Shown here: positions 1 through 64,000 of the stretch, in pieces | How positions within the stretch are numbered: the stretch's first letter is position 1 | How the letters are laid out: each line of letters starts with the position of its first letter | Virus record (IMG/VR): IMGVR_UViG_3300047483_000490 | Span: 15,636-79,635 of that record | From: a virus | DNA: 64,000 bases | Reading direction: 5' to 3' (one strand) | Program-made: the position numbers and the translations under genes | Notes under the pieces: generated by a model | Database searches by the model: none | Told to the model about the DNA's origin: nothing | The model's input: only the letters and a program-made list of their open reading frames with translations

Positions 1-993
1 GTCTATCAACCAGGAGCTGAAGTAGTAACTGAAACTCAATTTGCAATGTCAATTGGTCTAAATAATCCAGTTTACACTACAAATCAAGTTAATTCTTGGG
101 ACTTTACACAAATTAAAGTGCCTATTTTATTGCCATCTTGGATTGACACTAATTCTATTAATGATATTATGCCAGACAAGCCAATGCTTCTTTTAAGAGA
201 AGGCAACGCAGCTGTTAAAAATGCATATAATCAATATTTGAATGCACCAACTGATGAAAACTTTGTAAGATTTAAAAGAATTGTATTTAATAATTTGACA
301 GAAGGTCAAAGACACCCAGGTGAGCATGGATATTCAGACTTTAAAGAGTCTTATAACACAATGAAATGGATGTCTAGCGCTTATATTCAACACGTAATCA
401 GATACAAAAATGGAAATTTTGGTCCATTTAATATGATGGTTGATGGTAAAATGTCAGATGACACATACGAATCGGTTTTAGATCCAATTTGGTTTGCTGG
501 TGATATTGCTCGCAGAAGTTTAGATAATGGTAGCGTAACGCAACAATTACCAGAAAGAGATGAAATCAGATCTACGTGGTTGTATCTTGGATGGATTGGA
601 AATTACGGCAAAACTGCTAATTTTGAAACTAAGTATATTGCCGAAGCTCTTATAAGTAAAAGATTTCAATATTTAACACAAGCAGTTATTATGAAATCTT
701 TAGTGAACAGACCGAATAATGTTCAAGCTCTTTACGACGATATTAAAACAGCCAGTAAAGATGTAGATCCAAACACAGGCAATTATGATAAATGTTTAGA
801 TTTCATGTTAACTTATGTCGATAATAAAATCACTACGAATTATCAAGGAGCTAAAGTGATAGGCGATCAGAAAAAATGGTCTTTAGAAGATCTTGAAACA
901 GCTCGAGGTTATATTAATCAAAGGGCAGGTGGTTCTAAAACAGCTTTATTAGCTAAGATTGACAAAATTATAACAGCAGTAAACGCAATGTAA
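1..993 (+). CDS. Hypothetical protein, probably 5'-truncated
   Basis: The frame of ORF 46..993 is open back to base 1; no recognisable motif. Confidence 0.7.
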   Translation, partial: VYQPGAEVVTETQFAMSIGLNNPVYTTNQVNSWDFTQIKVPILLPSWIDTNSINDIMPDKPMLLLREGNAAVKNAYNQYLNAPTDENFVRFKRIVFNNLTEGQRHPGEHGYSDFKESYNTMKWMSSAYIQHVIRYKNGNFGPFNMMVDGKMSDDTYESVLDPIWFAGDIARRSLDNGSVTQQLPERDEIRSTWLYLGWIGNYGKTANFETKYIAEALISKRFQYLTQAVIMKSLVNRPNNVQALYDDIKTASKDVDPNTGNYDKCLDFMLTYVDNKITTNYQGAKVIGDQKKWSLEDLETARGYINQRAGGSKTALLAKIDKIITAVNAM

Positions 994-1065
994 TTATGAA
1001 AGAAAAAGAAACAAATCAAATGATTTTAATACTATTGCTAATTGGTTTTGCATTTGGCTTTATAG

Positions 1066-1371
1066 TTGCAAAAGGACTTTATGATAATACGCCAATCACA
1101 AGAGCAGATGTATATGAAATTAATCAATCGCAGTGGTATGAATAGCACAGAAATCATAGGTTCTTTTTTAGAAAGGAATTCATTTAAGAAGGTTGGAGAA
1201 AATAAGTATGCAAATGATTTGTGTTTAGTTACGATCAAAGAAGATCATTATCAAATTAACTTTACAAATTTTGATGGAGATTGGGAATTTTACACAGATT
1301 CATTACATATACCATCATTAGTAGGCACATTAACATGGAACGATTTATTAGATAGAAATTACTCAAAATAA
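1066..1371 (+). CDS. Hypothetical protein (true start may be ATG 1108)
   Basis: ORF track; operon-like spacing with next gene. Confidence 0.6.
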   Translation: MQKDFMIIRQSQEQMYMKLINRSGMNSTEIIGSFLERNSFKKVGENKYANDLCLVTIKEDHYQINFTNFDGDWEFYTDSLHIPSLVGTLTWNDLLDRNYSK

Positions 1372-1375
1372 GATT

Positions 1376-1957
1376 ATGAAAGTATACACTCAAAAACAAG
1401 TTAAAGAATTATTAGAAACACAAAGAGGTAATTGTTACGTTGCTGTTTTAAATGAAACTAAAAATGAAGAAATTGCAGGAATGACTCTTTTAGCGCCAAT
1501 TCCAGCTGGAGAACAATTCGATAAAATGTATGGCGTTGATGTTACTGAATTAATTCACGAAGATCTAGCTGACAAGGAATTGCAAGAAAATTACAATAGC
1601 TTTAAAAGATCAAAGGAATCTGCAAAGACATCTTACAATGCATTAGTACCGAAGTTAAACTCTATGATTGACATGATTGTTAATTTAAAAGAACTTATAG
1701 TTTCATTATCAATGCAAGGACTATCAACTGAAAATGCTGTAAAAAGACTTGCAAAATTAGATGATCGTTTTACTAAACTTTCAGAAAGAGCAGATTTCTA
1801 TAAAACTGAAATGGACAAGCAAGATCTTTTAATTAAAAAATATGAAGATTGGAACGAGCGTAAATTGTTTATGCACTGGAAATATTTATCATTATTAAAG
1901 GCAATTGATGAGCCTTGGTTGGATTGGAAACAAGGATATAAAGACACAATACTTTAA
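1376..1957 (+). CDS. Hypothetical coiled-coil protein
   Basis: 193-aa ORF with heptad-rich central region. Confidence 0.7.
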   Translation: MKVYTQKQVKELLETQRGNCYVAVLNETKNEEIAGMTLLAPIPAGEQFDKMYGVDVTELIHEDLADKELQENYNSFKRSKESAKTSYNALVPKLNSMIDMIVNLKELIVSLSMQGLSTENAVKRLAKLDDRFTKLSERADFYKTEMDKQDLLIKKYEDWNERKLFMHWKYLSLLKAIDEPWLDWKQGYKDTIL

Positions 1958-2064
1958 ACTTTTTAAAGGTTTAAGATATAATAAATAGATCCACTACGAA
2001 AACGGCGCGCGAAACTACTAATACCGACTCGTACTGTCTGGCAGGTCAGACTGGATTTATGGAA

Positions 2065-2143
2065 GTTAGATATTGCGTAATGTGAAAGCGGTCTATCACA
2101 CCCTCCGGGTTGCAAAGTCGTAGGTTCGAATCCTACTCTAACT
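2065..2143 (+). ncRNA. Degenerate tRNA-like RNA with no valid anticodon arm
   Basis: GTTAGA/TCTAAC acceptor and perfect T-arm GTAGG-TTCGAAT-CCTAC; middle region non-canonical. Confidence 0.55.
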
Positions 2144-2166
2144 ACAAACATATAAAATATAAAATT

Positions 2167-2343
2167 ATGGGATTTTTTTCAAGTATTATTACAGCAACGG
2201 TTAAGACCGTATTAACGCCAGTAGCAATCGTTAAAGATGTTGTGAATGTTGCAACAGGAGAGGAAGTTAACGCAACTACAAAACTTATATCTAGCGCAGC
2301 TGAGGATTTATCAGATGCTGTCGATGATATAACAGGAGGTTAA
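2167..2343 (+). CDS. Small hypothetical protein (MGFFSSIITATVKTVLTP...)
   Basis: ATG after A-rich leader; the longer ORF start at 2110 overlaps the tRNA-like element. Confidence 0.65.
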   Translation: MGFFSSIITATVKTVLTPVAIVKDVVNVATGEEVNATTKLISSAAEDLSDAVDDITGG

Positions 2344-2351
2344 ATTTTATC

Positions 2352-2480
2352 GGCCAGGTGGTGGAATTGGTAGACACTAAGCCTCAGCAAGAGTGGCGGA
2401 ACGCTGTGACGGACTCCGAAGTACAAGGAGTTGAAGGTGAAGATTACGCACGGTTATAGGTTCGAATCCTGTCCTGGTCA
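2352..2480 (+). ncRNA. tRNA-like RNA with ~75-nt structured insert replacing anticodon and variable arms
   Basis: GGCCAGG/CCTGGTC acceptor, Leu-type D-arm GTGGAATTGGTAGACAC, T-arm ATAGG-TTCGAAT-CCTGT. Confidence 0.7.
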
Positions 2481-2481
2481 C

Positions 2482-2870
2482 TCTACTTAAACTAGTTTAT
2501 GAACAGTCTTTGAGGTGAGATGCTCTCATTATAAAATTAGGTTAAACATTGAATACCTTTGTAAATAAGCGGACTCAGTAGTGTGGGCAGTACCTTTCAT
2601 GGTATGAAGCAAAGAAGACAGGATGTAATTTCCTTCCTTATTTACATAAAGATACTATCAGTAATGGTAGATGTGTTGTTCCCTTGAGAAAGAAATATGA
2701 AATACGAGGTAGGTCATAACATCCTACACAACACAAATGAGTTCTCAGCAAGTAGTTAAAGCGGAAGATTGTACATTAAATTGTCCGAAGTACTTAACAG
2801 ATTAACTACGTGACCCTACTCTTATATGGGCGTAAACAGTAAGAAATAGTCATATAAGAAAGAGGGTGCT
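2482..2870 (+). ncRNA. Large structured non-coding RNA candidate
   Basis: ORF-free ~390 nt with nested inverted repeats (TGTAAATAAG/CTTATTTACA, GTGTTGT/ACAACAC, CTCATT/AATGAG, GTAGTTAA/TTAACTAC, TCTTATATG/CATATAAGA). Confidence 0.6.
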
Positions 2871-2881
2871 AAAAATATTTG

Positions 2882-2922
2882 CTTAAATATTTTTTTATGT
2901 CAAATTAATTATGTATATTTAC
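2882..2922 (+). promoter_or_regulatory. Class I (early-type) promoter repeat
   Basis: TAAATATTTTTTTATGTCAA-N~9-GTATATTTAC motif, about 11 copies in window, each just upstream of an ORF. Confidence 0.7.
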
Positions 2923-2942
2923 ATATCTAAATAAAACACAAG

Positions 2943-4061
2943 ATGGAAAATCAAAATTCAGTTTGCTATGTAGCAAAAATTAACGAGATTAAAGCAATTG
3001 AAGGAGCTGACAATATTGAATTGGTAGTTGCTGGAGGTTGGAATGCTATTACAAAAAAAGGTGAATTCACCGTAGGTTCATTAACTGTAATTGCAACAAC
3101 TGACGCAGTTATTCCTGAAGCACTTTCTGAAAAGATGGGTGTTACTAATTATTTACGTAAAGGTCAAAGAGTTAGAACTGTAAAACTAAGAGGTGTTTAC
3201 TCTGAATGTTTGATTATTCCAATAGTTCATATCAAGGCTTCTAGTATTAGAGAAGGTCGCGACTTAATGGAAGAATTAGGCATCACTAAATTCGAGCCAC
3301 CGGTTAAACAAATCCAATTAACTTCTGGCAAAAAGATTCGTTACAGTGAAAATCCTAACTTTAAAATCTATTACAAGTTTCCAAACTTGAAAAATGTTGC
3401 AGGTATGTTTACTGAAGAGAACGCAGTTCAAATCACTCGTAAATTACATGGAACTAACGCACGATATGGAATTGTAAAACGTAAGAAGATAGGATTACTT
3501 ACAAAACTTAAAGCTTTTTTTGGTGACAAATGGGCTGGATATGAATTTGTAGTTGGTTCTCATAACGTTGAAAAAGGTTCTGAATCACAAGGATTCTATG
3601 ACACTAACGTGTGGTATGAAATTGCAGACAAATATAAGATCAAATCTAAGTTGTGGAATTTTATTAAAGAGACTGCAACACCTGAAGGAATTGGTGAAGG
3701 TTTTTGTATCTATGGTGAAATCTACGGTGCAGGAATTCAAAAGAATTACGAGTACGGTCTTACTGAAATTAAGTTTTCTATGTTTGACGTAACTCTTAAT
3801 GGTGATTATGTACCAACCGGATGGACAGAAATGTATGCAAATGAATTAGGATTTGATCACGTTGAAGTTCTTTACGATGGCTTATGGTCTCAAGAAATTC
3901 AAGATCGTTTTGTCTTTAACAACTTTATTGAAGGCACCAAAGTGCCACATGAAGGAATTGTAATCAAACATGTCTCTGGTGAAAGAAGTAAAGTAGCTAA
4001 GGTTATTAACCCAGACTATTTAATCTACGGTGAAAAAAATAACGTAGGAGATTCTCACTAA
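2943..4061 (+). CDS. RNA ligase, DRB0094-type (N-terminal OB fold plus Rnl2-like nucleotidyltransferase)
   Basis: Motif I KLHGTN, YGEIYG, FDV and EGIVIK; N-terminal IEGADNIE. Confidence 0.9.
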   Translation: MENQNSVCYVAKINEIKAIEGADNIELVVAGGWNAITKKGEFTVGSLTVIATTDAVIPEALSEKMGVTNYLRKGQRVRTVKLRGVYSECLIIPIVHIKASSIREGRDLMEELGITKFEPPVKQIQLTSGKKIRYSENPNFKIYYKFPNLKNVAGMFTEENAVQITRKLHGTNARYGIVKRKKIGLLTKLKAFFGDKWAGYEFVVGSHNVEKGSESQGFYDTNVWYEIADKYKIKSKLWNFIKETATPEGIGEGFCIYGEIYGAGIQKNYEYGLTEIKFSMFDVTLNGDYVPTGWTEMYANELGFDHVEVLYDGLWSQEIQDRFVFNNFIEGTKVPHEGIVIKHVSGERSKVAKVINPDYLIYGEKNNVGDSH

Positions 4062-4372
4062 TGGACCAAATTGCATATAATATTGGTTATATAGGACGCG
4101 GTAGCTCGGGTATTCTGAGCTACTATCCTTCTATATGGGATTGTGATTTTAAAACTTTTGCCAAAAAGGTTAGACAAAAAGGTAATACCAAAGCTTTATT
4201 TAAATGGGCAAAAGAGCATCACGTGACTCCATCTTCAGTTGCATTATTTGTTAGTATTTATAAAGACGATGAATATTCAAATTATACGATCAAGATGATT
4301 AACGTCAGAGAATATAGAAAACACTGGGAATTAATTTATAAAAAAGAATGGACACATGGTCGTAGATTATAA
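4061..4372 (+). CDS. Hypothetical protein
   Basis: ORF with TAATG overlap. Confidence 0.65.
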   Translation: MDQIAYNIGYIGRGSSGILSYYPSIWDCDFKTFAKKVRQKGNTKALFKWAKEHHVTPSSVALFVSIYKDDEYSNYTIKMINVREYRKHWELIYKKEWTHGRRL

Positions 4373-4811
4373 AAAGATCTTATTAGGTATGCTAGGTGAA
4401 AAGATCATAGCTAAACATTTTAGAGATAATGGCTCAAGTGTTGAAGAGTCCTTAAATATCTTTGATTCAGAAAAAGATATGATTATTGATGGTCATAATG
4501 TAGAAGTAAAGACAAATGCACCTCTGATTTATTATGATTCATTCTCAATTCCAAAGAATCAATATAACAAAATAATGAATTCACATCGAGTTTATTGGTT
4601 GTCAGTTCCTTTACAAACAAAGGAAGATCAATTTGCAGGTTGTATTTTTGAAATGGATCCTAAAGTTGCAAAGACCCATACAATTACATTCGGATCTGGT
4701 GGTACAGCAATTGGCCTTAAAAGACAGCAAGCTGGCATGAAAGTTATTCATAGAATTGAAGATCAGGCCTTATTAAAACATCTTCGAGACCTTTCTACTT
4801 CATATATGTAA
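4356..4811 (+). CDS. Putative PD-(D/E)XK restriction-fold nuclease
   Basis: LGE..IA helix followed by D-x7-EVK. Confidence 0.5.
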   Translation: MVVDYKKILLGMLGEKIIAKHFRDNGSSVEESLNIFDSEKDMIIDGHNVEVKTNAPLIYYDSFSIPKNQYNKIMNSHRVYWLSVPLQTKEDQFAGCIFEMDPKVAKTHTITFGSGGTAIGLKRQQAGMKVIHRIEDQALLKHLRDLSTSYM

Positions 4812-4831
4812 AAATAATTTAAAAATAAGTG

Positions 4832-4872
4832 TTTAAATATTTTTTTATGTCAATAAAAAGCAGTATATTAGC
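4832..4872 (+). promoter_or_regulatory. Class I promoter repeat
   Basis: TAAATATTTTTTTATGTCAA...GTATATTAG. Confidence 0.65.
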
Positions 4873-4901
4873 CTTATAATTAAACGATTAAAACTATTAT
4901 T

Positions 4902-5186
4902 ATGAAATTAGACTTATTTGAAAAAGCAAAGGCGGATGCTAAAAAATATGCAAATGAAAATTTAGAATGGTGTTTAGCTCAACCAGTCACTGAAGGAGAA
5001 AGAATACATATTGTAGATATTGCTGCTTCTATTATCATGACTCGTGATAACATCTTACAAGGCGGTGGATTTGTTGAAGCTATCATAGATAACAATTTAA
5101 GTCAAGCTATTTCAAGAGCAGACTCAACATGTATCAAAGCTTTGAAGTTTTTTGTAATGGTAAAAGAAAATGCTGGTAAATATTAA
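4902..5186 (+). CDS. Hypothetical protein
   Basis: ORF downstream of class I promoter. Confidence 0.7.
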   Translation: MKLDLFEKAKADAKKYANENLEWCLAQPVTEGERIHIVDIAASIIMTRDNILQGGGFVEAIIDNNLSQAISRADSTCIKALKFFVMVKENAGKY

Positions 5187-5264
5187 ATTATTTTAGCATA
5201 TAATGAAACTAATTGAAGATTGCGTGTAATATATACACAACGAAAGTTCTTTAATATTAATGTT

Positions 5265-5349
5265 GCCCAGGTGGTGTAATGGTAGCCACGAAGGACTTAA
5301 AATCCTTTGGGACGAAGGTCCCGTGCCGGTTCGAGTCCGGCCCTGGGTA
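5265..5349 (+). tRNA. tRNA-Leu(UAA)
   Basis: Cloverleaf; AAGGA-CTTAAAA-TCCTT anticodon arm; long variable arm. Confidence 0.95.
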
Positions 5350-5359
5350 CTATTTAAAT

Positions 5360-5432
5360 GCCTCCGTAACTCAGCAGGTAGAGTGCAACATTTGTAATGT
5401 TGATGTCATCGGTTCGAACCCGGTCGGAGGCT
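5360..5432 (+). tRNA. tRNA-Thr(UGU)
   Basis: CAACA-TTTGTAA-TGTTG anticodon arm; GCCTCCG/CGGAGGC acceptor. Confidence 0.95.
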
Positions 5433-5443
5433 CAAAACATTAT

Positions 5444-5518
5444 GGCTCCATAATTAAAGGGATATAATGCATCTCTTCTAAAGATGACTTGGGAGTTCGA
5501 ATCTCTCTGGAGCTACCA
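5444..5518 (+). tRNA. tRNA-Arg(UCU)
   Basis: CATCT-CTTCTAA-AGATG; encoded CCA. Confidence 0.9.
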
Positions 5519-5528
5519 CTCAAAACAT

Positions 5529-5556
5529 AAGCCAATCAATCTAGATTGGCTTTTTT
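5529..5556 (+). terminator. Intrinsic terminator
   Basis: AAGCCAATC/GATTGGCTT hairpin plus T-tract. Confidence 0.85.
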
Positions 5557-5621
5557 ATTGCCTAATCATGATACTTTTTATTTTTTCTGAATATAATAGA
5601 TAACTTATTAATTCAAAATAT

Positions 5622-6047
5622 ATGACTTACGCAGAATTTATAGCAGAAGACCTAAAAGGATCTTATAAAATCACAGTTGACCAACCTAGAAATCCAGATG
5701 GAAGTAATCCATATATTCTCAAGCTTGGACCATTTGTCTATGTCGATGTCCAAGTAGAGATTTTAAACATCTATTCCAGATCAGTTGAGCTTTTTCTAAG
5801 CTTCGATGGACTTACAGCCAAAAAGTTATTCTTTACACCATCACACGAAGGACCAGATATTATTCACGCTAAAATCTTTAGAAAAATTGACAAGATAGTA
5901 AATAAAGCTTTATTAGAAGATGGTCGCGAGGAATGGATTCGCGAAGAATACAGAAAGAAAAAAGAAAGATTAAACAATACAATACAAGGAGTTGTTGGAA
6001 AAATAAAAGAAATAGATGGGAATCAAACAAATAATTTGCTCGATTAA
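5622..6047 (+). CDS. Hypothetical protein with N-terminal MTYAEFIAE
   Basis: 141-aa ORF. Confidence 0.7.
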   Translation: MTYAEFIAEDLKGSYKITVDQPRNPDGSNPYILKLGPFVYVDVQVEILNIYSRSVELFLSFDGLTAKKLFFTPSHEGPDIIHAKIFRKIDKIVNKALLEDGREEWIREEYRKKKERLNNTIQGVVGKIKEIDGNQTNNLLD

Positions 6048-6264
6048 AGGGCACAATTACTCTTATAATTTTGGCTGGATGCCAACCAAATGTACTTGTA
6101 AGAGATGTGGAATGAAATGGAAAACTATTAATAATCCAGAGTACATTCCAGGTAAATCCAATCCAATAGAAACAGATTTATACATTTGGATTGAAGATTT
6201 ACAAATAGAATCAAAGCCGAGTATTAACACAAATTGGGATGATGAGCCAGATTTAATGTCTTAA
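6016..6264 (+). CDS. Small Cys/His-containing phage protein (DUF1660-like)
   Basis: IICSIKGHNY...CKRCG pattern. Confidence 0.55.
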   Translation: MGIKQIICSIKGHNYSYNFGWMPTKCTCKRCGMKWKTINNPEYIPGKSNPIETDLYIWIEDLQIESKPSINTNWDDEPDLMS

Positions 6265-6389
6265 TATGAAAAAAGTATTAGCGGCAATATGGTTTTTTAT
6301 CAGCCTATTTTTTAAAAGATTTAAAAGAAAAAAGAAAAGTATATGGGAATTATAACAGTATACATTATTAATTAATTAAAAACAAAACT

Positions 6390-6695
6390 ATGAAAAAATT
6401 AATCGCATTATTTGCAATATTTGCAATAACAAGTTGTTCAGAATTAAGACACGTTTCTTCAGAAGGATTAACATACGAAAACGGAAGTATTTACCATAAA
6501 GGTGCTGTAATTGCTAAATTAAGTGGCGTTGAAGTTGCCTATGACAATCGAAAACTTGTTACAGAAGCAACATTTAAATTGACAAGCTCAGAATACAACC
6601 ACCTGGCTTACGGAATTATCAAATTAGTTACAGAAAGAAATCCTAGATGGGAAGTTGAAGTTGAAATAGATCCAAACACTGAAATTTTAAAATAA
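6390..6695 (+). CDS. Putative lipoprotein
   Basis: MKK, hydrophobic stretch, ITSC lipobox. Confidence 0.7.
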   Translation: MKKLIALFAIFAITSCSELRHVSSEGLTYENGSIYHKGAVIAKLSGVEVAYDNRKLVTEATFKLTSSEYNHLAYGIIKLVTERNPRWEVEVEIDPNTEILK

Positions 6696-7792
6696 TGAAT
6701 AACATAGATACTCAATATCAAGCACTTTTGCAAGATATTCTTGACAATGGTGTAATAAAAAGTGACAGAACTGGAACAGGAACTGTCTCAGTCTTTGGAA
6801 GACAAATTCGTCATAAAATGTCGGAAGGATTTCCATTGCTTACAACTAAGAAAATGCCCTTTAAATCAATCATAACAGAATTGATATGGTTCCTTCGAGG
6901 TGATACAAATATCAAGTATTTGGTTGATAATGGTTGTAACATTTGGAATGGAGATGCTTACAAGAATTATTTAAAATTAACAAAAGATGCTGAACCATTG
7001 ACTCAAGAACAATTTATCGATAAAATCAGATTAGTTCGTTTTAAAACAGATGATGAGTTTGTTAAGAAGTGGGGAGAACTGGGTCCAATTTATGGTAAGC
7101 AATGGAGAAAATGTGAAAATTTCTTTTATGATAACACAGACCCCGATGGTGATGGTTTTAGATACCGATCTATAGACCAAATCCAAAATCTAATCAACGA
7201 CCTTAAAACAAACCCAGATTCTAGACGATTAATGGTTAATGCATGGAATGTTGGAGAATTAGACCAAATGGTTCTTCCACCTTGTCATTATGGATTTCAA
7301 GTTTATACAAGAGAGTTGAGTTTAGATGAGAGATTAGACCTTATGAGAAAGAGAACCAAAGACGGAACAGTTGATTATGATAATAGACACCATGGTTTTT
7401 TAGACTTTCATAATATACCTAAACGATCAATCTCATTAATGTGGAATCAACGAAGTGTAGATACATTCTTAGGTTTACCATTTAATATTGCAAGTTATGC
7501 ACTCTTATTAGAAATCATCGCAAAAGAAGTTAATATGGTTCCAGATGAATTGATTGGAAATCTTGGCGATGTTCACTTATATTCTAATCATTTAGAACAA
7601 GCTAAAGAACAAATAACTAGATGGTCGATAAAACTACCAACATTAAATATTAATGACGAGTTTTGGAATACTGATATTCCATTTTTAGAATCACTAAAAC
7701 GCGATAATTTTCTTAAATGTTTGTTGGAAGAAGATATTCAGTTGTGCAATTATGAATCACATCCAACTATCAAAGCACCTTTAAGTAATTAA
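6695..7792 (+). CDS. thyA: Thymidylate synthase
   Basis: DRTGTGT, GFPLLTTKK, LPPCH, QRSVDTFLGLPFNIASY, GDVHLY. Confidence 0.98.
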   Translation: MNNIDTQYQALLQDILDNGVIKSDRTGTGTVSVFGRQIRHKMSEGFPLLTTKKMPFKSIITELIWFLRGDTNIKYLVDNGCNIWNGDAYKNYLKLTKDAEPLTQEQFIDKIRLVRFKTDDEFVKKWGELGPIYGKQWRKCENFFYDNTDPDGDGFRYRSIDQIQNLINDLKTNPDSRRLMVNAWNVGELDQMVLPPCHYGFQVYTRELSLDERLDLMRKRTKDGTVDYDNRHHGFLDFHNIPKRSISLMWNQRSVDTFLGLPFNIASYALLLEIIAKEVNMVPDELIGNLGDVHLYSNHLEQAKEQITRWSIKLPTLNINDEFWNTDIPFLESLKRDNFLKCLLEEDIQLCNYESHPTIKAPLSN

Positions 7793-7795
7793 AAT

Positions 7796-8134
7796 ATGAC
7801 AGAGACAAGACCGTGGGGAACTTATGAAGTTCTTTTAGATGAAGCAAACACAAAAGTTAAAAAGATCATTGTTAATCCAAATCAAAGATTATCATATCAG
7901 TATCATGAAAAAAGAACAGAGCATTGGATCGTCGTGTCAGGTGAATTGACAATTGTCTTAGATGATTATAAACATTACAGAAACCCTGGAGAGTCTATTC
8001 ATATAGCATTAGGCGCTAAACACAGGGCATGGAATCAAACAAATGAACCCGTAACATTTATAGAAGTTCAAACTGGAACTTATTTTGGAGAAGATGATAT
8101 TGTTAGAATAGAAGATGATTACTTAAGAGATTAA
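7796..8134 (+). CDS. Mannose-6-phosphate isomerase type II cupin
   Basis: RPWG, LSYQYH..R.EHW, EVQTG.YFGEDDIVR. Confidence 0.9.
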   Translation: MTETRPWGTYEVLLDEANTKVKKIIVNPNQRLSYQYHEKRTEHWIVVSGELTIVLDDYKHYRNPGESIHIALGAKHRAWNQTNEPVTFIEVQTGTYFGEDDIVRIEDDYLRD

Positions 8135-8136
8135 AT

Positions 8137-8361
8137 ATGATACAAGCAATAGGTTACTTAGCAACATTTATTACTGGACTTTCATTTATGATGAAGGACA
8201 TTAAAACATTAAGATTAGTAAATGCATTAGGATGCTTGATATGGATAGTTTATGGTGCTTTATTGCACAGCGAACCTATCATTATTACAAACGTTGGTAT
8301 TTTTGGCATTCACTTTAGTAAGCTTTTAAAGGAACAATATATAAAACACAAAGAATTGTAA
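8137..8361 (+). CDS. Small membrane protein (YgjV/PQ-loop-like)
   Basis: Three hydrophobic helices; LRLVN..GC..WIVYG. Confidence 0.7.
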   Translation: MIQAIGYLATFITGLSFMMKDIKTLRLVNALGCLIWIVYGALLHSEPIIITNVGIFGIHFSKLLKEQYIKHKEL

Positions 8362-8373
8362 AAAAAGTAATAC

Positions 8374-9183
8374 GTGAAATCAATCAAATATATCGTAGTA
8401 TGCGGCACTTCGTTCACGCACGGAGGCGGATATTCAGAGCTTAGCCCGATGATTGAGGTATTAAAAAAATATGAAGGTCATGTTCCATCTACAATAGAAG
8501 AATGTGCATGGCCTGCTTTTTTACAAAAACAAATAGATCCTAAAATTAAAGTTTATAATTTAGCTCTTTCTGGATCAAGTTTAGAATATCAATCAAGAAT
8601 CATAAACGAATGGATCGCTAGTAATAAAGATAAAGTCAAAGATACTTTGTTCTTATTAGAAATTTCTGGCTATGGTAGAATGGAATTATGGGATGCTGAA
8701 ATTGAAAGATATGTTGTTTGTAATTACGGTTTTGATAAAAGAAACTCAATAATTTCAATTCATTCAGGTATTTATGACAGAGAGCCTAAATCTAATACAG
8801 AAAAAATGGCAACTGGAGAAGAATTAGTTTCAACTTTTTTTAACAGATACGTGGAACCTACTTATTTTGTTGAAAAAATACAATCTAATTTCTTTGATTT
8901 TCTATGTAAATTAAAATACAAAAACATAGATTTTAAAATATTTGGTGATGCATTTTGGGATCCAACGCTCAATGAAGATGCTATAGTACAAAACAACAGA
9001 TTAAAGCTTTATGATTCTCGTAAAAGGGAAACTGAAGGCATTTTAGACTTCTTAGAAAAAGAAAAGTTACAAATAAAACATATAACCAAAGGTGAATATC
9101 CAGATTTTCATGGGTCATTATCTGGTAATAAAGAAATTGCCAATCAATTTTATACTCAACTAAAGTCAAATTATATTTTATAA
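8374..9183 (+). CDS. SGNH/GDSL-like hydrolase or acyltransferase, paralog 1
   Basis: GTSFTHG, NLALSG and D.H.SL.GN motifs. Confidence 0.7.
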   Translation: MKSIKYIVVCGTSFTHGGGYSELSPMIEVLKKYEGHVPSTIEECAWPAFLQKQIDPKIKVYNLALSGSSLEYQSRIINEWIASNKDKVKDTLFLLEISGYGRMELWDAEIERYVVCNYGFDKRNSIISIHSGIYDREPKSNTEKMATGEELVSTFFNRYVEPTYFVEKIQSNFFDFLCKLKYKNIDFKIFGDAFWDPTLNEDAIVQNNRLKLYDSRKRETEGILDFLEKEKLQIKHITKGEYPDFHGSLSGNKEIANQFYTQLKSNYIL

Positions 9184-9186
9184 ACA

Positions 9187-9752
9187 ATGAATAATTTTAA
9201 AACTTTAGTCATGTCTTTACAAAAAGATGTAGATCGAAGAGATTGGATGAATTCTATTAAATCTAAGATAGGTTTAGATTTTGAATTCTTTGATGCATTT
9301 GCACCAAATCAACTGACAGATTCTCATAAACATTTTTTTAGAACCACAGACTTTCACATTTGGAATATTAATGAAGATGCAGTTAAGGCTACATTTGTAA
9401 GTCATATGTTAATGTGCCAATATGCATCGATAACAATACAAATCTATTAATTATAGAAGACGATATTGATATTGTAAAATCAGTAGATTGGAATAGTGTT
9501 GATTTTACAGAATTTGACATATGGAATTTAACTGCTAAAAAAGTTTCATGCTTTGCTTATTTCATTTCAGTCGAAGGTGCTATCAAACTATTAAAAAGAT
9601 TAAATAGAGTTGAGATAACACAAGCTTATGATTGGGAACTTTCAAAACTAGATGATAGCTTTAAAGTAAAAGAAGAAAAAGAACCAATATTCATACAAGT
9701 TGATAGATTTGAATCTAACATAGCACCAAATGGCTATGAAAAACTAGTCTAA
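9187..9752 (+). pseudogene. GT25-family glycosyltransferase split by a 1-nt frameshift near 9425
   Basis: 5' ORF has SL...DRR, FEFFDA and SH; 3' ORF has LIIEDD and AYFISVEGA.KL. Confidence 0.75.
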
Positions 9753-9764
9753 ATATATAAATCA

Positions 9765-10580
9765 ATGAGAACATTTAAATACATTTTTGTCTGTGGTACA
9801 TCTTTTACAGCCGGTGGAGGATTTGAAGATAAAAATAGCAACAGACCAATAATACAAAAACACATGGACGAGCCTATTCCAGCAAAAATGGAAGATTGCG
9901 CTTGGCCAGCTTTTTTACAAAAACAAATAGATCCTAAAATCAAAGTTTATAATCTAGCTTTGCCTGGGGCTGGTGTTGAATATTTAATAAGAACTACTGA
10001 AGAATGGATGGCTAAAAATCCAGATAAAGTTAAAGACACTTTATTTTTATTAGAAAATTCAGGTTATGGTAGAATTGAATTATGGGATGTCGAGCTAGAC
10101 AGATATATTGTCTGTAATTGGGACTATGCTATTAGAAAAGATAAATTTTGTGCATCCGCTCACAGTGGAAAGTACTGGGAAGATTCTCACGAAACAGCAC
10201 AAAGGATAATAAATAAAGAACCACTTATAGAAACTTGGTTAAATACGTTCGGTGAACCTATGAAAATGGTAGAAGATCTTAACAATAGATTTTTTAATTT
10301 TCTATGTAAGCTAAATTATAAAGGCATTGATTTTAAAGTTTTTGGTGAACCTTTAAATGATCCAGAACTACATAAAGAAGATGTGTTTTTAAAGAATAGA
10401 TTAGCATTAATGGTTGGAGATAAAGAGATCAATCACATTCATGATTTTTTAATTATCAACCATTTACAGATAAAACAATTAACTAACGGAGAATGTGATG
10501 ATTTTCACGCAACGTTAGAAGGAAATAGAGTTGTAGCACAAGTTTACTATAACGAATTAAAAAAACATTACGATTTATGA
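9765..10580 (+). CDS. SGNH/GDSL-like hydrolase or acyltransferase, paralog 2
   Basis: GTSFTAG and DFH.TLEGN; shares CAWPAFLQKQIDPKIKVYNLAL with 8374..9183. Confidence 0.7.
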   Translation: MRTFKYIFVCGTSFTAGGGFEDKNSNRPIIQKHMDEPIPAKMEDCAWPAFLQKQIDPKIKVYNLALPGAGVEYLIRTTEEWMAKNPDKVKDTLFLLENSGYGRIELWDVELDRYIVCNWDYAIRKDKFCASAHSGKYWEDSHETAQRIINKEPLIETWLNTFGEPMKMVEDLNNRFFNFLCKLNYKGIDFKVFGEPLNDPELHKEDVFLKNRLALMVGDKEINHIHDFLIINHLQIKQLTNGECDDFHATLEGNRVVAQVYYNELKKHYDL

Positions 10581-12244
10581 TACAGTTAGGTATTTCAGCA
10601 TTTTATCATGACTCTGCTGCATGTATTGTAAAAGACGGCAAGGTTTTAGCAGCAATAGAAGAAGAAAGATTTACAGGCATTAAACATGATTTTAGCTTTC
10701 CTAAAAAATCTATTGAGTGGTTATTTGACTATTTAAATTTAACAATAGAAGATATTGATGAAGTTTGTTGGTATGAAAATCCAGAGCTTAAAAAACAAAG
10801 GGTTCTTGCTACTTTTGACAAACATTTTTTCAAGTCATTCTTTAATAGAATTAAATTTTTAAAGAGACATAAAATAGAAGGCAACGTTAATGCTTTATTA
10901 GAACAACATCTAAATTACAATGGCAAAGTTACTCTTGTAGATCATCACATCTCACATGTCATGTTTGCATATAAGACTTCACCATTTGATGATTGTGCAA
11001 TCGTTTCTATCGATGGTGTAGGTGAGTGGGATACGATGACAGTTTCTCAAGTTAAAGATGACAAGCTAATAAAAATTTCAGAGACAGTTTTTCCGCACTC
11101 TTTAGGTATGTTTTACTCAACATTCACTTCATTTTTAGGTTTTAAACCAAACGAAGGTGAATATAAAGTAATGGGTTTAGCACCTTATGGAAATCCAGAA
11201 GTTTATTACCCAGAATTGTTTGCCTTATTTACACTTTTACCAGAAGGTAGATTTTCTATCGATCAAAAATATTTTACGTGGGAATACTCAGACAAAATCA
11301 TGTTCAAAGACACATTGTGTGAATATTTAAATATGGCTCCGAGAACTAAAGATGCTCCAATGGAACAATGTCATAAAGACTTAGCAGCCTCGGTACAAAT
11401 GGTATATGAACGTATTTTTATGCATATTTTAGAATTTGCAAAAGAACAAACCGGAAGCAATAATTTATGCCTTAGCGGTGGTTGTGCATATAATGGAGTT
11501 GCAAATAATAAAGCTTACAGATTGTTCGAACATATTTGGGTTCCCTTTGCCCCATCAGATTCAGGGTCAGCTATTGGTGCATGCCTAGCATCATATCCTG
11601 GTAAAACGGCAGATAATACGTCTCCATATTTAGGCTCAGAATTCAATCTATGGGACATTCATACAGCTATTACTTATTTTCAATTTGAGATTGATGTAAG
11701 AGAATTGACTGAAGAAGAACTAATAGAAAAAACGGCAACAGCTATTAACGAAAACAAAGTTATAGGCTGGTGTCAAGGTAGAATGGAATTTGGAGCTAGA
11801 GCTCTTGGAAATAGATCAATTCTTGCTAGTCCATTGGACCCAGAAATGAAGTCTAGACTAAATAGAGTTATTAAAAAGAGAGAAGGCTTTAGACCTTTTG
11901 CACCTTCGTGTATTGAAGAAGATGCTGCTAAATTCTTTGAAATTCAAGACACTGTGCCTTATATGAATCAAGTGATGCAAGTTAAAAAAGAATGGACATT
12001 ACCTTCTATTACACACGCAGATGGTTCAGCTAGAGTACAGACAGTTAACAAAAATCAAAACGATAAATACTATAAGTTACTTAAAAAATTAGGTGATATT
12101 TCAGGATTTCCAATATCTTTGAATACTTCATTTAATTTTAAAGATCAAACCATAACTGCAACACCACATGATGCAATTGAAAGATTTTTAGATTGTGAAA
12201 TGGATGTTTTAGTAATTAATAACTATTATATAACAAAACTATGA
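10577..12244 (+). CDS. Carbamoyltransferase (NodU/CmcH/TobZ family)
   Basis: GISAFYHDSAA, EEERF, HHISH, DGVGE, EYKVMGLAPYG, GARALGNRS, LNTSFN. Confidence 0.95.
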   Translation: MIQLGISAFYHDSAACIVKDGKVLAAIEEERFTGIKHDFSFPKKSIEWLFDYLNLTIEDIDEVCWYENPELKKQRVLATFDKHFFKSFFNRIKFLKRHKIEGNVNALLEQHLNYNGKVTLVDHHISHVMFAYKTSPFDDCAIVSIDGVGEWDTMTVSQVKDDKLIKISETVFPHSLGMFYSTFTSFLGFKPNEGEYKVMGLAPYGNPEVYYPELFALFTLLPEGRFSIDQKYFTWEYSDKIMFKDTLCEYLNMAPRTKDAPMEQCHKDLAASVQMVYERIFMHILEFAKEQTGSNNLCLSGGCAYNGVANNKAYRLFEHIWVPFAPSDSGSAIGACLASYPGKTADNTSPYLGSEFNLWDIHTAITYFQFEIDVRELTEEELIEKTATAINENKVIGWCQGRMEFGARALGNRSILASPLDPEMKSRLNRVIKKREGFRPFAPSCIEEDAAKFFEIQDTVPYMNQVMQVKKEWTLPSITHADGSARVQTVNKNQNDKYYKLLKKLGDISGFPISLNTSFNFKDQTITATPHDAIERFLDCEMDVLVINNYYITKL

Positions 12245-12363
12245 TAAAGAAATTGATAACTTGGATTCAAGTAAAATTAGCAGAACGCAGAAAAAAGAAA
12301 GCATTTAAAGCCTCTTTAGAACGTTATAAAAAACAAGATCCCTTTAATTATAAGAATTTTTAA
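12241..12363 (+). CDS. 40-aa small protein ending DPFNY (DUF5989-like carbamoyltransferase neighbour)
   Basis: ATGA overlap with upstream stop; MIKKLITWIQVKLAERRKKKAFKASLERYKKQDPFNYKNF; absent from ORF track. Confidence 0.65.
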   Translation: MIKKLITWIQVKLAERRKKKAFKASLERYKKQDPFNYKNF

Positions 12364-12365
12364 CT

Positions 12366-12968
12366 ATGGAATTATTACACTCTGACATTTTATTATTTAA
12401 GAATGATGGAAAATCTGAAATGGCAAATCTTTTAAAAGATTTAGATGCGTATTTTGAAGAAGCTCAAGTAAACGACGATCAATATTACAAAGAAATTTCC
12501 AAAGACAGTATTGATAAACTTAACAAATATGTTCAATCTAAAATACAAGAGCCATTCTTTCAGTACTTTTTAGAACTTACACATCATTCAAGACCAGATT
12601 TAGACATGTATGTTAATGGGCATTTTATGTCGCCTGTTGATTATAGCGCTAAAACTAAAGAATACAAAAGTAATTTAAGACAATATAATAAATTAGAATT
12701 TTCATGGGGTCAAAGCATCCAATTAGCTAGAGTTAATTCAGCTAATAATTTTAATTATATTAAAGTAAACGGGCATATTAACAAGTTCATGATACTTATT
12801 GGATTAAGTAATAAGCCAGAACACACGTCAACTGTATCATTTCCTATACAAAACGTAGCACAACAATTAAATAGAGGTGATATTATCATAACTCCAGCTG
12901 GAATTACGCACCCTTATACAATAGGATCAATAATCAACGGAGTATTTAAAATAGTAGAAGCAATATAA
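12366..12968 (+). CDS. 2OG-Fe(II) oxygenase-like fold, possibly degenerate
   Basis: RGDIIITPAGITHPY...I.NG.F C-terminal strand pattern. Confidence 0.45.
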   Translation: MELLHSDILLFKNDGKSEMANLLKDLDAYFEEAQVNDDQYYKEISKDSIDKLNKYVQSKIQEPFFQYFLELTHHSRPDLDMYVNGHFMSPVDYSAKTKEYKSNLRQYNKLEFSWGQSIQLARVNSANNFNYIKVNGHINKFMILIGLSNKPEHTSTVSFPIQNVAQQLNRGDIIITPAGITHPYTIGSIINGVFKIVEAI

Positions 12969-13747
12969 TGAGAGGTAAAATTCATTCATTTGGATGTTCA
13001 TTTAGTACAAGACAATTAGTGCCTAAAAACATGTTTTGGCTAGATCTTTTAGCAAGAAAATACGAGGTACCTTATGATTCATGGGGGACAGGAGCTTCTG
13101 AATTTAATGAAGCTTTTCATCGTCTATCTTTCGCAATGAAAGATTTCAAAAAAGATGATTTGGTTGTTTTTCAATTCACAGATCATAATAGATTAGGTAT
13201 TGTACCTAATGGATATTATTTGACAACTGCAATGATGAACAAAAGAACCATGGAAGATACTTTAGATGGTTTTAATTGGAATAGAAAGGTTGGACATATT
13301 AATAAAACAGACGAAGAATTCATGTTACTGTTTGATTTTGCAAACACGTGGTTACATGATCAAATGTTTTGGAATTATTGGAGAGTTTGGAATACTCTTA
13401 AATTTCTAGAAGAAAAGATAGGTATTCATTTCGTAATTTTATTCTTAGATAAAACGTGGGAAGAGGTTATTCATCCGGATCATTATTATAACATTCCTTT
13501 ATTTCCATTGCCAGAGAAAAATCAATACGATAACATAAAGAATCCACATGAAAATATAGCTTTGAGTTTATTTTGTTGGGGTAATAAAGGTTATGCAGTT
13601 GGACATGATTTAAATTACAAAGATGTTCCAAACTGGCACGAAGGTGATGGTCACCCTGGAGAATTAGGTAATGCTAAGATGGTAGATTGTATCATGGATC
13701 ATATTAACAAAACATGGCCAACGTCTAATCCATATAACACAAAATAA
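12968..13747 (+). CDS. SGNH-like hydrolase, paralog 3
   Basis: FGCSFS, VVFQFT..NR, DGHPGELGN. Confidence 0.65.
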   Translation: MRGKIHSFGCSFSTRQLVPKNMFWLDLLARKYEVPYDSWGTGASEFNEAFHRLSFAMKDFKKDDLVVFQFTDHNRLGIVPNGYYLTTAMMNKRTMEDTLDGFNWNRKVGHINKTDEEFMLLFDFANTWLHDQMFWNYWRVWNTLKFLEEKIGIHFVILFLDKTWEEVIHPDHYYNIPLFPLPEKNQYDNIKNPHENIALSLFCWGNKGYAVGHDLNYKDVPNWHEGDGHPGELGNAKMVDCIMDHINKTWPTSNPYNTK

Positions 13748-13750
13748 TTA

Positions 13751-14161
13751 ATGAAAAAGTATAATATTGGTATCATAGCTGGAAACTTTGACGTGATACA
13801 CCCCGGTTACATTTATATGTTTAACGAATGTGCTAAAAATTGTGAAAAGCTAATTGTACTTTTACACTCAGATCCTTCTATTGAAAGACCTGAAAAGCTA
13901 AAGCCAATTTTGAGTGTTAATGAGCGTATGAGTATTTTACTTTCATTAAGACAGATTCGAGAAGTGTTGGTTTATGAAACTGAAGCAGATCTTTTAAGCT
14001 TGATAGAATGGGTTAGTCCAGATGTTAGATTTTTAGGCGATGATTATATCAATAAACCATATACCGGTGATAAACTTAATATTCCAGTTCACTTCTTAAA
14101 CCGCGATCATGGTTGGTCTACCACTAGATATAAGACATTAATAGCGCAAACTGTAAAATAA
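13751..14161 (+). CDS. Cytidylyltransferase (TagD-like)
   Basis: GNFDVIHPGY, KP....ER, LGDDY, R.HGWSTT. Confidence 0.85.
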   Translation: MKKYNIGIIAGNFDVIHPGYIYMFNECAKNCEKLIVLLHSDPSIERPEKLKPILSVNERMSILLSLRQIREVLVYETEADLLSLIEWVSPDVRFLGDDYINKPYTGDKLNIPVHFLNRDHGWSTTRYKTLIAQTVK

Positions 14162-14176
14162 TTTTAAAATAATTGC

Positions 14177-14217
14177 TTAAATATTTTTTTATGTCAATAA
14201 TTAGTTGTATATTTACT
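14177..14217 (+). promoter_or_regulatory. Class I promoter repeat
   Basis: TAAATATTTTTTTATGTCAA...GTATATTTAC. Confidence 0.7.
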
Positions 14218-14238
14218 ACATAATTAAAAACATAAAGT

Positions 14239-14646
14239 ATGAATATTATTAAGAGAAGCTATTTGAAATTAAAAGTCAAGTACAAAAACAGAAATGTTAA
14301 GCCACTTGATGATGAACAGAAATTATTACACGAGATTGTAACTAAGATGTGTTCTAAACAGGATTCTAAATTTTTAATGACACCTATTGAAGTACATCAT
14401 AATAGGTATTACATTGAAAATAGGGCTAATGAGTATTTTATCGTTTTAAGCGATGAATCTATTAAAATCACAAACCACAAATTTTATCTTGTTCGTCAAT
14501 TCCATAGTGAACAAATGAAACCTCTTATTGATAAAGTTCGTCGTAGAATTGAAAACGATAGAGTTAAAATGGAAAAGGAAATGTTTAAAAATGAATTAGA
14601 TCTTTTAAGAAACATTTCACAAAGTTTAGATACAACAGTAAAATAA
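14239..14646 (+). CDS. Hypothetical protein
   Basis: 135-aa ORF. Confidence 0.7.
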   Translation: MNIIKRSYLKLKVKYKNRNVKPLDDEQKLLHEIVTKMCSKQDSKFLMTPIEVHHNRYYIENRANEYFIVLSDESIKITNHKFYLVRQFHSEQMKPLIDKVRRRIENDRVKMEKEMFKNELDLLRNISQSLDTTVK

Positions 14647-14651
14647 CATAT

Positions 14652-15125
14652 ATGAAAATAGTTTTATTAGGCAAAGGTGCCGCAGGTAAAGATTATCTTA
14701 GAAAACGTTTTATTGAAAGAGGTGCAAAATACGGTGTTAGTTATACATCTAGACAACCTCGAGAAGGCGAAGTCGATGGTAAAGATTATTTGTTTATCTC
14801 AAGAGAAGAGTTTGAACAAAGAATTGCAAATGGAGAATTTGTAGAATACCAAGAATTTAATGGTTGGTATTATGGAATGACAAAAGATGTCTTTGAAGAG
14901 TGTGATGCAATGATCTTAAACGTAGAAGGACTTGCATTATTATCTCCAGAATTAAGAGCTAAATGTTTCGTAATTTACTTAGATATTGACAAAGAGACAA
15001 GATTACAAAGATTAAGTGAAAGAAATGATAATCAAGACTCAATTGAAAGAAGAATACAAGCAGATGATAATCAGTTTATTGGATTTACAGATTACGATTT
15101 AAAAATTACAAATCCAGATTTTTAA
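14652..15125 (+). CDS. gmk: Guanylate kinase
   Basis: GKGAAGKD P-loop; SYTSRQPREGEVDGKDYLF; YYG. Confidence 0.9.
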   Translation: MKIVLLGKGAAGKDYLRKRFIERGAKYGVSYTSRQPREGEVDGKDYLFISREEFEQRIANGEFVEYQEFNGWYYGMTKDVFEECDAMILNVEGLALLSPELRAKCFVIYLDIDKETRLQRLSERNDNQDSIERRIQADDNQFIGFTDYDLKITNPDF

Positions 15126-15197
15126 AAAAAAGTTTAAAAAAATTGAAACTTTTTGAAATTAACGAGTATATATAGTATAATTAAAATTAAAACAACA

Positions 15198-15305
15198 ATG
15201 AAACAGCAAGGGCTACATATTATAGAGAATAATTATCAGTTTAGTAATAAACCGATGGTATGTGATCGCATGCAAGGGCTCAATGTTAATTGTAATATGA
15301 ATTAG
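15198..15305 (+). CDS. Putative 35-aa leader peptide upstream of the tRNA cluster
   Basis: ATG after A-rich leader and class II promoter; MKQQGLHIIENNYQFSNKPMVCDRMQGLNVNCNMN. Confidence 0.45.
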   Translation: MKQQGLHIIENNYQFSNKPMVCDRMQGLNVNCNMN

Positions 15306-15331
15306 TAAGTTATATTCATACAAGATTTTAA

Positions 15332-15360
15332 AAAGAGCCCGATTTTATCGGGCTTTTTTA
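15332..15360 (+). terminator. Intrinsic terminator or attenuator
   Basis: AGAGCCCGAT/ATCGGGCTTT hairpin plus T-tract immediately before first tRNA. Confidence 0.75.
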
Positions 15361-15371
15361 TTTTATAATAA

Positions 15372-15447
15372 CGGGTAATAGAGGAGTCAGGCTTATCTCG
15401 CTGGCCTTGGACGCTAGAGCACGCAGGTTCGAATCCTGCTTACCCGA
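15372..15447 (+). tRNA. tRNA-Pro(UGG)
   Basis: CGGGTAA/TTACCCG acceptor; CTGGC-CTTGGAC-GCTAG. Confidence 0.9.
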
Positions 15448-15479
15448 CAAGAATAGTTCATTGACATATTGGTAAAGTT

Positions 15480-15560
15480 ACCCAGATGATGGAATGGTAG
15501 ACATAACGGTCTTAGAAACCGTGGTCGTAAGACGTGAGAGTTCGAGTCTCACCGGGGTCA
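15480..15560 (+). tRNA. tRNA-Leu(UAG) with mismatched acceptor and T stems (possibly pseudo)
   Basis: ACGGT-CTTAGAA-ACCGT and long variable arm; imperfect 3' side. Confidence 0.7.
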
Positions 15561-15564
15561 CAAT

Positions 15565-15686
15565 GGTCGAGTGGTGTAATTGGTAACACAACAGGCCTTA
15601 GAGAGCAAGCGGTTCGATTCCACAAAGCTTAATGTAACTGGTAGTTACACATCCTGTTGATGTAGGTTCGAATCCTGCCTTGGCCA
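15565..15686 (+). ncRNA. tRNA-like RNA with ~55-nt insert in the anticodon loop
   Basis: GGTCGAG/CTTGGCC acceptor, D-arm, ACAGG/CCTGT stem, canonical T-arm. Confidence 0.75.
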
Positions 15687-15691
15687 CAAAT

Positions 15692-15789
15692 GCTTCATAC
15701 ACAATCTTACGATCTCTCAGTTAAAAGCTGTCGTAAGCGTAAATCGATATTCCTATATGTTTATCAGTTGTGAACAATATGAAGCTCCA
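15692..15789 (+). ncRNA. Branched hairpin RNA ending in acceptor-like stem plus T-CCA
   Basis: GCTTCATA/TATGAAGC, CACAA/TTGTG and CTTACGA/TCGTAAG stems. Confidence 0.55.
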
Positions 15790-15790
15790 T

Positions 15791-15865
15791 GCTTTCTTAG
15801 CTCAGTTGGTTCAGAGCATCTCGTTTACACCGAGAGGGTCACAGGTTCGAATCCTGTAGAAAGCA
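15791..15865 (+). tRNA. tRNA-Val(UAC)
   Basis: TCTCG-TTTACAC-CGAGA; canonical cloverleaf. Confidence 0.95.
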
Positions 15866-15961
15866 CTGTCGGCGCCCAAAGGACGCATGACCTGGTCAGA
15901 GATTTATTCTCGCAAACTCGGTACCTAAAGCTGAGCGGCCAATCTACGGGATTGGCTTTAT

Positions 15962-16035
15962 GCCCGGGTGGTGGAATTGGTATACACGGCGGCCTTAGAA
16001 CCCGTCTATTGAGAGTTCGAGTCTCTCCTTGGGTA
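15962..16035 (+). tRNA. tRNA with Leu(UAG) anticodon but short variable loop
   Basis: Leu-type D-arm; CTTAGAA loop; 5-nt variable region. Confidence 0.75.
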
Positions 16036-16098
16036 CTATGTTCATTATTATGCAATGTTCACTCGCAATGAACACATAAAAATAATGAACACATAAAT

Positions 16099-16175
16099 GG
16101 TAGTTATAGTGTTAATGGTTAGCACGTCAGATTGTGGTTCTGCTAGTATGGGTTCGAATCCCATTAATTACCCCA
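16099..16175 (+). tRNA. tRNA-His(GUG)
   Basis: TTGTGGT loop; G-1; C73; CCA. Confidence 0.93.
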
Positions 16176-16176
16176 C

Positions 16177-16264
16177 GGAAGTTTGTCAGAGTGGTCTATT
16201 GTGCATCTTTGCTAAAGATGTGGATGTTAAAGTCCCACAGGTTCGAATCCTGTAGCTTCCGCCA
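16177..16264 (+). tRNA. tRNA-Ser(GCU)
   Basis: CATCT-TTGCTAA-AGATG; long variable arm; GCCA end. Confidence 0.93.
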
Positions 16265-16282
16265 AATTAAAATATATAAACC

Positions 16283-16825
16283 ATGAAAAAGAAAGTAATT
16301 TTTATAGATGTAGATGGTCCATTGGCTTGGGCAACATGGGATGACGGTAAGGTTACTTTGAGAGAAGGATCTCACTTTGAGTTTCAGATTCCATACCCAT
16401 GGGTTAAAGAAGACTGTGAAGCTTTGCAAAAAATATGTGATGCAACAGATGCAGAATTGGTAGTTAGCTCAGATTGGAAACATCACTTTAGTTTTATTCA
16501 GCTAAAGCATATATTTCAACATTATGGTATCACAGCTAATATCATTGATATTACAACGCACATGAATGCTCGTCAAACTGGAGCTTGGCATAAAATGAGC
16601 AAGCCTTCAATTGATTTTGAAAGAGCTACACAAATTTTAAAATGGGCCAAAGACAATAAGGTTTCAAATTGGATTGCAATTGATGATTTAAATTTGAGTG
16701 AAGCTTTTAAATGGATGACACCACGAGAGCCAATGTGGAGGCACGTTCAAGTTGACGGTGATTGGGGATTCGGTGGAAGACTCAGAGACAAAGTTAATGA
16801 ATGTATTAAAAAGTTAGAAAGATAA
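16283..16825 (+). CDS. HAD domain protein (Swiss-Army-knife RNA repair type)
   Basis: FIDVDGPL, VVSSDWK, WIAIDD. Confidence 0.85.
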   Translation: MKKKVIFIDVDGPLAWATWDDGKVTLREGSHFEFQIPYPWVKEDCEALQKICDATDAELVVSSDWKHHFSFIQLKHIFQHYGITANIIDITTHMNARQTGAWHKMSKPSIDFERATQILKWAKDNKVSNWIAIDDLNLSEAFKWMTPREPMWRHVQVDGDWGFGGRLRDKVNECIKKLER

Positions 16826-16829
16826 CTAT

Positions 16830-16900
16830 TGCCCGATGATGTAAAGGTAGCATCACAGATTTTGATTCTGTTCGTGTAGGTTCGAATCCTGCTCGGGTAA
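16830..16900 (+). tRNA. tRNA-Gln(UUG)
   Basis: ACAGA-TTTTGAT-TCTGT. Confidence 0.93.
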
Positions 16901-16943
16901 CTAAATTGAAACATTTTATTAGGTTGATATATAAAAGACACAC

Positions 16944-17016
16944 AGCGAGTTGGTAGAAGTGGTATCTCGTCGGGCTCATAACCCGAAGGTCGGGGGTTCG
17001 AATCCCTCACTCGCAA
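16944..17016 (+). tRNA. Initiator tRNA-fMet(CAU)
   Basis: TCGGG-CTCATAA-CCCGA with 3 G-C pairs; unpaired 1:72. Confidence 0.93.
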
Positions 17017-17022
17017 CTATAT

Positions 17023-17097
17023 GCTGCCATCGTCTAACGGTTAGGACATTAGGTTTTCATCCTAAAAATCGGAGTTCGATTCTCCGTGGCAGTACCA
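17023..17097 (+). tRNA. tRNA-Glu(UUC)
   Basis: TTAGG-TTTTCAT-CCTAA; CCA. Confidence 0.95.
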
Positions 17098-17151
17098 TGA
17101 AACTTTTTGCCAATTTCATGGATATATAGATTATAAAATATCTAAATATCC

Positions 17152-17784
17152 ATGGAAAGAGCATCAAGAAGAAAATATCATTACATTTATAAAACAACAT
17201 GTATCATTACAAATAAGTTTTATATTGGAATGCATTCAACCGATAAACTACAGGATGGATATATCGGTTCAGGTAAAAGATTATGGCATTCAATTAATAA
17301 ACATGGTAAAGATAATCACGTTTGTGAAATATTAGAATTTTTGCCAGATAGGAATTCTTTAAAAGCTAGAGAAAAAGAAATAGTTAATATTGAATTAATC
17401 AACGAAGATTTGTGTATGAATTTACAATTAGGCGGTGGAGGTGGAATATCTAGTGATAAACATTTTTTAAGTCTTAGAGAAGGTAACAAAATATGGTTAA
17501 AGAATAAATGGAACAATACTATTTATTCTGAAACAATAAAAAGGCAACTCTATATAAATATGAAGAAAGCCCACGCTAACGGTTATATTAAATATGATAA
17601 CTTTACTGGAAAATCTCACACAGAAGAAGCTAAGAAAAAAATAGGAATGGCTAATTCAATCAAACAAAGGGGTTCTAACAATTCTCAATATGGAAAATGT
17701 TGGATAACAAATGAAATCGAATCTAAGAAAATCAATAAGGGTGAAATAATACCTGAGGGATGGAGATTAGGTAGAAAAATATAA
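17152..17784 (+). mobile_element. Free-standing GIY-YIG homing endonuclease (Seg-like, NUMOD3) inside the tRNA cluster
   Basis: YIYKTT...FYIGMH, YIGSG, GKSHTEEAKKKI, WITN...IPEGWRLGR. Confidence 0.9.
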
Positions 17785-17787
17785 AAT

Positions 17788-17861
17788 GGCTCGTTAGTAG
17801 AGTTGGTTACAATGTCGCCCTGTCACGGCGAAGGTCACGGGTTCGAGTCCCGTACGAGCCG
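17788..17861 (+). tRNA. tRNA-Asp(GUC)
   Basis: TCGCC-CTGTCAC-GGCGA. Confidence 0.95.
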
Positions 17862-17890
17862 CAACTTTAATTTTAATTCTTGTATTCTAA

Positions 17891-18427
17891 ATGAACAAAA
17901 AACTGAAAACAACATTGATAATTCTAATATCGATGTTGGTCTTTGCTTTAGCTATTTTTCTAATTACTAAAGTAAATGAAGACAAACCTTTTAACAAAGT
18001 TACTTTTACAGAATCTAATTTTGTTAAGAACAAAACAGATATGAAGTACTTAGATACTTTAGTTTTAGCGGGTTTGCATGTTTTAGAAATTGATAAAACT
18101 TCAGTTTTAATATTACCTTTAGATGTTGAAGGTTCATCTGATTTAGAATTAAAAGCGCATATAAGAAAGGTTGAAAATGGTTACATTATTTTTATAAAGA
18201 ATGTTGACAGAAATTATGCTTTAGAAATTATTTCACACGAGCTTGTACATTTACAACAATATAACACTGGTAAATTATATGTAAATTTTATTACAGATGA
18301 ATTGATCTTTGATAAAAAAGTTTATCCTGTTGGCAAATTACCAGCGTATGATGTTAGACCATGGGAAATGGAAGCTTTTGATAAACAATTTGAAGTAAGA
18401 TCTGATGTAATAGATATTCTTTATTAA
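17891..18427 (+). CDS. Membrane-anchored zincin-like metallopeptidase
   Basis: N-terminal TM helix; HELVHLQQ; PWEMEA. Confidence 0.75.
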   Translation: MNKKLKTTLIILISMLVFALAIFLITKVNEDKPFNKVTFTESNFVKNKTDMKYLDTLVLAGLHVLEIDKTSVLILPLDVEGSSDLELKAHIRKVENGYIIFIKNVDRNYALEIISHELVHLQQYNTGKLYVNFITDELIFDKKVYPVGKLPAYDVRPWEMEAFDKQFEVRSDVIDILY

Positions 18428-18432
18428 TAAAT

Positions 18433-18497
18433 TGAGATGTGGCGCAGCGGTAGCACATAGAATCAATTGGTCGTAGGTTCGAATCCTACCATCTCAG
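18433..18497 (+). ncRNA. tRNA-like RNA lacking an anticodon arm
   Basis: TGAGATG/CATCTCA acceptor, D-arm and T-arm intact; only ~10 nt where the 17-nt anticodon arm should be. Confidence 0.75.
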
Positions 18498-18499
18498 CA

Positions 18500-18656
18500 A
18501 GCTTAAAACCGATTCGCGTTAAGGATGCAGTAGTCTCGTGCGGCGACGATGGAACAGTCGTTGAGTCTTTTAGAACAAGACGTTAAACAATTCGAAACCT
18601 TGGAATGTCAATTATTCCTAAAACTACCACGGAAGGTGCTATCGGTGACCTTCCAA
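18500..18656 (+). ncRNA. Multi-hairpin ncRNA candidate
   Basis: GTAGT/ACTAC enclosing CGGCGAC/GTCGTTG, GTCTT/AAGAC and GGAAT/ATTCC; then GGAAGG/CCTTCC. Confidence 0.5.
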
Positions 18657-18660
18657 ATTT

Positions 18661-18736
18661 AGGCAATTAGCTCAGTTGGTTAGAGCGCCTCGCTGATACC
18701 GAGGAGGTTTCGTAGGTTCGAGTCCTACATTGCCTA
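18661..18736 (+). tRNA. tRNA-Ile(GAU)
   Basis: CCTCG-CTGATAC-CGAGG. Confidence 0.92.
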
Positions 18737-18753
18737 CTAAACTTTTTATCAAT

Positions 18754-19842
18754 ATGCAAAACAAAGAATTCTTACGCGCGTATCTAAATGCTTATGCTCC
18801 AGTTGGTCAAGAAACCCAAGGCCAAAAGATCTGGACAGATTACATTAAACAATTTACCAATGATGTCAAATTAGATGCTTATGGCACAGCTTATGCGGTT
18901 CGTCAAGGCTCACAACCAGATCTTTCTAGCAGATTAGGCAATCCTTACAAAGTAGTTATTGAGGCTCATTGCGATGAAATTGCATGGATGATAACTCACA
19001 TTGAAAGCGATGGTTATGTTAGAGTTAAAAGACACGGCGGATCTGATAATATGATTGCAGCTTCTAAAACTGTTTTAATTCATACACACGATAACACAAC
19101 AGTTAAAGCTCTTTTTGGTTCTCCAGCGGTTCACGTTAGAGACAAATACACAGAAATGGGACCAGAACAACATGAACTTTGGTTAGATTTAGGCGTAGAC
19201 TCAGCTGAAAAGGTTAGAGAGCTTGGAGTTGAAGTTGGTTGTATCGCAACGTTCGATGATCAATTTAGTGAACTTGGAGACTACTACGTTGGAAGGTCAT
19301 TAGACAATAAGATCGGTGGATATATCATAGCCGAAGCGCTTAGAGTTATTACAGAGGCTGATATTAAACTACCTTATGATTTATATGTAGTTAACTCGGT
19401 TCAAGAAGAAGTTGGATTGTATGGAGCTAGAATGATCGCTAAAAAATTACAAGCCGATATTGCTTTAGTACATGATGTGTGTCATAACACTTCACATCCT
19501 AAAATGAACAAAGCTAAAGATTGTGATACCAAAGGTGGAGATGGTCCTTGCGTTGAATACACGGCTCAAAACCACAGAAAAATCTTAAACTTGTTTAAAG
19601 AAGTAGCTAAGGACAATGACATTAAAATTCAACACACAGTTGGATCTTATGGTAATGATACGATGTCATTCTTCTTAGAAAATACACCAACTGCTATTTT
19701 AGCAACACCTTTAAAATACATGCACACTACTTGTGAGATGGCTCATAAAGATGATGTTGCAGCTTGTATTGATCTTTTTGTAAAAACTTTATTATCAATT
19801 ACTCCAGAATGGATTGATGATGTTAGAAACCCGAAGATTTAA
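18754..19842 (+). CDS. M42 family aminopeptidase
   Basis: EAHCDEI, SLDNKIG, QEEVG, DVCH, YMHT; start moved to ATG 18754 because 18730 lies in the tRNA. Confidence 0.92.
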   Translation: MQNKEFLRAYLNAYAPVGQETQGQKIWTDYIKQFTNDVKLDAYGTAYAVRQGSQPDLSSRLGNPYKVVIEAHCDEIAWMITHIESDGYVRVKRHGGSDNMIAASKTVLIHTHDNTTVKALFGSPAVHVRDKYTEMGPEQHELWLDLGVDSAEKVRELGVEVGCIATFDDQFSELGDYYVGRSLDNKIGGYIIAEALRVITEADIKLPYDLYVVNSVQEEVGLYGARMIAKKLQADIALVHDVCHNTSHPKMNKAKDCDTKGGDGPCVEYTAQNHRKILNLFKEVAKDNDIKIQHTVGSYGNDTMSFFLENTPTAILATPLKYMHTTCEMAHKDDVAACIDLFVKTLLSITPEWIDDVRNPKI

Positions 19843-20132
19843 TCTTCTTCGGGTAATTGAATTTCTTCAATGGCAATAGAATCAATATTATTGTTGACAA
19901 ACATTGACATTGTATAATTTTTTTGATTAGAAATAGAAGCCTCTGAATTTAATTTAGAGGCTTTTTTACGTTGAATAGAATTGGATTTAACTTCAATTTT
20001 TTCAACGATTTGAGGTTGCTCTGTTTGAACAGATTTAATTTCTTGAGTTTGTTTTTTGTCAAAAGAAAGGACAAAAAAAGCGATGGAAGATAATCCAACG
20101 AAAAGCGCGATGTGTTTGATATTGATTTTCAT
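19839..20132 (-). CDS. Hypothetical membrane-anchored protein
   Basis: N-terminal hydrophobic helix; one of few minus-strand genes. Confidence 0.6.
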   Translation of the reverse strand: MKINIKHIALFVGLSSIAFFVLSFDKKQTQEIKSVQTEQPQIVEKIEVKSNSIQRKKASKLNSEASISNQKNYTMSMFVNNNIDSIAIEEIQLPEED

Positions 20133-20336
20133 TTTTATAAATTATTTATATACTATATAATTGAAAATCATAGTTTTGTTTAGTGCTTTATTAAAAAAGT
20201 ACAACAAGTTGTTTATCTGGTTCTATGGTTTTTGAAAATAGTTTAAAAATTGTTATATTTTATAAAATGATTACAATCTAAAATTCTAAGTTTCAAAATC
20301 TAATATATAGATAAACAATATTAGCGTGAAATAACT

Positions 20337-22064
20337 ATGCAACCGAATATTAATCAAATCAAAGATCTTGAAGAAAGATTAAGTGCAATCAACACTAAAA
20401 TAACGGCAATAGAATCAGTTAATTCTATAAATGCAACAAATACATCAGGTTCAAGTGGAACTGCAGGAACTTCTGGTTTAAGCGGAACTTCAGGTGTTAG
20501 TGGAACATCAGGTATAAATGGCCAAGACGGTATTATAGGTTCAAATGGAACAGCAGGAACTTCTGGTATCGATGGAACTTCAGGTGTTTCAGGAACTTCA
20601 GGTATCAATGGAACTTCAGGTATCAATGGAACTTCAGGTGTTTCAGGAACTTCAGGTATCAATGGAACTTCAGGTATCAATGGAACTAATGGAACTTCAG
20701 GTTCAAGCGGAACAGCTGGAACTTCAGGTGTTTCAGGAACTTCAGGTATCAATGGAACTTCAGGTATCAATGGAACTAATGGAACTTCAGGTTCAAGCGG
20801 AACAACTGGAACTTCAGGTGTTTCAGGAACTTCAGGTTCAAGCGGAACAGCTGGAACTTCAGGTATCAATGGAACTAATGGAACTTCAGGCGTTTCAGGA
20901 ACTTCGGGTTCTTCAGGTTCAAGTGGAACTTCAGGTATCAATGGAACTAGTGGAACTTCAGGTTCAAGTGGAACTTCAGGCGTTTCAGGAACTTCGGGTT
21001 CTTCAGGTTCAAGTGGAACTTCAGGTATCAATGGAACTAATGGAACTTCAGGTTCAAGCGGAACTTCAGGAGTCAATGGAACTAACGGAACTTCAGGTTC
21101 TTCAGGTTCAAGTGGAACTTCAGGTGTTTCAGGAACTTCGGGTTCTTCAGGATCTAGTGGATCTTCTGGCGTAAATGGAACTTCAGGATCTAGCGGATCT
21201 TCTGGCGCAAATGGAACTTCAGGTTCAAGTGGATCTTCAGGTGTAAATGGAGCAGCTGGTGCCAACGGAGATATAGAATATTCATATAATGTTAGTACAG
21301 TTGGATTAGATTCAAACACATATTATCCAGTTACTATTGGTTTAGGAACTAACTCTTTGACAAAAATATCTATTAGAGTTGCTTTAAATTCAGGTACTAC
21401 TCCATGGTCAACGCACCCTGCTGGTTTTTCTGTAAAATTAGTATGGTTTGCTAATGGAAATGGATGGGGAACAAACGACACAGTAAGATTAATAGATTCA
21501 TATAATTATAGATTTGTTTCAGGTATGTCACCTATCGGTGGAATTAGACAAATGCATAATTCTTCAGAAGAAGTTGTATGGCTTAGAGGTGGAGCTACTT
21601 ATTTTATGTTTGCATCTGCACCAATTAGTCCATCCGTAAAATCAAGCGCTTATAGTTTATACGGAGATACTGTTTCTCCACAAGCCTCAGCATATAATGA
21701 CGTATGGTCTTCAGCTAACGGTAGAACTGCAGCTGGTGAAGTTTACGCATCTGGTGATATTATTGCTTTTTCTGATGCAAGAGCAAAAGAAAATATAAGA
21801 TCAATCAAAAATCCATTAGATAAAATATTAAATTCTAAAGGAGTTGTTTATGATAGAATTGACACAGGTACAAAAGACAATATTGGTTTTATTGCACAAG
21901 AATTAGAACTTAGTATTCCAGAACTTGTTTCAACTGACGTCGACGGTAACAAATCGGTTAAGTATCAAAACATGGTTGCAGTTTTAGTAGAAGCAATGAA
22001 AGAACAACAAAAAGAAATAGACGAACTTAAAGCAGCTATATTTAGTTTATTAGAAAACAAATAA
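20337..22064 (+). CDS. Tail fibre with collagen-like G-T-S repeats and C-terminal peptidase S74 chaperone
   Basis: ~280 aa of Gly-X-Y; [10 protein letters not shown]...IGFIAQE...LVEAMKEQQ. Confidence 0.9.
20443..21270 (+). repeat. Imperfect 9-bp tandem repeats (GGAACTTCA/GGTTCAAGT/GGTATCAAT) encoding Gly-X-Y
   Basis: Directly visible. Confidence 0.95.
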
Positions 22065-22112
22065 TAAAATAAATATATAAGATATTAAAGCTGATTAAAA
22101 AATAAACGAACA

Positions 22113-22607
22113 ATGGCATTACCATCATCATCGGGCGGATCTATTTCAATAGGCCAAATTTGGGCAGAAACTGGAGCTCCAGCAGACCCTAACGAAGACA
22201 TAAACACTGTTAAAAATAGTTTGTGGAATGGATATTTACCAGTGGTTGGAAGTGTAGAAGTAGACAATCTTAATGGTACGGCTAAATGTAGAATTCTTAT
22301 AAGTACATCGCATCCATATAGATATACAGCAGATGTTATAATATACGCGGCAGTAGCAACTTACGCATTTAATGGTATATATTGGGAATACGTGATGTTA
22401 CCAGGAAATTATACAATAGCACAAGGCGCAAGCACTTCTACTTTATTTAACGTATCATATACATATTACGGGCCTGGTGCATATTTATCAGCTCTTGAAA
22501 TTACTAGTGTAGCTCCCGATCGAACTGGGGATTATGTAAATTCTACCAGTTTTGACCAATATCAAGCAAAAACAAGATATAACTTACATTATAACACAAT
22601 AACATAA
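22113..22607 (+). CDS. Tail-fibre-associated protein with MALPSSSGGSIS N-terminus
   Basis: N-terminus shared with 22920..23606; position after fibre gene. Confidence 0.6.
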   Translation: MALPSSSGGSISIGQIWAETGAPADPNEDINTVKNSLWNGYLPVVGSVEVDNLNGTAKCRILISTSHPYRYTADVIIYAAVATYAFNGIYWEYVMLPGNYTIAQGASTSTLFNVSYTYYGPGAYLSALEITSVAPDRTGDYVNSTSFDQYQAKTRYNLHYNTIT

Positions 22608-22617
22608 ATAATAAACC

Positions 22618-22884
22618 ATGGCATATCAATTTTACAAAAGAAATTACGACAACGCATTTTATGCATTTGATTCAGAAACAGATACTTTTAAAGTAGTTAC
22701 AGATCCAACACACGAAGGCTCAGCTAATATGTGTGCAGTGATGTATACTGAAATTGCAAACTCTAATATTATTCAAATGAATACTCAAATTAGCTCAAAT
22801 CCAACCGAATTTGCAAGTATAACAGAATCTGAATTTAATAATAGAATTTTTTCTATGAAAAGCTTCTTAGAACAAAATTTATAA
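22618..22884 (+). CDS. Hypothetical protein
   Basis: 88-aa ORF in fibre module. Confidence 0.65.
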   Translation: MAYQFYKRNYDNAFYAFDSETDTFKVVTDPTHEGSANMCAVMYTEIANSNIIQMNTQISSNPTEFASITESEFNNRIFSMKSFLEQNL

Positions 22885-22919
22885 GATATATAAAGTATAA
22901 AAAAATAAATAAATAAATT

Positions 22920-23606
22920 ATGGCATTATCATCAGGAGGATCTATCTCCATGGGACAAATAGCAACAGAAACAGGTGTAGCATTATCAGGCGTATCTTTG
23001 TATAACAGATCTAGAGTAATGTCTAGATCAAATCCATACGGATATTATCCTGGGAGTATGACATCTACGCCGGATTCTATGAGTGAATTTAGAGGAACTA
23101 CATTTGCAAACGTACCGCAATCGTCTTGTTTGTTAGAAGGAACTTTAATTTCAATGGCTGACGGTTCAACTAAAAGAATTGAGCAATTAGTAGCTGGAGA
23201 TTCATTAAAAGGTGTAAGCATTGAAGGTTTACCTTTAGATGAAACATTACACTTCGCTTGGACTGCTAAAAATCCAAACATTACATTGTCAGATACCATT
23301 GTAGTTAACGCTACTAAAGTAGAAGCATTTGCACTTTACAATATTAATGGTGGATTACTTAAAGCTACTGCAGAACACATTCACTTGGTAAAAAGAGAAT
23401 TAACATACATGTTCGTTCAATCATCTGAACTTTTAGAAGGTGATATTTTATTAGATGGTGAATTAAAAGAAATTACTATTACAAGTGTTGTTAATGAAAA
23501 ATTAACAGAAGGTAAGAGTGTTAACGTTTACTTAATTGACGTAGAAACAATCGATTTATTTATTGCTAATAACATCATTACACACAACAAGAAACCTTTA
23601 CAATAA
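22920..23606 (+). CDS. Fibre-associated protein with C-terminal Hint (intein-like) domain
   Basis: CLLEGTLISMADGS..RIEQL..GD; TAEH; VY.IDVE...FIANNIITHN. Confidence 0.85.
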   Translation: MALSSGGSISMGQIATETGVALSGVSLYNRSRVMSRSNPYGYYPGSMTSTPDSMSEFRGTTFANVPQSSCLLEGTLISMADGSTKRIEQLVAGDSLKGVSIEGLPLDETLHFAWTAKNPNITLSDTIVVNATKVEAFALYNINGGLLKATAEHIHLVKRELTYMFVQSSELLEGDILLDGELKEITITSVVNEKLTEGKSVNVYLIDVETIDLFIANNIITHNKKPLQ

Positions 23607-23628
23607 TATTTGCATATTATTAAATTTT

Positions 23629-23656
23629 AAAGCCAATCGAAAGATTGGCTTTTTTA
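23629..23656 (+). terminator. Intrinsic terminator
   Basis: AAAGCCAATC-GAAA-GATTGGCTTTTTT. Confidence 0.9.
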
Positions 23657-23705
23657 TTGTAAACTTTTTTAAGAAGATAGATATAACATCTAAACTTAAA
23701 GATAC

Positions 23706-24671
23706 ATGAATTTAACAGGCATACACGTATTTAAATCGGTTTCAGCTTCAAGTTACTCAGAACACGTTTTGATGATTCAAACAATTTCTGCTCTTGAATG
23801 GAAGAAACACAATGGTCCAATTCACTTATACACTACTAAAAAGGACTTAAAGTTTTTTGAAGCTTTAGGTATGGATCAATTATATGACAATATCAACACT
23901 GATGTTTTAGAACAAAAAGACGACATTTATTGGCCTCATTTCGGTGCAGCTAGTAAAATGAAAGTTTTAAATTCTATTGAAGAATTTCCAGTTGCATTTA
24001 TTGACAATGATTTAATTTACAGAGAAAAAATTGAAATCAAAGATGAGAGTATCATCTATCTACATGACGAAGGGCGCTTTCATAAAAACTATCCACCTTT
24101 AGATTTCTTAAGCAAAAGAGATGGTTATGAATTTCCACAGATGGAATCCTTAGAAACATGTCACCCAATCAATGTTGGTTTATTCGTTATTAATGACGTT
24201 AAACTAAGAGATGAATATTGTGCTTTAGCAATGGATTTCATGACTAAAAATTCTAAGAAACCAGCACCTGTGAAATGGGCACCAGAAGGTCTTAGAATAT
24301 TTTGGAAACCATTATTTGTTGAGCAAAGATTACTTTCAGCAGTCGTAGATAATGGCAAATATAAAAAGCGTCAATTGTTTCCATACACTTACATGGGAGA
24401 TACTTTAAGATGGAGATCTTGGGAAACAGGCGAAGAATACACACACGGTGAATTAGCGCAAAGAGAAACTTTAACTTGGTTTCACTTATGGGGTGAAAAA
24501 GTAGAGTACTCTAGACCTGAAGGTCAATCATTAAAAATCAAAGTTTTCTATAACTTATTAAGTGCTTTACAAAACAGTGGGCCTAAAGCGTGGGTAATTA
24601 GACAAAATCTAATAGATTTTTTAAAATACAAAGAACAAGATTTACAAGAAGAATTAGGATATAAAATTTAA
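23706..24671 (+). CDS. Putative GT-A fold glycosyltransferase-like protein (DUF6734-like)
   Basis: ISALEWKK.NG..LYT; PVAFIDNDL; INVG; VEQ; FHLWG. Confidence 0.6.
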   Translation: MNLTGIHVFKSVSASSYSEHVLMIQTISALEWKKHNGPIHLYTTKKDLKFFEALGMDQLYDNINTDVLEQKDDIYWPHFGAASKMKVLNSIEEFPVAFIDNDLIYREKIEIKDESIIYLHDEGRFHKNYPPLDFLSKRDGYEFPQMESLETCHPINVGLFVINDVKLRDEYCALAMDFMTKNSKKPAPVKWAPEGLRIFWKPLFVEQRLLSAVVDNGKYKKRQLFPYTYMGDTLRWRSWETGEEYTHGELAQRETLTWFHLWGEKVEYSRPEGQSLKIKVFYNLLSALQNSGPKAWVIRQNLIDFLKYKEQDLQEELGYKI

Positions 24672-24674
24672 CAT

Positions 24675-25433
24675 ATGAAAAGCAAATTAATAACAGTAGG
24701 ATCTGAACACGACTTGCATATTTATAAAGAGTGCATTGTTTCTCAAGCGGTTTGGGCTAAAAAACATGGCATTGAACATGAGATTATAGAAACCGAAGTT
24801 GATAAAACAGGTAATTGGATTTTCTATGAGAATTTTATCACAACTTTAGTTGATAATGAAGAAACTGTAGTTATCGCAATGATGCCAGAAGTAATGGTAT
24901 TAGAAGACTTTAGTAATCCATTTTTGCTAGACAAAGATTTAATAGTTGTAAATTCAGGAGACATTGCTGTGATAGCTGGTAGATTCTCTGGCAGCATCTT
25001 ACAAAGAGCTAATTTACTGCAGTCGCTAGCCTTTAAAGACACACCTCACTCATCTTGTGACTTAGGGTTACATGTGTTAGATACTAAAGTAAAAAACTAT
25101 ATTCATTTCATGGCAGGTATCTCAGGCAAGCCAGAATATCCGTGTATGTCGGGTTTAAATAACTCACACGGTTTTGAAATGCATGCAAAAACATACAAAG
25201 ATGAAGCTCCTGGAATCAAGTATAATTATTCATCTTATGCTAATCAATTTTACAGAGGTGGTGATTTCGCAGTTAATTTAAAAGTAGCTAATATTGAACT
25301 ATCAATTGGATTTATTAAAGAATTCAAGAAGATGAAAGAGAGAATAGATACTCTTGTAATGGAACTATCTCATTTTGAAAAAGATGTTTTAGAGCCAGTA
25401 ACAGAGGATGAAACGCTTAAAAATAACGTATAA
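24675..25433 (+). CDS. Hypothetical protein, possibly degenerate nucleotide-sugar transferase
   Basis: WAKKHGIEH and YRGGDFAV weakly recall GT34. Confidence 0.45.
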   Translation: MKSKLITVGSEHDLHIYKECIVSQAVWAKKHGIEHEIIETEVDKTGNWIFYENFITTLVDNEETVVIAMMPEVMVLEDFSNPFLLDKDLIVVNSGDIAVIAGRFSGSILQRANLLQSLAFKDTPHSSCDLGLHVLDTKVKNYIHFMAGISGKPEYPCMSGLNNSHGFEMHAKTYKDEAPGIKYNYSSYANQFYRGGDFAVNLKVANIELSIGFIKEFKKMKERIDTLVMELSHFEKDVLEPVTEDETLKNNV

Positions 25434-25438
25434 CCTTA

Positions 25439-25798
25439 ATGCCGAAATGCGATAGACATCTATGGGACGAGTTAGATAAAGAACCTTGTTGGAGATGCGA
25501 AGAATTAAGATATAAAAAACCAAATATTATGGCAACAGAAGCTTGTATTTCATGTGGTTGTGACACTCGAGTTAACGTCGATACACATATAGAATCTAGA
25601 ATGTATTATGAAGTTGGTGTTGGACAGTTATGTTCAAAATGTTATAACACATCAAATTCTTTAACAGAAGATTATAGCGCACCTAAAAAGTTTGGTGCAA
25701 ATGAAAATGTAAATAGAGTAGTAATTGATGCTAGACTAATCAATGATACACCTAATGATCAAGAATTGGGTGAAAAGATCAGAAGACTTTTAGATTAA
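25439..25798 (+). CDS. Cys-rich hypothetical protein
   Basis: CxxC pairs; PNDQELGEKIR C-terminus. Confidence 0.65.
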   Translation: MPKCDRHLWDELDKEPCWRCEELRYKKPNIMATEACISCGCDTRVNVDTHIESRMYYEVGVGQLCSKCYNTSNSLTEDYSAPKKFGANENVNRVVIDARLINDTPNDQELGEKIRRLLD

Positions 25799-25806
25799 TT
25801 ATATAC

Positions 25807-25963
25807 TGTACCGTGGCGAAAAGCATTAGCGCGGCATACGCACCCACCTGTCTCGTGGGCGTGGACAAAGAAATAGATTGATAATATGGGGTAGACCACC
25901 AGCTTGCAAGCGTTATGTTATCAATTGAATCTCCACTTGGTGGTTCGAATCCATCCGGTACAG
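25807..25963 (+). ncRNA. tRNA-like RNA (GUC loop) with enlarged D-loop and ~75-nt variable arm
   Basis: TGTACCG/CGGTACA, CCCAC-CTGTCTC-GTGGG, GTGGA/TCCAC arm, GGTGG-TTCGAAT-CCATC. Confidence 0.8.
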
Positions 25964-25989
25964 CCTGCAATTTTCATGATATATAAATC

Positions 25990-26508
25990 ATGAAAAAAAT
26001 AACTAAAATAGGAAAGAAAGGATTAGACTTAATCAAATCTTTCGAAGGACTCGCTTTAAAACCATATTTGTGCCCGGCCGGCGTACCAACAATAGGTTAC
26101 GGTTCTACTTTTTATGAAGATGGTACAAAAGTTACATTAAAAGACAAAAAAATTACAGAAGCTAGAGCTGTTAAAATATTGCTTCATGAGATTACTGTTT
26201 CTGAAAAATATGTAGACGTTTTCTGTCAAGATAAAATTAATCAAAATCAATTTGATGCACTTGTTAGTTTTATTTATAATATAGGACCAAATGCTCTAAA
26301 ATCAAGTACATTACTAGTTAAGTTAAATAAGAATGTTAACGATCCTACAATTAAGGATGAATTTTTAAAATGGTGCAAAGCTGATGGAACACATAATGGT
26401 AAAGATGATGATAATGATGGTCTTATTGACGAGGCTGGTGAAAAACAAATACTAGAAGGCCTTTTAAAAAGAAGAACGGCCGAAGCCGCTCTTTATTTTT
26501 CTAAATAA
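25990..26508 (+). CDS. GH24 lysozyme / endolysin
   Basis: FEG..LKPY.CPAGVPTIGYG; QNQFDALVSF.YN.G; GL..RR..E. Confidence 0.95.
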   Translation: MKKITKIGKKGLDLIKSFEGLALKPYLCPAGVPTIGYGSTFYEDGTKVTLKDKKITEARAVKILLHEITVSEKYVDVFCQDKINQNQFDALVSFIYNIGPNALKSSTLLVKLNKNVNDPTIKDEFLKWCKADGTHNGKDDDNDGLIDEAGEKQILEGLLKRRTAEAALYFSK

Positions 26509-27091
26509 TATCTTTAGACTCTATTAAAGTATAACTAAAATGGTTGCCATGAATTTTGGCAGCCATTTTACATATCTGCATAAATTGATCAAAGTCTTTG
26601 ACTCTTTTAAAGACTTGACAACCTTCAGACCAATTTTCTACCCAAGTGGAATCTCTACCAGCTTTGTGAATATTAATACCAAATGCACCTGTTTCAGTTT
26701 TAGTTTCATCAAATACTAAATCTTTATTAGCATCTCTATAAACTTTAACGTCTCCGTTACGTTGACATAAAGCGTCATATTTACCTTGATGCTTGTCAAT
26801 TTTCCAAACACCTCTATATTGGTTAGGGACTAATCTTGCAACACCACCTTTTGCTGCACCTTCTAACATTCCTTTTTTACCTGGCTCTGTGGTTGCATTC
26901 CAAATAAAGAATTGCCAAACTCCATCAATTCTAAATGAAATGGTTAAAAAATCATCAAAGACATTAGTGACTTTTTTACCAGTACCAGAATTTCTAATAC
27001 CTACAATATTCACGTCATAATCTTTATTGGAATTGAACCAAAGATATTTTTTAGCTTTGACTGCTTTTTCTATTTGTTGTCTTGTATACAT
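26501..27091 (-). CDS. YkuD-like (L,D-transpeptidase fold) cell-wall enzyme
   Basis: ATTEPG; FGINIH...WSEGCQ (His...Ser-x-Gly-Cys). Confidence 0.65.
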   Translation of the reverse strand: MYTRQQIEKAVKAKKYLWFNSNKDYDVNIVGIRNSGTGKKVTNVFDDFLTISFRIDGVWQFFIWNATTEPGKKGMLEGAAKGGVARLVPNQYRGVWKIDKHQGKYDALCQRNGDVKVYRDANKDLVFDETKTETGAFGINIHKAGRDSTWVENWSEGCQVFKRVKDFDQFMQICKMAAKIHGNHFSYTLIESKDII

Positions 27092-27153
27092 GATTGTGAT
27101 TATTTTTAGAAACTTTTACTATTTATCGAATATAATGACTAAACGTTATTATT

Positions 27154-27804
27154 ATGGAAGTAAAATTTGCAGATACATTCGGTGATTCAATTAAAAGATT
27201 AATCATGCATCAAACTTGGTGGTATAAAACTTATGAAACAGTAAGATATAACATCCCAGCCTTTTTAAAAAATATTTATAGATTTCGTAAAGTCTTATGG
27301 AATCATAGATGGTGGGACTATCGTTATACATTAGAAGCTTTACAAACTTCATTAGAAATAATGGAAAGTAAAATGCACGATGGTATGGAAGTTTTTGAAT
27401 CTCGAGGTAAAAAGATTGCAAAGATGCAACGAGCTATTCAGATTCTTAAGAATATCAATGAAGATAATTACATTGAAATGGCTGAAGCTGAATTAGGTGA
27501 AATCATGCATCATGAGTGGGAATTCGAAGAAACTGGCGATACAACTGACAATCCATTTGGTGAAAAAAACGAAAAGCTTTACAGATTAGTTGATAATGAA
27601 ACTGATGAAGAAAAAGAGCATAATCGTAAGGTTTATGATAGAACACACGAGCTAGAAGAGCAAGAGTGGAATGAACTATGGGAAATCTTCAAAGGTAAAA
27701 ATTACAAAGAATATCACGACAGTTTAAGCGAAGAAGAACGTAATGATCCTAAAAATTACGATAACTGGTTCGATGGTTCTGGTATGCAGGGCTGGTGGGA
27801 TTAA
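27154..27804 (+). CDS. Hypothetical protein
   Basis: 216-aa ORF ending GWWD. Confidence 0.75.
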   Translation: MEVKFADTFGDSIKRLIMHQTWWYKTYETVRYNIPAFLKNIYRFRKVLWNHRWWDYRYTLEALQTSLEIMESKMHDGMEVFESRGKKIAKMQRAIQILKNINEDNYIEMAEAELGEIMHHEWEFEETGDTTDNPFGEKNEKLYRLVDNETDEEKEHNRKVYDRTHELEEQEWNELWEIFKGKNYKEYHDSLSEEERNDPKNYDNWFDGSGMQGWWD

Positions 27805-27833
27805 ATTGTTCGTAACTTTTTGAAAAATAATTA

Positions 27834-27875
27834 AGCCCAGATTTTTTAGTTTGGGCTTTTTTTCGTATATTTACA
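27834..27875 (+). promoter_or_regulatory. Class I promoter, stem-loop variant
   Basis: AGCCCAGA-TTTTTTAG-TTTGGGCT-TTTTT-CGTATATTTAC. Confidence 0.7.
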
Positions 27876-27897
27876 GAGTAATTAAAAGATAAACAAC

Positions 27898-28812
27898 ATG
27901 GAAAATTCAATTAAAGTAGGTTATGATTCTCAAACTGGTTTATATGTAGTTAAAACTATCTATAACAAAACTCTTATTGTTAACGGGAAACCATTAGTAG
28001 ATGCCTTGAGAGGTACTTCAAATGGAGCAGAGTTAGTTACAATTTCTGAGAAACCAGAAACTATCATATACAAAAATACTATTCGAAAGTTAATCGGTTA
28101 TGATAACACAGAAGACATGACTACGATTGGTTTAACTGAATATAATAAAATTCTTGAAAAGATCAATTCGACTCGAGAATATGATGAAGATTCTGAGCAA
28201 TATGATTATGCTACATTAGAAGATGAAGTATTTGCTGTACGTTTCTTTAGAACTTATAAAGCAATTTATGAAAGTGTTGAAGAGATTCATAACATGGAAA
28301 TCGAGATCATTGAATATCCAGTAAGTGCTTATAAGAACATTGTTCCATTACACTCAATGGATGCTAAACATATCCTTGAAACTAATTGTAAATTTACACC
28401 AAACAACAATGAATTATTCTTCGAAGTTTGTGCAAGTTATGGAATTGACAAGAGTAGAATCGATATTCCTACACATTCTGGTTTGAGATTTGTTAAAATC
28501 GGTGGTTCTTATGTTAGTGGAATGGAAGATTTCGATAAAACTGCAAGTCTTTCTATTATTTCAACTTACGAGAATTGTATCGACAGAATGAACGATAATC
28601 GTAAGAAATTAGAAGACTTAATTAGTTTTCATATTGCAAAACAATCTCAAAAGAAAGTAAGCGATGCAACCATTGGAAACTTATTGACTCAATTACAATA
28701 TTTGCAAAATTCAGTTAGAAGTTTAGATGTTAAAGCAAAAGAAGGTAATTCACAAAGATCAATTTTAACTAGAGTTGGTGAATTAATTAACACTTATAAA
28801 GAACAAGCGTAA
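27898..28812 (+). CDS. Hypothetical protein
   Basis: 304-aa ORF after class I promoter. Confidence 0.75.
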   Translation: MENSIKVGYDSQTGLYVVKTIYNKTLIVNGKPLVDALRGTSNGAELVTISEKPETIIYKNTIRKLIGYDNTEDMTTIGLTEYNKILEKINSTREYDEDSEQYDYATLEDEVFAVRFFRTYKAIYESVEEIHNMEIEIIEYPVSAYKNIVPLHSMDAKHILETNCKFTPNNNELFFEVCASYGIDKSRIDIPTHSGLRFVKIGGSYVSGMEDFDKTASLSIISTYENCIDRMNDNRKKLEDLISFHIAKQSQKKVSDATIGNLLTQLQYLQNSVRSLDVKAKEGNSQRSILTRVGELINTYKEQA

Positions 28813-29015
28813 TGAAAGTCATATTAATATTATTAGCTCTCGTTTTATTTTCATGTAAATCAGCAGAAGAATCGATCAAAGATTATAGCTACACAAACGA
28901 GTGGCATTTTGAAAATGGGCAAAGATATCAAGTTTATCAAACTAAAGGTGGAACTCAGTATGTTTTAGTCTTGAATAAAAGAGAATCAAAATTTATTAGA
29001 AAATACTTAAAATAA
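28812..29015 (+). CDS. Putative small lipoprotein
   Basis: LFSC lipobox. Confidence 0.65.
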   Translation: MKVILILLALVLFSCKSAEESIKDYSYTNEWHFENGQRYQVYQTKGGTQYVLVLNKRESKFIRKYLK

Positions 29016-29019
29016 GTAG

Positions 29020-29060
29020 CTAAATATTTTTTTATATCAAAAAGATTTGGTATATTTACA
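29020..29060 (+). promoter_or_regulatory. Class I promoter repeat
   Basis: Nearly identical to 29753..29818 through the ATG. Confidence 0.7.
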
Positions 29061-29083
29061 TATCTAATTAAAACAAAGAAATT

Positions 29084-29401
29084 ATGTTTCCATACAGTGC
29101 AATTATAGCGGCAAATCTTTTAAATAAAAAAGGAGGCCAAAGACAAGCAAATCAACCTAAGATTGATACATTAAACGAATATACATTATTAGCTCCTGAG
29201 CAATTTTATAATATACTTACTGCAAGAGCACGTGAAGCTGGTATCTGTGAAATGGCTGATATGATTTCAAATTGGCAAAACTTTGATTCTTTGTCAGATG
29301 TTAAGAAAAGATTGTTTTTGAATGAGTACGCTCCTCTTGATTGTTTAAAAGATAAACCAACTATAGTAGAACGAATTAAAGATTATTTTAAATCATTGTA
29401 A
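29084..29401 (+). CDS. Hypothetical protein
   Basis: ORF after promoter. Confidence 0.65.
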   Translation: MFPYSAIIAANLLNKKGGQRQANQPKIDTLNEYTLLAPEQFYNILTARAREAGICEMADMISNWQNFDSLSDVKKRLFLNEYAPLDCLKDKPTIVERIKDYFKSL

Positions 29402-29402
29402 T

Positions 29403-29741
29403 ATGAGAGTTGGTGTAATAGGCACAAGATACTTCAATGATTATGATTTGGTGTGCTCTACTCTCGATAAACTTAAAACTAGAGTAGATTGTATTGTAAG
29501 CGGTGGAGCTAAAGGCGCCGATTCTCTTGCTGAAAAATGGGCTAAATCTAATGAAATTAAAACAATCATTTATAAACCAGATTGGTCTTTAGGAAAGAGA
29601 GCAGCCGCACTTAGAAACATTAAAATCGTAGAGGCTAGCGATATAATAATTGCATTTTGGGATGGCATTTCCAAGGGAACCAAAATGACAATGGACATGG
29701 CCAAAAATGCTGAAAAACCAGTATTTTGTATTAAATATTAA
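29403..29741 (+). CDS. SLOG family protein (DUF2493/YspA-like)
   Basis: VIGTR.F.DY; SGGAKGAD; RN..IV; AFWDG.SKGT. Confidence 0.85.
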   Translation: MRVGVIGTRYFNDYDLVCSTLDKLKTRVDCIVSGGAKGADSLAEKWAKSNEIKTIIYKPDWSLGKRAAALRNIKIVEASDIIIAFWDGISKGTKMTMDMAKNAEKPVFCIKY

Positions 29742-29751
29742 AAATAATCGC

Positions 29752-29792
29752 TTAAATATTTTTTTATATCAAAAGTATTTTGTATATTTACA
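29752..29792 (+). promoter_or_regulatory. Class I promoter repeat
   Basis: Motif match. Confidence 0.7.
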
Positions 29793-29815
29793 TATCTAAT
29801 TAAAACAAAGAAATT

Positions 29816-30154
29816 ATGAACACATCAATTAAATTATTTTTTGCATTAATCGCAGCTTTAATCATTGCAGCAATTTATGTTAATGTTAAAGCTTACAACC
29901 ACGTCGAAACTCATACTGTAAAAGTAGAAGGTAAAGAACGTATCACAGAACAAACTGGAAAAACAATTACGTCATTCTATGTTGTATATACTGATAAAGG
30001 TACATTCAAATTAGAAGATGATATGTTACGTGGTAACTATTATTCAAGTGATGTATATGGAAAACTTAAACAAGATTCTACGTATACAATCAAAACTTCA
30101 GGTTACCGCATTGGATGGGCAAGCGAATATCCTAACATTATAGAAGTTAAGTAA
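29816..30154 (+). CDS. Secreted or membrane-anchored phage protein
   Basis: Signal helix; V..KER...VYTD...GYRI....YPNI. Confidence 0.7.
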   Translation: MNTSIKLFFALIAALIIAAIYVNVKAYNHVETHTVKVEGKERITEQTGKTITSFYVVYTDKGTFKLEDDMLRGNYYSSDVYGKLKQDSTYTIKTSGYRIGWASEYPNIIEVK

Positions 30155-30408
30155 TGTTAAGTCCAGCAAAATACGTAATCGTTGATGGATGTGCAATCAT
30201 ATTCTCAGCAGCGATCCAACACAAAGATATGGTTGGTTACAATGAAAAAGCAACAGGTGCAGGATTCGTAAGATTTACAACAGAAGTTGATAGTTACGGA
30301 GAAACCATCATCAAAGTAATTGCTTATGGTAAATCAATTTCTTTAGGAATCGAATCACAAGAAGATGATTCAAGAATATTAACAAGTCAAATCACTAATA
30401 CTTATTAA
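30154..30408 (+). CDS. Hypothetical protein
   Basis: TAATG-coupled ORF; AGF...YGKSISLG. Confidence 0.7.
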   Translation: MLSPAKYVIVDGCAIIFSAAIQHKDMVGYNEKATGAGFVRFTTEVDSYGETIIKVIAYGKSISLGIESQEDDSRILTSQITNTY

Positions 30409-30409
30409 G

Positions 30410-30814
30410 ATGAAAAAACATTATTTCGAATTAGACAAAATAGAGTCAATTACTCTAACACATGAAACAGAAACATCATATAGATGGATGGATTCAATTC
30501 CAGCTCGTCCTAAAACATTCTTAGGATTTAAATATGGCATGGAACCTGAAATTCCAGCAGGTTGGAATGACTACATCAGAGAAGATGGTACAGATCGATA
30601 TCCATGGGACAGAAAAACTTCAGAGTATTTTGAAGAGTATGAGTGGCTCAAAGTATTACCATTTCGTATTCGTAACAAAGCGAATGTTTCTATTTATTTA
30701 AGTTACAAGCATAATTTACGAATGTACTTTGATTCAAATGAAGCAGCTCAGACATATGTTGATGATTTAATCTTAGGCTCAGACAAAAAATTTCACGTAA
30801 TCATAAACAAATAA
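30410..30814 (+). CDS. Hypothetical protein
   Basis: ORF track. Confidence 0.7.
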   Translation: MKKHYFELDKIESITLTHETETSYRWMDSIPARPKTFLGFKYGMEPEIPAGWNDYIREDGTDRYPWDRKTSEYFEEYEWLKVLPFRIRNKANVSIYLSYKHNLRMYFDSNEAAQTYVDDLILGSDKKFHVIINK

Positions 30815-30939
30815 AATTATGAAACACTTTTCAATAGCATTAATTTACATTACATTCTTTAGTTTAATCGGATTTGCATGTTATTTTACAAAGTCCGGAT
30901 GGCCATTATGGGCATTAGTATTTACACCAACATATTCAA

Positions 30940-31236
30940 ATGAAGATGACGAATAAAAACGAATTCTTAGAAATTGATGGTTTATATTTTGAGTCTGAAA
31001 CGCACGAGTGGTTTCACGACAAAATCTCTACACAATATGCTCAAAGTGATAATGGTCTTAATAAAGATGCTTTAAAGAATATTTTTTGCTTTGTTACAAG
31101 AAATAAAGAAACTGGAGAATATGATAGGGTAATGATGGACTCCAAAACCAATGAGGTTATATTTGACACAAAAGAATTAGAAATTATGGGTTTTGAAATT
31201 GACAGACTAAAGGTAATGAAACGATTTAAAATATAA
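30940..31236 (+). CDS. Hypothetical protein
   Basis: ORF track. Confidence 0.65.
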   Translation: MKMTNKNEFLEIDGLYFESETHEWFHDKISTQYAQSDNGLNKDALKNIFCFVTRNKETGEYDRVMMDSKTNEVIFDTKELEIMGFEIDRLKVMKRFKI

Positions 31237-31239
31237 GTT

Positions 31240-31650
31240 ATGAAAGACGTACTAGAATGGATGAAAAGTCCAGCAGGCCAAAAATCAATGGAAGAATACT
31301 TTGAGAAGCTTGCCAAAAAGGACGCCATTGAAAGAGCAAGAGCCCAAAGAATTAAAGATCATTTTACTAATGCTAAAGAATTTGATCAGATAATGCAAAG
31401 AGTTCTTAAAAAGCAAGAGATTTATGATGCACGTCATTATAAGACTTATTCTGAAAGACCTTTACACGTTACTAATTTGTTATGGGAACTTGCATCGAGT
31501 GAAGGAAATGAAATTGATCCAATTGATGGCTTGACTGAAAGCTTTCCTTCAGGGATCTATGATTACTTTGGTTATCAATTTGCAATCACACATGGCCAAG
31601 GAAGTGTATTAAGTATTTACAAAAACAAAGAATGTATTTATAGAAGTTAA
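31240..31650 (+). CDS. Hypothetical protein
   Basis: ORF track. Confidence 0.7.
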   Translation: MKDVLEWMKSPAGQKSMEEYFEKLAKKDAIERARAQRIKDHFTNAKEFDQIMQRVLKKQEIYDARHYKTYSERPLHVTNLLWELASSEGNEIDPIDGLTESFPSGIYDYFGYQFAITHGQGSVLSIYKNKECIYRS

Positions 31651-31652
31651 TT

Positions 31653-32087
31653 ATGGCATCATTTTTAGACAAAAAGTTAGATTTTAAACCAGCAATTGAA
31701 GCTCTTAAAAGAGTGCTTGGTATTTTATTTCCATTCAGTGCTTTTATAAAAAGCAAGAATGACACGTATCACGTCGGAACCATATACAATACCAAACATG
31801 GACATCCAGTGACTATAAGATCTGAAAAGATAATGTCACAATACGAAAGAATGTATGGTAAGATTGACTCTCAATTTGCGTTAGACACTGTGAAGATGGG
31901 AATCAAACGAGAAATCTGTGATGAAATCATGAGAAGCGATCTATTCGAATGGTCAATTGAAGATACCGCAATGGGAACTAGAGTTGCTGCAAGAGTATCG
32001 GTTTTAAATTTTAATTCAGAAAATACGAATGGAACTTCAGGAAATGCTGGAAATCTAGGAACTTCTGGAGGTCGATCATATTATTAA
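31653..32087 (+). CDS. Hypothetical protein with short GTSG tail
   Basis: ORF track. Confidence 0.65.
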   Translation: MASFLDKKLDFKPAIEALKRVLGILFPFSAFIKSKNDTYHVGTIYNTKHGHPVTIRSEKIMSQYERMYGKIDSQFALDTVKMGIKREICDEIMRSDLFEWSIEDTAMGTRVAARVSVLNFNSENTNGTSGNAGNLGTSGGRSYY

Positions 32088-32098
32088 AAATAATTAAC

Positions 32099-32138
32099 AT
32101 TATATTTTTTTATCTCAAAACTTTTGTGTATATTTACA
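32099..32138 (+). promoter_or_regulatory. Class I promoter repeat
   Basis: TATTTTTTTATCTCAA...GTATATTTAC. Confidence 0.65.
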
Positions 32139-32159
32139 TATAATTAAAAACAACATATC

Positions 32160-33035
32160 ATGATACAGAAATTAAACTTAGTTGACTTAGAAAATTCAGA
32201 TATTAAATATAAAATCTCTAGATTTCCAGATGGACAACAATCAATCACATTAGATATGGTTGATGCAGATTTACCTAACAAAATTACAGTAAGTATTACA
32301 AGTAGGTTAAATTCATTTAAGGATTTAGAAATTATTATCTCAGCTAATCAAGCACTAAGAGAATTCTCTTATGTTGAAAACGTTAAGTTAAATGTGCCTT
32401 ATTTCTTAGGAGCACGTTCTGATCGTAAATTTGAAGCTGGCACTAGTAACTATCTTAAAACAGTTATTTGCCCAATCATCAATGCACAAAACTTTTCAAG
32501 AGTGACAGTCTTAGATCCTCACTCAGATGTGTTAGAAGCTTGTTTGAATAACTATCACAAGCATAATAACCATCGTTTAGTTAAAGATGCTTTAACAAAG
32601 ATCGATAACAAAGATGGAGCACAAAGTCGAATCTGTCTAGTAAGCCCAGACGCAGGCGCTTATAAAAAGATCTTTGATGTTGCTAAAGAATTTAAGATTG
32701 ATAATATTATCACAGCTTCTAAAGTACGAGATATTAAAACCAGTAAGATTCTTAGAACTGAGATTCCAACATTAGACCAACACAACGATATAAAATACGC
32801 AATCATAGATGATATTTGTGATGGTGGTAGAACTTTCATTGAATTAGCAAAGGCTATTAAAGGAAGCAGACCAACGGCTAAAGTTTATTTAATCGTAACG
32901 CATGGTATTTTTAGTGCTGGTTTCAAAGAATTAGCTCAGCATTTTGAAGGTATTTACACTACAAATTCTTATAGAGATGTTGCTGATAATGAATACGAAG
33001 AAAAAACAAACACAACAACATTTAACATATTCTAA
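32160..33035 (+). CDS. prs: Ribose-phosphate pyrophosphokinase family (phage type)
   Basis: FPDGQ, PYFLGARSDR, DPHS, VSPDAGA.KK, IIDDICDGGRTF, VTHGIFS. Confidence 0.9.
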   Translation: MIQKLNLVDLENSDIKYKISRFPDGQQSITLDMVDADLPNKITVSITSRLNSFKDLEIIISANQALREFSYVENVKLNVPYFLGARSDRKFEAGTSNYLKTVICPIINAQNFSRVTVLDPHSDVLEACLNNYHKHNNHRLVKDALTKIDNKDGAQSRICLVSPDAGAYKKIFDVAKEFKIDNIITASKVRDIKTSKILRTEIPTLDQHNDIKYAIIDDICDGGRTFIELAKAIKGSRPTAKVYLIVTHGIFSAGFKELAQHFEGIYTTNSYRDVADNEYEEKTNTTTFNIF

Positions 33036-33247
33036 TGTACACGATAGATTCATTAGCCACGTTAGGCTTCGTTGTAGAAATTGGTTTAGATCAAACAAGT
33101 GCTCCAAAATATGCATTCGACATATACAAATATGAACACTTTGGAAATTACGAATTGATTCAAGTCAGAGAATGGTATTTATATCGAACATGGCAAGAAG
33201 CGTTTGAAGCAGCAGTAGAAGAATTAAAATTTTTAAAATTAATATAA
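33035..33247 (+). CDS. Hypothetical protein
   Basis: TAATG-coupled ORF. Confidence 0.6.
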   Translation: MYTIDSLATLGFVVEIGLDQTSAPKYAFDIYKYEHFGNYELIQVREWYLYRTWQEAFEAAVEELKFLKLI

Positions 33248-33384
33248 GATGAGTAAAGAAAATCAAATCAAAACGGAAATAGTAGACAGAGTAGTCCTGG
33301 TACAAGATCCAATTTTAGGCTCAAGATATGAGTTGCAATCAGTAGAAGTTCGCGTAGAAGAATCTACAGAAACTGAATCAACCG

Positions 33385-33900
33385 ATGACGAGCAGTAGAA
33401 CTTATAGAATGATGGGACTAGTCCCGTATAACATAAGTCCAATTCAACAAGGCATTCAATTCGGCCATGCTGTTGTTGAATATGGATTAGAATTTGGAAA
33501 TACCACAGAATACCAAAAATGGGCAAAAGAAGACAAAACTTTTATCATTTTAAATGGAGGTACAACAAACAAAAGTTATAACATCGATAACGGTAATCAT
33601 CTTGGTTCATTAAACAACCACAGACAATTATTGCATGATGAAGGTGTTCAATTCAGTAGTTTTTTTGAACCAGATTTAGGTGACCAATTAACTGCGGTAG
33701 TTTTCTTAGTTGATGATCGAGTATGGGACAAAAAGCTTTGGCCAGATTGGGACGGTGGAGATATTACAGAAGATAAAATGGGCGGCAGATGTATTGGCGA
33801 ACAATATCACGATTGGCTGATGAAATTCAGCGTCGTAGAAAGAGAATCACAAAGAATTGTATTCTTAAGAGAGTTTTTAAAACAATTTAGATTAGCATAA
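33385..33900 (+). CDS. Peptidyl-tRNA hydrolase type 2-like phage protein
   Basis: GIQFGHA; KT.I.L.GG; F.EPDL...LTA. Confidence 0.65.
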   Translation: MTSSRTYRMMGLVPYNISPIQQGIQFGHAVVEYGLEFGNTTEYQKWAKEDKTFIILNGGTTNKSYNIDNGNHLGSLNNHRQLLHDEGVQFSSFFEPDLGDQLTAVVFLVDDRVWDKKLWPDWDGGDITEDKMGGRCIGEQYHDWLMKFSVVERESQRIVFLREFLKQFRLA

Positions 33901-33901
33901 G

Positions 33902-34375
33902 ATGTATCAAGAAATAGAAGGTGATTTAATTGCGCTAGCAAAACAGGGCATGTTTGACGTAATTACACATGGTTGTAATTGTATGTCAAATATGGGAGCT
34001 GGAATAGCTCCACAAATGGCAAAAGCATTTGGAGTTGACCAATATCCGCTTGAATCATTTACTCGTAAGGGTGACATTAACAAACTAGGGCAAATAGAAT
34101 GGCTTATTGAAAGAGATGGAGCAATACCATTTGTTGTTAATTCATACACTCAATTTAGTTATGGTAAGAATCATGCTGATGGAGTTTCAAAACCATTAGA
34201 CTACGAAGCATTGACTCTTTGTATGCGTAAAATCAATCATAGATTTAGTGGTAAGCATATTGGATTGCCAAAGATTGGAGCAGGATTAGCAGGTGGAGAT
34301 TGGAACAGAATTAAGAAGATTATTCAAACAGAGTTAAAGGACATGAAAGTGTCAGTAGTAATTTATAAACAATAA
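33902..34375 (+). CDS. Macro domain protein (ADP-ribose binding/hydrolase)
   Basis: EGDL; HGCNC..NMGAGIA; LPKIGAGLAGGDW. Confidence 0.92.
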   Translation: MYQEIEGDLIALAKQGMFDVITHGCNCMSNMGAGIAPQMAKAFGVDQYPLESFTRKGDINKLGQIEWLIERDGAIPFVVNSYTQFSYGKNHADGVSKPLDYEALTLCMRKINHRFSGKHIGLPKIGAGLAGGDWNRIKKIIQTELKDMKVSVVIYKQ

Positions 34376-34532
34376 GGATGAAAGCATATAAAGCAATAGC
34401 ACCTTTATGGTTAGGTTTTTCTTTGGCACATTTTGGCCATATAACATTCATGACTTGGCAATTTTATGCCATTACGGTTCCATTTTTTGTAATAGCAGTA
34501 GTAACCGGGTTTATTCAAAGAGACGAAGAATA

Positions 34533-35066
34533 ATGAGTCAAACAGAATTTCACACAGGAAAACTTTATCCGGTTAAAATTGAGAAAAGTTTAGAAGAAAC
34601 TTGTAGAGCTATCGCAGTTCGTAGACATATCGAATTAGGCGAAGATTGGCAAGAAGATTTTAGAGATGCCTTTGATGAATATAAAGGTAAAATCGGAAGC
34701 GTTCAAGACGAAGAGTATTTTATTCATGGTGAGAATCTTTACAGAGTCATTGACCATGAAGAATGTTCTGATGAAGAATACTTCATGAAACTTAACAGAA
34801 ATAGTGATGGAAGTCTTTCATTTATAGGACAATTCTATAATGGTGGTACTTGCTTCGCTGAAATGTTAGAAGAAGCATTAGATGAATTGAAACCAATGTA
34901 TATTGAACAGATTAAAATTGAAGTTGAAAAACCATTAATTGATGAATCCATAACAATGGAAAGTGATAGTGGCTTTAAAACATATGAAGTAACATTTATT
35001 CAGCATACATTCAAAAAGAATGGAGAATTTAAGTGGATCATGGTAACAGGAATTAGAAAAAATTAA
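34533..35066 (+). CDS. Hypothetical protein (start probably MSQTEFHTGKL)
   Basis: TAATG coupling to a small upstream hydrophobic ORF starting at 34378. Confidence 0.65.
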   Translation: MSQTEFHTGKLYPVKIEKSLEETCRAIAVRRHIELGEDWQEDFRDAFDEYKGKIGSVQDEEYFIHGENLYRVIDHEECSDEEYFMKLNRNSDGSLSFIGQFYNGGTCFAEMLEEALDELKPMYIEQIKIEVEKPLIDESITMESDSGFKTYEVTFIQHTFKKNGEFKWIMVTGIRKN

Positions 35067-35071
35067 ATAAT

Positions 35072-35560
35072 ATGAATTGGATTAAAAGATTATTCGGAAT
35101 TAAAGAAGTAGAAGAAAATGTAAATGCTTCTATTCCTTATACAGAGTTTGCGATTGCAAAACAAAAACGTATAAGAGAAATCGTAGAAGCAGAGCGCATT
35201 CGTCGCGATGAAATCTATGAACGTTCCCTTAAAAAAGCTAGAGAAGATGAATCGAGTTTCTTAACTTCGATGGCAGCTGCTGCAGTTACAGATTCTACAG
35301 TCGTCGGAGCCTTAGTTGGTGGAGATATTTTTGGAGCAATTGTCGGAGATGCTATGAGTAAAGATGCCTCGAATTTAAACTCAGATTCTTCAGATTCTGG
35401 ATTTGATGGAGGATTTGGAGGTGGTGATTTCTCTGGTGGAGGTTCTGGCGGAAGCTGGGATGATAGCTCTTCAAGTAGTTCAGATTCATATGATTCGTCG
35501 AGTTCTTATGACTCAGGCTCTTCATATGACTCGAGTGGTTCAAGTTCAAGCGATTGGTAA
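35072..35560 (+). CDS. Hypothetical protein with Gly/Ser/Asp low-complexity tail
   Basis: GGFGGGDFSGGGSGGSW followed by poly-Ser. Confidence 0.75.
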   Translation: MNWIKRLFGIKEVEENVNASIPYTEFAIAKQKRIREIVEAERIRRDEIYERSLKKAREDESSFLTSMAAAAVTDSTVVGALVGGDIFGAIVGDAMSKDASNLNSDSSDSGFDGGFGGGDFSGGGSGGSWDDSSSSSSDSYDSSSSYDSGSSYDSSGSSSSDW

Positions 35561-35562
35561 TC

Positions 35563-35805
35563 ATGAAGCTTAGAGAGAAATTTGAACCATTTACTTATTT
35601 TTGTGATGGTAACAATTCAATGGAAAGGCAATATCAAAGAGAAGATAATGCAGTAGAGTGTGAAAAAGTCGCAGATGAATTTGCAATAGGTTTTGCAGAA
35701 TGGCTTCAGTCAAGTGCATCAGATACTTTAATATCAACATTTAATGGTAAATGGATTGGAATTAAAGCAGTTTTAGAAATATACAAAAAAGAAAAGGGAT
35801 TATGA
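35563..35805 (+). CDS. Hypothetical protein
   Basis: ORF track; ATG start at 35563. Confidence 0.6.
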   Translation: MKLREKFEPFTYFCDGNNSMERQYQREDNAVECEKVADEFAIGFAEWLQSSASDTLISTFNGKWIGIKAVLEIYKKEKGL

Positions 35806-35999
35806 AAAACATTCCAATTGAAACATTAAGAGAATTATTCATTAGTTATCAATCTCAGTTTTACAATGAAAATGAAATGTATTCTTTAATTGAGCAATCA
35901 GATCAGAATAGAGCTATTATAGCAGGTGATTATGATGAACATATAATGGAAACGTTTACAATTAAAAATGGTGGTTTAACCAAAAAAGAAATAAAATGA
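35802..35999 (+). CDS. Hypothetical protein
   Basis: ATGA overlaps on both sides. Confidence 0.6.
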   Translation: MKNIPIETLRELFISYQSQFYNENEMYSLIEQSDQNRAIIAGDYDEHIMETFTIKNGGLTKKEIK

Positions 36000-36453
36000 C
36001 AATCAGAGAACAAATAAACGCAGATTTTATAACTGCGATGAAAGTAAAGGATGAAACTGCAAAATCTACGTTAAGTAGCATTAAAGCAGCAATTACAAAT
36101 GCTGAAAAGAATAATGGCACATGGGTTGCAACAAACGAAGAGGTTATTAAAATCATTAATAAAGGAATCAAGCAACGTGAGGAATCTATTAAAATGTATG
36201 ATTTGGCAAATAGACCTGAATTGGTTGCCAAAGAACAGGATGAAATTAGCATCTTGAAAAAATACATGCCTGCGCAGATGAGCGAACAAGAAATTACGTT
36301 AGCACTTAAAGAACTTCTACGGGGTTTTTGGTGACTATTAAAAATCCACAAGCTCTTGTTGGTAAAACTATTGGAGAATTCAATAAGAAATATCAAGGAC
36401 GTGCAGATATCGGAACAGTTAAAATGATTGTTAACCAATTAGTAGAAATGTAA
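35996..36453 (+). pseudogene. GatB/YqeY domain protein interrupted by a -1 frameshift near 36315-36330
   Basis: AMK.KD...IKAAI.N; KQREESI..Y..ANR.EL...E..EI..L.KYMP; C-terminal LVGKTIGEFNKKYQGRAD...VK continues in the -1 frame to TAA 36453. Confidence 0.8.
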
Positions 36454-36595
36454 TATGGAAGTAATATTAATATCGGTTGGAGCTTTATGCATTACATTTA
36501 TTTTAGTTGCTTTTAGTCACGTAAGTCATCATGAAAAAATAGATGCAACTAAATTAAAACGCTTATACAAGCGTAAAAAAAATAAAAAATAATTG

Positions 36596-36636
36596 CTTAA
36601 ATATTTTTTTATATCAAAAGTATTTTGTATATTTAC
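36596..36636 (+). promoter_or_regulatory. Class I promoter repeat
   Basis: Motif match. Confidence 0.7.
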
Positions 36637-36658
36637 AGAGTAATTAAAAGATAAAACT

Positions 36659-37000
36659 ATGACAAAGACACAAGCACTTAGATTAATTGAAGTAACTAGC
36701 CAAATTCAAGCAAATAATGGTACAGTATGTTATCATGATCCATTGACTAATGTAGATTACATGAGTTATGAAAGTGGTTATGTCCGTCGTAAATATTCAA
36801 CACGTTCTTGGAGAACCGGTAAAAAATTATTTACAATTTATCAGTTAAATAAAACCAGAATGGTTAAACATGAATTAACTTGGTTTCCTGGTAAATTCGT
36901 AGAGTGTACAGAACGTATCTTAGAAATGGATCCAGAAAAACGCATGGATATTATTTGTCGTGCAACTGTAAACTATCGTAAAACTTTAAGTATAAAATAA
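36659..37000 (+). CDS. Hypothetical protein
   Basis: ORF after promoter. Confidence 0.7.
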   Translation: MTKTQALRLIEVTSQIQANNGTVCYHDPLTNVDYMSYESGYVRRKYSTRSWRTGKKLFTIYQLNKTRMVKHELTWFPGKFVECTERILEMDPEKRMDIICRATVNYRKTLSIK

Positions 37001-37001
37001 C

Positions 37002-37361
37002 ATGAAGAACATAATCCAACATGACACATTAGGTCAAATTCAAGTCTTACTTGAAATAGAAAGAGCTGAAGATTATAAAGGTACAGGTAAAAGAGTAGCT
37101 TTAGTAAAGTGTTTTATGAAGCCCGTTGAAGATCGATGGAGTGATAAATTTAAGTACTTTGAATTAAAACAATGGAGATCTGGTCAAATAAAACCAGAAT
37201 ACTATTTACTTTGGGGTAATACTGAAGATTTAAATCAAAGAGGTATTACACATATCAAGACTCCATCTGGTAGAGCAGTTTCTGAAAAATCAGCTTTAAA
37301 AAGATTGCACGAAGCTCACAAAGCCATGGAATTTATAACCTTTAAAACAATTCACGATTAA
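37002..37361 (+). CDS. Hypothetical protein
   Basis: ORF track. Confidence 0.7.
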   Translation: MKNIIQHDTLGQIQVLLEIERAEDYKGTGKRVALVKCFMKPVEDRWSDKFKYFELKQWRSGQIKPEYYLLWGNTEDLNQRGITHIKTPSGRAVSEKSALKRLHEAHKAMEFITFKTIHD

Positions 37362-38089
37362 TGAAACCCATTCGTATCACCTTAATTTCTGACACTCACA
37401 CTAAACAATTAGAATTGTTGTTGGATGAAACAGATCTTCCGGGTGGAGATATATTAATTCATGCTGGAGACTTAATGAATTCTGGTAGAAATCCTGAAGA
37501 CATTACAGAGTTTTGTAAATGGTTTAATGGATTAAATCAATATGATCATAAGATATTTATTGCAGGTAATCATGATCGTATGTTTGAGAATAAACCAGAA
37601 GAAGCCATGGAAATTGTTAATTCATATAAATGGATTACATATTTACAAGACTCTTGGACTAAAATTGGTTTTAATGGTCAATTTAACGATGAAGAGATGG
37701 TTAAAATCTATGGTAGTCCATGGCAACCAGAATTTTATAGTTGGGCTTTTAACTTACCGAAAGGTGGTCCTGGTTTAATGTCAAAGTGGGAAGCAATACC
37801 AAAAGATACAGATATTTTAGTTACACATGGTCCACCACAAGATCATTTAGATATGAGTGGACCTCCATATAATGAACCGCATTTAGGCTGTGCCTTATTA
37901 AGAGAAAAAGTAGATGAACAACCTCCGAAAATACATGTATTCGGCCATATTCACGGAGGATACGGCTACAAATTTCACAATGGAACTCATTTCTTTAATG
38001 CTTCTATTTTAAATGAAAGATATGATTATGTCAACAAGCCAGTTACGTTTGATTGGAATCCAGAGACAAATGAAGTTGTATTTATATAA
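37361..38089 (+). CDS. Calcineurin-like metallophosphoesterase
   Basis: SDTH, HAGD, AGNHD, THGPP, GHIH. Confidence 0.93.
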   Translation: MKPIRITLISDTHTKQLELLLDETDLPGGDILIHAGDLMNSGRNPEDITEFCKWFNGLNQYDHKIFIAGNHDRMFENKPEEAMEIVNSYKWITYLQDSWTKIGFNGQFNDEEMVKIYGSPWQPEFYSWAFNLPKGGPGLMSKWEAIPKDTDILVTHGPPQDHLDMSGPPYNEPHLGCALLREKVDEQPPKIHVFGHIHGGYGYKFHNGTHFFNASILNERYDYVNKPVTFDWNPETNEVVFI

Positions 38090-38117
38090 AAATGTTCGTA
38101 ACTTTTAAAAATAATTA

Positions 38118-38159
38118 AGCCCAGATTTTTTAGTTTGGGCTTTTTTGTGTATATTTACA
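38118..38159 (+). promoter_or_regulatory. Class I promoter, stem-loop variant
   Basis: Near-identical to 27806..27890. Confidence 0.7.
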
Positions 38160-38310
38160 GAGTAATTAAAAACAAACAGAACATGAAAATATTAAAAGTT
38201 ACTAGAGATTTTGTAGAAGTTCTTTGGACAGATGATAATGAAATTGAATATATTCCATATCAAGAGTTTATTAAAAAACACGGAATTGAATCTTTAAAAA
38301 AATAAAAGTT

Positions 38311-39603
38311 ATGTACTTAGACGAAATACAAGAGTTTGTAGATGCTCAAAATTCTACCAATTCAAACACAGACAAGTTAAATGTGTTAAAAAAATATGCA
38401 GATAATGAGTCAGTTCGAAAAGCATTAGAATACACGTACAATACGTTTAAACAGTATGGTGTAACCTCAGAAAATTGTAAGAAGCTTAGTCATCTTTCAA
38501 GTTATGGTTATTCTTCTTTGTTTGACATATTAAATGATCTGAATTCTAGGTATCTAACTGGTCACAATGCAATTAGTGCAGTAAATGGCTTTGTCGCTGC
38601 GAATAAGAGACACGAGGACCTTATATTCTCTATCATAGACAGAAACTTAAAGACAAGATCGACTGCGTCTATGATTAACAAAGTGATTCCTGGACTGATT
38701 CCAACATTTGATGTGGCTTTAGCTAATTCTTTTGATGAGAAAATGGCCAAAAAAGTTAACTTTAACGAAGATAATTGGTATGTGAGTCGTAAATTAGATG
38801 GATGTCGTTGTATTTGTATCATTGATGAGAATGGTGAACCTAAATACTTTTCAAGAGCTGGAAATGAATTTCTAACTCTTAAGAATTTAGATGCTGAGAT
38901 CATTTCATTAGGTCTTAAAAACACAGTCATTGATGGTGAGATTTGTATGTTAGACGAGAATGGTAATGAGAATTTCCAAGGTATCATTAAAGAAATCAAA
39001 CGCAAAGATCACACAATCGAGAATCCTTTCTTTTACATGTTTGACATTTTGACATTAGAAGAATTTGTTAACAAAGAAGGAACTACACCATTTTCAATTA
39101 GAAATGTTCAATTAGACAATCTTTTCTTTGAAAGAGAATTTAAAAACATTGGTTATTTAGAGCAAAAATTATTAATTGACGAGAGAATGTTAACGCATTA
39201 TATCGGTTTAGCTAAAGAAAATAGCTGGGAAGGTTTAATGTTGCGTAAAGATGCTGCATATCAAGGTAAACGTAGCAATGATGTTTTAAAAGTAAAACAA
39301 TTCTATGACGCAGAATACGTAGTCGTTGATATTCAAAATGGACCATTTAGAGTAATTGTAGATGGTAAAGAAGTTGAAGAAGATGTAATGCGTAATGTTG
39401 TTATAGAACACAAAGGTTACAGAGTTGATGTTGGATCTGGATTTAATCTTGAACAACGAAGATTATACAAAGAAAATCCTGAGTTGATTCTTGGTAAACA
39501 AATCACAGTTCAATACTTTGAAGAATCACACAATCAAAATGGTGGAATTAGTTTAAGATTTCCAACGGTTAAAGCAATTTATGAAACTGAAAGAAATTTT
39601 TAA
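38311..39603 (+). CDS. lig: ATP-dependent DNA ligase
   Basis: KLDGCR, IDGEI, FDIL, EGLMLR, LKVK, VGSGF, LRFP. Confidence 0.95.
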   Translation: MYLDEIQEFVDAQNSTNSNTDKLNVLKKYADNESVRKALEYTYNTFKQYGVTSENCKKLSHLSSYGYSSLFDILNDLNSRYLTGHNAISAVNGFVAANKRHEDLIFSIIDRNLKTRSTASMINKVIPGLIPTFDVALANSFDEKMAKKVNFNEDNWYVSRKLDGCRCICIIDENGEPKYFSRAGNEFLTLKNLDAEIISLGLKNTVIDGEICMLDENGNENFQGIIKEIKRKDHTIENPFFYMFDILTLEEFVNKEGTTPFSIRNVQLDNLFFEREFKNIGYLEQKLLIDERMLTHYIGLAKENSWEGLMLRKDAAYQGKRSNDVLKVKQFYDAEYVVVDIQNGPFRVIVDGKEVEEDVMRNVVIEHKGYRVDVGSGFNLEQRRLYKENPELILGKQITVQYFEESHNQNGGISLRFPTVKAIYETERNF

Positions 39604-39606
39604 GCT

Positions 39607-39807
39607 ATGAAAAAAAGAAGCACATCAACCAAAGTTTGTTCAAATTGTTTAGAAGAATTTTCAGCAAATGAAATGTACACAGTAGCTAGAAAAAAGCACA
39701 GAGGTGTAGATCATGATCATGATGAATATTATTCGCCTTATTGTGAAACGTGCTTAGATGATACAGAATCGTATTTAAGAGTGATTGAAAAACCAATTCA
39801 AAAATAA
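39607..39807 (+). CDS. Small zinc-finger protein
   Basis: Two CxxC pairs. Confidence 0.6.
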   Translation: MKKRSTSTKVCSNCLEEFSANEMYTVARKKHRGVDHDHDEYYSPYCETCLDDTESYLRVIEKPIQK

Positions 39808-39813
39808 ATTAAG

Positions 39814-40095
39814 ATGGAAGAACAAGGTACATTATTAGAAGAAGCAGCATTTAAATTTTCACAAGATGCTAACTGTTTATCTGGCGAAGATGAATATGAA
39901 TTTCTAGAAATAGAAGCTGTCTCAAGTTTGGGGATAGATAGAGATAATGAATGTTTCTTTATTTTAAAGACAAAGAAATGGTCAGTAGATTCAGCTGAAG
40001 ATTTAGAAAAATTATTTGATAGAATCAGAGCTGTTGTAATCAAAGAAACCAAAGATGTCAAAACCCAAAATAAGCCTCGCACCACCAAAAAGTAA
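39814..40095 (+). CDS. Hypothetical protein
   Basis: ORF track. Confidence 0.65.
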   Translation: MEEQGTLLEEAAFKFSQDANCLSGEDEYEFLEIEAVSSLGIDRDNECFFILKTKKWSVDSAEDLEKLFDRIRAVVIKETKDVKTQNKPRTTKK

Positions 40096-40672
40096 AATAG
40101 AATTAAGAAACTATTTAAGATGGTTAAGTGAGGATTTTGAAGTTAAAATCTTAAACACAGATGATTTAATTGAAGGCGCTTTAGTTTTATGTGGAGGCCC
40201 AGATTTAGGCGCTAATTTAAAAAGAGATGCCTTTGAAATTAAATTAATAAGTCAAGCTGTAAAACAAAGATTGCCAATTTTAGGTGTTTGTAGAGGTATG
40301 CAGATCCTAAATTTCTTTTTAGGTGGAGATGTCAAAGACATTGATGAACTATTAGTCGAAGGACACCAAGCTGATGATTTTAAAAGTGATGATAATCATA
40401 ATAAAAAACAATCGCATTATCATTGGATTAAAGACATAGAAACCAGAGAAGTTTATATGGTTAATTCACGTCATCATCAATATTGTTCATATCTAAGCGA
40501 TGATTTAAAGGCAACGCATGTTGCATTAGATGGTTTAGTAGAAGCTTTTATTGGAAAAGAAGATAGTTATTTAGGTGTACAATGGCACCCTGAAAGAAGG
40601 GAAGGACCAATGCAAAGCTATCCAGAAATAATGCCAATCAAATGGTTGAAAAATAATTTGAAACAAAAATAA
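40055..40672 (+). CDS. Class I glutamine amidotransferase / peptidase C26
   Basis: LCGGPD, LGVCRGMQ, VNSRHHQ, GVQWHPE. Confidence 0.92.
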   Translation: MSKPKISLAPPKSKIELRNYLRWLSEDFEVKILNTDDLIEGALVLCGGPDLGANLKRDAFEIKLISQAVKQRLPILGVCRGMQILNFFLGGDVKDIDELLVEGHQADDFKSDDNHNKKQSHYHWIKDIETREVYMVNSRHHQYCSYLSDDLKATHVALDGLVEAFIGKEDSYLGVQWHPERREGPMQSYPEIMPIKWLKNNLKQK

Positions 40673-40717
40673 ACTTAGATATATAAATTATATTAATAAC
40701 AAAAATATTTATAAACC

Positions 40718-40891
40718 ATGACAGTAGCAATCATTATTATCGCAGTAGCAGCAGTTGCATATTTTATCTTTAAAGGTAAAAATAAAAAAGGTGGAAATAA
40801 ACCAAATAGCGGAGGTTCTTCTTACGGTGGAGGTTCTTATGTTGGACCAGATCTTGGAAATTCAGGTTACGGTTCAGACACTGGACGATAA
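40718..40891 (+). CDS. 57-aa single-pass membrane protein
   Basis: MTVAIIIIAVAAVAYFIFKGKNKK plus Gly/Ser tail; absent from ORF track. Confidence 0.65.
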   Translation: MTVAIIIIAVAAVAYFIFKGKNKKGGNKPNSGGSSYGGGSYVGPDLGNSGYGSDTGR

Positions 40892-40901
40892 TTAACATAT
40901 T

Positions 40902-40958
40902 AGGATGCTTCCAGCAAATTTACAAAACTTTATATGGAAAAGCAAAACATAGCATCCT
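40902..40958 (+). ncRNA. stem-CAGCAA RNA copy 1 (minimal form)
   Basis: AGGATGCT/AGCATCCT closing stem, TCCAGCAA, internal CTTT-ATATGGA-AAAG hairpin. Confidence 0.65.
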
Positions 40959-41033
40959 GTTTTTTAAAATTTAAGAGTATGGACGGAGCAGCAGAAATTC
41001 TAGATAGCAGAAGTCTCAGGTCCTAACTCTCTC

Positions 41034-41106
41034 GGGGCTGTGGTGAAATTGGCTATCATCACAGATTTGCATTCTGTAGTTCTCGGATCGTAACCGGGCA
41101 GCTCCA
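41034..41106 (+). tRNA. tRNA-Ala(UGC) with atypical T-loop
   Basis: G3:U70; ACAGA-TTTGCAT-TCTGT; T-loop ATCGTAA. Confidence 0.88.
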
Positions 41107-41108
41107 CT

Positions 41109-41140
41109 AAAAGACTTACATTAATTTGTAAGTCTTTTTT
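41109..41140 (+). terminator. Intrinsic terminator
   Basis: AAAAGACTTACA/TGTAAGTCTTTT plus T-tract. Confidence 0.85.
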
Positions 41141-41197
41141 ATTTATATTAATAGGGCTCGATTGCTATATTCTCCACATTTAATAGATATATAGAAT

Positions 41198-41956
41198 ATG
41201 GAAGAAATAATAAAATGCGAAGAGTGCGGAGAATTATTTATAAATAAAAAGATCAAAGCTAATCATGTACGATGGAAACACAGAGATCAAACTTTTTATA
41301 AAAATAAAGCATCTGGTATATTAAAAGAAGCTTACGCCGATAAACACGGTAAAATTATCACTGAAAATGTCATATGTTCTAATTTAAAATGTAATAAGAC
41401 TTTTTCGATAGAATATAGAACTGGCAAAAAGAAAGAAAAAAACTTCTGTTCTAGATCTTGTGCTAATTCAAGAGGATCTTTGTCTACTGAAACTAAACAA
41501 AAGATAGCAGATTCGTTAAAAAAAGAATTTAAACTTTGTACATGTAAAAATTGTAATAAGCAGTTTGAACACAGCAAAGAAAAATTATATTGTTCTAATG
41601 AATGCTATTCTAATTATAGAAAAAAAGATAGAACAGATCTTCGTAATTATAGATTAGAAGCCTCGTTTAATTTTAATATTTTTGACTATCCTGAAGAATT
41701 TGATTTAGAATTGATAAAAAAATACGGGTTTTATTCAGCTGCAAACAGAGGATGTAATTTAAATGGTATTAGCAGAGATCATGCATATAGCTGTAAAATG
41801 GGATTAATTAACAATATTGACCCAAAAATTTTAAGTCATCCTGCAAATTGTATATTAATGAGACATAATGATAATATTTCCAAACATTCTAATTCATCTA
41901 TTACAATCGAAGAATTATTAATAAAAATTGACAAATGGGATAAAAAATATAAATAA
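41198..41956 (+). mobile_element. Zinc-finger HNH-type homing endonuclease
   Basis: Multiple CxxC, FCSRSC and YCSNEC repeats; SRDH...HPANC....H..N.SK. Confidence 0.8.
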
Positions 41957-41980
41957 GGTTCGAATCTGGGTAGCTCCACT
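41957..41980 (+). repeat. Orphan 3' fragment of tRNA-Ala (T-loop plus acceptor 3' strand)
   Basis: GGTTCGAATCTGGGTAGCTCCACT versus GGATCGTAACCGGGCAGCTCCACT at 41085..41108. Confidence 0.8.
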
Positions 41981-41981
41981 G

Positions 41982-42013
41982 AAAAGGTTTCATTTAACGA
42001 TGAAACCTTTTTT
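41982..42013 (+). terminator. Intrinsic terminator
   Basis: AAAAGGTTTCAT/ATGAAACCTTTT plus T-tract. Confidence 0.85.
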
Positions 42014-42052
42014 ATTTAATAAGTATAATCATTAATTAAAAAATTAAACAAC

Positions 42053-42229
42053 ATGCAAAATTTAAATCAGATCGAAGAGATTCTTAACTCAATCAAAGAA
42101 GACGCAACTAAATTTTTCGAAAAAGGAAACAAAGCAGCTGGAACTAGAGTTCGTAAAGCAATGCAAGAAATCAAAGCATTAGCGCAAGCAGTTCGTACTG
42201 AAGTTTCAGAGAAAAACAAAGAAGCTTAA
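42053..42229 (+). CDS. Histone H1-like protein (Hc1 family, Bacteroidota type), 58 aa
   Basis: KFFEKGNKAAGTRVRKAMQEIK.LAQ..R; absent from ORF track. Confidence 0.85.
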   Translation: MQNLNQIEEILNSIKEDATKFFEKGNKAAGTRVRKAMQEIKALAQAVRTEVSEKNKEA

Positions 42230-42301
42230 TTTTTTTTGAAACAAACACTCTTTATTGAGTATAAACTTTACAATTAAATTTTAAAACTAAACAAACACAA
42301 A

Positions 42302-42466
42302 ATGAAAAAAGTATTTTTCGCAATCGCAGCTATCGTAGCAACAATCTCAATCGCTTCTTGTGGTAATGGAGCAACTTCAAAAACTGAAACTACTGATTCT
42401 ACAGCAGTTCAAGTTGATTCTACGCAAGTAGACACAGTTAGTGTTGACACTGTAACTGTAAAATAA
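42302..42466 (+). CDS. 54-aa lipoprotein with repeated D(S/T)(T/V) motifs
   Basis: MKKVFFAIAAIVATISIASC-GNGATSKTETTDSTAVQVDSTQVDTVSVDTVTVK; absent from ORF track. Confidence 0.8.
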   Translation: MKKVFFAIAAIVATISIASCGNGATSKTETTDSTAVQVDSTQVDTVSVDTVTVK

Positions 42467-42474
42467 ATCATTAA

Positions 42475-42615
42475 AGGTTTCTTACAGCAATTAAAATTCT
42501 ATAGGAACTGGTATCGAAAGATGTGTAGGTTCGAGTCCTACCTCTCCAACAAATTTTAAAATAATTGGAGAGTGGTGAAATTGGTAGACACGCTAGTCAG
42601 AAAAAACAGAAACCT
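42475..42615 (+). ncRNA. stem-CAGCAA RNA copy 2 containing a circularly permuted tRNA-Leu (YrlA-like)
   Basis: AGGTTTCT/AGAAACCT; order is variable arm, T-arm, CTCTCCA, linker, TGGAGAG, D-arm. Confidence 0.85.
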
Positions 42616-42625
42616 GAAAATTATT

Positions 42626-42684
42626 GGAATACCTACAGCAAGCTTACCAAACTTTGACTTTTACTCAAACCAAATGCGTATTCC
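42626..42684 (+). ncRNA. stem-CAGCAA RNA copy 3 carrying a tRNA-Lys(UUU)-like anticodon hairpin
   Basis: GGAATAC/GTATTCC; TACAGCAA; TTTGA-CTTTTAC-TCAAA. Confidence 0.7.
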
Positions 42685-42701
42685 GTTAAATTATTTTATA
42701 A

Positions 42702-42836
42702 AGGATGGTTCCAGCAACACATACAAATTAGGCTGTTAACCTCGTGGTCGTCGGTTCGAACCCGGCCTTTGAACACCGCCTTAAGTGGCACGTTCAGAGT
42801 AGCTCAGTTGGTAGAGCACGTACAAAAGCCCATCCT
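42702..42836 (+). ncRNA. stem-CAGCAA RNA copy 4 containing a circularly permuted tRNA-Asn (YrlA-like)
   Basis: AGGATGG/CCATCCT; AGG-CTGTTAA-CCT, T-arm, CTTTGAA, linker, TTCAGAG, D-arm TAGCTCAGTTGGTAGAGC. Confidence 0.85.
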
Positions 42837-42924
42837 GATAAATTAAAAGTGTGTCTTGGTCCGCTCTGGCGAAAGTTAACGACAAGGTCCCGGTTGGCAG
42901 AAGGCCTCTGATCCAACCCAAAAC

Positions 42925-42999
42925 GCAGCAATGGTATAACGGTTATCACACCGCCTTGCCAAGGCGGATATCGCAGTTCGATTCTGCGTTGCTGCTCCA
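42925..42999 (+). tRNA. tRNA-Gly(GCC)
   Basis: CCGCC-TTGCCAA-GGCGG; U73; CCA. Confidence 0.95.
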
Positions 43000-43192
43000 G
43001 TAGATTTTTTAGCGTGGCGTGGATTCAGCAGACTTGTTAAATCTTAAAAGAAACAAGATAAGGTAATAAGAATCAAGTTTGACAGTGATTATCTTTGAAC
43101 AACTGTACTGCTTTGGTGATCGATCGCCCGTTCCCAGTATCGAATGAAAACTCGTAAGGCAAGATGCAAAACTGTAGCGCATCACCAAAGTT

Positions 43193-43230
43193 AAAAGGGA
43201 ACCCGTGCACATGGTTCCCTTTTCTTTTTT
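43193..43230 (+). terminator. Intrinsic terminator
   Basis: AAAAGGGAACC/GGTTCCCTTTT plus T-tract. Confidence 0.85.
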
Positions 43231-43280
43231 AGATGAAACAAATTGACTTAAATAAATATAACAACTAAAATATATTTTAT

Positions 43281-43736
43281 ATGCTTAACATTTTCTCATA
43301 TTGGTACAACTTTCTTAGAGAGTTAAGACTACTTTACAAATACCGCAAAGCTGCATTATCTTTAAAAACTGAATTAGAATCAGAAGGTTTAAGAGTTGAT
43401 AATTTAGGTAGAATCTACACAGTTATCAATCTAAAAGAAGAGTTGTTAGCTCAACCAGAATTGATGCAGCAATCATATGTTTTAGGTCAATTAGGTCCTT
43501 TAACAAACATCTTAATGAAATACGGAATGGCTGATAGTTCATTTCCTGAAATTGAAAAAATCGAAGGTTCTGCTTCTTATTTGATCATTCTTTGGCCAGA
43601 AAGAGATTACGTAGACGTCGGTGAATTTATTACAAGTACAGCTATAACAGTTATTGTAGCATGCGTTACTTGGTTAGCATTTAAATTTGTACCTTGGGCT
43701 TGGGTAATAGCATCAGTACAACAATTTACTGCTTAA
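43281..43736 (+). CDS. Hypothetical protein with C-terminal TM helix
   Basis: LRVDNLGRIYTVIN; hydrophobic C-terminus. Confidence 0.7.
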   Translation: MLNIFSYWYNFLRELRLLYKYRKAALSLKTELESEGLRVDNLGRIYTVINLKEELLAQPELMQQSYVLGQLGPLTNILMKYGMADSSFPEIEKIEGSASYLIILWPERDYVDVGEFITSTAITVIVACVTWLAFKFVPWAWVIASVQQFTA

Positions 43737-44470
43737 TGAAAGAAAAGATTAAAAGAGTTGAGATTGATGGCATTAGACATTATCAAGTCAGTCAAGGCTC
43801 TAAAATTCTAGGCACATTTCCTTCAGTGACCGCTATTCTTGGTCAAACATCCGATAAATCAGGTTTAGACAAATGGAAAGCCAAGGTTGGCGAAGAAGAA
43901 GCCAATCGCATTTCTACCAATTCCATGAATAGAGGTACAGTCATGCACCGACTAATTGAGCTTTATAAACCACTTAAAGGTTCTAAAGAAGACAAATTAG
44001 CCATGTTAAAAACACTGATGTTAAACGATAAAGAAATCACAGACTTTGAGCAAACTTATATAGATCAAGGCTTTGAATTCTTTATGAAGTTCTACAACAA
44101 TTCAAGTTACTTTTTTGATAGAGTTAAAAAGGTTTTAGCCGCAGAAAAATTCTTGTGGTCAGTTAAAGCCGGTGGATATGCAGGCACGGTCGATAATGTG
44201 TCAGAGATGATGGATGAAACAATTATAGTTATCGACTATAAAAATTCTAGAAAGCCAAAAGAAGAACGATGGATCCAAGACTATTTCATACAAGCTTCAG
44301 CTTATGTAGTAGCTTATTGGGAAAGAACAGGAATTAGACCCAGAGGCGTAGAAATTTGGATAGCTAATGAATTAGATCTAAATCCACAAATATTTAAATT
44401 AAGCGAATCAGATATTAAAATTTATTTTAAACTGTTCCAAGAAAGATTAACGGCATTTAAACAACTTTAA
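43736..44470 (+). CDS. PD-(D/E)XK exonuclease (Cas4/RecB-like phage exonuclease)
   Basis: PSVT.IL, RGT.MH, YAGTVD, IDYK, Q..AY; TAATG start at 43736. Confidence 0.88.
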   Translation: MKEKIKRVEIDGIRHYQVSQGSKILGTFPSVTAILGQTSDKSGLDKWKAKVGEEEANRISTNSMNRGTVMHRLIELYKPLKGSKEDKLAMLKTLMLNDKEITDFEQTYIDQGFEFFMKFYNNSSYFFDRVKKVLAAEKFLWSVKAGGYAGTVDNVSEMMDETIIVIDYKNSRKPKEERWIQDYFIQASAYVVAYWERTGIRPRGVEIWIANELDLNPQIFKLSESDIKIYFKLFQERLTAFKQL

Positions 44471-44503
44471 TCAAATATATACAAAAAAATAAAAAATCTA
44501 ATC

Positions 44504-44776
44504 ATGGATAAATTAAACAATTTTTTAGCCAAACATGGCATTAAGGTAATTATCGTTTTATTGTTTTTAACGTATGTGAAATCTTGTAGCATTGACTCAG
44601 AATTAACTAAAGTTAAAAAACACTTAACAGTTATTGATTCTCTACCTACTCAAAAACAACTTCAAATTGAAGGTTTGAAAGCAGAAAAAAGAATGATTCA
44701 AGCAACTGACAGAAAAATGTTAGATGTACAACGTCAAACTGAAATCGACGCAGAGATAAAAAAACTAGAAAAATAA
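44504..44776 (+). CDS. Membrane-anchored coiled-coil protein
   Basis: N-terminal hydrophobic helix plus KSC. Confidence 0.65.
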   Translation: MDKLNNFLAKHGIKVIIVLLFLTYVKSCSIDSELTKVKKHLTVIDSLPTQKQLQIEGLKAEKRMIQATDRKMLDVQRQTEIDAEIKKLEK

Positions 44777-44982
44777 TGCCAATTGAAGAAAAATCTGAAG
44801 GGTTTGGTGACACTGTAGCAAAGTTCACAAAAGCTACGGGTTTGGATAAAGTTGCCAAAAAGGTTGCAAATGCATTAGGTGCAGAAGATTGTGGATGTGC
44901 TGAAAGGCAAAAAGATTGGAATGCAATGTGGCCTTATAGTAAAAAAAATACACAAGACAATGACACAACAAACTTTGGTTAA
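44776..44982 (+). CDS. Small conserved phage protein (G.GDTV.K.T..TG...DCGC..R...N)
   Basis: Motif recurrent in Bacteroidota phages (from recall). Confidence 0.7.
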   Translation: MPIEEKSEGFGDTVAKFTKATGLDKVAKKVANALGAEDCGCAERQKDWNAMWPYSKKNTQDNDTTNFG

Positions 44983-45041
44983 TAGATTTGTTTAAATTTT
45001 ATGTTTGTCTACTTTTGCATAATTATTAAGATATATATAAT

Positions 45042-45818
45042 ATGCAAATCTATAAAATAACAAATATGGTCAATGGTAAGATATACATTGGCAAAAATTC
45101 AACAAGTAGATCGGATTACATGGGATCAGGCGTCATTTTAAATGAAGCTAAACTAAAATATGGAATTAAAAATTTTAGAAAAGACATTGTAGAAGATAAT
45201 ATTGAAGATGTTAAAACTTTAAATGATCGTGAAATATATTGGATCAATTATTACAATTCACAAGATAGAAGTATTGGTTATAATAGAACAGAAGGTGGTG
45301 ATGGAAATAATGGAAAATGGAATGGAGATTCATTGACCGAAGATCATAAAGCTAATATTGGTAAAGCCATGAAAGGTAGAGAAATCACGTGGAAAGAAAA
45401 ACTAAGTGAAGCAAGAAAAAATTCAGATTCTGTTAAAGATTTATATAAAAATGAAGAATGGAGGTCTAAGATTTCAAATTCTCTCAAGGATATTAAGAAA
45501 ACTGAAGAACATATAAAAAATGTAAAAAATTCTATGCTTAATTCAGATAAACTTAAAGAGTCCAGGTCTTCTAATGAATTTAAAGAAAAATGTTCAATGT
45601 GGCAAAGAGGAAAGAAAAGAGATGATGAATATATGAAAAAATGGTTAGAAACCAAAAAAATAAATACTGCTAAAAGGGCCGAAATAGACAAAAAACGAGT
45701 ACTAAATATTCTAAGTAAACATGATTGGAATATAAAAGAAGCTGCTATAGAATTAAAATGTCATCTTCAAACTCTTAAATCTAAAATTAAAAAATATAAT
45801 TTAATAAATGAAAGATAA
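45042..45818 (+). mobile_element. Free-standing GIY-YIG homing endonuclease with NUMOD repeats and C-terminal HTH
   Basis: IYKITN..NGKIYIG, YMGSG, GYN.T.GGDG, WNI.EAA..L. Confidence 0.9.
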
Positions 45819-46617
45819 ATTAGTTAAAAACTTCATAATTAGTGTATTCGCAATGTTATATATTGTTACATCATTAATATCAACAATACACGTTATTGAT
45901 TTTTTCGAATTGTCAAATCCTAGATGGATGGCCATTTCTTTAGCAATTGCGTTTGAATTAGGAGCAGCAGCTTCTTTGGCATCTATAATAGCATTGGATA
46001 AGATGAACAAAACATTGATTTGGGCATTGTTTATTATTATTACAGCAATGCAGGTTCAAGGTAATCTTTATTTCGCATTTAAAAATGCACAAGGCTATGA
46101 TTCATGGGTTCAATTATTCAACTTAGTAGAAGAAGATCCTTTATATCAAAAGAGAATTTTATCTTTTGTTTCAGGTGCTATTTTACCTTTAGTTGCTTTG
46201 GGATTTATTAAGTCTTTAGTAGATTACATCAAACCTGAAAAAGAACAGAGTGCACCAATCGAAGAGCAAGTAGAATCTATGAGAAGAGTTGTAGATGCTC
46301 ATGATACTTTGGTTGAAGAGATTCAAAAAAAAAGTAACGCCGACGTTTTAGAAGGACCAATAGGAGCTAATGGACCAGACGATTCTACTTTAAATGAGAT
46401 CAATTCTGAAGAATCAGCTGAATCTATTTTAGGTTTAACGGTCGAAGAAGAACCTTCAATTGAAACATACGCAAAAGTTATTAAAAACGAAGATGATCTA
46501 AACGAGTATTTAGCTAAGAGAAACGAAGTTAAAAGCGGATTGATTAACAAAAATACCGAGAAGAGAAACATTAAATCAGAAAACGATGCAAGACCAACAG
46601 GATTTACAGGAGCTTAA
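45808..46617 (+). CDS. Multi-pass membrane protein with acidic tail
   Basis: Four hydrophobic helices. Confidence 0.75.
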   Translation: MKDKLVKNFIISVFAMLYIVTSLISTIHVIDFFELSNPRWMAISLAIAFELGAAASLASIIALDKMNKTLIWALFIIITAMQVQGNLYFAFKNAQGYDSWVQLFNLVEEDPLYQKRILSFVSGAILPLVALGFIKSLVDYIKPEKEQSAPIEEQVESMRRVVDAHDTLVEEIQKKSNADVLEGPIGANGPDDSTLNEINSEESAESILGLTVEEEPSIETYAKVIKNEDDLNEYLAKRNEVKSGLINKNTEKRNIKSENDARPTGFTGA

Positions 46618-47044
46618 TGTTCTAGAGAAAATTCAAGTTAACTTACCACCATTTTATTTAACAGAATCGCTTGATTCAGATTCCTTGAAAAAGGTTTTAG
46701 AATCAAGCGATTCTGTTTACTATGGCTTACTTATTATAAAAAATGGATTTAAGCAATACTACGATTTTGCTAGATTAGAAAATCCAGATCTGCAATTAAC
46801 TGCCATGGTCAAAGTAGATTATGCAGTTATTGGTAAAGCAAAAGCACAAACTTGGTCTATTACTCACCTTAAATCTTTATTATCTAGAAAGCCAAAATAC
46901 AAAATCATATGTGCTCTTAAAGATTTAAAGTCAAATAAGTATGTTTATAGATTTAGTGAAACTACCATCAAAGAAAAATCTGTTTACAAGCATATAGAAG
47001 ATTGCTACACAGACCTACAAATCATTTTAGATTCTTTCGAATAA
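46586..47044 (+). CDS. Hypothetical protein
   Basis: ORF track. Confidence 0.65.
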   Translation: MQDQQDLQELNVLEKIQVNLPPFYLTESLDSDSLKKVLESSDSVYYGLLIIKNGFKQYYDFARLENPDLQLTAMVKVDYAVIGKAKAQTWSITHLKSLLSRKPKYKIICALKDLKSNKYVYRFSETTIKEKSVYKHIEDCYTDLQIILDSFE

Positions 47045-47090
47045 ACAAAGCCCAGCTTTTTTATATAAATAACATATAAATGTTATAACT

Positions 47091-48713
47091 ATGATAGGAA
47101 TCTTTATTGATACGCTTGCGCTTGGAGACACAATTGCTGCAATTCCAGCCTGCAAAAAGATCGCAAAAGCTTATGATAATGAAGAGGTTCATATCATAAC
47201 AAATCATCCATACTTATTTGAAGACCATCCTTCATTTTCACATATTTCTAGACCAGAATCAACCAATCTAAATCACTTTCGTAAAGTACATCGAATGTTT
47301 ATGCCACTTGTTGGTAAATCATATCAATTACATAACGGTGAAACTATAGAATGGAGATATTCTAACATGGACATCCGACAATTTCATGCTGTATCACAGG
47401 GATTTGCCCTGACTGAACAAGAAATGGAAACTGATTTGTATATTGAAAGAAAACGTGAGCTGCCAGTCAGCTCCTATGTGATGATACATCCAACATATAC
47501 TTGGGAATCAAGAACATGGGCTCAAGAAAAATGGCAAGCTTTGATAGACAAATTATTCGACGCAGGAATTCCAGTCGTGGCCATTGGTAGAAGTGGTAAA
47601 GAACAAGGTTTCTTTAACGTTGACAAGCCAGTGATGGATTTACATATTAGATATGGTGTTAATTTGTTAGATGATCCAGATAATGATGTAGCTGAATTAA
47701 GATGGATGATGAATAATCAAGCCATGTGCGTGGTTACAATGGACTCTGGCATTTTACACGTAGCTGGAACCACTGATGTTAACATTATTCAATTAGGTAG
47801 TTCAATCGATCCAAAATTAAGAGCACCATACAGACACGGATCTCAAGCTTACAAATATCAATATGTAAAAGGCTCTTGTGATTTGTTTTGTTCGTCTAAC
47901 ATGAAATACAATGTTAAAGTACATGGATCTATTCATGGAGTTCCACCTCAAGTTTATTGTTTAGAAGGAAAACCAACGTTTGAATGTCATCCTTCAGTTG
48001 ATCAAGTATTCGAAAAAGTTTTATCACATTATAGAGTTAAAGCCAAAATCAAATTAGTTCATTTGTTATTAGAAGATGATTTAGATCAAGAAAGACAAGC
48101 AAAATCTATAGCTTCGATTTCAGAATTATCACGCATAGGAGTTGAGTATATTCAGGTTTGGAATAAGCGATGGACTGAAACACCACCAAGAGAAACTTTT
48201 ACTCGACCAGATCAATACGACACTATACCGATTAGACCAGGACATTATGGTGCCTTTAGAGCTTTTGCTGATGCAACAATCGAACACTTCACGGAAGATA
48301 CAGACTTTTTTATTGTTTGTGAAGGTGATGCTATGCTAGAAGTTGATTTAAAAGAAGCATTACAAAAAATAGACAGAGCGTCTGAATCAATTATTGAAAA
48401 TGACATTGCTTACTTTTCATTTGGTTCTAGATTCTTATTAGAAGGTGATGAATTGCAAAGTGAAACCTTACAAAAGATAGAAGACACTCATTTGGTTAAT
48501 AGAATCATAGGTGCTCAGATGATTATGTTTCCACAGAAAATTAGAAGATATTTAATAGACAGATACAAACATGCAACATGGGATGGAGCAGATATATTTT
48601 TAAACGATATATTCTTTGCTAAATTTAATCTAGGTATGTTTGAAGAATCAATGGCTACACAATTAAGTGGAATTTCAGCCATAGAATCACAATACAGAGA
48701 ATTCAATAATTAA
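47091..48713 (+). CDS. Two-domain glycosyltransferase (GT9 heptosyltransferase-like plus GT25-like)
   Basis: LGDTIA..P; RTW....W; MDSGILHVAG; C-terminal GHYGAF..F and VCEGDA. Confidence 0.8.
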   Translation: MIGIFIDTLALGDTIAAIPACKKIAKAYDNEEVHIITNHPYLFEDHPSFSHISRPESTNLNHFRKVHRMFMPLVGKSYQLHNGETIEWRYSNMDIRQFHAVSQGFALTEQEMETDLYIERKRELPVSSYVMIHPTYTWESRTWAQEKWQALIDKLFDAGIPVVAIGRSGKEQGFFNVDKPVMDLHIRYGVNLLDDPDNDVAELRWMMNNQAMCVVTMDSGILHVAGTTDVNIIQLGSSIDPKLRAPYRHGSQAYKYQYVKGSCDLFCSSNMKYNVKVHGSIHGVPPQVYCLEGKPTFECHPSVDQVFEKVLSHYRVKAKIKLVHLLLEDDLDQERQAKSIASISELSRIGVEYIQVWNKRWTETPPRETFTRPDQYDTIPIRPGHYGAFRAFADATIEHFTEDTDFFIVCEGDAMLEVDLKEALQKIDRASESIIENDIAYFSFGSRFLLEGDELQSETLQKIEDTHLVNRIIGAQMIMFPQKIRRYLIDRYKHATWDGADIFLNDIFFAKFNLGMFEESMATQLSGISAIESQYREFNN

Positions 48714-48715
48714 TT

Positions 48716-50959
48716 ATGAAGATTTTATATTTAGCCCCACATTTATCAACAGGAGGCATGCCAGCATTTTTACTTAGACGCATTCAAGAAATGCAAGAGT
48801 CGACTCAACATGAAATTTATGTTGCAGAATGGACCAAATACTCAGAAGCTTATACAGTACAAAGAGATCAAATAGAAAAGTTATTAGACAAAGATCATTT
48901 TATTTCTTTAGGCGACTTAGGTGAGGATGAAGAAACGCATTTCAATAACAGAGTAAAGATAGTTGAAAAGTGTTATGAATGGGGTATTGACATCATTCAC
49001 ATCGATGAAATTCCAGAAGGCTTTGATAGCTTTAATCCATTTCCAGCAAAATTACAAGAACACTTATATCATACGGACCATCCTTGGAGAATTGTAGAAA
49101 CTTGCCACAACATTTGGTTTAATCCTTCGACAATGAAGAAGATTCTGCCCGACGGTTTTGCAATGGTTTCACCTGAACATGAACTTAAAACATTCAAAGA
49201 CATAGATGTGCCTAAGTCTCTGATTACTTTTCCATGGACTAAGTCTAAGTCTGTTATTCTCAAAGACCGCAAGGAGATTTTAGGAGATTTTGGTTACCGT
49301 ACCCTAGGAGAATTTCATATTATCAATATAGGCTTATGGACCCAAGGTAAAAACCAAAAGTACGCCATAGACATCGCGCGCACGTTGTATGCAAAATATG
49401 GCCACACATACCAATTTCATTTTGTTGGTAACCAAGCCTCAAACTTCTCTGAGTACTGGCAACCACTAATGAATGACCTACCACCTAACTGTAAAGTCTG
49501 GGGTGAACGCGAAGACACCTCGACGCTCTTACAAATGAGCGATGTCATGCTATTCACATCAAACTGGGAATGCAATCCGATAGTTTTAGCAGAGGCCGCA
49601 TCTCTAGGTATACCAACCATGGCTTATAACCTACCGCAATACGGCGACCAATGGACTCGAACCCTAACACACTTAACAGGTAACGCTAACAAAGATGCTG
49701 AGTCTGTAATACAACTTTGTTTCGATAAAAAACATAGACAGCATCAGCCTTCAAACTCTGAGTTTGCTCTACAACACGAAGCACTTTACAAGCAATTAAT
49801 AACAAGCCCAAAATCTAGAAGATCTGTACAAATGCAAGACAAAAAGCAATGGCACGTGGAAATAAACCGAGGCATAAAATTCTATAACGACTCAGACAAA
49901 AAATGCACGGTTAAGTTTAAAAACGCGCGCACTCAAGATGTGCTTTGTACTATGGTTTTACCTAGTAATCATTGGGGAGCGCCAGCACAAAAATTCTTCG
50001 TTCCTTGGCAAATTGACTTTGAGTTTGAAGATCAAGAACCAGAAACATGGACGCAAGATCTAACTAATAAAGTTGTTAACATAGAATTTGGTAGCTCTTC
50101 TTTAGGTGATACATTAGCTTTTATAGAAGCTGTTGTGGCCTTTAAAGAAAAACACCAACTAAGTAAAGTTAATTTACTAACATATAAGAATTGGCTTTTT
50201 GATTGGGCTTACTATAATAAAAAAGGCATTTATGCTATTCAACCAAGTACTCAATTACCAAACTGCGATGCTACTTATGAAATAGGTGTACATATGGCTA
50301 ATGTAGGCGAAGGACCTGCTTGGTTTGAAGATAAAAATCCTAGAGATTGGCGCAAAATATACCTAGGAGATATTGCAACAGATGCGCTTGGTTTAGAACC
50401 TATTGGTGAAATTAGACCTCAATTATCTTTTATGGATCTAGGACGCCCTGTCGCTGGTAAATACATTGTTATAGCTACTCAAAGTACAGCGCAAGCTAAA
50501 TACTGGAATAATCCAACAGGTTGGCAAGAAATAGTAGACTGGCATAAAAGTCAAGGCTACAAAGTCTATATAGCCTCAAGCGAAGAAAATGGTTTTATGG
50601 GTAACTTTTATCCTAAAGGAGCTCAAAGATTGCCATCTGATTTGTTAGTCGTTGCTAATTATATTAGACACGCTGATTATTTTATGGGTATTTCAAGTGG
50701 TTTGAGTTGGTTTGCATGGGCTTTAAACGCAAAGATCGTTTTAATCTCAGGCTTTACTCCAGAAATATGTGAATTTACAGATAAAACTTTAAGAATTATA
50801 GACAAAACAGTTTGTAATTCATGTTGGGAATGGGATCACTTTGACAGAAATAAATGGATGTGGTGCCCTAAACATGAAATGACAGACCGACAATTTGAAT
50901 GTACAAAATCAATATCAGGCAATGATGTGATTGCAAAAATTAAAACATGGACAAAATAA
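48716..50959 (+). CDS. GT4 domain fused to autotransporter O-heptosyltransferase (TibC/BAHT-like) domain
   Basis: PHLSTGGMP, KNQ, E..P.VL.EA; SLGDTLA, STAQAKYWN, GISSGLSW.AWA, ISGF, CNSCW...CP....FECTK. Confidence 0.85.
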   Translation: MKILYLAPHLSTGGMPAFLLRRIQEMQESTQHEIYVAEWTKYSEAYTVQRDQIEKLLDKDHFISLGDLGEDEETHFNNRVKIVEKCYEWGIDIIHIDEIPEGFDSFNPFPAKLQEHLYHTDHPWRIVETCHNIWFNPSTMKKILPDGFAMVSPEHELKTFKDIDVPKSLITFPWTKSKSVILKDRKEILGDFGYRTLGEFHIINIGLWTQGKNQKYAIDIARTLYAKYGHTYQFHFVGNQASNFSEYWQPLMNDLPPNCKVWGEREDTSTLLQMSDVMLFTSNWECNPIVLAEAASLGIPTMAYNLPQYGDQWTRTLTHLTGNANKDAESVIQLCFDKKHRQHQPSNSEFALQHEALYKQLITSPKSRRSVQMQDKKQWHVEINRGIKFYNDSDKKCTVKFKNARTQDVLCTMVLPSNHWGAPAQKFFVPWQIDFEFEDQEPETWTQDLTNKVVNIEFGSSSLGDTLAFIEAVVAFKEKHQLSKVNLLTYKNWLFDWAYYNKKGIYAIQPSTQLPNCDATYEIGVHMANVGEGPAWFEDKNPRDWRKIYLGDIATDALGLEPIGEIRPQLSFMDLGRPVAGKYIVIATQSTAQAKYWNNPTGWQEIVDWHKSQGYKVYIASSEENGFMGNFYPKGAQRLPSDLLVVANYIRHADYFMGISSGLSWFAWALNAKIVLISGFTPEICEFTDKTLRIIDKTVCNSCWEWDHFDRNKWMWCPKHEMTDRQFECTKSISGNDVIAKIKTWTK

Positions 50960-51819
50960 CAGTAGTAACAGGTGGATGTGGCTTTATAGGACATCATTTA
51001 GTTAAAAGACTCGTAGATATTGGTAAGACCGTAGTGGTTTTAGACAATTTATCTACAGGCAGATTTACAGATATGCCAGAAGGAGCTACATTGTATAAAA
51101 TGGATTTAACAGTAGATGCATTTCCTACTTTGGAAAATGTAGATGCTATTTATCATTTAGCTGCAACAACCTCAGTTGAAGAGTCTCTTTCTAATGCGCC
51201 TAAATACAAGGCTAATATTCTATCAGCTACTAAAAGATTACTAATCTGGGCTGCTGATATAAATGCTAGAAGAATCGTAATGGCTTCAACAGCTGCAGTT
51301 TATGGTGATCCTTCTATTATACCAACGCATGAAGGTGTACCAGTGAATCCAATGTCACCTTATGCTGAGTATAAATGGAGAGCTGAAAATCATTTAGCGC
51401 ACTGTCACGGTAAAGGCTTAACAACTTCTTGCTTAAGATTCTTTAATGTTTTTGGAGAAGGACAACCAACTTCAGGTTCTTATGCGCCTGCTGTGGCTAG
51501 ATTCATGACTCAGTATGAAAACTTTGAACCAATTACAGTAACTGGCGATGGTTCTCAAACCAGAGATTATATCTATGTTGGAGATGTAGTTGCAGCCTTA
51601 ATCATAGCCATGGCTAGAGATAATTTCTTTATTTTAAATATAGGTTCTGGTGAAGAATTAACTATTTTAGAAATAGCAGAAGCTTTTGGTGGCGAAATTC
51701 AATTTGTACCAAAGAGAAATGAACCATATCAGTCTTGTGCTGATATTAAGATGGCAACTATTGAATTAGGTTGGACACCATCAAAAAATATAATTACGTG
51801 GATTAATAAGAATAAATAA
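50947..51819 (+). CDS. NAD-dependent nucleotide-sugar epimerase/dehydratase
   Basis: TGGCGFIG, STAAVYG, Y...K, LRFFNVFG, RDYIYV. Confidence 0.93.
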   Translation: MDKITVVTGGCGFIGHHLVKRLVDIGKTVVVLDNLSTGRFTDMPEGATLYKMDLTVDAFPTLENVDAIYHLAATTSVEESLSNAPKYKANILSATKRLLIWAADINARRIVMASTAAVYGDPSIIPTHEGVPVNPMSPYAEYKWRAENHLAHCHGKGLTTSCLRFFNVFGEGQPTSGSYAPAVARFMTQYENFEPITVTGDGSQTRDYIYVGDVVAALIIAMARDNFFILNIGSGEELTILEIAEAFGGEIQFVPKRNEPYQSCADIKMATIELGWTPSKNIITWINKNK

Positions 51820-51840
51820 ACTATACAAAATTTTAATACT

Positions 51841-52236
51841 ATGAAAATTGAAGTTTCAAACGGAGAGATCCTAGACAAACATACTATTCTAAAAATTAAA
51901 TTAGAAAAAATTACAGATCCTGTAAAAGTAGCTAATTTAAACAAAGAATGGATGATTTTAACACCAATTGTACAAGAAATTGTTACAGCTTGTAATAACG
52001 ATCTAATTCACATTGCGTATCAAGATATGTTAGAAGTTAATAGAAAATTATGGCAGATTGAAGATGAGATTAGAGACTGTGAAAAGACCAATGATTTTGG
52101 AGAAGAATTTATTAGATTAGCAAGAGCAGTTTATTGGACTAATGACGATAGAAATTTAGTTAAGAAGAGAATTGATAACTTAACTGGTTCTAATTTGACT
52201 GAAGAAAAATCATACGCCGATTACAAAAACAAATAA
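51841..52236 (+). CDS. DUF6165-like protein
   Basis: VSNGEILDK.TIL.IK; LW.IED.IR; ND.R...K; EEKSY. Confidence 0.8.
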   Translation: MKIEVSNGEILDKHTILKIKLEKITDPVKVANLNKEWMILTPIVQEIVTACNNDLIHIAYQDMLEVNRKLWQIEDEIRDCEKTNDFGEEFIRLARAVYWTNDDRNLVKKRIDNLTGSNLTEEKSYADYKNK

Positions 52237-52243
52237 TAATGCC

Positions 52244-52558
52244 ATGGCTAGCACATTAGATAAATTTTGTTCTCTTTTTAAATCAATAGATTTTATTATT
52301 AAACGAGAACCCGTAAAACCGGTTATTAAAGAGAAGAAATTAGAAGAACAAGCTGTAGATAAAATATTAGTAGAACTAAATAAGGCTTTATCTCGAGCTA
52401 AGACTGAATTTAATGCGGCTAAGAAAATCCACAAACAAGGTAAAATGAATGCTACTGAATTGTTTGAATTTGAAATGAGAATGATAGAAATACGTGAACA
52501 GATCAACAAAGTAAAAGAGGATTCTGATGAGTTTGATGAATTAGCAGGAGAAGAGTAA
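52244..52558 (+). CDS. Hypothetical coiled-coil protein
   Basis: ORF track. Confidence 0.65.
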   Translation: MASTLDKFCSLFKSIDFIIKREPVKPVIKEKKLEEQAVDKILVELNKALSRAKTEFNAAKKIHKQGKMNATELFEFEMRMIEIREQINKVKEDSDEFDELAGEE

Positions 52559-52570
52559 AATATATAGAAG

Positions 52571-53320
52571 ATGAAGAAAATAAAACTATACGAAGAATTC
52601 TTAAATGAATCTAACGAAAATAAAGTTAGATCCATGTTAATTCAGTTTTTACACGAAGGTGTAAAAATGGTCTCAATTGACTCTATTAATGAGGGTTTAG
52701 TTGACAAAGCTCAATACGAATTGGACTTATTAATGAAAAATTCAGATGGAACGCCTGTTATTGGTGAGTTTGTACCTGAAGTTATGGCATTAGTAAAGAA
52801 ATTTGCTGATTCAGGTCAAAGTGGAGGTTCAGCACCTTTCACGGCTCAAATTATTACACAAGTTCTACAAAAATTATTAGCACATGAACCACTAGGTGAA
52901 GGTATTATGGGAACTGATGACGAATGGACTGATTGTTCAATATATGAAGACGCTGAAGAAGGAACTGGAACTTTTCAGAATAAAAGACTTAGTTCGGTTT
53001 TCAAAGAAGGTAAAGAAGGTGCTGCATATTATTTGGATGCAATTGTATTTACGCCTGAAGGAAAAGATTACGGTTTTACTGGTAGAGTTGCAGTAACTGA
53101 AGGTAGTGAAGAACAAATTAGCTCTTGTCAATGTATCAAATCATTTCCATTTGCACCTAAAACATTCAAGATCATTGTTAAAGAAAAAGAATATCGTAAA
53201 TTAGAAGATGGTTCTTTAGTTGAAGAAGAAGGTGGAGGCTGGTGGGAAAGCTGGTTAGCAGACCCTAAACAATTAGATGAAGTTTGGGAATATTACGATA
53301 AAAAAGAAAATAAGAAATAA
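52571..53320 (+). CDS. Leader-tagged putative internal head protein 1
   Basis: MKKIKLYEEFLNE. Confidence 0.75.
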   Translation: MKKIKLYEEFLNESNENKVRSMLIQFLHEGVKMVSIDSINEGLVDKAQYELDLLMKNSDGTPVIGEFVPEVMALVKKFADSGQSGGSAPFTAQIITQVLQKLLAHEPLGEGIMGTDDEWTDCSIYEDAEEGTGTFQNKRLSSVFKEGKEGAAYYLDAIVFTPEGKDYGFTGRVAVTEGSEEQISSCQCIKSFPFAPKTFKIIVKEKEYRKLEDGSLVEEEGGGWWESWLADPKQLDEVWEYYDKKENKK

Positions 53321-53619
53321 TGAAACATGTAAAAGTATTTGAAGACTTCTTAAATGAAGCTGAAGATGGAATGGTAACATTAAACGTTACTATTTCTAAT
53401 ATAGATCAAGAAACAGCAAATGATTTTTTAAAAATGTTTGCTTTCATGGAATGGACTGGAGCTGTAGGAGCTGGTAGAAGCTTTAAAGCGTACTTTGATG
53501 GAGACGGTCATTTCAGACCAAAAATCAAAGTCGAAGGTATTGATTTAAAAGATGTTGACTTAACAGGAGATTACGATGATGAAAAAACCGATACTCTCGA
53601 CCTAGGGTTTGGTGCATAA
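53320..53619 (+). CDS. Leader-tagged putative internal head protein 2
   Basis: MKHVKVFEDFLNE. Confidence 0.75.
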   Translation: MKHVKVFEDFLNEAEDGMVTLNVTISNIDQETANDFLKMFAFMEWTGAVGAGRSFKAYFDGDGHFRPKIKVEGIDLKDVDLTGDYDDEKTDTLDLGFGA

Positions 53620-53633
53620 ATAAAATTATAATT

Positions 53634-54173
53634 ATGAAACACATAAAATTATTTGAAGAATTCGTGACTGAAAAGAAAAAGGTTTATGATTACGGTTGTG
53701 CAATGTTGTACTTTGAATTTCCTGAGATGGAAAACTTACACAAGCAAATTGACGAAGAAGATGTTTTCGTAGATCCTAAGGATTCTACATTCGGCTTAGA
53801 AACTGAGCCACATTGTACTTTGCTTTATGGTTTACATGATGATGTAAAACTAGAAGTAATTGAAAATATAGCAAAGAATTTTGCATTTGGTAATTGTACT
53901 ATCACGAATCCATCTCTTTTTGAAAATGAAAAGTTTGATGTGTTGAAATATGATGTTGAAGGACCAAGTTTACATGATTGTAATGCAGAACTTAGTAAAT
54001 TACCACATACTACAGATTATCCAGACTATCACCCACATATGACAGTTGCTTATTTAAAATCTGGTTTAGGTAAGAAATACACTGAAATGTTAGATGACAC
54101 TAAAAAAGAGCTTACACCTAAATATATAGTGTACAGCCAACCAGATGGTACAAAAACAAAGATCGACCTATAA
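53634..54173 (+). CDS. Leader-tagged 2H phosphodiesterase, Acb1-like
   Basis: MKHIKLFEEFVTE; HCTLLY and DYPDYHPHMTVAY. Confidence 0.8.
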   Translation: MKHIKLFEEFVTEKKKVYDYGCAMLYFEFPEMENLHKQIDEEDVFVDPKDSTFGLETEPHCTLLYGLHDDVKLEVIENIAKNFAFGNCTITNPSLFENEKFDVLKYDVEGPSLHDCNAELSKLPHTTDYPDYHPHMTVAYLKSGLGKKYTEMLDDTKKELTPKYIVYSQPDGTKTKIDL

Positions 54174-54421
54174 TGAAACACGTAACTAAATTCAATGAAT
54201 TCGTAAATGAAGCAGAAGAAAGAGACACTTTAGCTGAATTAAATGAAATGACTCTAGGTCAACTTGAAAGAATTGCAGATTATGCAAACATGATTAAAGA
54301 CAGAATGACCGGTGGTGAACAATTAGAATCGTGGATGTATTCTCAATTAACAGTTTCTTTAGAAAATTTAAATGCAGTGCACGACGCAATGGATGGTAAT
54401 GATGACAAGGTTGAAAAATAA
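54173..54421 (+). CDS. Leader-tagged putative internal head protein 4
   Basis: MKHVTKFNEFVNE. Confidence 0.75.
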   Translation: MKHVTKFNEFVNEAEERDTLAELNEMTLGQLERIADYANMIKDRMTGGEQLESWMYSQLTVSLENLNAVHDAMDGNDDKVEK

Positions 54422-54430
54422 TTAAAAGCA

Positions 54431-54988
54431 ATGCAATACGTAAAACTATACGAAGATTTCTTAAACGAAGCTAAACCAGGACCAGATCCATACATGAAAG
54501 GTTTAAGCGACAAAACTAAAGAAGAAAAAGAGGAGCAGATGAAAAAGCAAGCTGAAATGGATGACGATGATGATTCAGCTTATAAAGAATTACCGGGTGA
54601 TAAAGAGGCTCAGGAAAAAGGTCAAGTTAAAACTTCTAAACACACTAAATCATATCATGAATTATACGGTGATAAAGAAGAGAAAAACGAATCTTTTTTA
54701 AACGAAGAAGAACAATCAACCGACAGAAGTGCAATTGACGATGACGCTATCGAAACAGGTTTAAAAACCAAATCTGAAGAAACTGGAGTTCCTATTGGAA
54801 TTCTTAGAGCTGTAATGAGAAGAGGCTTAGCCGCTTGGAAAACAGGTCATAGACCAGGAGCAACCCAACAACAATGGGGATATGCGAGGTGTAATAGTTT
54901 TTTAACAGGTCAACCTGGAACATGGGGTGGAGCTGATAAAGATTTAGCTAAAGAAGCTAGAAAGGCTGGATTTAATCCTAAAAAATAA
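54431..54988 (+). CDS. Leader-tagged protein with DUF5824-like domain
   Basis: MQYVKLYEDFLNE; RGLAAWKTGHRPGATQQQWGYAR.NSF. Confidence 0.75.
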   Translation: MQYVKLYEDFLNEAKPGPDPYMKGLSDKTKEEKEEQMKKQAEMDDDDDSAYKELPGDKEAQEKGQVKTSKHTKSYHELYGDKEEKNESFLNEEEQSTDRSAIDDDAIETGLKTKSEETGVPIGILRAVMRRGLAAWKTGHRPGATQQQWGYARCNSFLTGQPGTWGGADKDLAKEARKAGFNPKK

Positions 54989-55035
54989 ATGTTAGAGTTT
55001 ATACATTTATAACTAAACTATTAGATATATATTAT

Positions 55036-55707
55036 ATGAAACACAAACATCATATAATACCCAAACATATGGGAGGATCTAATGAATCTGAAAATATCAT
55101 AGAATTAAGCATCGAAGAACATGCCGAAGCTCATAGAATTTTATGGGAGAAACATGGTAAGAAACAAGACTGGTTAGCTTGGAAAGGCCTTTCAGGTATC
55201 ATTAATAAAGAAGATATAACCAAAGAAATTTTATCAGACGCTGGTAAAAAAGGAGGATCTAATGGAAAGGGAGTAACTGGTAATAGAAAGAACGGTGGAA
55301 TTATTAATTGGGAAAAGAATAAAGATAAAATCTTACAACTTTTAAGAGAAAACGGTAAGAAATACGGACATTTAGGTGGTGCTAAAGGAGATTGGATTTG
55401 GATTAATGACGAAAATGAAGAGATGAAAATATTAAAAGATGATTCTATACCAGAAGGTTGGAATCGTGGCAGATTAGAAATGAACTCATTAACTAGACAA
55501 AAGATAAAAAATTCTACAGTTGGTAAAATAAATAAAGGTCCTAAAACAAAAGAACACAAAGAAAAGATGTCAGTTTGGCGAAAAGGGCGAAAGTGGTACC
55601 ATGACACTATATCTTTTCGATCTTCTCAATTTTCTTTAGAAGAAATCATTCCAGATGGATGGGTTATCGGAAGAGGTAAAATTAATATGCCAAAAAGAAA
55701 AATTTAA
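55036..55707 (+). mobile_element. Free-standing HNH homing endonuclease (Mob-like)
   Basis: HHIIPKHMGG.N..ENI..L..EEH..AH; two IP(E/D)GW..GR repeats. Confidence 0.9.
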
Positions 55708-55711
55708 AATA

Positions 55712-56170
55712 ATGAAATACATCAAATTATACGAAGAATTTGTAGCTGGCAATAAAATCGAATGCGATAATTGTGGTTGGACATGGAAATTAGAAGATGG
55801 TGGTCATGATTTATATACATGTCATAAATGTTTTCATGATAATAGTTCAATTATGAGCGAAGCTTTTATTTTAAGAGACTTAGAAGACAAATACGGAATT
55901 GATTTAGATTTATATGATAATGGTAAGTTTTTAGAGCTGTCAAGAATAGTTATTCCTAAAGATAAAAGAGGTGAAGGCATTGGATCAGAGATCATGAAAC
56001 AAATTAATGATTACGCAGACTCTAAAGGTCTTAAAATATACTTAACACCATCTAAAGATTTTGGAGCTAGCTCAGTCTCTAGATTGGAAAAGTTTTACAA
56101 AGATCATGGTTTTGTGAAAAACACAGACAAGAGTGAAACAAGAAATACAATGGTAAGATTACCAAAATAA
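55712..56170 (+). CDS. Leader-tagged Zn-ribbon plus GNAT acetyltransferase
   Basis: MKYIKLYEEFV; CDNC...CHKC; RGEGIG; FYKDHGF. Confidence 0.8.
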   Translation: MKYIKLYEEFVAGNKIECDNCGWTWKLEDGGHDLYTCHKCFHDNSSIMSEAFILRDLEDKYGIDLDLYDNGKFLELSRIVIPKDKRGEGIGSEIMKQINDYADSKGLKIYLTPSKDFGASSVSRLEKFYKDHGFVKNTDKSETRNTMVRLPK

Positions 56171-56171
56171 T

Positions 56172-56729
56172 ATGAAGAAAGTTAAATTATTTGAACAATT
56201 CTTAAATGAATTTGAAATACCTTCTAACAAATGGATCGACATGGATCTTAAGAAGATTGACAAAGAAGGTATGGAATCAATCTGGGCAATGTACACTAAA
56301 ACTTATTTAGATGCAGGTATGGATTTATCAGCTGATGATTGGGAAGAAATGCAAGCAAAATACAAAGCAACTGCCTTAAAAGATGTAGACTCAGATCATC
56401 AAGCAGATGCATTTATCATATACAAACCTACTAAATGGGGTAATAAAATTGCTTTATTAGGCACTAATGGCAAAAAAGAAGCTAAATCTGACATAGTTAA
56501 AAAACTTTTACAGTTAGTTAACACTAAAGGTTGGTTTATTGAAGCTTCTTTAAGAATGGAAGAGTTGCTTAGTCAAGCCAAAGCTCCTGTTATTACAGAT
56601 AAAGAAATGATTGAAGATGTTGTTGGTTTAGACAAAAAGCCTGAGTTTACACAAGATGGTTACTACACAAGATTTTTATCAAAAGCAGGTAAAAGAATCA
56701 CTAAAAAAATATACGGTAAATTAAAATGA
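56172..56729 (+). CDS. Leader-tagged putative internal head protein 7
   Basis: MKKVKLFEQFLNE. Confidence 0.75.
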   Translation: MKKVKLFEQFLNEFEIPSNKWIDMDLKKIDKEGMESIWAMYTKTYLDAGMDLSADDWEEMQAKYKATALKDVDSDHQADAFIIYKPTKWGNKIALLGTNGKKEAKSDIVKKLLQLVNTKGWFIEASLRMEELLSQAKAPVITDKEMIEDVVGLDKKPEFTQDGYYTRFLSKAGKRITKKIYGKLK

Positions 56730-57445
56730 AATTAGTTAAATTATTTGAAGAGTTTATTAACGAAGGTGTACACGATAAAAACATCTTAAAAGCTATTTTT
56801 ATGGCAGGTGGACCGGGTTCTGGTAAATCTAGAGTTGTTAGAGAACTTTTCGATATACCTGAAGGAGGTATTCAGTCCGTTTCATATTCAACGGGGCTTA
56901 AAGTTATTAATTCAGATCCTGCTTTTGAACTTGAACTTCAAAAAATAGGTGTTAATCCTAAAGATTTAGCAACAATGGACACAGATGAGTTTGATAGTCT
57001 TACACAAGGTGAAGCATCTCCAAGAGGTAAAGCTAAAAAAATAACAATGTCTAGACAAAAATTATACATGAAAGGCCGTTTAGGTATGTTAATTGATGGC
57101 ACCGGAGATGATTACAAGAAAATTCAATCTAGAAAAGAAGCCATTGAAAAACTAGGTTATGATGTATATATGATTTTTGTTAATACTTCTCTTGAAGTGG
57201 CATTACAAAGAAACGCAGCGAGATCTAGATCAATTCCAGACGAATTAGTAAAAGAAATTTGGCAGTCTGTACAAGATAATATTGGTCACTTTCAAGGTTT
57301 ATTCGGTGGACAAAACATGATTATCATAGATAATTCTTTAACTGGGACTGCTCATATCAAACAAATGGAAGGCGCTATAGCCAAATTACTTAGAAAACCT
57401 GTACAAAATCACATTGGTAAACAGTGGATTAAGGCAAATTCTTAA
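56726..57445 (+). CDS. Leader-tagged P-loop kinase (zeta toxin/AAA_33-like)
   Basis: MKLVKLFEEFINE; AGGPGSGKS; IDGTG; VNTSLEVALQRN..R.R. Confidence 0.8.
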   Translation: MKLVKLFEEFINEGVHDKNILKAIFMAGGPGSGKSRVVRELFDIPEGGIQSVSYSTGLKVINSDPAFELELQKIGVNPKDLATMDTDEFDSLTQGEASPRGKAKKITMSRQKLYMKGRLGMLIDGTGDDYKKIQSRKEAIEKLGYDVYMIFVNTSLEVALQRNAARSRSIPDELVKEIWQSVQDNIGHFQGLFGGQNMIIIDNSLTGTAHIKQMEGAIAKLLRKPVQNHIGKQWIKANS

Positions 57446-57471
57446 AAAACACATATTTTTAAAAATAAATG

Positions 57472-57512
57472 CTCAAATATTTTTTTATTTGGGCTTTTTT
57501 TTGTATATTTAC
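57472..57512 (+). promoter_or_regulatory. Class I promoter repeat
   Basis: CAAATATTTTTTTATTTGGGC...GTATATTTAC. Confidence 0.7.
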
Positions 57513-57533
57513 ATTATAATTAAAAACAAGAAG

Positions 57534-57986
57534 ATGAACAAGAAAATAGTTTATATCGATTTAGACGGAGTAATGGTTGATTTAGAAGGCCACGCAATCG
57601 AAAGACACGGACCAGATGCAGTTAGACATTTAGGTAGATTAACATCAGTAGATAAAGAGTTGTTTGAGAATCCTGAACCTATCTCTGGAGCTCTAGATGC
57701 TGTTAAAACACTAATGGAACAGTATGATGTGTATTTCTTAAGCACAGCGCCATGGTCAAATGCAGAGTCTTGGAGCTCTAAACGCAGATGGGTTCAAAAA
57801 CACTTGGGTAAATTAGCACACAAAAGACTTATACTTTCTCACAGAAAAGATCTTTTAATGGGTGATTATCTTATTGATGACAGACCTAATAATGGTGCAG
57901 CAGAATTCAAAGGTCAATGGATTCAATTTGGCCAACCTGAATTTAAAAATTGGGAGCAAGTTTTAAATTACTTAATAATAAAATAA
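57534..57986 (+). CDS. 5'(3')-deoxyribonucleotidase (NT5C, HAD)
   Basis: YIDLDGV, LSTAPW, K..W, GDYLIDDR. Confidence 0.92.
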   Translation: MNKKIVYIDLDGVMVDLEGHAIERHGPDAVRHLGRLTSVDKELFENPEPISGALDAVKTLMEQYDVYFLSTAPWSNAESWSSKRRWVQKHLGKLAHKRLILSHRKDLLMGDYLIDDRPNNGAAEFKGQWIQFGQPEFKNWEQVLNYLIIK

Positions 57987-57996
57987 TATATAGACT

Positions 57997-58419
57997 ATGA
58001 AAACAGTAAAATTATTCGAACAATACGTAAATGAAAGTTTAATCTTTGATGATGGAACTACAGATATTACACAAGCATCTGAAATATTAAAAGACGCTTT
58101 AGAAAAAGAAAAACCAGGTTACATCTCTTTAAGTAAAGGTGTTTTTGGTAATGATACTATCATGCTTTTAGTTTCTTTTGAACCTAAAACAGAATGGTCT
58201 AATGGATATGTAGAGAATTCTAATTACTTTAGAATGGCTATTTACAAAGATGGCAAAATGGAAGTTTTCACACAATCTTTATATGAGCCAGGAAAACAAG
58301 TATCTTATGAAACTCGTTTGAAAATCAAATTTAGAAAAGCAACTGCAAAATCTATGAAAGATGCTGCTGATAGAGCTGTTAAATTTGTTAAAGAAGTAAA
58401 AAAAGCACTAGGTAAATAG
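57997..58419 (+). CDS. Leader-tagged putative internal head protein 9
   Basis: MKTVKLFEQYVNE. Confidence 0.75.
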   Translation: MKTVKLFEQYVNESLIFDDGTTDITQASEILKDALEKEKPGYISLSKGVFGNDTIMLLVSFEPKTEWSNGYVENSNYFRMAIYKDGKMEVFTQSLYEPGKQVSYETRLKIKFRKATAKSMKDAADRAVKFVKEVKKALGK

Positions 58420-58420
58420 C

Positions 58421-58723
58421 ATGAAACACACTAAATTATTCGAACAATTCATAACTGAAAAGAAATCAAGTTATCAAGTTTATCATAGAAGCTATACATC
58501 AGCGGTTGACACTGCTTTAGAGTATGCTGAAGCTCAAGGTTTTACTTATGATAAAGAAGAAACTGCGACCAAAATAGGTATGGGTCCTAAAAGACCAGGT
58601 GATGGTTTTACAAACAGATTTAATATCACGCTTTTTAAAGATGGTAAAGAACAAAAGAAAGCCCTTCAAATTTCAATATATGGAATGGGCGATAAATACG
58701 AACTAAACGCATATATCTCATAA
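58421..58723 (+). CDS. Leader-tagged putative internal head protein 10
   Basis: MKHTKLFEQFITE. Confidence 0.75.
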   Translation: MKHTKLFEQFITEKKSSYQVYHRSYTSAVDTALEYAEAQGFTYDKEETATKIGMGPKRPGDGFTNRFNITLFKDGKEQKKALQISIYGMGDKYELNAYIS

Positions 58724-59868
58724 TGAAAAAAGTAAAACTATTCGAACAGTTTCTAAATGAAGAAACCTCATTTCCAGCTCAATTTGAAATTGGAGAACCA
58801 GTATCATTCATAACAGCCCCTGGCGATGATCAAAGATGGGGATCAATTGTTAAAGTATCATTCACAAAAGCAAAAGTTTTCTATGATATATTAGATGATT
58901 ACACATCAACTGTGATTGGTAACATTGATTCAGTGTTTGTGAAAACATTAAGAAGCAATATAAAATTAGAAGAACCAACCAATGAGTCGGTAAACGTTAA
59001 ATATTTTGAACAATATTTAAATGAAGTAACTCAACACTCTGTTTCAGGCAATTCTGGCAGAACTTATACAACATTAGATAACTCAAAATATGAGTTGAAA
59101 AAAGATGTTAAAGATGCTAAAATCGGTGACTACGTCGATGTAATTTTACCAAAAGGTACTATTATCACAAATCTTCCAGGCGGTGTATTTGCAAATCACA
59201 AAGATCTTAAAGACAAATATTGTACAGGTTATAAAGCTGCTAAATGGCATGATAAATTTGGAGTTGCGATTAGAACAATGCCAGATACTTTAGAAGCTAT
59301 TGAAAATAATTCTAAAATTTTAGAATCTAAATATGATGGTAATATTGCAGGAGATGCTGCAGAATATATTGCTAAAGAATTATCACATTATGTTAAAGGA
59401 ATCATTGACCAATCAAATGATAAACAAACATACTTCCATTTAAAAGACAAATCATATAAAAATAAAGTTATTAAAACTTTAAAGGATATTTATGGTTTAG
59501 ATGCTCAAGATGGTGGAACTCAATTCTCACCTTCACCGACTATCAAATTTGACAATGATGTAATATTAGAAGCTATCGTTAATGAAGCTAAAGATGCTAC
59601 TAGAGAAGAAATCATGGATTTGATGGAAACTAAATATAAAATTAGATTTGTTAGAACTTCTGAAGAATTTGATGGCGAAAAAGATGGTATTTGGATTGCT
59701 GGCGATAACGGAGAAGAATTAAGCGGTAACAAAATATTTGATTATTACAACAAGAGCGCTAAATATAAAAACGGTGTACTTAAGAACGTTGTAGATGCTA
59801 TTGAGAAAAAAGGTTGGTGGTTTTCTTGGAATGATCCAGGAACAATGATGATTTGGCCAAAAAATTAA
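58723..59868 (+). CDS. Leader-tagged multi-module protein (putative polyprotein)
   Basis: MKKVKLFEQFLNE; internal VKYFEQYLNE, ILES and ILEAIVNEA. Confidence 0.75.
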   Translation: MKKVKLFEQFLNEETSFPAQFEIGEPVSFITAPGDDQRWGSIVKVSFTKAKVFYDILDDYTSTVIGNIDSVFVKTLRSNIKLEEPTNESVNVKYFEQYLNEVTQHSVSGNSGRTYTTLDNSKYELKKDVKDAKIGDYVDVILPKGTIITNLPGGVFANHKDLKDKYCTGYKAAKWHDKFGVAIRTMPDTLEAIENNSKILESKYDGNIAGDAAEYIAKELSHYVKGIIDQSNDKQTYFHLKDKSYKNKVIKTLKDIYGLDAQDGGTQFSPSPTIKFDNDVILEAIVNEAKDATREEIMDLMETKYKIRFVRTSEEFDGEKDGIWIAGDNGEELSGNKIFDYYNKSAKYKNGVLKNVVDAIEKKGWWFSWNDPGTMMIWPKN

Positions 59869-59874
59869 TAAGAT

Positions 59875-60162
59875 ATGAAACACATTAAACTATACGAAGA
59901 ATTTGTTAACGAGGCTCAAATTGGAGATAAATTAACTAAGAAATTTACAGAATTGACTGGAATTTCAACATGGGACAAAGTAACTTTAAAATCAGAGTCT
60001 GGAACTTGGACCGTTGTAAGATTATGGGCACCAAAAGATAATGGAGGTATGAATCCTGGATTACATATTGAATTAACTAAAGGTAGTTCTAGAGAACATT
60101 TTCAAGCAATGGATGAAGATGGAACTTTAACAGAATTTGGAAAAGGACTTAAAAAGAAATAA
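59875..60162 (+). CDS. Leader-tagged putative internal head protein 12
   Basis: MKHIKLYEEFVNE. Confidence 0.75.
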   Translation: MKHIKLYEEFVNEAQIGDKLTKKFTELTGISTWDKVTLKSESGTWTVVRLWAPKDNGGMNPGLHIELTKGSSREHFQAMDEDGTLTEFGKGLKKK

Positions 60163-60527
60163 TGAAACACATGACAAATTTTAATTCATTTGTTAACGAA
60201 TCTGCAAAGTCAGATAAATTAACACCGTTGTTAATAAATGCTATTGACAAAGTTGACAATTCTCTTTCTTATACAGATTTTGCAATTGCGATTGCAAACA
60301 TCATCAAAGACGAATACGGTTCTCACAATATTAAACCATTTATGGCTGTTCTACAAAAAGAATTAAGCGTTAAAGAATCAGAAGAATTAGAAGAATCAAA
60401 AGACTCTGATACATTCGTTGGAAATCCAAGCGAAGACTCAAGAATGGTAGACATTAGAGCTTTTAGAGGCGCAGTTAAAGATCTTACTGATTTTATTGAC
60501 GATAAAATTAAAGAAACACAAAAATAG
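60162..60527 (+). CDS. Leader-tagged putative internal head protein 13
   Basis: MKHMTNFNSFVNE. Confidence 0.75.
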   Translation: MKHMTNFNSFVNESAKSDKLTPLLINAIDKVDNSLSYTDFAIAIANIIKDEYGSHNIKPFMAVLQKELSVKESEELEESKDSDTFVGNPSEDSRMVDIRAFRGAVKDLTDFIDDKIKETQK

Positions 60528-60603
60528 TTTGAAACTTTCTAAAAAAGACTAATATATAAACAGTAGAACCTCTAATCCTCTACAAAAAATATCTAAATCT
60601 TTT

Positions 60604-60780
60604 ATGGAAAAGTTCATCCCAGAAGTCGACATCACTTCTGAGATCGAGCCCAAAGAGACAAAAGGTCCAATTGTTGAAACTATAGAAAACATCATTAAGC
60701 ATTATGATTTTATTTCTATTCTAGACGAAGACGACGAAGAGTCTGATTGGATTTGGTTCGGAGTTGGTGGCCCGGCCTAA
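60604..60780 (+). CDS. 58-aa acidic hypothetical protein
   Basis: MEKFIPEVDITSEIEPK...WIWFGVGGPA between class II promoter and terminator. Confidence 0.55.
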   Translation: MEKFIPEVDITSEIEPKETKGPIVETIENIIKHYDFISILDEDDEESDWIWFGVGGPA

Positions 60781-60789
60781 AAAGAAATC

Positions 60790-60818
60790 AAAAGGAATCT
60801 AACTGATTCCTTTTTTTA
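60790..60818 (+). terminator. Intrinsic terminator
   Basis: AAAAGGAATC/GATTCCTTTT plus T-tract. Confidence 0.85.
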
Positions 60819-60865
60819 TGCAATAAACTTTTCGCTAAATTCACGTATAAACTAGACTTAAATAT

Positions 60866-62590
60866 GTGAACGTGCTAGAAGAAATCAACGAGAAATTAGA
60901 TCAGATTATAAAAGAAGAAAGGCTTGGTAAAGGCTTTCAATTTCGAACAGGCCAAAGAGAAACTATCACGGCAATTTGTAAAACATATTTTGAAGATCCA
61001 AAAGCAACCATTGTTATTGATGCACCGACAGGAACTGGTAAATCTATTATTGCCATGGCTTCAAGTCTTGTTTTATCAGGCTTTGACAAACAAGGTTATT
61101 TAATTACCAGTGATTTATCATTACAAGACCAATACGAATCAGATTTTTATAGATTAGGCTTACACTGGCCTTCAGTAAAAGGCGCAGATAACTATGAATG
61201 TTCTGTCAACAACTTACCATTTTCATTAGGTGATTGTCGTTTAAAGGGTATGGGTTATGAGCAAGCTTCTAAGCTTGATTGTTATGGATCTTGTGATTAC
61301 TTACAAAACAGACAAAGAGCCATTAACCACAGGGTTTGTTTACTTAACTATGCATTTTGGTTGCTACAAAGAAATTACGTAGAAGATAAAAAGGCAGATG
61401 AAGGTGGCTCACCATTTGCACAAAGAGATTTTGCATTCTTTGATGAGGCTCATAAAGTAGATGAGATCGTTCAAAATCATTTTAGTCCAAGAGTTGACTC
61501 AGACATTTCTTCAAGAATTCAAACAGTTAATTCGTTCTTAATGAAGTGGGGTTTCTCAGAGCCTAAAGTAACTAAGAATAGAATAGACAGCGTCATTAAT
61601 ATGTTGTTAAATGAAACTGATAACAAAAAGATCTTTGAAGCAATGGGTTACTTAAAGCAATATTTAGGGCATTATAACTCAATGAACCAGGATATTAAGA
61701 GTGCAGCCAAAAAAAGATTTAGTAATGGTTTAGTGCCTAAAGATTGGCAAAATGCAATGACTGCGCTTGACAGAATCAAAGATGTTTATTGTAAATTTGA
61801 TGACTATATTGATATTATAGCTGAAGTTGGTTTGGATAAAATGGTCGTAGATCAAAACAGAGAAGAAGCCAAATTTACATGTATTGAAGAACAATGGATG
61901 ATTAGAAAACACTTACATTCAAAGGCAGATTTTAAAGTCTTTATGAGTGCTACTATAGGTGATCCAGCTTCTTATATGAGAATTATGGGCATTGAGAATG
62001 CTAGATTCATCAGGCTTACTAACGACTTTAACTATGATAAATCTCCGATAGTTTTCATTAACAAACACAGAATGTCTATGAGAGAAAAGGAAGCTAGTTT
62101 GCCAAAAGTATTAGAGATGCTTGACAAAATCATAGACAAACACAAAGGTCAAAGAGGTGTTATACATTGTGGTTCATATGAATTTATGAATTACATCATG
62201 GCTAAGAGTAAACACACATTTAGATTAATCAACTATGAAAATTCCAAAGATAAAGCAGGTGCTTTAGAGTTGTTTAAGAAAAAAGAAGGCTCTGTGTTAG
62301 TTGGTCCATCTATTTTAGAAGGTTTAGATTTAAAAGATGATACTAGTAGATTTCAAATATTCTTTAAAGTTCCATATCCATCGTTAAACAGTCCACATAT
62401 CAAGGCTAAAATGAAATATATGCCAGATTGGTATGATTGGAAAACTAGTGTGAGTTTCTTACAAGGTGTTGGAAGATCTGTTAGAAGCAAAGACGATTGG
62501 GCTGTTACTTATATGTTAGATGCTTGTTTTAGAGGCTTAATAAGTAAAGTGCCTAAAGATATTAAATCTAGAATAAAAATGATTGAATAG
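60866..62590 (+). CDS. DinG/XPD-family SF2 helicase
   Basis: APTGTGKS, Cys cluster, DEAH, MSAT, EGLD, KVPYP, QGVGR.VR...D. Confidence 0.92.
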   Translation: MNVLEEINEKLDQIIKEERLGKGFQFRTGQRETITAICKTYFEDPKATIVIDAPTGTGKSIIAMASSLVLSGFDKQGYLITSDLSLQDQYESDFYRLGLHWPSVKGADNYECSVNNLPFSLGDCRLKGMGYEQASKLDCYGSCDYLQNRQRAINHRVCLLNYAFWLLQRNYVEDKKADEGGSPFAQRDFAFFDEAHKVDEIVQNHFSPRVDSDISSRIQTVNSFLMKWGFSEPKVTKNRIDSVINMLLNETDNKKIFEAMGYLKQYLGHYNSMNQDIKSAAKKRFSNGLVPKDWQNAMTALDRIKDVYCKFDDYIDIIAEVGLDKMVVDQNREEAKFTCIEEQWMIRKHLHSKADFKVFMSATIGDPASYMRIMGIENARFIRLTNDFNYDKSPIVFINKHRMSMREKEASLPKVLEMLDKIIDKHKGQRGVIHCGSYEFMNYIMAKSKHTFRLINYENSKDKAGALELFKKKEGSVLVGPSILEGLDLKDDTSRFQIFFKVPYPSLNSPHIKAKMKYMPDWYDWKTSVSFLQGVGRSVRSKDDWAVTYMLDACFRGLISKVPKDIKSRIKMIE

Positions 62591-62617
62591 ATATAACAAA
62601 AACACACGCATACTAAA

Positions 62618-62809
62618 ATGGCACTCTTTAAATTAATCAAAGAACTAGAACTTAGATTATCTGACTTGGAAGCTAAAAAACCAAGTACACTTCTTTTTAA
62701 AATGATCATAGACGCACAAATAAAGGGTCTGCAATCCAAGATAAAAGAGCTTAGAGATGAGGTTGCCGAACGAAAAAAAGGAAATTATGTCACAGAAGAT
62801 TATAAATAA
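62618..62809 (+). CDS. Small coiled-coil protein
   Basis: ORF track. Confidence 0.55.
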   Translation: MALFKLIKELELRLSDLEAKKPSTLLFKMIIDAQIKGLQSKIKELRDEVAERKKGNYVTEDYK

Positions 62810-62864
62810 TTACATTGAAAACCAATCAGTTATAAAAAAGTTGAAAAATAATTGAAAAAAAGTT

Positions 62865-62905
62865 AGCCCAGATTTTTTTATTTGGGCTTTTTTTCGTATA
62901 TTTAC
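62865..62905 (+). promoter_or_regulatory. Class I promoter, stem-loop variant
   Basis: AGCCCAGA-TTTTTTTA-TTTGGGCT-TTTTT-CGTATATTTAC. Confidence 0.7.
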
Positions 62906-62928
62906 TATGTAATTAAAAGATAAACAAT

Positions 62929-63276
62929 ATGAATACAATCATCCAAGTTCAACAATTCAGATTTAACGATGGCCAATATCGTAACGTAGAAGTTCCTACT
63001 TCAGAAATTACAAGCGATGTGTTTAGTGTATTAGACTTAGTATTTCATTACGGTCAGAATATGTTTCAACCACAAAATGCACCTTCAGTTTCAGTTGGTG
63101 ATGTAATCAACTACGATCGCAGATACTTTATGGTTGCTGGTTTTGGTTTTACTGAAATTAAAAGTGAGACTTACGAAGTTCTTAAAAGAGCTTGTAGTGC
63201 ATCTTGTAAGAATAACACTAGATATGACTTAGAATTGTGGAACATGATTGGTGAAGAATCATTAGAATACTGTTAA
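62929..63276 (+). CDS. Hypothetical protein (YodL-like motif)
   Basis: PSVSVGDVI.....Y.V...GF. Confidence 0.6.
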   Translation: MNTIIQVQQFRFNDGQYRNVEVPTSEITSDVFSVLDLVFHYGQNMFQPQNAPSVSVGDVINYDRRYFMVAGFGFTEIKSETYEVLKRACSASCKNNTRYDLELWNMIGEESLEYC

Positions 63277-63447
63277 TATGAAACAAATTTACATGGAGCA
63301 AACCTTAATGGCAATGGCTCAAAAATCAGAAGAAAATCCAACTGCACACAAACAACATTTGGATATAATTAATTCAAAAGATGCTACTTTAAAACAAACC
63401 GAGTCTGGCATCAGATACGTTGTAATTGAATCTAAATCAGAAGAAAA

Positions 63448-63644
63448 TGAAAACTAACAAAAAAAGACCTGGCTTTAATGAATGGGCTATCAAATTCAAT
63501 GTCTCTTCTAGATGGGAAGAGATCTCACCTGAGAAAAAAGCTTTAATTGAAAGAATTAGAAATGCTCGTTTTCAAAAAGAAATGGACGAGTACAACAAAA
63601 AGAAAAAGGATTCTCAACCAGATTTCAAATCTTACGGAGAATAA
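63448..63644 (+). CDS. Hypothetical protein
   Basis: ORF track; probable ATG start MKTNKK (start approximate). Confidence 0.55.
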
Positions 63645-63664
63645 GTTTAACCAAAATTAAAATT

Positions 63665-64000
63665 ATGTTATACAAATACGATAAAAATCAATTAGTTTTT
63701 AAGTCTTTAAAATTAAAATCATATATTAAAGCTGCGACGCTTTGTATTTTAGCAATAAGTTTAACTTCATTTTACAGTTACAAATTAGGTATTGATAAAG
63801 CAGTTAATGGTTTAACTGAATATGAAAAAGTTGTATTGATTAAAAAGTCTGATACATTCAATAGTCAAAAATTGGTAACTATGATGAAGAGTTTGAATAT
63901 TAAATTCGCTTGGATTCCAATGGCACAATCAATTGTCGAGACAGGTCACTGGAAATCAAATATCTTTGTTGAGAATAATAACTTGTTTGGTATGAAAGAA
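63665..64000 (+). CDS. Glucosaminidase (GH73) domain protein with TM helix, 3'-truncated
   Basis: AQSIVETG.W.S......NNLFGMK; frame open to window end. Confidence 0.8.
   Translation, partial: MLYKYDKNQLVFKSLKLKSYIKAATLCILAISLTSFYSYKLGIDKAVNGLTEYEKVVLIKKSDTFNSQKLVTMMKSLNIKFAWIPMAQSIVETGHWKSNIFVENNNLFGMKE

What the first reader, a model, noticed from the sequence alone, without database searches (positions are those of the whole stretch)
40902..42836. Family of four stem-CAGCAA ncRNAs displaying tRNA parts, including two circularly permuted tRNAs
Seen: four elements (40902-40958, 42475-42615, 42626-42684, 42702-42836) share a 7-8 bp closing stem with covarying sequence (AGGATGCT, AGGTTTCT, GGAATAC, AGGATGG), an invariant CAGCAA just inside the 5' strand, and A-rich linkers. 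Two enclose a whole tRNA in permuted order (3' half, closed acceptor loop, 5' half), derived from Leu(UAG) and Asn(GUU). Two enclose only a small hairpin. Known: bacterial YrlA Y RNAs have a Ro60-binding terminal stem plus a T-arm/closed acceptor/D-arm module. Inference: a Y-RNA-like scaffold with swappable tRNA cargo that keeps anticodon-loop sequence, acting as decoy, sensor or repair substrate. No Ro60/TROVE gene lies in this window.
Basis: partly seen in the sequence, partly recalled or inferred. Interest (0 to 1): 0.85.

Follow-up and report, generated by a model that had tools for sequence, protein, structure and literature searches.

The report
Phage Ro60-like protein's partner RNAs
Four small RNA genes in a jumbo phage share one conserved "handle", and two of them carry a whole tRNA in rearranged order. 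The same handle sits beside genes for a Ro60-like protein in many viruses and microbes, so these RNAs are most likely that protein's partners, an undescribed cousin of the Ro60/Y RNA particle.

Summary
E1 (40902-40959), E2 (42475-42616), E3 (42626-42685) and E4 (42702-42837) each have a 7-8 bp closing stem, unpaired U-N-CAGCAA after the 5' strand, and a G after the 3' strand. When the halves of E2 and E4 are re-joined in silico, ARAGORN calls tRNA-Leu(UAG) and tRNA-Asn(GUU).

The window has no Ro60 gene. The same phage genome, 29 kb upstream, encodes a DUF2828/DUF7788 protein whose predicted fold matches only Ro60 structures. Two further handle RNAs follow that gene directly.

The handle accompanies DUF2828 genes in most of 80 related phage loci. 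In 33 distant MAG loci, all 33 model hits lie on the gene's strand. Its stems covary. E4-type RNAs from four lineages covary in every stem.

These RNAs are not YrlA by Rfam score, and the handle differs from the Ro60-binding motif. Best reading: Y-RNA-like adaptors of a Ro60 paralogue, with tRNA mimics as cargo. Binding itself is inferred.

The handle closely matches the Dictyostelium Class I RNA motif, and dictyostelids encode DUF2828.

This scan has already noted the same system on other DNA (193 notes, at least 162 genomes). I found no paper on it.

The parts
40902..40959 (+). E1: short handle RNA, about 58 nt. Stem 40902-40909 / 40951-40958, CAGCAA 40912-40917, A-rich variable region, terminal G 40959. 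It is followed by a T-run and then tRNA-Ala.
   Evidence: Sequence. R1 model 48.1 bits, E 5e-10. RF01414 28.7 bits. Ortholog in G001.
42475..42616 (+). E2: handle RNA with permuted tRNA-Leu-like cargo. Stem 42475-42482 / 42608-42615, CAGCAA 42485-42490.
   Evidence: Sequence. RF01414 24.1 bits. The G001 ortholog shows 3 compensatory changes in the cargo stems.
42500..42598 (+). E2 cargo, in this order: anticodon-loop remnant UAUAGGA (42500-42506); anticodon-stem 3' strand (42507-42511); long variable arm; T-arm (42525-42541); acceptor 3' strand (42543-42549); 15-nt closing loop (42550-42564); acceptor 5' strand (42565-42571); D-arm; anticodon-stem 5' strand (42593-42597).
   Evidence: ARAGORN calls the re-joined halves tRNA-Leu(tag). 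Covariation with G001.
42626..42685 (+). E3: short handle RNA, about 60 nt. Stem 42626-42632 / 42678-42684, CAGCAA 42636-42641, terminal G 42685.
   Evidence: R1 40.0 bits, E 7e-8. Orthologs in G001 and, after the Hc1 gene, in G002 with a different, compensated stem (AGGATAC/GTTATCCT).
42702..42837 (+). E4: handle RNA with permuted tRNA-Asn-like cargo. Stem 42702-42708 / 42830-42836, CAGCAA 42712-42717, terminal G 42837.
   Evidence: Sequence. YrlA model 30.6 bits, E 6e-4, below the gathering score of 69. E4-type relatives in four lineages.
42730..42820 (+). E4 cargo, in this order: intact anticodon hairpin AGG-CUGUUAA-CCU (42730-42742, GUU at 42735-42737); upper anticodon-stem pairs 42743-42744 with 42819-42820; T-arm (42750-42766); acceptor 3' strand (42767-42773); 19-nt closing loop (42774-42792); acceptor 5' strand (42793-42799); D-arm (42802-42817).
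   Evidence: ARAGORN calls the re-joined halves tRNA-Asn(gtt) with a perfect 5-bp anticodon stem. All stems covary across L159, L210, L225 and L177.

Best explanation
E1-E4 are four of at least six members, in this jumbo-phage genome, of a widespread and apparently undescribed family of 'handle' RNAs. The handle is a 7-8 bp stem that joins the RNA's two ends, an unpaired U-N-CAGCAA directly after the 5' strand, and a 3' end reading ..CC(U/A)G.

Shown here:
- The family is real and its stem covaries.
- Its genes lie on the same strand as, and next to, genes for DUF2828/DUF7788 proteins, in phages and in assemblies from many phyla.
- That protein is predicted to fold as a Ro60-type ring plus vWA domain.
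- The cargo of E2 and E4 is a complete tRNA cloverleaf in circularly permuted order with the acceptor stem closed by a loop. This is the design of bacterial YrlA Y RNAs.

Inferred:
- The handle is the binding site for the DUF2828 ring, as the conserved stem of a Y RNA is for Ro60.
- The variable cargo is an adaptor.
- The tRNA-shaped cargoes bring the particle to, or compete for, proteins that recognise tRNA: host anticodon nucleases, or tRNA repair or modification enzymes.
- The particle therefore takes part in tRNA surveillance or protection during infection, in a phage that also carries about 27 tRNA genes and an RNA ligase.

E1, E3 and E5 would be cargo-free forms that occupy or gate the protein.
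For: Handle and family:
- All four elements carry the handle.
- The CM R1, built from 28 members, finds E5, E1 and E3 at 60.6, 48.1 and 40.0 bits, and E6 and E2 weakly.
- The closing stem has 5 of 7 pairs with compensatory changes. G:C at pair 2 and U:A at pair 5 never vary.

Protein:
- ORF G000:C1:10544-11974 matches DUF7788 (3.5e-54) and DUF2828 (1.5e-34).
- The AF2 model has pLDDT 78. Its top 13 PDB matches are all Ro60/TROVE structures (9kop, 2nvo, 1yvr, 9l5y and others; E 4e-8 to 2e-5; TM about 0.55).
- The MIDAS motif DxSxS is invariant at residues 271-275.

Linkage:
- E5 starts about 17 nt after the gene's stop codon. E6 follows, and then an intrinsic terminator.
- Most of the 80 fetched IMG/VR loci (59-94% protein identity) have a handle RNA within about 400 nt downstream of the gene.
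- In 33 genome-contig loci (33-70% identity), all 33 R1 hits with E<1 are on the gene's strand, in 25 loci, mostly within 400 nt of the gene and at most about 2 kb from it. Their stems are widely different and compensated.
- The one complete genome among the E4-pattern hits also encodes DUF2828.

tRNA cargo:
- ARAGORN on the re-joined halves.
- E2 against its G001 ortholog has three compensatory changes, in the anticodon stem, variable arm and D stem.
- E4-type RNAs in L159, L210 and L225 have different handle, T and acceptor stems, all compensated. Their acceptor-closing loops range from 3 to 19 nt.
- L111 carries two permuted tRNA-like handle RNAs that score 42.6 and 47.1 bits on the YrlA model.
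- In L136, L114 and L137 the handle stem takes the acceptor's place, with tRNA model scores of 40-46 bits.

The phage has an RNA ligase gene at window 2943-4061.
Against: - No binding, expression or RNA-end data.
- E1-E4 lie 29 kb from the DUF2828 gene, so their link to it rests on sharing the handle with E5 and E6.
- Pfam TROVE does not detect the protein. The Ro60 likeness rests on a predicted fold with TM about 0.55.
- I picked members partly by requiring a stem, so the 99.5% paired figure is inflated. Positional orthology and the CM hits on the distant loci are the independent evidence.
- RtcB, the usual neighbour of bacterial Ro60/YrlA, is absent from four genomes, two of them complete.
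- Folding energies alone are unremarkable.
- Which protein the cargo engages is unknown.
Confidence: 0.7

Rival explanations
1. E2 and E4 are true permuted tRNA genes. The handle stem brings the ends together, the RNA is ligated into a circle and cut at the acceptor loop, and functional tRNA-Leu and tRNA-Asn result, as in the permuted tRNA genes of the red alga Cyanidioschyzon (my own knowledge).
For: The re-joined halves give full cloverleaves with proper anticodon loops. All tRNA stems are under selection. The phage has an RNA ligase. In this record the tRNA-Asn ortholog at 18433-18497 lacks its anticodon arm, and the second Asn gene of G001 is missing from the syntenic cluster.
Against: The same handle closes cargo-free RNAs (E1, E3, E5) and non-tRNA cargo (E6), so it is not a tRNA-specific processing signal. 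In E4 the chain leaves from inside the anticodon stem (between positions 28 and 29), where exact excision would be needed. No CCA follows either acceptor 3' strand. The complete relative G001 has canonical tRNA-Asn (two copies) and tRNA-Leu(tag) as well as E2 and E4. Relatives such as L111 keep the T-arm, acceptor and D-arm but have no anticodon arm.
Confidence: 0.05
2. The handle is a processing or stability module, for example an end-clamping stem recognised by a host RNase or by another phage protein. Its position near DUF2828 genes reflects shared 'RNA gene islands' rather than binding.
For: Handle RNAs usually sit among tRNA, tmRNA and other small-RNA genes. E1-E4 are far from the DUF2828 gene. 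There are no binding data.
Against: Across loci that share only the DUF2828 gene (33-70% identity, many phyla), the handle stays next to that gene and always on its strand. In whole genomes hits are few, and one is always beside the gene. The invariant unpaired hexamer and two invariant base pairs look like a protein-recognition site. The protein has the fold of an RNA-binding ring.
Confidence: 0.12
3. The elements are ordinary members of the known YrlA family (RF02553) bound by a canonical Ro60.
For: E4 gives a YrlA hit (30.6 bits, E 6e-4). Its G001 ortholog scores 34.5 bits and the L111 relatives score 42.6 and 47.1 bits. The permuted T-arm, closed acceptor and D-arm layout is the same.
Against: All scores are below the gathering score of 69, and they come from the tRNA-like part only. 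E1, E2 and E3 do not hit. The handle has CAGCAA rather than the GNCGAA(N0-1)G strand described for YrlA (PMC4201824). No TROVE (PF05731) gene is present. No RtcB is present.
Confidence: 0.04
4. Chance similarity or decaying tRNA pseudogenes with no function.
For: The permuted modules are only 73-85% identical to the phage's canonical tRNAs. Folding z-scores are weak.
Against: Compensatory changes occur in every stem across lineages. CM E-values reach 1e-13. All hits are on the gene's strand.
Confidence: 0.02

Closest known systems
Bacterial and phage Ro60 (Rsr) with YrlA/YrlB Y RNAs (Rfam RF02553; Chen et al. 2014, PMC4201824; Thermus phage phiLo Ro60, PMC12135203)
   Same: A ring-plus-vWA protein gene with its small RNA genes next to it. 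The RNA's ends pair into a conserved stem. At least one RNA per genome carries a tRNA-like domain in the order T-arm, closed acceptor, D-arm. Several RNAs accompany one protein. The system occurs in phages that carry many tRNA genes.
   Different: The protein is DUF2828/DUF7788, which Pfam TROVE does not detect; the likeness is at fold level. The RNA's conserved module is a short stem plus unpaired CAGCAA, not the Ro60-binding helix or GNCGAA strand. Rfam scores are below threshold. Many members have no cargo. E4 keeps a whole anticodon arm. There is no RtcB neighbour.
Dictyostelium Class I RNAs (Rfam RF01414; Kjellin et al. 2021, PMC7919456)
   Same: A short stem joins the 5' and 3' ends. An 11-nt motif lies directly after the 5' strand, and the phage consensus GGUUCC-UUACAGCAA contains the RF01414 consensus CCUUACAGCAA. 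The rest of the RNA is variable and A-rich. Length is 55-65 nt. The RNA starts with G and ends in CUG(U). There are many copies per genome. Dictyostelids encode a DUF2828 protein that is 34% identical to the phage one.
   Different: Scores are below the gathering score (28.7, 24.1 and 17.9 against 41.5). The host is a phage, not an amoeba. There is no DUSE promoter. The reported Class I binding proteins (Rnp1A/CIBP, GuaB, NdkC, DDB_G0281243) do not include the DUF2828 protein DDB_G0281913. Class I RNAs are not reported to carry tRNA-like cargo.
Circularly permuted tRNA genes of Cyanidioschyzon merolae and other algae (my own knowledge, not checked here)
   Same: The 3' half of a tRNA is encoded before the 5' half, with a linker across the acceptor ends.
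   Different: Those genes mature into functional tRNAs through a circular intermediate made by the splicing endonuclease at a bulge-helix-bulge motif. Here the ends are held by a handle shared with non-tRNA RNAs, and nothing indicates maturation into a tRNA.

Membership tests
YrlA (Rfam RF02553) | Score at or above the Rfam gathering score (69 bits) | tested here: not met
   E4 scores 30.6 bits. E1, E2 and E3 give no hit. Relatives score 34.5-47.1 bits.
YrlA (Rfam RF02553) | tRNA-like domain with T-arm, acceptor stem closed by a loop, and D-arm | tested here: met
   Met for E2 and E4. Not present in E1 and E3.
YrlA (Rfam RF02553) | Encoded next to a TROVE-domain Ro60 gene | tested here: not met
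   PF05731 gives no match in the 79.6 kb record. The neighbour of E5 and E6 is DUF2828/DUF7788. E1-E4 lie 29 kb away.
YrlA (Rfam RF02553) | Ro60-binding stem with the GNCGAA(N0-1)G strand (PMC4201824) | tested here: not met
   Reading the sequence directly, the strand after the 5' stem is (U)UNCAGCAA in all members.
Dictyostelium Class I RNA (Rfam RF01414) | Score at or above the gathering score (41.5 bits) | tested here: not met
   E1 28.7, E2 24.1 and E5 17.9 bits. These are the three best hits in the genome. Relatives score 27.6-30.2 bits.
Dictyostelium Class I RNA (Rfam RF01414) | Short terminal stem, 11-nt motif next to its 5' strand, and 42-65 nt length | tested here: met
   E5 matches the motif 11/11, E2 10/11, E1 and E3 9/11, and E4 8/11. 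E1, E3 and E5 are 58-60 nt. E2 and E4 are longer because of their cargo.
Dictyostelium Class I RNA (Rfam RF01414) | Occurrence in Dictyostelia behind a DUSE promoter | tested here: not met
   The record is a phage-like virus with a sigma-70-type factor gene, bacterial-type tRNA genes and intrinsic terminators.
Ro60/TROVE proteins (for the partner protein) | Pfam TROVE (PF05731) sequence match | tested here: not met
   No match. Against PDB sequences there is only a weak match to a TROVE protein in the vWA part, E 0.55.
Ro60/TROVE proteins (for the partner protein) | Helical-repeat ring followed by a vWA domain with a MIDAS motif | tested here: met
   The top 13 Foldseek matches are all Ro60 structures over nearly the full length. 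DxSxS is invariant at residues 271-275 in 20 homologs. UniRef names the Dictyostelium homolog 'TROVE domain-containing protein'.
Ro60/TROVE proteins (for the partner protein) | Binds Y RNA on the ring's outer face and misfolded RNA ends in the hole | not testable with these tools
   The complex predictor takes no RNA chains.
Functional permuted tRNA genes | The halves re-join into a cloverleaf with a standard anticodon loop | tested here: met
   ARAGORN calls Leu(tag) and Asn(gtt).
Functional permuted tRNA genes | Processing through a circular intermediate into an aminoacylatable tRNA | not testable with these tools
   No read data were available. The design argues against it: the shared handle, the exit from inside the anticodon stem in E4, and the lack of an encoded CCA.

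The most novel reading that the evidence does not exclude
The phage handle RNAs and the Class I RNAs of dictyostelid social amoebae are the same kind of RNA, namely the Y-RNA-like partners of DUF2828 Ro60 paralogues. Class I RNAs have so far been thought unique to Dictyostelia and have no known mechanism. If so, their function runs through the amoeba's DUF2828 protein (DDB_G0281913). DUF2828-handle particles would then be an ancient RNP found in phages, giant viruses, bacteria and many protists.
Probability: 0.35. Interest if true: 0.92.

Novelty: new variant of a known kind. Interest (0 to 1): 0.8.

Why it matters
Ro60 and Y RNAs form a classic RNA-surveillance particle and a human autoantigen. 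Its bacterial form uses tRNA-shaped Y RNAs whose purpose is still unclear.

This finding points to a second, unstudied branch of that system:
- a different protein family (DUF2828, widespread in phages, bacteria, protists, fungi and plants, with no functional literature in the held library);
- a different, very simple RNA handle;
- plainly modular cargo, up to a complete tRNA mimic with an intact anticodon arm.

That gives a tractable phage system for asking what tRNA mimicry on a Ro-type particle is for. It assigns a candidate function to a large domain of unknown function. It also offers a concrete, testable protein partner for the unexplained Class I RNAs of Dictyostelium.

Tried and rejected
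- Rfam at gathering thresholds finds nothing at the four elements.
- Pfam TROVE is absent from this genome. RtcB is absent from this genome and from three relatives, two of them complete.
- My first loose stem+CAGCAA scan was no better than shuffles, 24 hits against 9-23. I replaced it with a strict handle scan and a CM.
- Folding energy alone does not set the elements apart.
- I guessed that the unnamed Class I pull-down protein DDB_G0281243 might be the DUF2828 protein. It is not: the D. discoideum DUF2828 protein is DDB_G0281913.
- The protein atlas search returned only viral DUF2828 clusters and added nothing.
- E2 and E4 are not recent copies of the phage's own tRNAs (73-85% identity).
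- MAFFT misaligns the acceptor region of E4-type RNAs, so I read those stems by eye from the sequences instead of counting them by tool.
- Most of the 76 IMG/VR matches to the E4 pattern were chance or ordinary coding DNA. Only about 8 distinct sequences have the handle architecture.
I could therefore test neither expression nor whether Class I genes lie near the dictyostelid DUF2828 gene.
- Complex prediction was not used because it takes no RNA.
Full report
**What is there.** The window is bases 15636-79635 of a 79.6 kb IMG/VR virus record, estimated about 30% complete. It is phage-like: one coding strand, 16 ARAGORN tRNA genes in the window, a sigma-70-type factor, an Hc1 histone-like protein, a DNA ligase and intrinsic terminators.

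Each has three features:
- a 7-8 bp stem pairing its two ends;
- two or three unpaired bases and then CAGCAA directly after the 5' strand;
- a G directly after the 3' strand.

The four stems differ in sequence, and each is perfectly complementary.

**More than chance.** A loose scan for CAGCAA plus any 7-bp stem is no better than shuffled sequence. A strict scan for the full handle signature gives 4 hits in this genome, all on the + strand, against 0-2 in shuffles.

I built a covariance model (R1) from 28 short members, 25 of them from other phages. It scores E1 at 48.1 bits and E3 at 40.0 bits. With filters off, nothing else in the window scores better than E 0.04 apart from the 5' part of E2.

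**The permuted tRNAs.** In E2 the order after the handle is:
1. a remnant of the anticodon loop (UAUAGGA);
2. the 3' strand of the anticodon stem;
3. a long variable arm;
4. the T-arm;
5. the acceptor 3' strand;
6. a 15-nt loop;
7. the acceptor 5' strand;
8. the D-arm;
9. the 5' strand of the anticodon stem;
10. a linker back to the handle.

E4 has the same order but keeps a complete anticodon hairpin (AGG-CUGUUAA-CCU). The chain leaves for the handle between positions 28 and 29 of the anticodon stem, so all five stem pairs can still form. Its acceptor is closed by 19 nt.

When the halves are joined in silico, ARAGORN calls tRNA-Leu(tag) and tRNA-Asn(gtt). The modules are not recent copies of the phage's canonical tRNAs (73-85% identity).

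**Selection on the tRNA fold.** The closest complete relative is G001 (256 kb, terminal repeats, 89% DNA identity here). It has orthologs of E1-E4. Between the two E2 copies there are three compensatory changes:
- A:U to G:C in the anticodon stem;
- A:U to G:C in the variable arm;
- U:A to C:G in the D stem.

The anticodon-like triplet changes from UAG to UAA.

A pattern search of IMG/VR for CAGCAA followed by the Asn anticodon arm gave mostly chance matches. It also gave E4-type RNAs in three further lineages (L159, L210, L225). Between lineages these differ as follows:

| Feature | Variants seen |
|---|---|
| Handle stem | AAGATTA, TAGACGC, TAGACAC |
| T stem | GTCGG, ATGGG, GTTGG |
| Acceptor stem | four unrelated sequences |
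| Upper anticodon stem | differs between lineages |
| Acceptor-closing loop | 3, 4, 6 or 19 nt |

All the stem differences are compensated.

**The missing protein.** Scanning the whole record turned up a fifth element, E5, at G000:C1:11991-12049. It starts about 17 nt after the stop codon of a 476-aa ORF.

That ORF matches Pfam DUF7788 and DUF2828 but not TROVE. An AlphaFold2 model built on 20 homologs has pLDDT 78. Its 13 best PDB matches are all Ro60 structures: Xenopus and human Ro60, Deinococcus Rsr, and the Ro60 of Thermus phage phiLo. The matches cover nearly the full length. The next matches are isolated vWA domains. The vWA MIDAS motif is invariant.

E5 is followed by a sixth, long member, E6 (about 12052-12298; stem GGATCG/CGATCC, GUA-CAGCAA, about 225 nt of cargo), and then by a strong terminator. 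The protein gene and two handle RNAs therefore look like one transcription unit.

**Linkage across evolution.**
- IMG/VR holds 283 relatives of the protein.
- In most of the 80 fetched loci (59-94% identity), a short handle RNA lies 15-400 nt downstream, sometimes after one small inserted ORF. The stems covary from locus to locus.
- In the 28-member alignment, 5 of 7 stem pairs show compensatory changes. Two pairs (G:C and U:A), the U-N-CAGCAA and the 3' G never vary. One caveat: I picked members partly by their stem, so the paired fraction is inflated.
- The independent test is the set of 33 DUF2828 loci from genome assemblies of many phyla (33-70% identity). R1 gives 33 hits with E<1 in 25 of them. 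Every hit is on the gene's strand, most lie within 400 nt of the gene and all within about 2 kb, and the stems are again different and compensated.
- In three whole phage genomes (850 kb in all), R1 finds only 3-4 hits per genome at E<0.01. One lies within about 4 kb of the DUF2828 gene, directly beside it in two of the three genomes. The others lie in RNA-gene clusters.

**Cargo is modular.** Across loci the handle closes several kinds of cargo:
- nothing;
- a T-arm-like hairpin (L104, L115);
- a YrlA-like permuted T-arm, closed acceptor and D-arm (L111, two copies; YrlA model 42.6 and 47.1 bits);
- a normal-order D-arm, anticodon arm and T-arm, with the handle stem in place of the acceptor (L136, L114, L137; tRNA model 40-46 bits);
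- a conserved domain of about 180-250 nt (E6 type).

In L131 a tRNA carries a hairpin-closed handle inside its anticodon region. That is the circular permutation of the E2 design.

**How it most likely works.** The parallels with Ro60 and YrlA are:
- a ring-plus-vWA protein;
- adjacent small RNAs whose ends pair into a conserved module;
- tRNA mimicry in at least one RNA per genome;
- occurrence in tRNA-rich phages.

These parallels (PMC4201824; PMC7824862 for jumbo phages) make a Y-RNA-like ribonucleoprotein the best reading. The handle would bind the DUF2828 ring. The cargo would recruit or compete for tRNA-recognising proteins. All of this is inference; nothing here shows binding.

RtcB is absent. 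An RNA ligase gene is present at window 2943-4061.

**Why it is not simply a known family.**
- YrlA: the score is below threshold, the conserved strand is different, and there is no TROVE neighbour.
- Functional permuted tRNA genes are unlikely for two reasons. Non-tRNA RNAs share the same handle. G001 has canonical Asn and Leu(tag) tRNAs as well.

**The Class I resemblance.** The only other Rfam model that picks up these RNAs is Dicty_Class_I_RNA (RF01414). Its three best hits in the genome are E1, E2 and E5 (28.7, 24.1 and 17.9 bits; gathering score 41.5). It also hits relatives.

Class I RNAs are 42-65 nt long, with a short terminal stem, an 11-nt motif next to the 5' strand, an otherwise variable body and a conserved CUGU 3' end. 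They are reported to be unique to Dictyostelia (PMC7919456; bioRxiv 10.1101/2020.04.05.026054). The phage consensus contains that 11-mer as it stands in the RF01414 consensus, and the phage RNAs end in CCUG.

All sampled dictyostelids encode a DUF2828/DUF7788 protein of about 500 aa. The D. discoideum protein is DDB_G0281913, 34% identical to the phage protein over its full length (E 2e-80).

It is not among the four proteins pulled down with Class I RNA, so the link is by sequence and architecture only.

**Earlier notes of this scan.** After I had reached this reading, a look-up showed 193 earlier notes in at least 162 genomes. They describe the same pairing of DUF2828 with CAGCAA handle RNAs and the same Class I resemblance. 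My tests here agree with them.

I found no paper on it. 'DUF2828' occurs in five unrelated papers, and searches for Ro60-like or TROVE-like terms gave nothing relevant.

**Verdict.** This is a new variant of the Ro60/Y RNA kind of system, seen here from the RNA side. It is one of the clearer examples of whole-tRNA cargo.

Noticed in passing
G000:C1:10544-12340 (outside the window, 29 kb upstream; locus L001, same coordinates): DUF2828/DUF7788 Ro60-fold gene (10544-11974), followed by handle RNA E5 (11991-12049), the long handle RNA E6 (about 12052-12298, about 225 nt of cargo matching no Rfam family) and an intrinsic terminator. A sigma-70-type factor gene lies just upstream (9491-10090).
   Followed up: yes
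window 41056-41956: The close relative G001 lacks a block of about 900 bp that is present here: a new 3' part of tRNA-Ala, a terminator and a 252-aa ORF (41198-41956). The ORF has several Cys pairs and an HNH-like tail but no Pfam hit. The old tRNA 3' end (GGTTCGAATCTGGGTAGCTCCAC) is left behind at 41957-41979. This looks like a homing-endonuclease-type insertion that brings its own copy of the tRNA end.
   Followed up: partly
window 18433-18497: The ortholog of G001's tRNA-Asn(gtt) lacks the anticodon arm here (65 nt; Rfam tRNA 39.4 bits; not called by ARAGORN). The syntenic tRNA cluster also lacks about ten tRNA genes that G001 has, including the second tRNA-Asn. In this record E4 is therefore the only RNA with an Asn anticodon loop.
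   Followed up: partly
window 42850-42924: A conserved structured stretch lies between E4 and tRNA-Gly. It is also present in G002 after a tRNA-Leu(taa), with a compensatory change in one helix (GGTTGG/CCAACC to GGTAGG/CCTACC). It matches no Rfam family.
   Followed up: partly
window 43000-43232: About 200 nt of non-coding sequence lies after tRNA-Gly and ends in a strong terminator. It begins with GUGGAUU-CAGCAG, a possible degenerate handle. The 3' half folds better than shuffles (z -2.4). A similar weak handle-like stretch (GGAC-GGAG-CAGCAG...GUCC) lies at 40980-41026, before tRNA-Ala.
   Followed up: no
window 2943-4061: A 372-aa ORF matches the RNA ligase family PF09414 (62 bits). It lies near the tRNA-Leu/Thr/Arg cluster at 5265-5518. 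Relatives G001, G002 and G005 have it too.
   Followed up: partly
window 15565-15686: Rfam calls a tRNA spanning 122 nt (50.5 bits) that ARAGORN does not report. This suggests a tRNA gene with an insertion of about 45-50 nt.
   Followed up: no
L131:500-1350 (Micavibrio MAG contig, upstream of its DUF2828 gene): An array of RNA genes: tRNAs, two to three handle RNAs, a tRNA with a hairpin-closed handle inserted in its anticodon region (796-904), and a freshwater-1 RNA (RF02979; 82.7 bits, above its gathering score) at 1007-1068.
   Followed up: partly
L157:2827-2954 and L219:9146-9216: In these handle RNAs of other phages the cargo appears to hold only an Asn-type anticodon loop (CUGUUAA): on a 5-bp stem in L157 and on a stem of about 2 bp in L219, without a tRNA body. 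L219's complete 200 kb genome encodes DUF2828. The search pattern required this loop, so enrichment of Asn over other anticodons is not shown.
   Followed up: partly

What the first reader, a model, noticed from the sequence alone, without database searches (positions are those of the whole stretch)
42626..42684. 59-nt RNA presenting an isolated tRNA-Lys(UUU) anticodon stem-loop
Seen: TTTGA-CTTTTAC-TCAAA, a 5-bp stem with a 7-nt loop (C32 U33 UUU A37), nearly identical to the bacterial tRNA-Lys anticodon arm, mounted on the CAGCAA scaffold. No full tRNA-Lys was seen in this window. Known: tRNA-Lys is the target of the anticodon nucleases PrrC and PARIS AriB. Inference: a minimal RNA decoy for anticodon nucleases.
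Basis: partly seen in the sequence, partly recalled or inferred. Interest (0 to 1): 0.75.

Follow-up and report, generated by a model that had tools for sequence, protein, structure and literature searches.

The report
Phage small RNA displaying tRNA-Lys anticodon arm
This is a real 60-base small-RNA gene of a large phage: a conserved "handle" that travels with a Ro60-like ring protein carries a copy of the tRNA-Lys anticodon arm, probably as bait for enzymes that read or cut that arm, in an RNA family I did not find described in the papers searched.

Summary
The hairpin is real: TTTGA-CTTTTAC-TCAAA at 42653-42669, 14 of 17 bases identical to the E. coli tRNA-Lys(UUU) anticodon arm. Alone it is within chance, about one such hairpin per strand of this window. 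Its context is what counts.

It sits inside a "handle": a 7-bp closing stem, NUN, CAGCAA and an unpaired G after the 3' stem. My model found 61 distinct short RNAs with this handle in about 25 phage records. The stem covaries and the 3' G is invariant.

Handle RNAs lie directly after a DUF2828/DUF7788 gene in many phages, including this one. That protein's model matches Ro60/TROVE structures. So the RNA is most likely a Y-RNA-like partner of a phage Ro60-like protein.

The loop test is partly passed. Close orthologues keep CUUUUAC. More distant ones keep the stem, the 7-nt loop and U33 but show GUA, CAU or UUA. CUUUUAA recurs on four other stems.

Neighbouring RNAs carry circularly permuted tRNA bodies, one with an intact Asn(GUU) loop.

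A decoy or bait role against anticodon nucleases is plausible but untested. There are no expression data.

This scan noted the family before, in at least 43 other genomes. The handle also resembles Dictyostelium Class I RNAs.

The parts
42626..42632 (+). 5' strand of the closing stem (GGAAUAC); G2 and U5 are family invariants
   Evidence: stem 99.1% paired in 61 distinct members; 5 of 7 pairs show compensatory changes
42633..42641 (+). handle motif: spacer CUA (middle U invariant) plus invariant CAGCAA
   Evidence: (invariant columns T9, C11-A16)
42642..42652 (+). A-rich 5' linker, variable in sequence and length among orthologues
   Evidence: 1-nt indels show it is not coding
42653..42669 (+). 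anticodon-arm mimic: 5-bp stem UUUGA/UCAAA with 7-nt loop C32 U33 U34 U35 U36 A37 C38
   Evidence: (14/17 to E. coli lysT arm)
42670..42677 (+). A-rich 3' linker (CCAAAUGC)
42678..42685 (+). 3' strand of the closing stem (GUAUUCC) plus the invariant unpaired G at 42685
   Evidence: G in 61/61; this position is not part of the model
42475..42615 (+). sibling handle RNA A: circularly permuted tRNA-Leu(UAG)-derived body (T arm, closed acceptor, D arm), anticodon stem covarying, loop open
   Evidence: (variable arm matches the phage tRNA-Leu(UAG) of G001), 4
42702..42836 (+). sibling handle RNA C: circularly permuted tRNA body with an intact CUGUUAA (Asn GUU) anticodon loop
   Evidence: Rfam YrlA 30.6 bits, E 2e-4, below the cut-off of 69; AGG/CCU to AGA/UCU compensatory change; loop invariant
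40902..40958 (+). sibling short handle RNA E3; its hairpin loop varies in length among orthologues and is not anticodon-like
   Evidence: (52 bits)
42925..42999 (+). tRNA-Gly(GCC) on the same strand, downstream in the same non-coding cluster
43193..43230 (+). terminator-like hairpin plus U run that probably ends the RNA cluster
2943..4061 (+). RNA ligase family (PF09414) gene: context for tRNA repair capacity

Best explanation
The 60-nt RNA (42626-42685, + strand) belongs to a viral family of small RNAs built as a protein-binding handle plus a variable display part. The handle is a 7-bp closing stem, NUN-CAGCAA and a 3' unpaired G. It most likely binds the phage's own Ro60-like protein (DUF2828 + DUF7788/vWA, encoded 46 kb upstream in the same record), as Y RNAs bind Ro60. 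The display part is a mimic of the tRNA-Lys(UUU) anticodon stem-loop. I commit to this mechanism: the particle presents the anticodon arm as bait for a protein that reads the tRNA-Lys anticodon loop. That protein is most plausibly a host anticodon nuclease, which is thereby sequestered, competed away from real tRNA-Lys, or handed to the Ro-like particle. Shown by computation: the handle, its covariation, its genetic link to the DUF2828 gene, the Ro60-like predicted fold, and the anticodon-arm signature with its conservation pattern. Inferred: transcription and stability of the RNA, binding to the DUF2828 protein, and the identity of the protein that the loop engages. My odds: handle-family member 0.9; partner of the Ro60-like protein 0.65; genuine anticodon-arm mimic 0.7; nuclease bait specifically about 0.3-0.35. 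The confidence of 0.5 given for this explanation is for the statement up to 'bait for a protein that reads the loop'.
For: Family. Model R1 finds 78 matches (61 distinct) in about 25 phage records. The closing stem is 99.1% paired, with compensatory changes at 5 of 7 pairs and a covariation score of 0.745 against 0.17 in shuffles and at most 0.16 when slid. The base after the 3' stem, outside the model, is G in 61 of 61. Protein link. The DUF2828 gene is present in this record and is followed at once by two handle RNAs. The same arrangement holds in many of 80 IMG/VR relatives down to 59% protein identity and in coliphage JH2. DUF2828 is present in 5 of 5 complete genomes that hold ASL-display RNAs, two of them found through the hairpin alone. 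Fold. The AF2 model (pLDDT 77.7) has Ro60/TROVE structures as its 12 best PDB matches (E 4e-9 to 3e-5, TM up to 0.58). The MIDAS residues D271-x-S273-x-S275, T343 and D375 are invariant. Anticodon arm. It is 14/17 identical to the E. coli lysT arm. Orthologues always have a 7-nt loop, although 5-9 nt was allowed in the search. Across nine distinct hairpins U33 is invariant, C32 and A37 are each kept in 8 of 9, and 3 of 5 stem pairs show compensatory changes. Loops of the form CU...A occur in 9 of 61 elements, against 0.0007 per element in shuffled interiors. CUUUUAA recurs on four other stems (TTTCA/TGAAA, CAAA/TTTG, TCAAA/TTTGA, TCTA/TGGA). Context. Sibling RNAs in the same cluster are permuted tRNA bodies, one with a conserved Asn(GUU) loop. 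The phage carries 17 tRNA genes and an RNA ligase. Bait reading. The anticodon triplet switches between related phages (UUU, GUA, CAU, UUA) on an unchanged stem. That fits host-specific targets better than universal enzymes. A Ro60-like protein of coliphage Bas63 counters a defence system, Ppl (PMC11482910).
Against: The hairpin is thermodynamically marginal (-0.7 kcal/mol), and a similar hairpin occurs by chance about once per strand of the window. This RNA lies 46 kb from the DUF2828 gene, so its binding is inferred from paralogues. Not all family members display anticodon-like loops: the RNAs next to the gene have unstructured interiors, and E3 has a loop of variable length. One orthologue has U at position 37 and A at 32 (AUCAUUC). 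Between the Lys and Tyr-like versions the loop changed about as fast as the linkers. The Bas63 phenotype concerns Ppl, an ATPase-PHP system with no known link to tRNA. No anticodon nuclease, host or target has been identified. The hairpin sets were chosen by their ability to pair, and the model-fitted alignment leans towards the structure.
Confidence: 0.5

Rival explanations
1. Same ribonucleoprotein, different job. The anticodon arm is an adaptor that tethers the Ro60-like particle to a housekeeping enzyme that reads the tRNA-Lys anticodon loop: lysyl-tRNA synthetase, a modification enzyme for U34 or A37, or a repair enzyme. This would be like Y RNA tethering Ro60 to PNPase, and would serve tRNA quality control or repair rather than decoying a nuclease.
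For: Y RNAs act as tethers, and YrlA is a substrate of tRNA modification enzymes (PMC4201824). Phage phiLo Ro60 with its Yrl RNAs assembles with host PNPase (PMC12135203). All five complete or near-complete phages tested encode an RNA ligase, and Listeria phage LP-124 has an RtcB-like ligase 1.3 kb from its DUF2828 gene. The displayed anticodons (Lys, Asn, Tyr, Met-like) belong to tRNAs whose synthetases read the anticodon (established knowledge).
Against: Universal enzymes give no obvious reason for the triplet to switch between closely related phages on an unchanged stem. Ligases do not need anticodon identity. RtcB is absent from the five phage genomes tested here.
Confidence: 0.25
2. The hairpin is only a spacer or stabilising element of a Y-like RNA. 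Only the handle matters, for example to gate the Ro-like ring, and the likeness to tRNA-Lys is an accident of U-rich loops in AT-rich RNA.
For: One such hairpin per strand is expected by chance in the window. The hairpin is barely stable. Paralogues next to the gene have no hairpin at all, and E3 has a loop of variable length. Loop triplets are not conserved at depth.
Against: CU...A loops are enriched, 9 of 61 against about 0.04 expected. All orthologues have a 7-nt loop when 5-9 nt was allowed. U33 is invariant. The identical CUUUUAA loop sits on four different stems in distant lineages. Sibling RNAs carry unmistakable tRNA bodies and a conserved Asn loop.
Confidence: 0.12
3. It is a piece of a split tRNA-Lys, or a decayed tRNA-Lys remnant, that is joined in trans with the neighbouring permuted tRNA bodies to make a working tRNA.
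For: The record has no tRNA-Lys gene. Neighbour C has a D arm and variable loop identical to those of E. coli tRNA-Lys. An RNA ligase is encoded.
Against: Neighbour C already has its own Asn anticodon loop closed by its own halves, with covariation. Neighbour A closes its own anticodon stem. B has no flanks complementary to either. The relative G001 has both B and a normal tRNA-Lys. B keeps the full handle, which is shared with RNAs that have no tRNA parts.
Confidence: 0.03

Closest known systems
Ro60/Rsr with Y RNAs, especially bacterial and phage YrlA/YrlB (Rfam RF02553; Chen et al. 2014, PMC4201824) and Thermus phage phiLo Ro60 with Yrl1/Yrl2 (PMC12135203)
   Same: Small RNAs whose 5' and 3' ends pair into a stem, encoded beside and on the same strand as a ring-shaped TROVE+vWA protein. 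A modular build of a protein-binding stem plus an effector part that mimics tRNA. Presence in phages. D. radiodurans Yrn1 was even modelled with an 'anticodon arm' of 5 bp and a 6-nt loop.
   Different: The protein is the DUF2828/DUF7788 family; the Pfam TROVE model gives no hit, and the likeness shows only at fold level. The RNA motif is NUN-CAGCAA plus a 3' G, not GNCGAAN0-1G. This member has no T or D arm, only an isolated anticodon arm with a canonical 7-nt loop. It lies 46 kb from the protein gene. The displayed anticodon differs between phages.
Class I RNAs of dictyostelid social amoebae (Rfam RF01414; Kjellin et al. 2021, PMC7919456)
   Same: Length of about 42-65 nt. A short terminal stem whose sequence covaries, with a conserved 5' G. 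A conserved single-stranded motif, (C)CUUACAGCAA, directly after the 5' stem strand. A variable remainder. A 3' end of the form C-N-G (CUGU in Class I). Of 4227 Rfam models, this one hits handle RNAs end to end in 5 of 7 phage loci at 25-31 bits, plus sibling A at 24 bits.
   Different: All scores are below the Rfam cut-off of 41.5, and this particular RNA gets no hit at E<=10. The spacer is one base shorter. The setting is a phage, not a eukaryote, with no DUSE promoter. The known Class I partner is an RRM protein (Rnp1A/CIBP), not a Ro-like protein. Class I RNAs are reported as unique to Dictyostelia. Homology is not shown.
Phage-encoded tRNAs that replace or outlast host tRNAs cut by anticodon nucleases (for example T5 tRNA-Lys against PARIS, from my own knowledge; van den Berg et al. 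2023, eLife e85183, seen only as a title in a reference list)
   Same: A phage-encoded RNA carrying a tRNA-Lys anticodon loop, in a phage rich in tRNA genes. Lys(UUU) is a favourite nuclease target.
   Different: This RNA cannot decode: it has no acceptor, D or T arm. If it counters a nuclease it must do so by binding or competition, not by replacing the tRNA.

Membership tests
CAGCAA-handle RNA family (defined here by model R1) | 7-bp closing stem of the 5' and 3' ends with invariant G2-C and U5-A pairs | tested here: met
   GGAAUAC/GUAUUCC. Family stem statistics. R1 score 39.5 bits, E 6e-6, though this RNA was one of the seeds.
CAGCAA-handle RNA family (defined here by model R1) | 3-nt spacer with a middle U, then CAGCAA, directly after the 5' stem strand | tested here: met
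   CUA-CAGCAA at 42633-42641; invariant columns.
CAGCAA-handle RNA family (defined here by model R1) | unpaired G immediately after the 3' stem strand | tested here: met
   G at 42685; G in 61 of 61 distinct members, a position outside the model.
CAGCAA-handle RNA family (defined here by model R1) | co-occurrence with a DUF2828/DUF7788 (Ro60-like) gene in the same genome | tested here: met
   Gene at G000:C1 about 10544-11974. Present in 5 of 5 complete genomes holding ASL-display members.
YrlA / bacterial Y RNA (RF02553) | GNCGAAN0-1G motif near the 5' end (PMC4201824) | tested here: not met
   No such motif in 42626-42685 on direct reading.
YrlA / bacterial Y RNA (RF02553) | tRNA-like domain with T arm and D arm | tested here: not met
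   The interior holds only one 17-nt hairpin. Siblings A and C do have T and D arms.
YrlA / bacterial Y RNA (RF02553) | within about 4 kb of, and on the same strand as, a Ro60 orthologue | tested here: not met
   It lies 46 kb downstream of the DUF2828 gene, on the same strand. Pfam TROVE gives no hit in the record. Paralogues E1 and E2 are adjacent to the gene.
YrlA / bacterial Y RNA (RF02553) | Rfam gathering score (69 bits) | tested here: not met
   No hit on this RNA at E<=10; sibling C scores 30.6 bits.
Dictyostelium Class I RNA (RF01414) | 42-65 nt with a 6-bp terminal stem and a conserved 5' G | tested here: met
   59-60 nt with a 7-bp stem and G at positions 1-2. Definition taken from PMC7919456.
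Dictyostelium Class I RNA (RF01414) | 11-nt motif (CCUUACAGCAA in the Rfam consensus) beside the 5' stem; U3, C6, C9, A10 and A11 near-universal | tested here: inconclusive
   This RNA has C-CUACAGCAA, one base shorter. The near-universal positions are present.
Dictyostelium Class I RNA (RF01414) | Rfam gathering score (41.5 bits) | tested here: not met
   No hit on this RNA at E<=10. Paralogues and relatives score 18-31 bits.
Dictyostelium Class I RNA (RF01414) | dictyostelid genome with a DUSE promoter about 60 nt upstream | tested here: not met
   The source is a phage record from IMG/VR, so the eukaryotic promoter context does not apply.
tRNA (RF00005) | cloverleaf with acceptor, D, anticodon and T arms | tested here: not met
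   Neither ARAGORN nor Rfam calls a tRNA at 42626-42685.
tRNA anticodon stem-loop (mimicry, not membership) | 5-bp stem; 7-nt loop; U33; purine 37; pyrimidine 32 | tested here: met
   UUUGA-C32 U33 UUU A37 C38-UCAAA. Nine distinct related hairpins: U33 in 9/9, C32 in 8/9, A37 in 8/9.
Anticodon-nuclease decoy or inhibitor | binds, or is cut by, an anticodon nuclease and protects tRNA-Lys or phage growth | not testable with these tools

The most novel reading that the evidence does not exclude
The handle RNAs of phages, this one included, and the Class I RNAs of Dictyostelium are one ancient family of partner RNAs for DUF2828-type Ro60-like proteins. In phages the particle is a programmable display platform. 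It presents swappable tRNA anticodon arms (Lys, Tyr, Asn and others) or nicked-looking tRNA bodies to capture or neutralise host anticodon nucleases, so the displayed anticodon reports which tRNA the host's defence attacks.
Probability: 0.2. Interest if true: 0.9.

Novelty: new variant of a known kind. Interest (0 to 1): 0.74.

Why it matters
Ro60/Y-RNA particles are conserved from bacteria to humans, yet what the RNA's variable part recruits is known in very few cases.

This is a Ro60-like system, widespread in phages, whose RNAs carry readable cargo: isolated anticodon arms of defined identity and permuted tRNA bodies. The DUF2828 protein has a homologue in 711 cultured phage records, including Felix O1-like coliphages, Listeria P100-like phages and mycobacteriophages.

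That makes the function directly testable in laboratory phage-host pairs. Felix O1-like coliphages carry the same handle RNAs after the gene. A Ro60-like protein of a phage from that group, Bas63, has already been reported to counter a defence system.

If the bait model holds, this would be an RNA-based counter-defence against anticodon nucleases. I found none described in the papers I searched.

The handle's likeness to Dictyostelium Class I RNAs, whose function is unknown, offers a candidate protein partner and a testable idea for that orphan class.

Tried and rejected

2. The Pfam TROVE model does not hit the record, and a sequence search of the PDB with the protein found nothing relevant. 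Only the fold comparison shows the Ro60 likeness.

3. The neighbouring 252-aa ORF gave only 3 related loci, useless for synteny. DNA search in the relatives' records worked instead.

4. A naive stem-plus-CAGCAA finder is far too permissive: 25 of 32 motifs 'paired', and 24 hits appeared in shuffled DNA against 58 real. I replaced it with a covariance model.

5. CAGCAA on its own is not enriched in the window: 40 seen against 35 expected.

6. The tRNA-Gly(GCC) downstream starts with GCAGCAA. I considered a link between the handle and an acceptor strand and rejected it, because the orthologous tRNA-Gly in G001 has a different acceptor stem.

7. The Rfam alignment suggested an alternative closing of sibling C by ACACA/UGUGU. 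I rejected it because that pairing is not conserved in G001.

8. The ORF 42572-42739 overlapping the RNA is rejected as coding: orthologues differ by 1- and 2-nt indels inside it.

9. Model R1 finds no handle RNA near the DUF2828 gene of Listeria phage LP-124. I therefore could not tie the abundant transcripts reported for the related phage CKA15 (PMC12282133) to this family.

10. The protein atlas and the homologue search returned only viral or near-identical DUF2828 proteins. Whether Dictyostelium encodes a DUF2828 protein remains untested.

11. RtcB is absent from the five phage genomes tested.

Full report
**What is there.** The window is the last 64 kb of a 79.6-kb IMG/VR phage record estimated at about 30% of a genome. 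At 42626-42684 the sequence is as described:
- closing stem GGAATAC/GTATTCC;
- spacer CTA, then CAGCAA;
- an A-rich linker, the hairpin TTTGA-CTTTTAC-TCAAA (42653-42669), and a second A-rich linker.

The fold of 42626-42685 reproduces this structure (-7.4 kcal/mol, z -1.98). The hairpin alone is marginal (-0.7 kcal/mol). The arm is 14/17 identical to the anticodon arm of E. coli lysT. It is 12/17 identical to the tRNA-Lys(UUU) of the closest complete relative, G001. Neither ARAGORN nor Rfam calls a tRNA here, and the record has no tRNA-Lys gene. A CTTTTA-looped 5-bp hairpin occurs once per strand in this window. The hairpin alone would therefore not be remarkable.

**The setting.** The RNA lies in a 750-bp non-coding cluster on the + strand (about 42475-43230). 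The order is: handle RNA A, this RNA (B), handle RNA C, a conserved structured spacer, tRNA-Gly(GCC), another structured stretch, and a terminator-like hairpin. A, B and C, a fourth RNA at 40902-40958, and two more RNAs just outside the window all share one build. That build is a 6-8-bp closing stem, three bases, CAGCAA, a variable interior, an A-rich run, and the 3' stem strand.

An earlier first-reader note (e1-6091818) pointed me to a DUF2828 gene upstream of the window. I confirmed it with PF11443 and PF25043. The two RNAs outside the window start 17 nt after its stop codon.

**The family.** Starting from the DUF2828 protein I fetched 80 related IMG/VR loci (94-59% identity). In many of them a stem-NUN-C(A/U)GCAA element follows the gene directly, with different stem sequences.

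I built a covariance model from 37 short elements, giving it only the closing stem as structure. It finds one to three short members per phage genome, 78 matches and 61 distinct sequences in all.
- The stem is 99.1% paired.
- Five of seven pairs show compensatory changes (119 cells).
- Covariation is 0.745, against 0.17 in shuffles (0 of 500) and at most 0.16 when slid. The alignment was fitted to the model, which flatters these numbers somewhat.
- The base after the 3' stem, which the model does not include, is G in 61 of 61.

B has every invariant: G2, U5, the middle U of the spacer, CAGCAA and the 3' G at 42685.

**The protein.** An AlphaFold2 model of the DUF2828/DUF7788 protein was built from 21 sequences (pLDDT 77.7, pTM 0.71). 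Its 12 best PDB matches are all Ro60/TROVE structures: Thermus phage phiLo Ro60, Xenopus and human Ro60, and D. radiodurans Rsr (E 4e-9 to 3e-5, TM up to 0.58 over the full length). Isolated vWA domains come next. The MIDAS residues are invariant.

The family has homologues in 711 cultured phage records. These include Felixounavirus, Listeria P100-like phages, Vibrio and Campylobacter phages, and the mycobacteriophage 'Ro-like RNA binding proteins'. Coliphage JH2 has four handle RNAs (AGACCNN-NNN-CAGCAA...NNGGTCT-G) right after the gene. All five complete genomes that hold ASL-display RNAs encode DUF2828; two of them I had found through the hairpin alone.

The parallel with Ro60 and its neighbouring Y RNAs (PMC4201824; PMC12135203) is close. 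I read the handle as the binding module for this protein. That is an inference from gene linkage, not a demonstration.

**Testing the loop.**
- Close relatives: DNA search found orthologues of B in G001, G002 and G004.
- Wider search: a pattern fixed the handle and the hairpin stem, left the loop free and allowed 5-9 nt. It found 14 true homologues in IMG/VR, all with 7-nt loops. CTTTTAC occurs in eight contigs, one of them with a different closing stem. CTGTAAT, the Tyr GUA pattern, occurs in four contigs, one of which is G004. ATCATTC and CTTTAAC occur once each.
- Other stems: the model searches added hairpins on different stems. CTTTTAA sits on TTTCA/TGAAA, CAAA/TTTG, TCAAA/TTTGA and TCTA/TGGA. 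CTCCAAT, ATTTGAA and CTATAAA also occur, and CTTGTAA occurs twice.
- Rules kept: in nine distinct hairpins U33 is invariant, C32 and A37 are each kept in eight, and three of five stem pairs show compensatory changes. These hairpins were picked for their ability to pair, so the percentage paired is circular.
- Unbiased pass: over all 61 elements, 9 have a 4-bp or longer hairpin with a CU...A 7-nt loop, against 0.0007 per element for shuffled interiors. These nine are not phylogenetically independent.

In short, the loop obeys anticodon-loop rules. The UUU version is the commonest and recurs independently, but the triplet is not fixed at depth. Not every family member displays such a loop: the RNAs beside the gene have open interiors, and the 40902 RNA has a loop of variable length.

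**The siblings.**
- C is a circularly permuted tRNA body: T arm, closed acceptor, D arm. Rfam's YrlA model scores it 30.6 bits (E 2e-4), well below its cut-off. Its CUGUUAA (Asn GUU) loop is invariant in three phages, while the adjacent stem changes AGG/CCU to AGA/UCU.
- A derives from the phage tRNA-Leu(UAG); its variable arm matches that tRNA in G001. Its anticodon stem covaries, but the loop is open and not conserved.

These siblings make tRNA mimicry in this family hard to doubt, and they raise the prior that B's hairpin is meant as an anticodon arm.

**Mechanism.** I commit to the following. B is a Y-RNA-like partner of the phage Ro60-like protein. Its displayed tRNA-Lys anticodon arm serves as bait for a protein that reads that loop, most plausibly a host anticodon nuclease.

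In favour of bait rather than adaptor:
- the triplet switches between related phages on an unchanged stem, which suits host-specific targets;
- Lys is the commonest display and the classic nuclease target (PrrC and PARIS, from my own knowledge);
- jumbo phages invest in tRNAs and RNA repair against such attacks (PMC7824862);
- this phage has 17 tRNA genes and an RNA ligase;
- a Ro60-like protein of coliphage Bas63 counters a defence system (PMC11482910).

Against:
- that system, Ppl, has no known tRNA link;
- no nuclease has been identified;
- the hairpin is weak;
- there are no expression data.

The main rival is an adaptor role that tethers the particle to a synthetase, modification or repair enzyme. 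This is the established way Y RNAs work. I give bait about 0.3-0.35, adaptor 0.25, incidental hairpin 0.12 and split tRNA 0.03.

**Comparison with what is known.** The system works like Ro60/Y RNA, but B fails the YrlA membership tests: no GNCGAA motif, no T or D arms, not within 4 kb of the gene, and no Rfam hit.

The handle closely resembles Dictyostelium Class I RNAs. Both are about 60 nt, with a covarying terminal stem and a conserved 5' G, (C)CUUACAGCAA beside the 5' strand, and a 3' end of the form C-N-G. Rfam's Class I model is the one family that repeatedly hits handle RNAs end to end: 25-31 bits in 5 of 7 loci, 24 bits on A and 18 bits on E1. All these scores are below its cut-off, and B itself is not hit. 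Homology is a lead, not a result.

I found no paper describing DUF2828 partner RNAs or a phage RNA that displays an isolated anticodon arm. The nearest are speculative remarks on possible Y RNAs in Bas63 and in Listeria phage CKA15.

Within this scan the family has been noted before, in at least 43 other genomes, including the Class I likeness. I reached the YrlA and Class I leads from Rfam before reading those notes, and I tested the DUF2828 link myself.

**Verdict.** I class it as a new variant of a known kind (Ro60/Y-RNA-type particle with tRNA mimicry), of high interest and directly testable in cultured phages.

Noticed in passing
window 42837-42924: A structured spacer of about 85 nt between handle RNA C and tRNA-Gly. 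It is conserved at about 83% in two other phages and shows a compensatory change (GGTTGG/CCAACC to GGTAGG/CCTACC in G001). No Rfam family matches it.
   Followed up: partly
window 43000-43192: A non-coding stretch after tRNA-Gly with an 11-bp long-range stem (about 43110-43190) just before the terminator-like hairpin at 43193-43230. It is probably another small RNA. No Rfam match.
   Followed up: no
L001:2628-2873 (G000:C1:12052-12297, upstream of the window): A 246-nt handle RNA (GGATCG-GTA-CAGCAA...CGATCC) right after the first handle RNA and the DUF2828 gene. It carries a large GC-richer structured insert of unknown nature. Only weak, sub-threshold Rfam matches.
   Followed up: partly
window 15565-15686: Rfam scores a tRNA at 50.5 bits over 122 nt, so a tRNA with an insert of about 50 nt. 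ARAGORN does not call it.
   Followed up: no
window 15372-16264 compared with G001:244100-248330: Between tRNA-Pro and tRNA-Val the relative G001 has ten more tRNA genes (Cys, Phe, Gly, Asn, Tyr, Trp, Met, Arg, Met, Lys) that this phage lacks at the same place. So this phage has the Lys and Asn display RNAs but not the matching tRNA genes, at least in the part recovered.
   Followed up: partly
window 42925-42999: The tRNA-Gly(GCC) acceptor stem begins GCAGCAA, the same hexamer as the handle. This is a coincidence: the orthologous tRNA in G001 has GCGAAAG.
   Followed up: yes
L155 (Listeria phage LP-124, NC_047745.1:123709-133208): The DUF2828 gene sits in a tRNA-rich region with an RtcB-like ligase gene 1.3 kb downstream. 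My handle model finds nothing there, so Listeria phages may use a divergent handle.
   Followed up: partly
L156:5713-6571 (Escherichia phage JH2, NC_029023.1): Four handle RNAs with AGACCNN/NNGGTCT stems lie in the unannotated stretch right after the 'RNA-binding protein' (DUF2828) gene of a cultured Felix O1-like coliphage. This is a ready laboratory model.
   Followed up: partly
window 42053-42229: A small ORF (58 aa) that looks, by my own reading of its translation, like a histone H1/Hc1-like basic protein, just upstream of the RNA cluster. Not checked against any library.
   Followed up: no

Follow-up and report, generated by a model that had tools for sequence, protein, structure and literature searches.

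A gene array with a common N-terminal tag

The window analysed here is a 64,000-nucleotide stretch of a 79,635-base viral contig, which derives from an uncultured T4-like jumbo phage whose host is probably a member of the Bacteroidota. Thirteen ORFs on its + strand open with MK-x-(I/V)-K-L-(F/Y)-E-x-F-(L/I/V)-(N/T)-E, a leader of 13 residues called the tag below, its bearers being called cargos (Table 1). Searching all six frames of the contig with a strict regular expression of the 11 leading residues gave 13 matches, all of them the starts of array ORFs, and no strict match elsewhere; from residue frequencies, about 2.6e-4 matches are expected by chance. The tag continues with (N/T)-E in 12 of the 13 copies, the exception being the gene at 55712, which starts MKYIKLYEEFVAGNK. 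The longest-ORF call for this gene begins at 55655, and the ATG of the tag is at 55712. A 14th, internal copy (VNVKYFEQYLNE, with FEQYLNE) lies at about 58990-59025, inside the 381-aa ORF 58723.

Table 1. Features of the array and its surroundings (positions in the window)
Feature	Position	Strand	Evidence or remark
Late-type promoter motif ATATATAG	52560..52567	+	11 nt 5' of first tagged gene
Cargo 1, Tad3-like, 249 aa, tag MKKIKLYEEFLNE then S	52571..53320	+	Pfam Tad3 PF25185, 4.8e-22
Cargo 2, 99-aa acidic protein	53320..53619	+	phrog_10928 (function unknown); G001 orthologue 87% identity
Cargo 3, 2H phosphodiesterase, Acb1-like, 179 aa	53634..54173	+	Pfam, HxT motifs, AF2 model
Second late-type promoter motif	54122..54129	+	Inside 3' end of cargo 3; same place in G001
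Cargo 4, 82-aa acidic protein	54173..54421	+	G001 orthologue 121 aa, insert after tag
Cargo 5, DUF5824 protein, 185 aa	54431..54988	+	PF19141, 4.1e-17; missing from G001 array
Untagged HNH-type homing endonuclease	55036..55707	+	phrog_655, 1.5e-13; insertion in array
Cargo 6, GNAT acetyltransferase with zinc-ribbon insert, tag without final N-E	55712..56170	+	Pfam Acetyltransf_7/10/1
Cargo 7, 185-aa protein, GNAT-like fold	56172..56729	+	AF2 model and Foldseek
Cargo 8, P-loop kinase (Zeta_toxin / AAA_33 type), 239 aa	56726..57445	+	PF06414, 4.2e-10; PF13671, 2.3e-7
Intrinsic terminator, then early-type promoter motif GTATATTTAC	57471..57512	+	Terminator scan; class B motif at 57503
Untagged NT5C 5'-nucleotidase	57534..57986	+	PF06941, 4.5e-17; own terminator and early-type promoter
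Third late-type promoter motif	57986..57993	+	11 nt before cargo 9
Cargo 9, 140-aa basic protein	57997..58419	+	ORF with tag
Cargo 10, 100-aa protein	58421..58723	+	ORF with tag
Cargo 11, 381-aa mosaic protein, internal second tag copy	58723..59868	+	Built of parts of two G001 genes
Cargo 12, 95-aa basic protein	59875..60162	+	ORF with tag
Cargo 13, 121-aa acidic protein, divergent tag MKHMTNFNSFVNE then S	60162..60527	+	ORF with tag

All-against-all BLASTP of the bodies without their first 14 residues gave no match better than E 0.15, and Pfam assigned five different families among the 13 cargos. Where two copies of the tag share a residue, the codon differs in 29% of positions. Synonymous usage in the tag at F, E, N, I and Q is close to that of the gene bodies, which indicates selection on the peptide. 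AAA and NNA codons are somewhat enriched at tag positions 2, 5 and 6, so some selection on the translation start is possible; no Shine-Dalgarno sequence was found upstream of the tagged genes. In all these respects (13 ORFs with a common leader, (N/T)-E in 12 of them, unrelated sequence thereafter, codons differing between copies and two intervening genes, HNH and NT5C, without the leader) the preliminary description of the locus was borne out, the codon differences now being accompanied by the A bias.

The contig is collinear with 190-256 kb plus 1-26.6 kb of G001, a complete 256-kb relative with a T4-type head module, at about 80-90% nucleotide identity. The G001 orthologue of cargo 6 has 116 aa, a full tag ending in FINE and no insert, and there is no HNH-type homing endonuclease at the corresponding place in G001. 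Residues 1-89 and 278-381 of cargo 11 match one G001 gene and residues 190-284 another, while the C-terminus of cargo 13 matches the end of one G001 array gene. Homology searches with cargo 9 gave no informative match.

Regions upstream of ORFs show a 14-24 fold enrichment of the motif ATATATA[AG]. It precedes the portal, protease-scaffold, capsid, sheath and tube genes of G001 and, overall, the array and all head and tail genes; the label 'late' is inferred from these downstream genes. Going upstream from a tagged ORF, the first promoter motif encountered was late-type in 12 of 12 cases, compared with 58:55 for other ORFs (P 6e-4, the ORFs sharing operons and so not being independent). The class B (early-type) motif recurs before non-structural genes. 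An early-type promoter also precedes the weakly tag-like G001 gene 122080.

Relation of the tag to the T4-type head

No head gene and no protease was found on the source contig, which represents about 30% of the genome; because this fragment lacks head genes, the evidence on protease and head was taken from the relative. The prohead protease expected in the genome by the preliminary description is thus absent from the contig itself and present, as an S77 protease, in G001. There the head module runs in the order T4 portal, small core protein, S77 protease fused to scaffold (the protease also matches Peptidase_S80) and Gp23 capsid protein. The small core protein begins with the tag, and the capsid protein with MAQLINE followed by AEI.

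The comparison extended to 73 protease loci (45-100% identity). The ORF of 110-140 aa between portal and protease almost always has a tag-like start, for example MKHVKLFEEFLSE, with one exception (L164); the scaffold carries 6-12 repeats of [Y/H][LIV]AE, equivalent to the end of the tag; and the capsid protein of most lineages starts M-A-N/Q-L-I-N-E then A-E-I, with the variants MANLLNE, MQRINE and MNLINE. Of all G001 proteins, the protease-scaffold collected the most top-0.1% matches to a tag profile at internal positions (7, against 0.58 expected; P 2.5e-6). The T4 heptad YQEFIAE (ipII, ipIII) outscores all 67,957 internal 7-mers of G001 on this profile, and the T4 gp23 cleavage site FGSFLTE ranks in the top 6e-5.

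A scan of viral contigs recovered the tag on at least 212 distinct ORFs with at least 116 body families, and the G001 orthologues of cargos 4 and 6 carry it too. Tagged genes number about 20 or more per genome. Among the matches listed, the sequence turns random right after Glu13, with A, S, K or G following in 74% of cases. Fifteen tag-bearing contigs of 140 kb or more were tested, and each encodes an S77 protease, in frames of 240-831 aa (577 to 831 aa in 14 of the 15). Within the 2H and GNAT-fold cargo families, lineages have a conserved body but exchange the tag, the types being MKxxKLFEQFxNE, MxxFKKYxDFLNE and MIKLxxILxE. Hydrophobic-x-Glu, a short and common motif, is kept in 298 of 299 tags of the 2H, GNAT-fold and Tad3-like families, compared with 40% of random 15-residue windows, and Glu13 is an invariant column of the alignments. 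The tag erodes in distant Tad3-like homologues, where Asp replaces Glu or the motif is lost.

The T4 capsid-targeting sequence of IPI, IPII and IPIII (MKTYQEFIAE then A, removed by gp21) is, like the tag, a short N-terminal peptide on unrelated proteins, and in both the last residues are aromatic-[LIV]-x-Glu, with a small residue after them. Ip1-3 have only this N-terminal leader in common, which directs packaging; they are injected, and each blocks one defence nuclease (PMC12373910, PMC3012670). T4 and G001 both have a module of T4-type portal, core, protease, scaffold and Gp23, and in T4 and the tag phages alike the loci vary among relatives and cargo is tied to counter-defence. The tag differs in having 13 residues, with three extra (I-K-L) after M-K-x; in the number of genes, with a single array of 13-14 and a genome total of about 20 or more instead of three, and more than 100 cargo families in the environment; in its cargos, among which are enzymes and a Thoeris-inhibitor homologue in place of small GmrSD inhibitors; and in occurring on the conserved core protein of a phage whose protease is fused to the scaffold.

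The jumbo myoviruses phiKZ, 201phi2-1 and SPN3US pack many different proteins, among them inner-body and ejection proteins, into the head and trim them at x-x-Glu with an S77/S80-type (gp21-like) protease. Their sites are S/A/G-x-Glu, with longer and dissimilar propeptides, and we know of no single conserved N-terminal tag among these. The virion contents of those phages are known by mass spectrometry, whereas the tagged proteins described here are predicted head contents.

Predicted functions of the cargos

The 2H phosphodiesterase, GNAT, kinase and DUF5824 proteins named in the preliminary description each have a Pfam match. Cargo 1 is by sequence a clear homologue of the Thoeris inhibitor Tad3. 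It aligns with the whole length of Tad3 (PDB 9b7d_B, E 6.2e-34 over residues 47-244), to which it adds the tag and a helix of about 30 residues; the PDB chain begins about 40 residues later and has no tag. Cargo 3 matches 2_5_RNA_ligase2 (29.3 bits) and Acb1 (27.3 bits, cut-off 27) in Pfam and has two HxT motifs and the Acb1-like motif YPDYxPHxT. Its AF2 model (pLDDT 89, with residues 1-14 < 50) gave Usb1, a phosphodiesterase of phage BCSR5 and Acb1 (7t27/7t26) as best Foldseek matches. It thus shares the 2H fold and HxT motifs with the anti-CBASS phosphodiesterase Acb1, which lacks the tag, and is not closer to Acb1 than to Usb1 or the other phage phosphodiesterase; a role in counter-defence is plausible from the model. 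The cultured Maribacter phage Molly has a 2H protein without the tag.

Cargo 7 has no Pfam match. All top Foldseek matches of its AF2 model (pLDDT 86, residues 1-13 < 50) are GNAT enzymes, and tags vary by lineage among its 167 homologues. The cargo structure prediction called for by the preliminary description has thus given 2H-type and GNAT fold matches. A domain homologous to DUF5824 ends a 596-aa protein of Pelagibacter phage HTVC008M, and DUF5824 is fused to Tad3-like proteins in metagenomes. In the two models the tag is a disordered N-terminal add-on, missing from untagged homologues.

By sequence, two cargos resemble known inhibitors of bacterial immune signalling. Of the counter-defence kit envisaged in the preliminary description, this supports the Tad3 homologue and makes the 2H cargo plausible. 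To our knowledge, Tad and Acb1 proteins in the phages studied are expressed and not packaged. The Dar anti-restriction proteins of phage P1 are incorporated as the head forms and enter the host along with the DNA (PMC12810830). Their packaging follows an ordered protein hierarchy rather than a portable 13-residue tag, and the two systems have no sequence relation. Polyvalent proteins of phages and conjugative elements are injected with the DNA; ART and GNAT domains have been reported in them and signal-degrading enzymes suggested (PMC7824862). Their domains are fused in one giant protein, unlike the separate small tagged genes of the array, although ORF 58723 with its internal tag may be a small step towards such a fusion.

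Alternative explanations and proposed role

That the genes are diverged paralogues, or the pattern chance, has only the common N-terminus in its favour and was rejected as having a negligible probability, given the five Pfam families, the best E of 0.15 after residue 14 and the chance expectation of 2.6e-4. It is very unlikely that the common 39 bases serve mainly as a recombination handle for cassette shuffling, with the peptide a by-product. ORF 58723 is indeed a mosaic with an internal tag remnant, and breakpoints relative to G001 lie at or near tags, but the 29% of differing codons, the lack of DNA-level conservation upstream and an amino-acid conservation over hundreds of divergent contigs that requires peptide selection all argue against it. 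A functional tag may bring such shuffling as an added advantage.

An N-terminal module unrelated to the capsid (a peptide on which a phage chaperone or a modifying enzyme docks, a signal for degradation or timing, or an enhancer of translation start) would fit the missing Shine-Dalgarno sequences and the AAA/NNA enrichment. We regard it as unlikely since the synonymous sites, about as free as in gene bodies, point to the peptide, and the terminal Glu is the most conserved residue and is kept across tag types. Moreover, the T4 tag, the start of the core protein and the scaffold repeat all resemble the tag, which structural genes under the same promoters lack. Alternatively, the proteins may be packaged and trimmed yet serve the virion itself, as parts of an inner body, DNA organisation or the ejection channel, and not as host-directed effectors. 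Several cargos are small, strongly acidic or basic and without a recognisable domain, the tag also heads a structural core protein, and phiKZ-like and SPN3US-like phages are described as packing many processed proteins of unknown role. Such a virion role is quite unlikely, as enzymes and a defence inhibitor account for five of the cargos (Tad3, 2H phosphodiesterase, GNAT, P-loop kinase, DUF5824) and array content turns over among close relatives, a behaviour that typifies accessory genes and not structural ones.

By analogy with phage T4, the tag most likely directs loading of the 13 proteins into the head and is subsequently removed. The modular address tag of T4 type put forward in the preliminary description finds partial support from several independent, indirect lines: the likeness to the T4 tag and cleavage sites, the S77 protease, the core-protein tag, the late-type promoters, tag swapping at Glu and the disordered add-on. 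We favour, with moderate confidence, the whole four-step reading of the leader as a T4-type capsid-targeting and processing tag used on a larger scale. Two polycistronic units (52571-57445 and 57997-60527) would be read from the T4-late-like promoters at 52560, 54122 and 57986, and promoters of this type suggest that the products are made during prohead assembly. Each product carries an unanchored, amphipathic N-terminal tag that imitates both the start of the small core protein and the scaffold repeat unit (aromatic-x-x-aromatic/His-[LIV]-A-E), a likeness suggesting that cargo co-assembles into the scaffolding core.

After shell closure, the S77 protease, a member of the T4 gp21 family, would cleave behind Glu13, where hydrophobic-x-Glu precedes a small residue. 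Sites of the same kind occur in the scaffold and at the capsid protein N-terminus, and the cut would free the mature cargo inside the head. At the next infection, judging from homology and the T4 internal proteins, the cargo would be released together with the DNA and be active ahead of all phage gene expression. Its Tad3-like member would target the Thoeris sensor ThsB and the 2H phosphodiesterase cyclic-nucleotide immune signals, and the kinase and the two GNAT-fold cargos would also act in the newly infected cell.

The tag and its distribution

A list of ORFs and a search of all six frames with regular expressions show that 13 plus-strand ORFs of the array at 52571-60527 (cargos 1 to 13, in order) carry a common N-terminus at the starts that the preliminary description had proposed. 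All open with MK-x-(I/V/T/M)-(K/T)-(L/V/K/N)-(F/Y)-(E/N)-x-(F/Y)-(L/V/I). The strict tag pattern has only 13 matches on the whole 79,635-base contig; as ~2.6e-4 were expected from residue frequencies, a chance origin was rejected. (N/T)-E follows the pattern in 12 of the 13 ORFs, as had been described, and 12 of the 13 tags end in [LIV]-[NT]-E. Cargo 6 lacks the Glu, and its orthologue in a relative has (N/T)-E.

Beyond the leader the genes proved to be as unrelated as had been claimed: without their first 14 residues, the 13 proteins gave no BLASTP pair better than E 0.15. Paralogy was rejected since there is no similarity past residue 14. Pfam assigns members of the array to five different families (Tad3, 2H phosphoesterase/Acb1, DUF5824, GNAT and Zeta_toxin/AAA_33 kinase). 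The two intervening genes, encoding a homing endonuclease and NT5C, do lack the tag, and a 14th copy is internal to the 381-aa ORF 58723.

At least 118 stretches of viral contigs match a degenerate DNA pattern of the tag. Among the matches listed there are at least 212 distinct tagged ORFs (67-451 aa) in at least 116 body families; in this listed set the consensus is MKHIKLFEQFINE, conservation drops off abruptly beyond Glu13, where A, S, K or G follows in 74%. A megablast search of phage records with the array as query gave no match, and the exact tag DNA pattern was found neither in the cultured Tenacibaculum phage PTm1 nor in the huge phage LR745206, which has shorter starts of the MKxLKxFE type.

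The tag is exchanged between lineages independently of the protein body. In the families of cargo 3 (706 homologues) and cargo 7 (167 homologues) conservation of the body sets in at a common residue and the N-terminus varies with lineage (MKxxKLFEQFxNE, MxxFKKYxDFLNE, MISLSNILNE or MIKLNDILKE). In the three families examined, only ~44% of tags have the canonical form; hydrophobic-x-Glu occurs in 298 of 299, against 40% of random 15-residue windows, and Glu13 forms an invariant alignment column. Untagged homologues also exist: the solved Tad3 chain starts ~40 residues later, and in the cultured Maribacter phage Molly the 2H protein begins with the body itself, with no common tag on its neighbours. 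In the two AlphaFold models, of cargo 7 (pLDDT 86) and cargo 3 (pLDDT 89), exactly residues 1-13 and 1-14, respectively, fall below pLDDT 50. On a 237-kb contig (L146:9141-10549, plus strand), three adjacent unrelated genes on the strand opposite to their neighbours share MI(K/R)L..(I/L)L.E, and one of them is the orthologue of cargo 7.

Head genes of the relatives and likeness to phage T4

The window's contig is an incomplete virus record (~30% complete). G001, a complete contig of 256,444 bp that has terminal repeats, is collinear with it over the G001 positions 190-256 kb and 1-26.6 kb (nucleotide identity ~80-90%) and contains the same tag array (10 orthologues, 70-98% identity). In the head module of G001 a T4 portal is followed by a 129-aa acidic protein. 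Next come an S77 protease of the gp21 family, fused to a scaffold-like stretch of ~400 residues, and a capsid protein of the Gp23 type. The protease matches Peptidase S77 (PF03420) at 45.7 bits (Pfam cut-off 27) and its neighbours match Portal_T4 (8.5e-68) and Gp23 (3.8e-43).

As to the gp21-like protease expected in the genome, no prohead protease or head gene is present on the window's own contig fragment, and the protease was found in the collinear G001 and in 15 of 15 tested tag-bearing contigs of ≥ 140 kb (frame of 577-831 aa in 14, 240 aa in one). Its presence in all 15 is consistent with a capsid-targeting role of the tag and is no independent proof, as these contigs form one clade. The G001 capsid protein is most closely related to those of a 462-kb uncultured phage, of the Lak phages and of two cultured Tenacibaculum phages, PTm1 and pT24. 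PTm1 has the gene order of the G001 head module, with one product annotated as 'prohead core scaffolding protein and protease'. Because of these capsid-protein relatives and the PTm1 gene order, the host is likely to belong to the Bacteroidota.

Tag-like sequences recur in the head genes themselves. Among 73 protease-scaffold loci (45-100% identity), an ORF of 110-140 aa between portal and protease has a tag-like start (for example, MKHVKLFEEFLSE, MKKYLKTFEQFINE or MKTIKTFEQFISE) in almost every locus, L164 being the one exception; its position matches that of the T4 core proteins gp67/gp68. In the same loci the capsid protein starts with M-A-(N/Q)-L-I-N-E↓A-E-I in most lineages (variants MANLLNE, MQRINE and MNLINE) and the scaffold contains 6-12 [Y/H][LIV]AE repeats. 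When the internal positions of all G001 proteins were scored with a profile made from tag residues 7-14, the protease-scaffold had the most top-0.1% matches (7 against 0.58 expected, P 2.5e-6).

On this profile YQEFIAE of T4 scores above all 67,957 internal 7-mers of G001, and the T4 gp23 site is within the top 6e-5. In the fetched T4 sequences ipII and ipIII start with MKTYQEFIAE↓A and gp22 is rich in [LI]AE; gp23, annotated as cleaved by gp21, contains the cleavage site FLTE↓AEI. The tag thus resembles the capsid targeting sequence of T4 internal proteins (MKTYQEFIAE-type, removed by the prohead protease gp21) as a short N-terminal peptide common to unrelated proteins (13 ORFs), in ending with an (L/I)-x-Glu-type site (cargo 6 lacking the Glu) and in the presence of a gp21-family protease and scaffolding core in relatives (G001 and 15 contigs). 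T4 Ip1-3 have nothing but the packaging leader in common; every one of them blocks a defence nuclease (PMC12373910, PMC3012670). The principle of head loading is therefore already known from T4. In contrast to T4, the putative system here is of larger scale and in a different clade, its tag is longer and also present on the core protein, its protease is fused to the scaffold and its cargos point to signalling-based immunity. No paper on this tag was found, topic searches giving only work on T4, P1 and giant phages. Searches also yielded no proteome of a tag-bearing phage, and a paper on freshwater jumbophages contains no virion proteomics.

Two further proteins have tag-like sequences. A 141-aa ORF (window 5622-6047, plus strand; G001 855-1283) starts with MTYAEFIAE, nearly the T4 MKTYQEFIAE minus its lysine, and is conserved in G001 as MTYAEFIAEE. 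It has no Pfam or PHROGs match, and its start may be a second tag variant. In a 250-aa protein of G001 (188946-189698), tag-like sites occur at several internal positions (VVTE↓A, LVNE↓A); this protein is a candidate multiply cleaved head protein.

Promoter motifs and cargos

Two upstream motifs dominate both the window's contig and G001. Class A, ATATATA[AG] with the variant ATAAATA, lies shortly before the portal, protease, capsid, sheath and tube genes in G001 and before lysozyme and fibre-like genes in the window. The T4 late core is TATAAATA, which the ATAAATA variant resembles. Class B, GTATATTTAC...TAATTAAAA, precedes genes of nucleotide metabolism and other non-structural genes, often directly after a GGGC-T-run terminator; this pair of terminator and promoter resembles a mobile regulatory cassette. 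The classes are sharply separated, A before structural and lysis genes (for example, 20303, 22073, 25979, 52560 and 57986 in the window) and B before metabolic genes (for example, 2913, 14207, 27865, 29050, 32128, 57503 and 62896).

The nearest upstream motif is of the structural-gene type in 12 of 12 tagged ORFs of the contig, against 58:55 for others (P 6e-4), a count that amounts to only ~3 independent promoter units because ORFs of one operon are not independent. In G001 this applies to 21 of 22 tagged ORFs. The NT5C gene, which has no tag, is set off by a terminator at 57471-57494 and a class B motif at 57503. As class A is the motif that all head and tail genes have, we infer that the array would be made late, together with them. 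A possible exception to this late-promoter rule is a 269-aa ORF of G001 (122080-122889) with a weak tag (MNKIKSYTQFLNES), located behind a terminator and an early-type promoter. Also in G001, an ATP-grasp enzyme of the R2K clade (144950-145900; L136:4953-5900, minus strand) starts with …MLFEQFLNES behind a late-type promoter and is a candidate packaged host-modifying enzyme. A repeat-rich stretch at ~20440-21270 of the window, in the 575-aa ORF 20337-22064, has 64-71% identity to G001 at 149-150, 159-160, 184-185 and 238 kb; the ORF is probably one of a family of collagen-like fibre genes.

Class A motifs and tagged genes of the array
Feature	Position	Strand	Remark
Class A motif	52560	+	11 nt before first tagged gene
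Class A motif	54122	+	
Class A motif	57986	+	11 nt before 57997
Cargo 1	52571	+	Clear Tad3 homologue (9b7d_B, E 6e-34)
Cargo 3	53634	+	2H phosphodiesterase with both HxT motifs
Cargo 5	54431	+	DUF5824; fused to Tad3-like proteins in metagenomes
Cargo 6	55712	+	GNAT with zinc-ribbon insert (Pfam)
Cargo 7	56172	+	GNAT-like fold
Cargo 8	56726	+	P-loop kinase (Pfam)
Cargos 2, 4, 9-13	various starts	+	Candidate cargos without functional assignment

Cargo 1 is, from its sequence, a clear homologue of the type I Thoeris inhibitor Tad3. It scores 78 bits against the Tad3 family (PF25185, Pfam) and shows full-length homology to the solved Tad3 chain 9b7d_B (E 6.2e-34, query 47-244 on chain 7-190). Characterised Tad3 binds the Thoeris sensor ThsB (PMC13728456). 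Metagenome proteins of ~410-420 aa (P0028, P0036-P0040, P0043 and P0045) have Tad3-like and DUF5824 domains in one chain, and these fusions hint that DUF5824 may work with, or like, a defence inhibitor.

Cargo 3 combines a 2H fold (its AF2 model, pLDDT 89, matches 2H enzymes) with two HxT motifs (PHCTLLY and HPHMTVAY). It matches Acb1 in Pfam at 27.3 bits (cut-off 27) against 29.3 for 2_5_RNA_ligase2, and a phmmer comparison with Acb1 7t26 gave E 0.36. In Foldseek, Acb1 ranks third and sixth, after Usb1 and a phage phosphodiesterase; judged on the model, Acb1 is among the best fold matches and does not surpass Usb1 or another phage enzyme. Pfam and PHROGs gave no match for cargos 4, 10, 11, 12 and 13 or the G001 core protein, the protein Atlas was uninformative for cargo 9, and cluster look-ups returned only 'hypothetical protein', none from a cultured source. 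Predicted mature cargos range from 8 to 42 kDa and from strongly acidic to basic.

Alternative explanations and biological meaning

Upstream DNA of the tagged ORFs is not conserved. Within the tag, synonymous codons are about as variable as they are in gene bodies, except that A-ending codons are in excess at positions 2, 5 and 6. Selection therefore appears to act on the peptide, as had been claimed, and a pure DNA-level element was rejected for the same reasons. Against this background it is very improbable that the tag is mainly a recombination handle, even with evident turnover of the array: two G001 genes are combined in the mosaic ORF 58723, which also has a tag remnant inside it, and the window differs from G001 at cargos 4-5 and the homing endonuclease, which argues for cassette exchange. 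The mosaic (58723-59868) runs from G001 gene A 1-89 through the internal tag and unique sequence to gene B 7-101 and gene A 78-182; the end of gene B is on ORF 60162 (60162-60527). Cutting at the internal tag would give two products from one ORF.

A secretion or lipoprotein signal was rejected from sequence, the tag being net acidic and without a hydrophobic core. It is unlikely that the common N-terminus is a module which serves another partner or translation start. It is also unlikely that the tagged proteins are packaged and serve the virion itself. Defence inhibitors made only late would help only the next infection, which fits packaging if the timing is as proposed. The tag is probably a T4-type capsid-targeting propeptide, a reading that draws its head genes from a relative. 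It would mimic the scaffold repeat and the core-protein N-terminus and so carry the cargo into the prohead core; the S77 protease would remove it after the Glu, and the cargo would be delivered together with the phage DNA.

More tentatively, T4-like jumbo phages of Bacteroidota may possess a general, programmable head-loading system, in which one portable, scaffold-mimicking tag of ~13 residues, with the protease site at its end, addresses > 100 unrelated families to the capsid and each virion brings in a ready-made, quickly shuffled effector set with the DNA. These families would include inhibitors of signalling immunity (Tad3-like, Acb1-like) and host-modifying enzymes, and the system would be the phage counterpart of secretion-system effector repertoires. 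The T4 tag has already been used to load foreign proteins into capsids, and a short, portable, self-removing signal that worked in Bacteroidota phages could be another tool for this purpose.

If the tag works as in T4, sequence alone would mark injected proteins, and > 100 protein families of environmental phages without known role would be flagged as candidate host-directed effectors. Inhibitors of Thoeris and CBASS-type signalling could then be delivered as protein at DNA entry, beyond any later expression, which would change the view of timing in the arms race between phage and bacterium.
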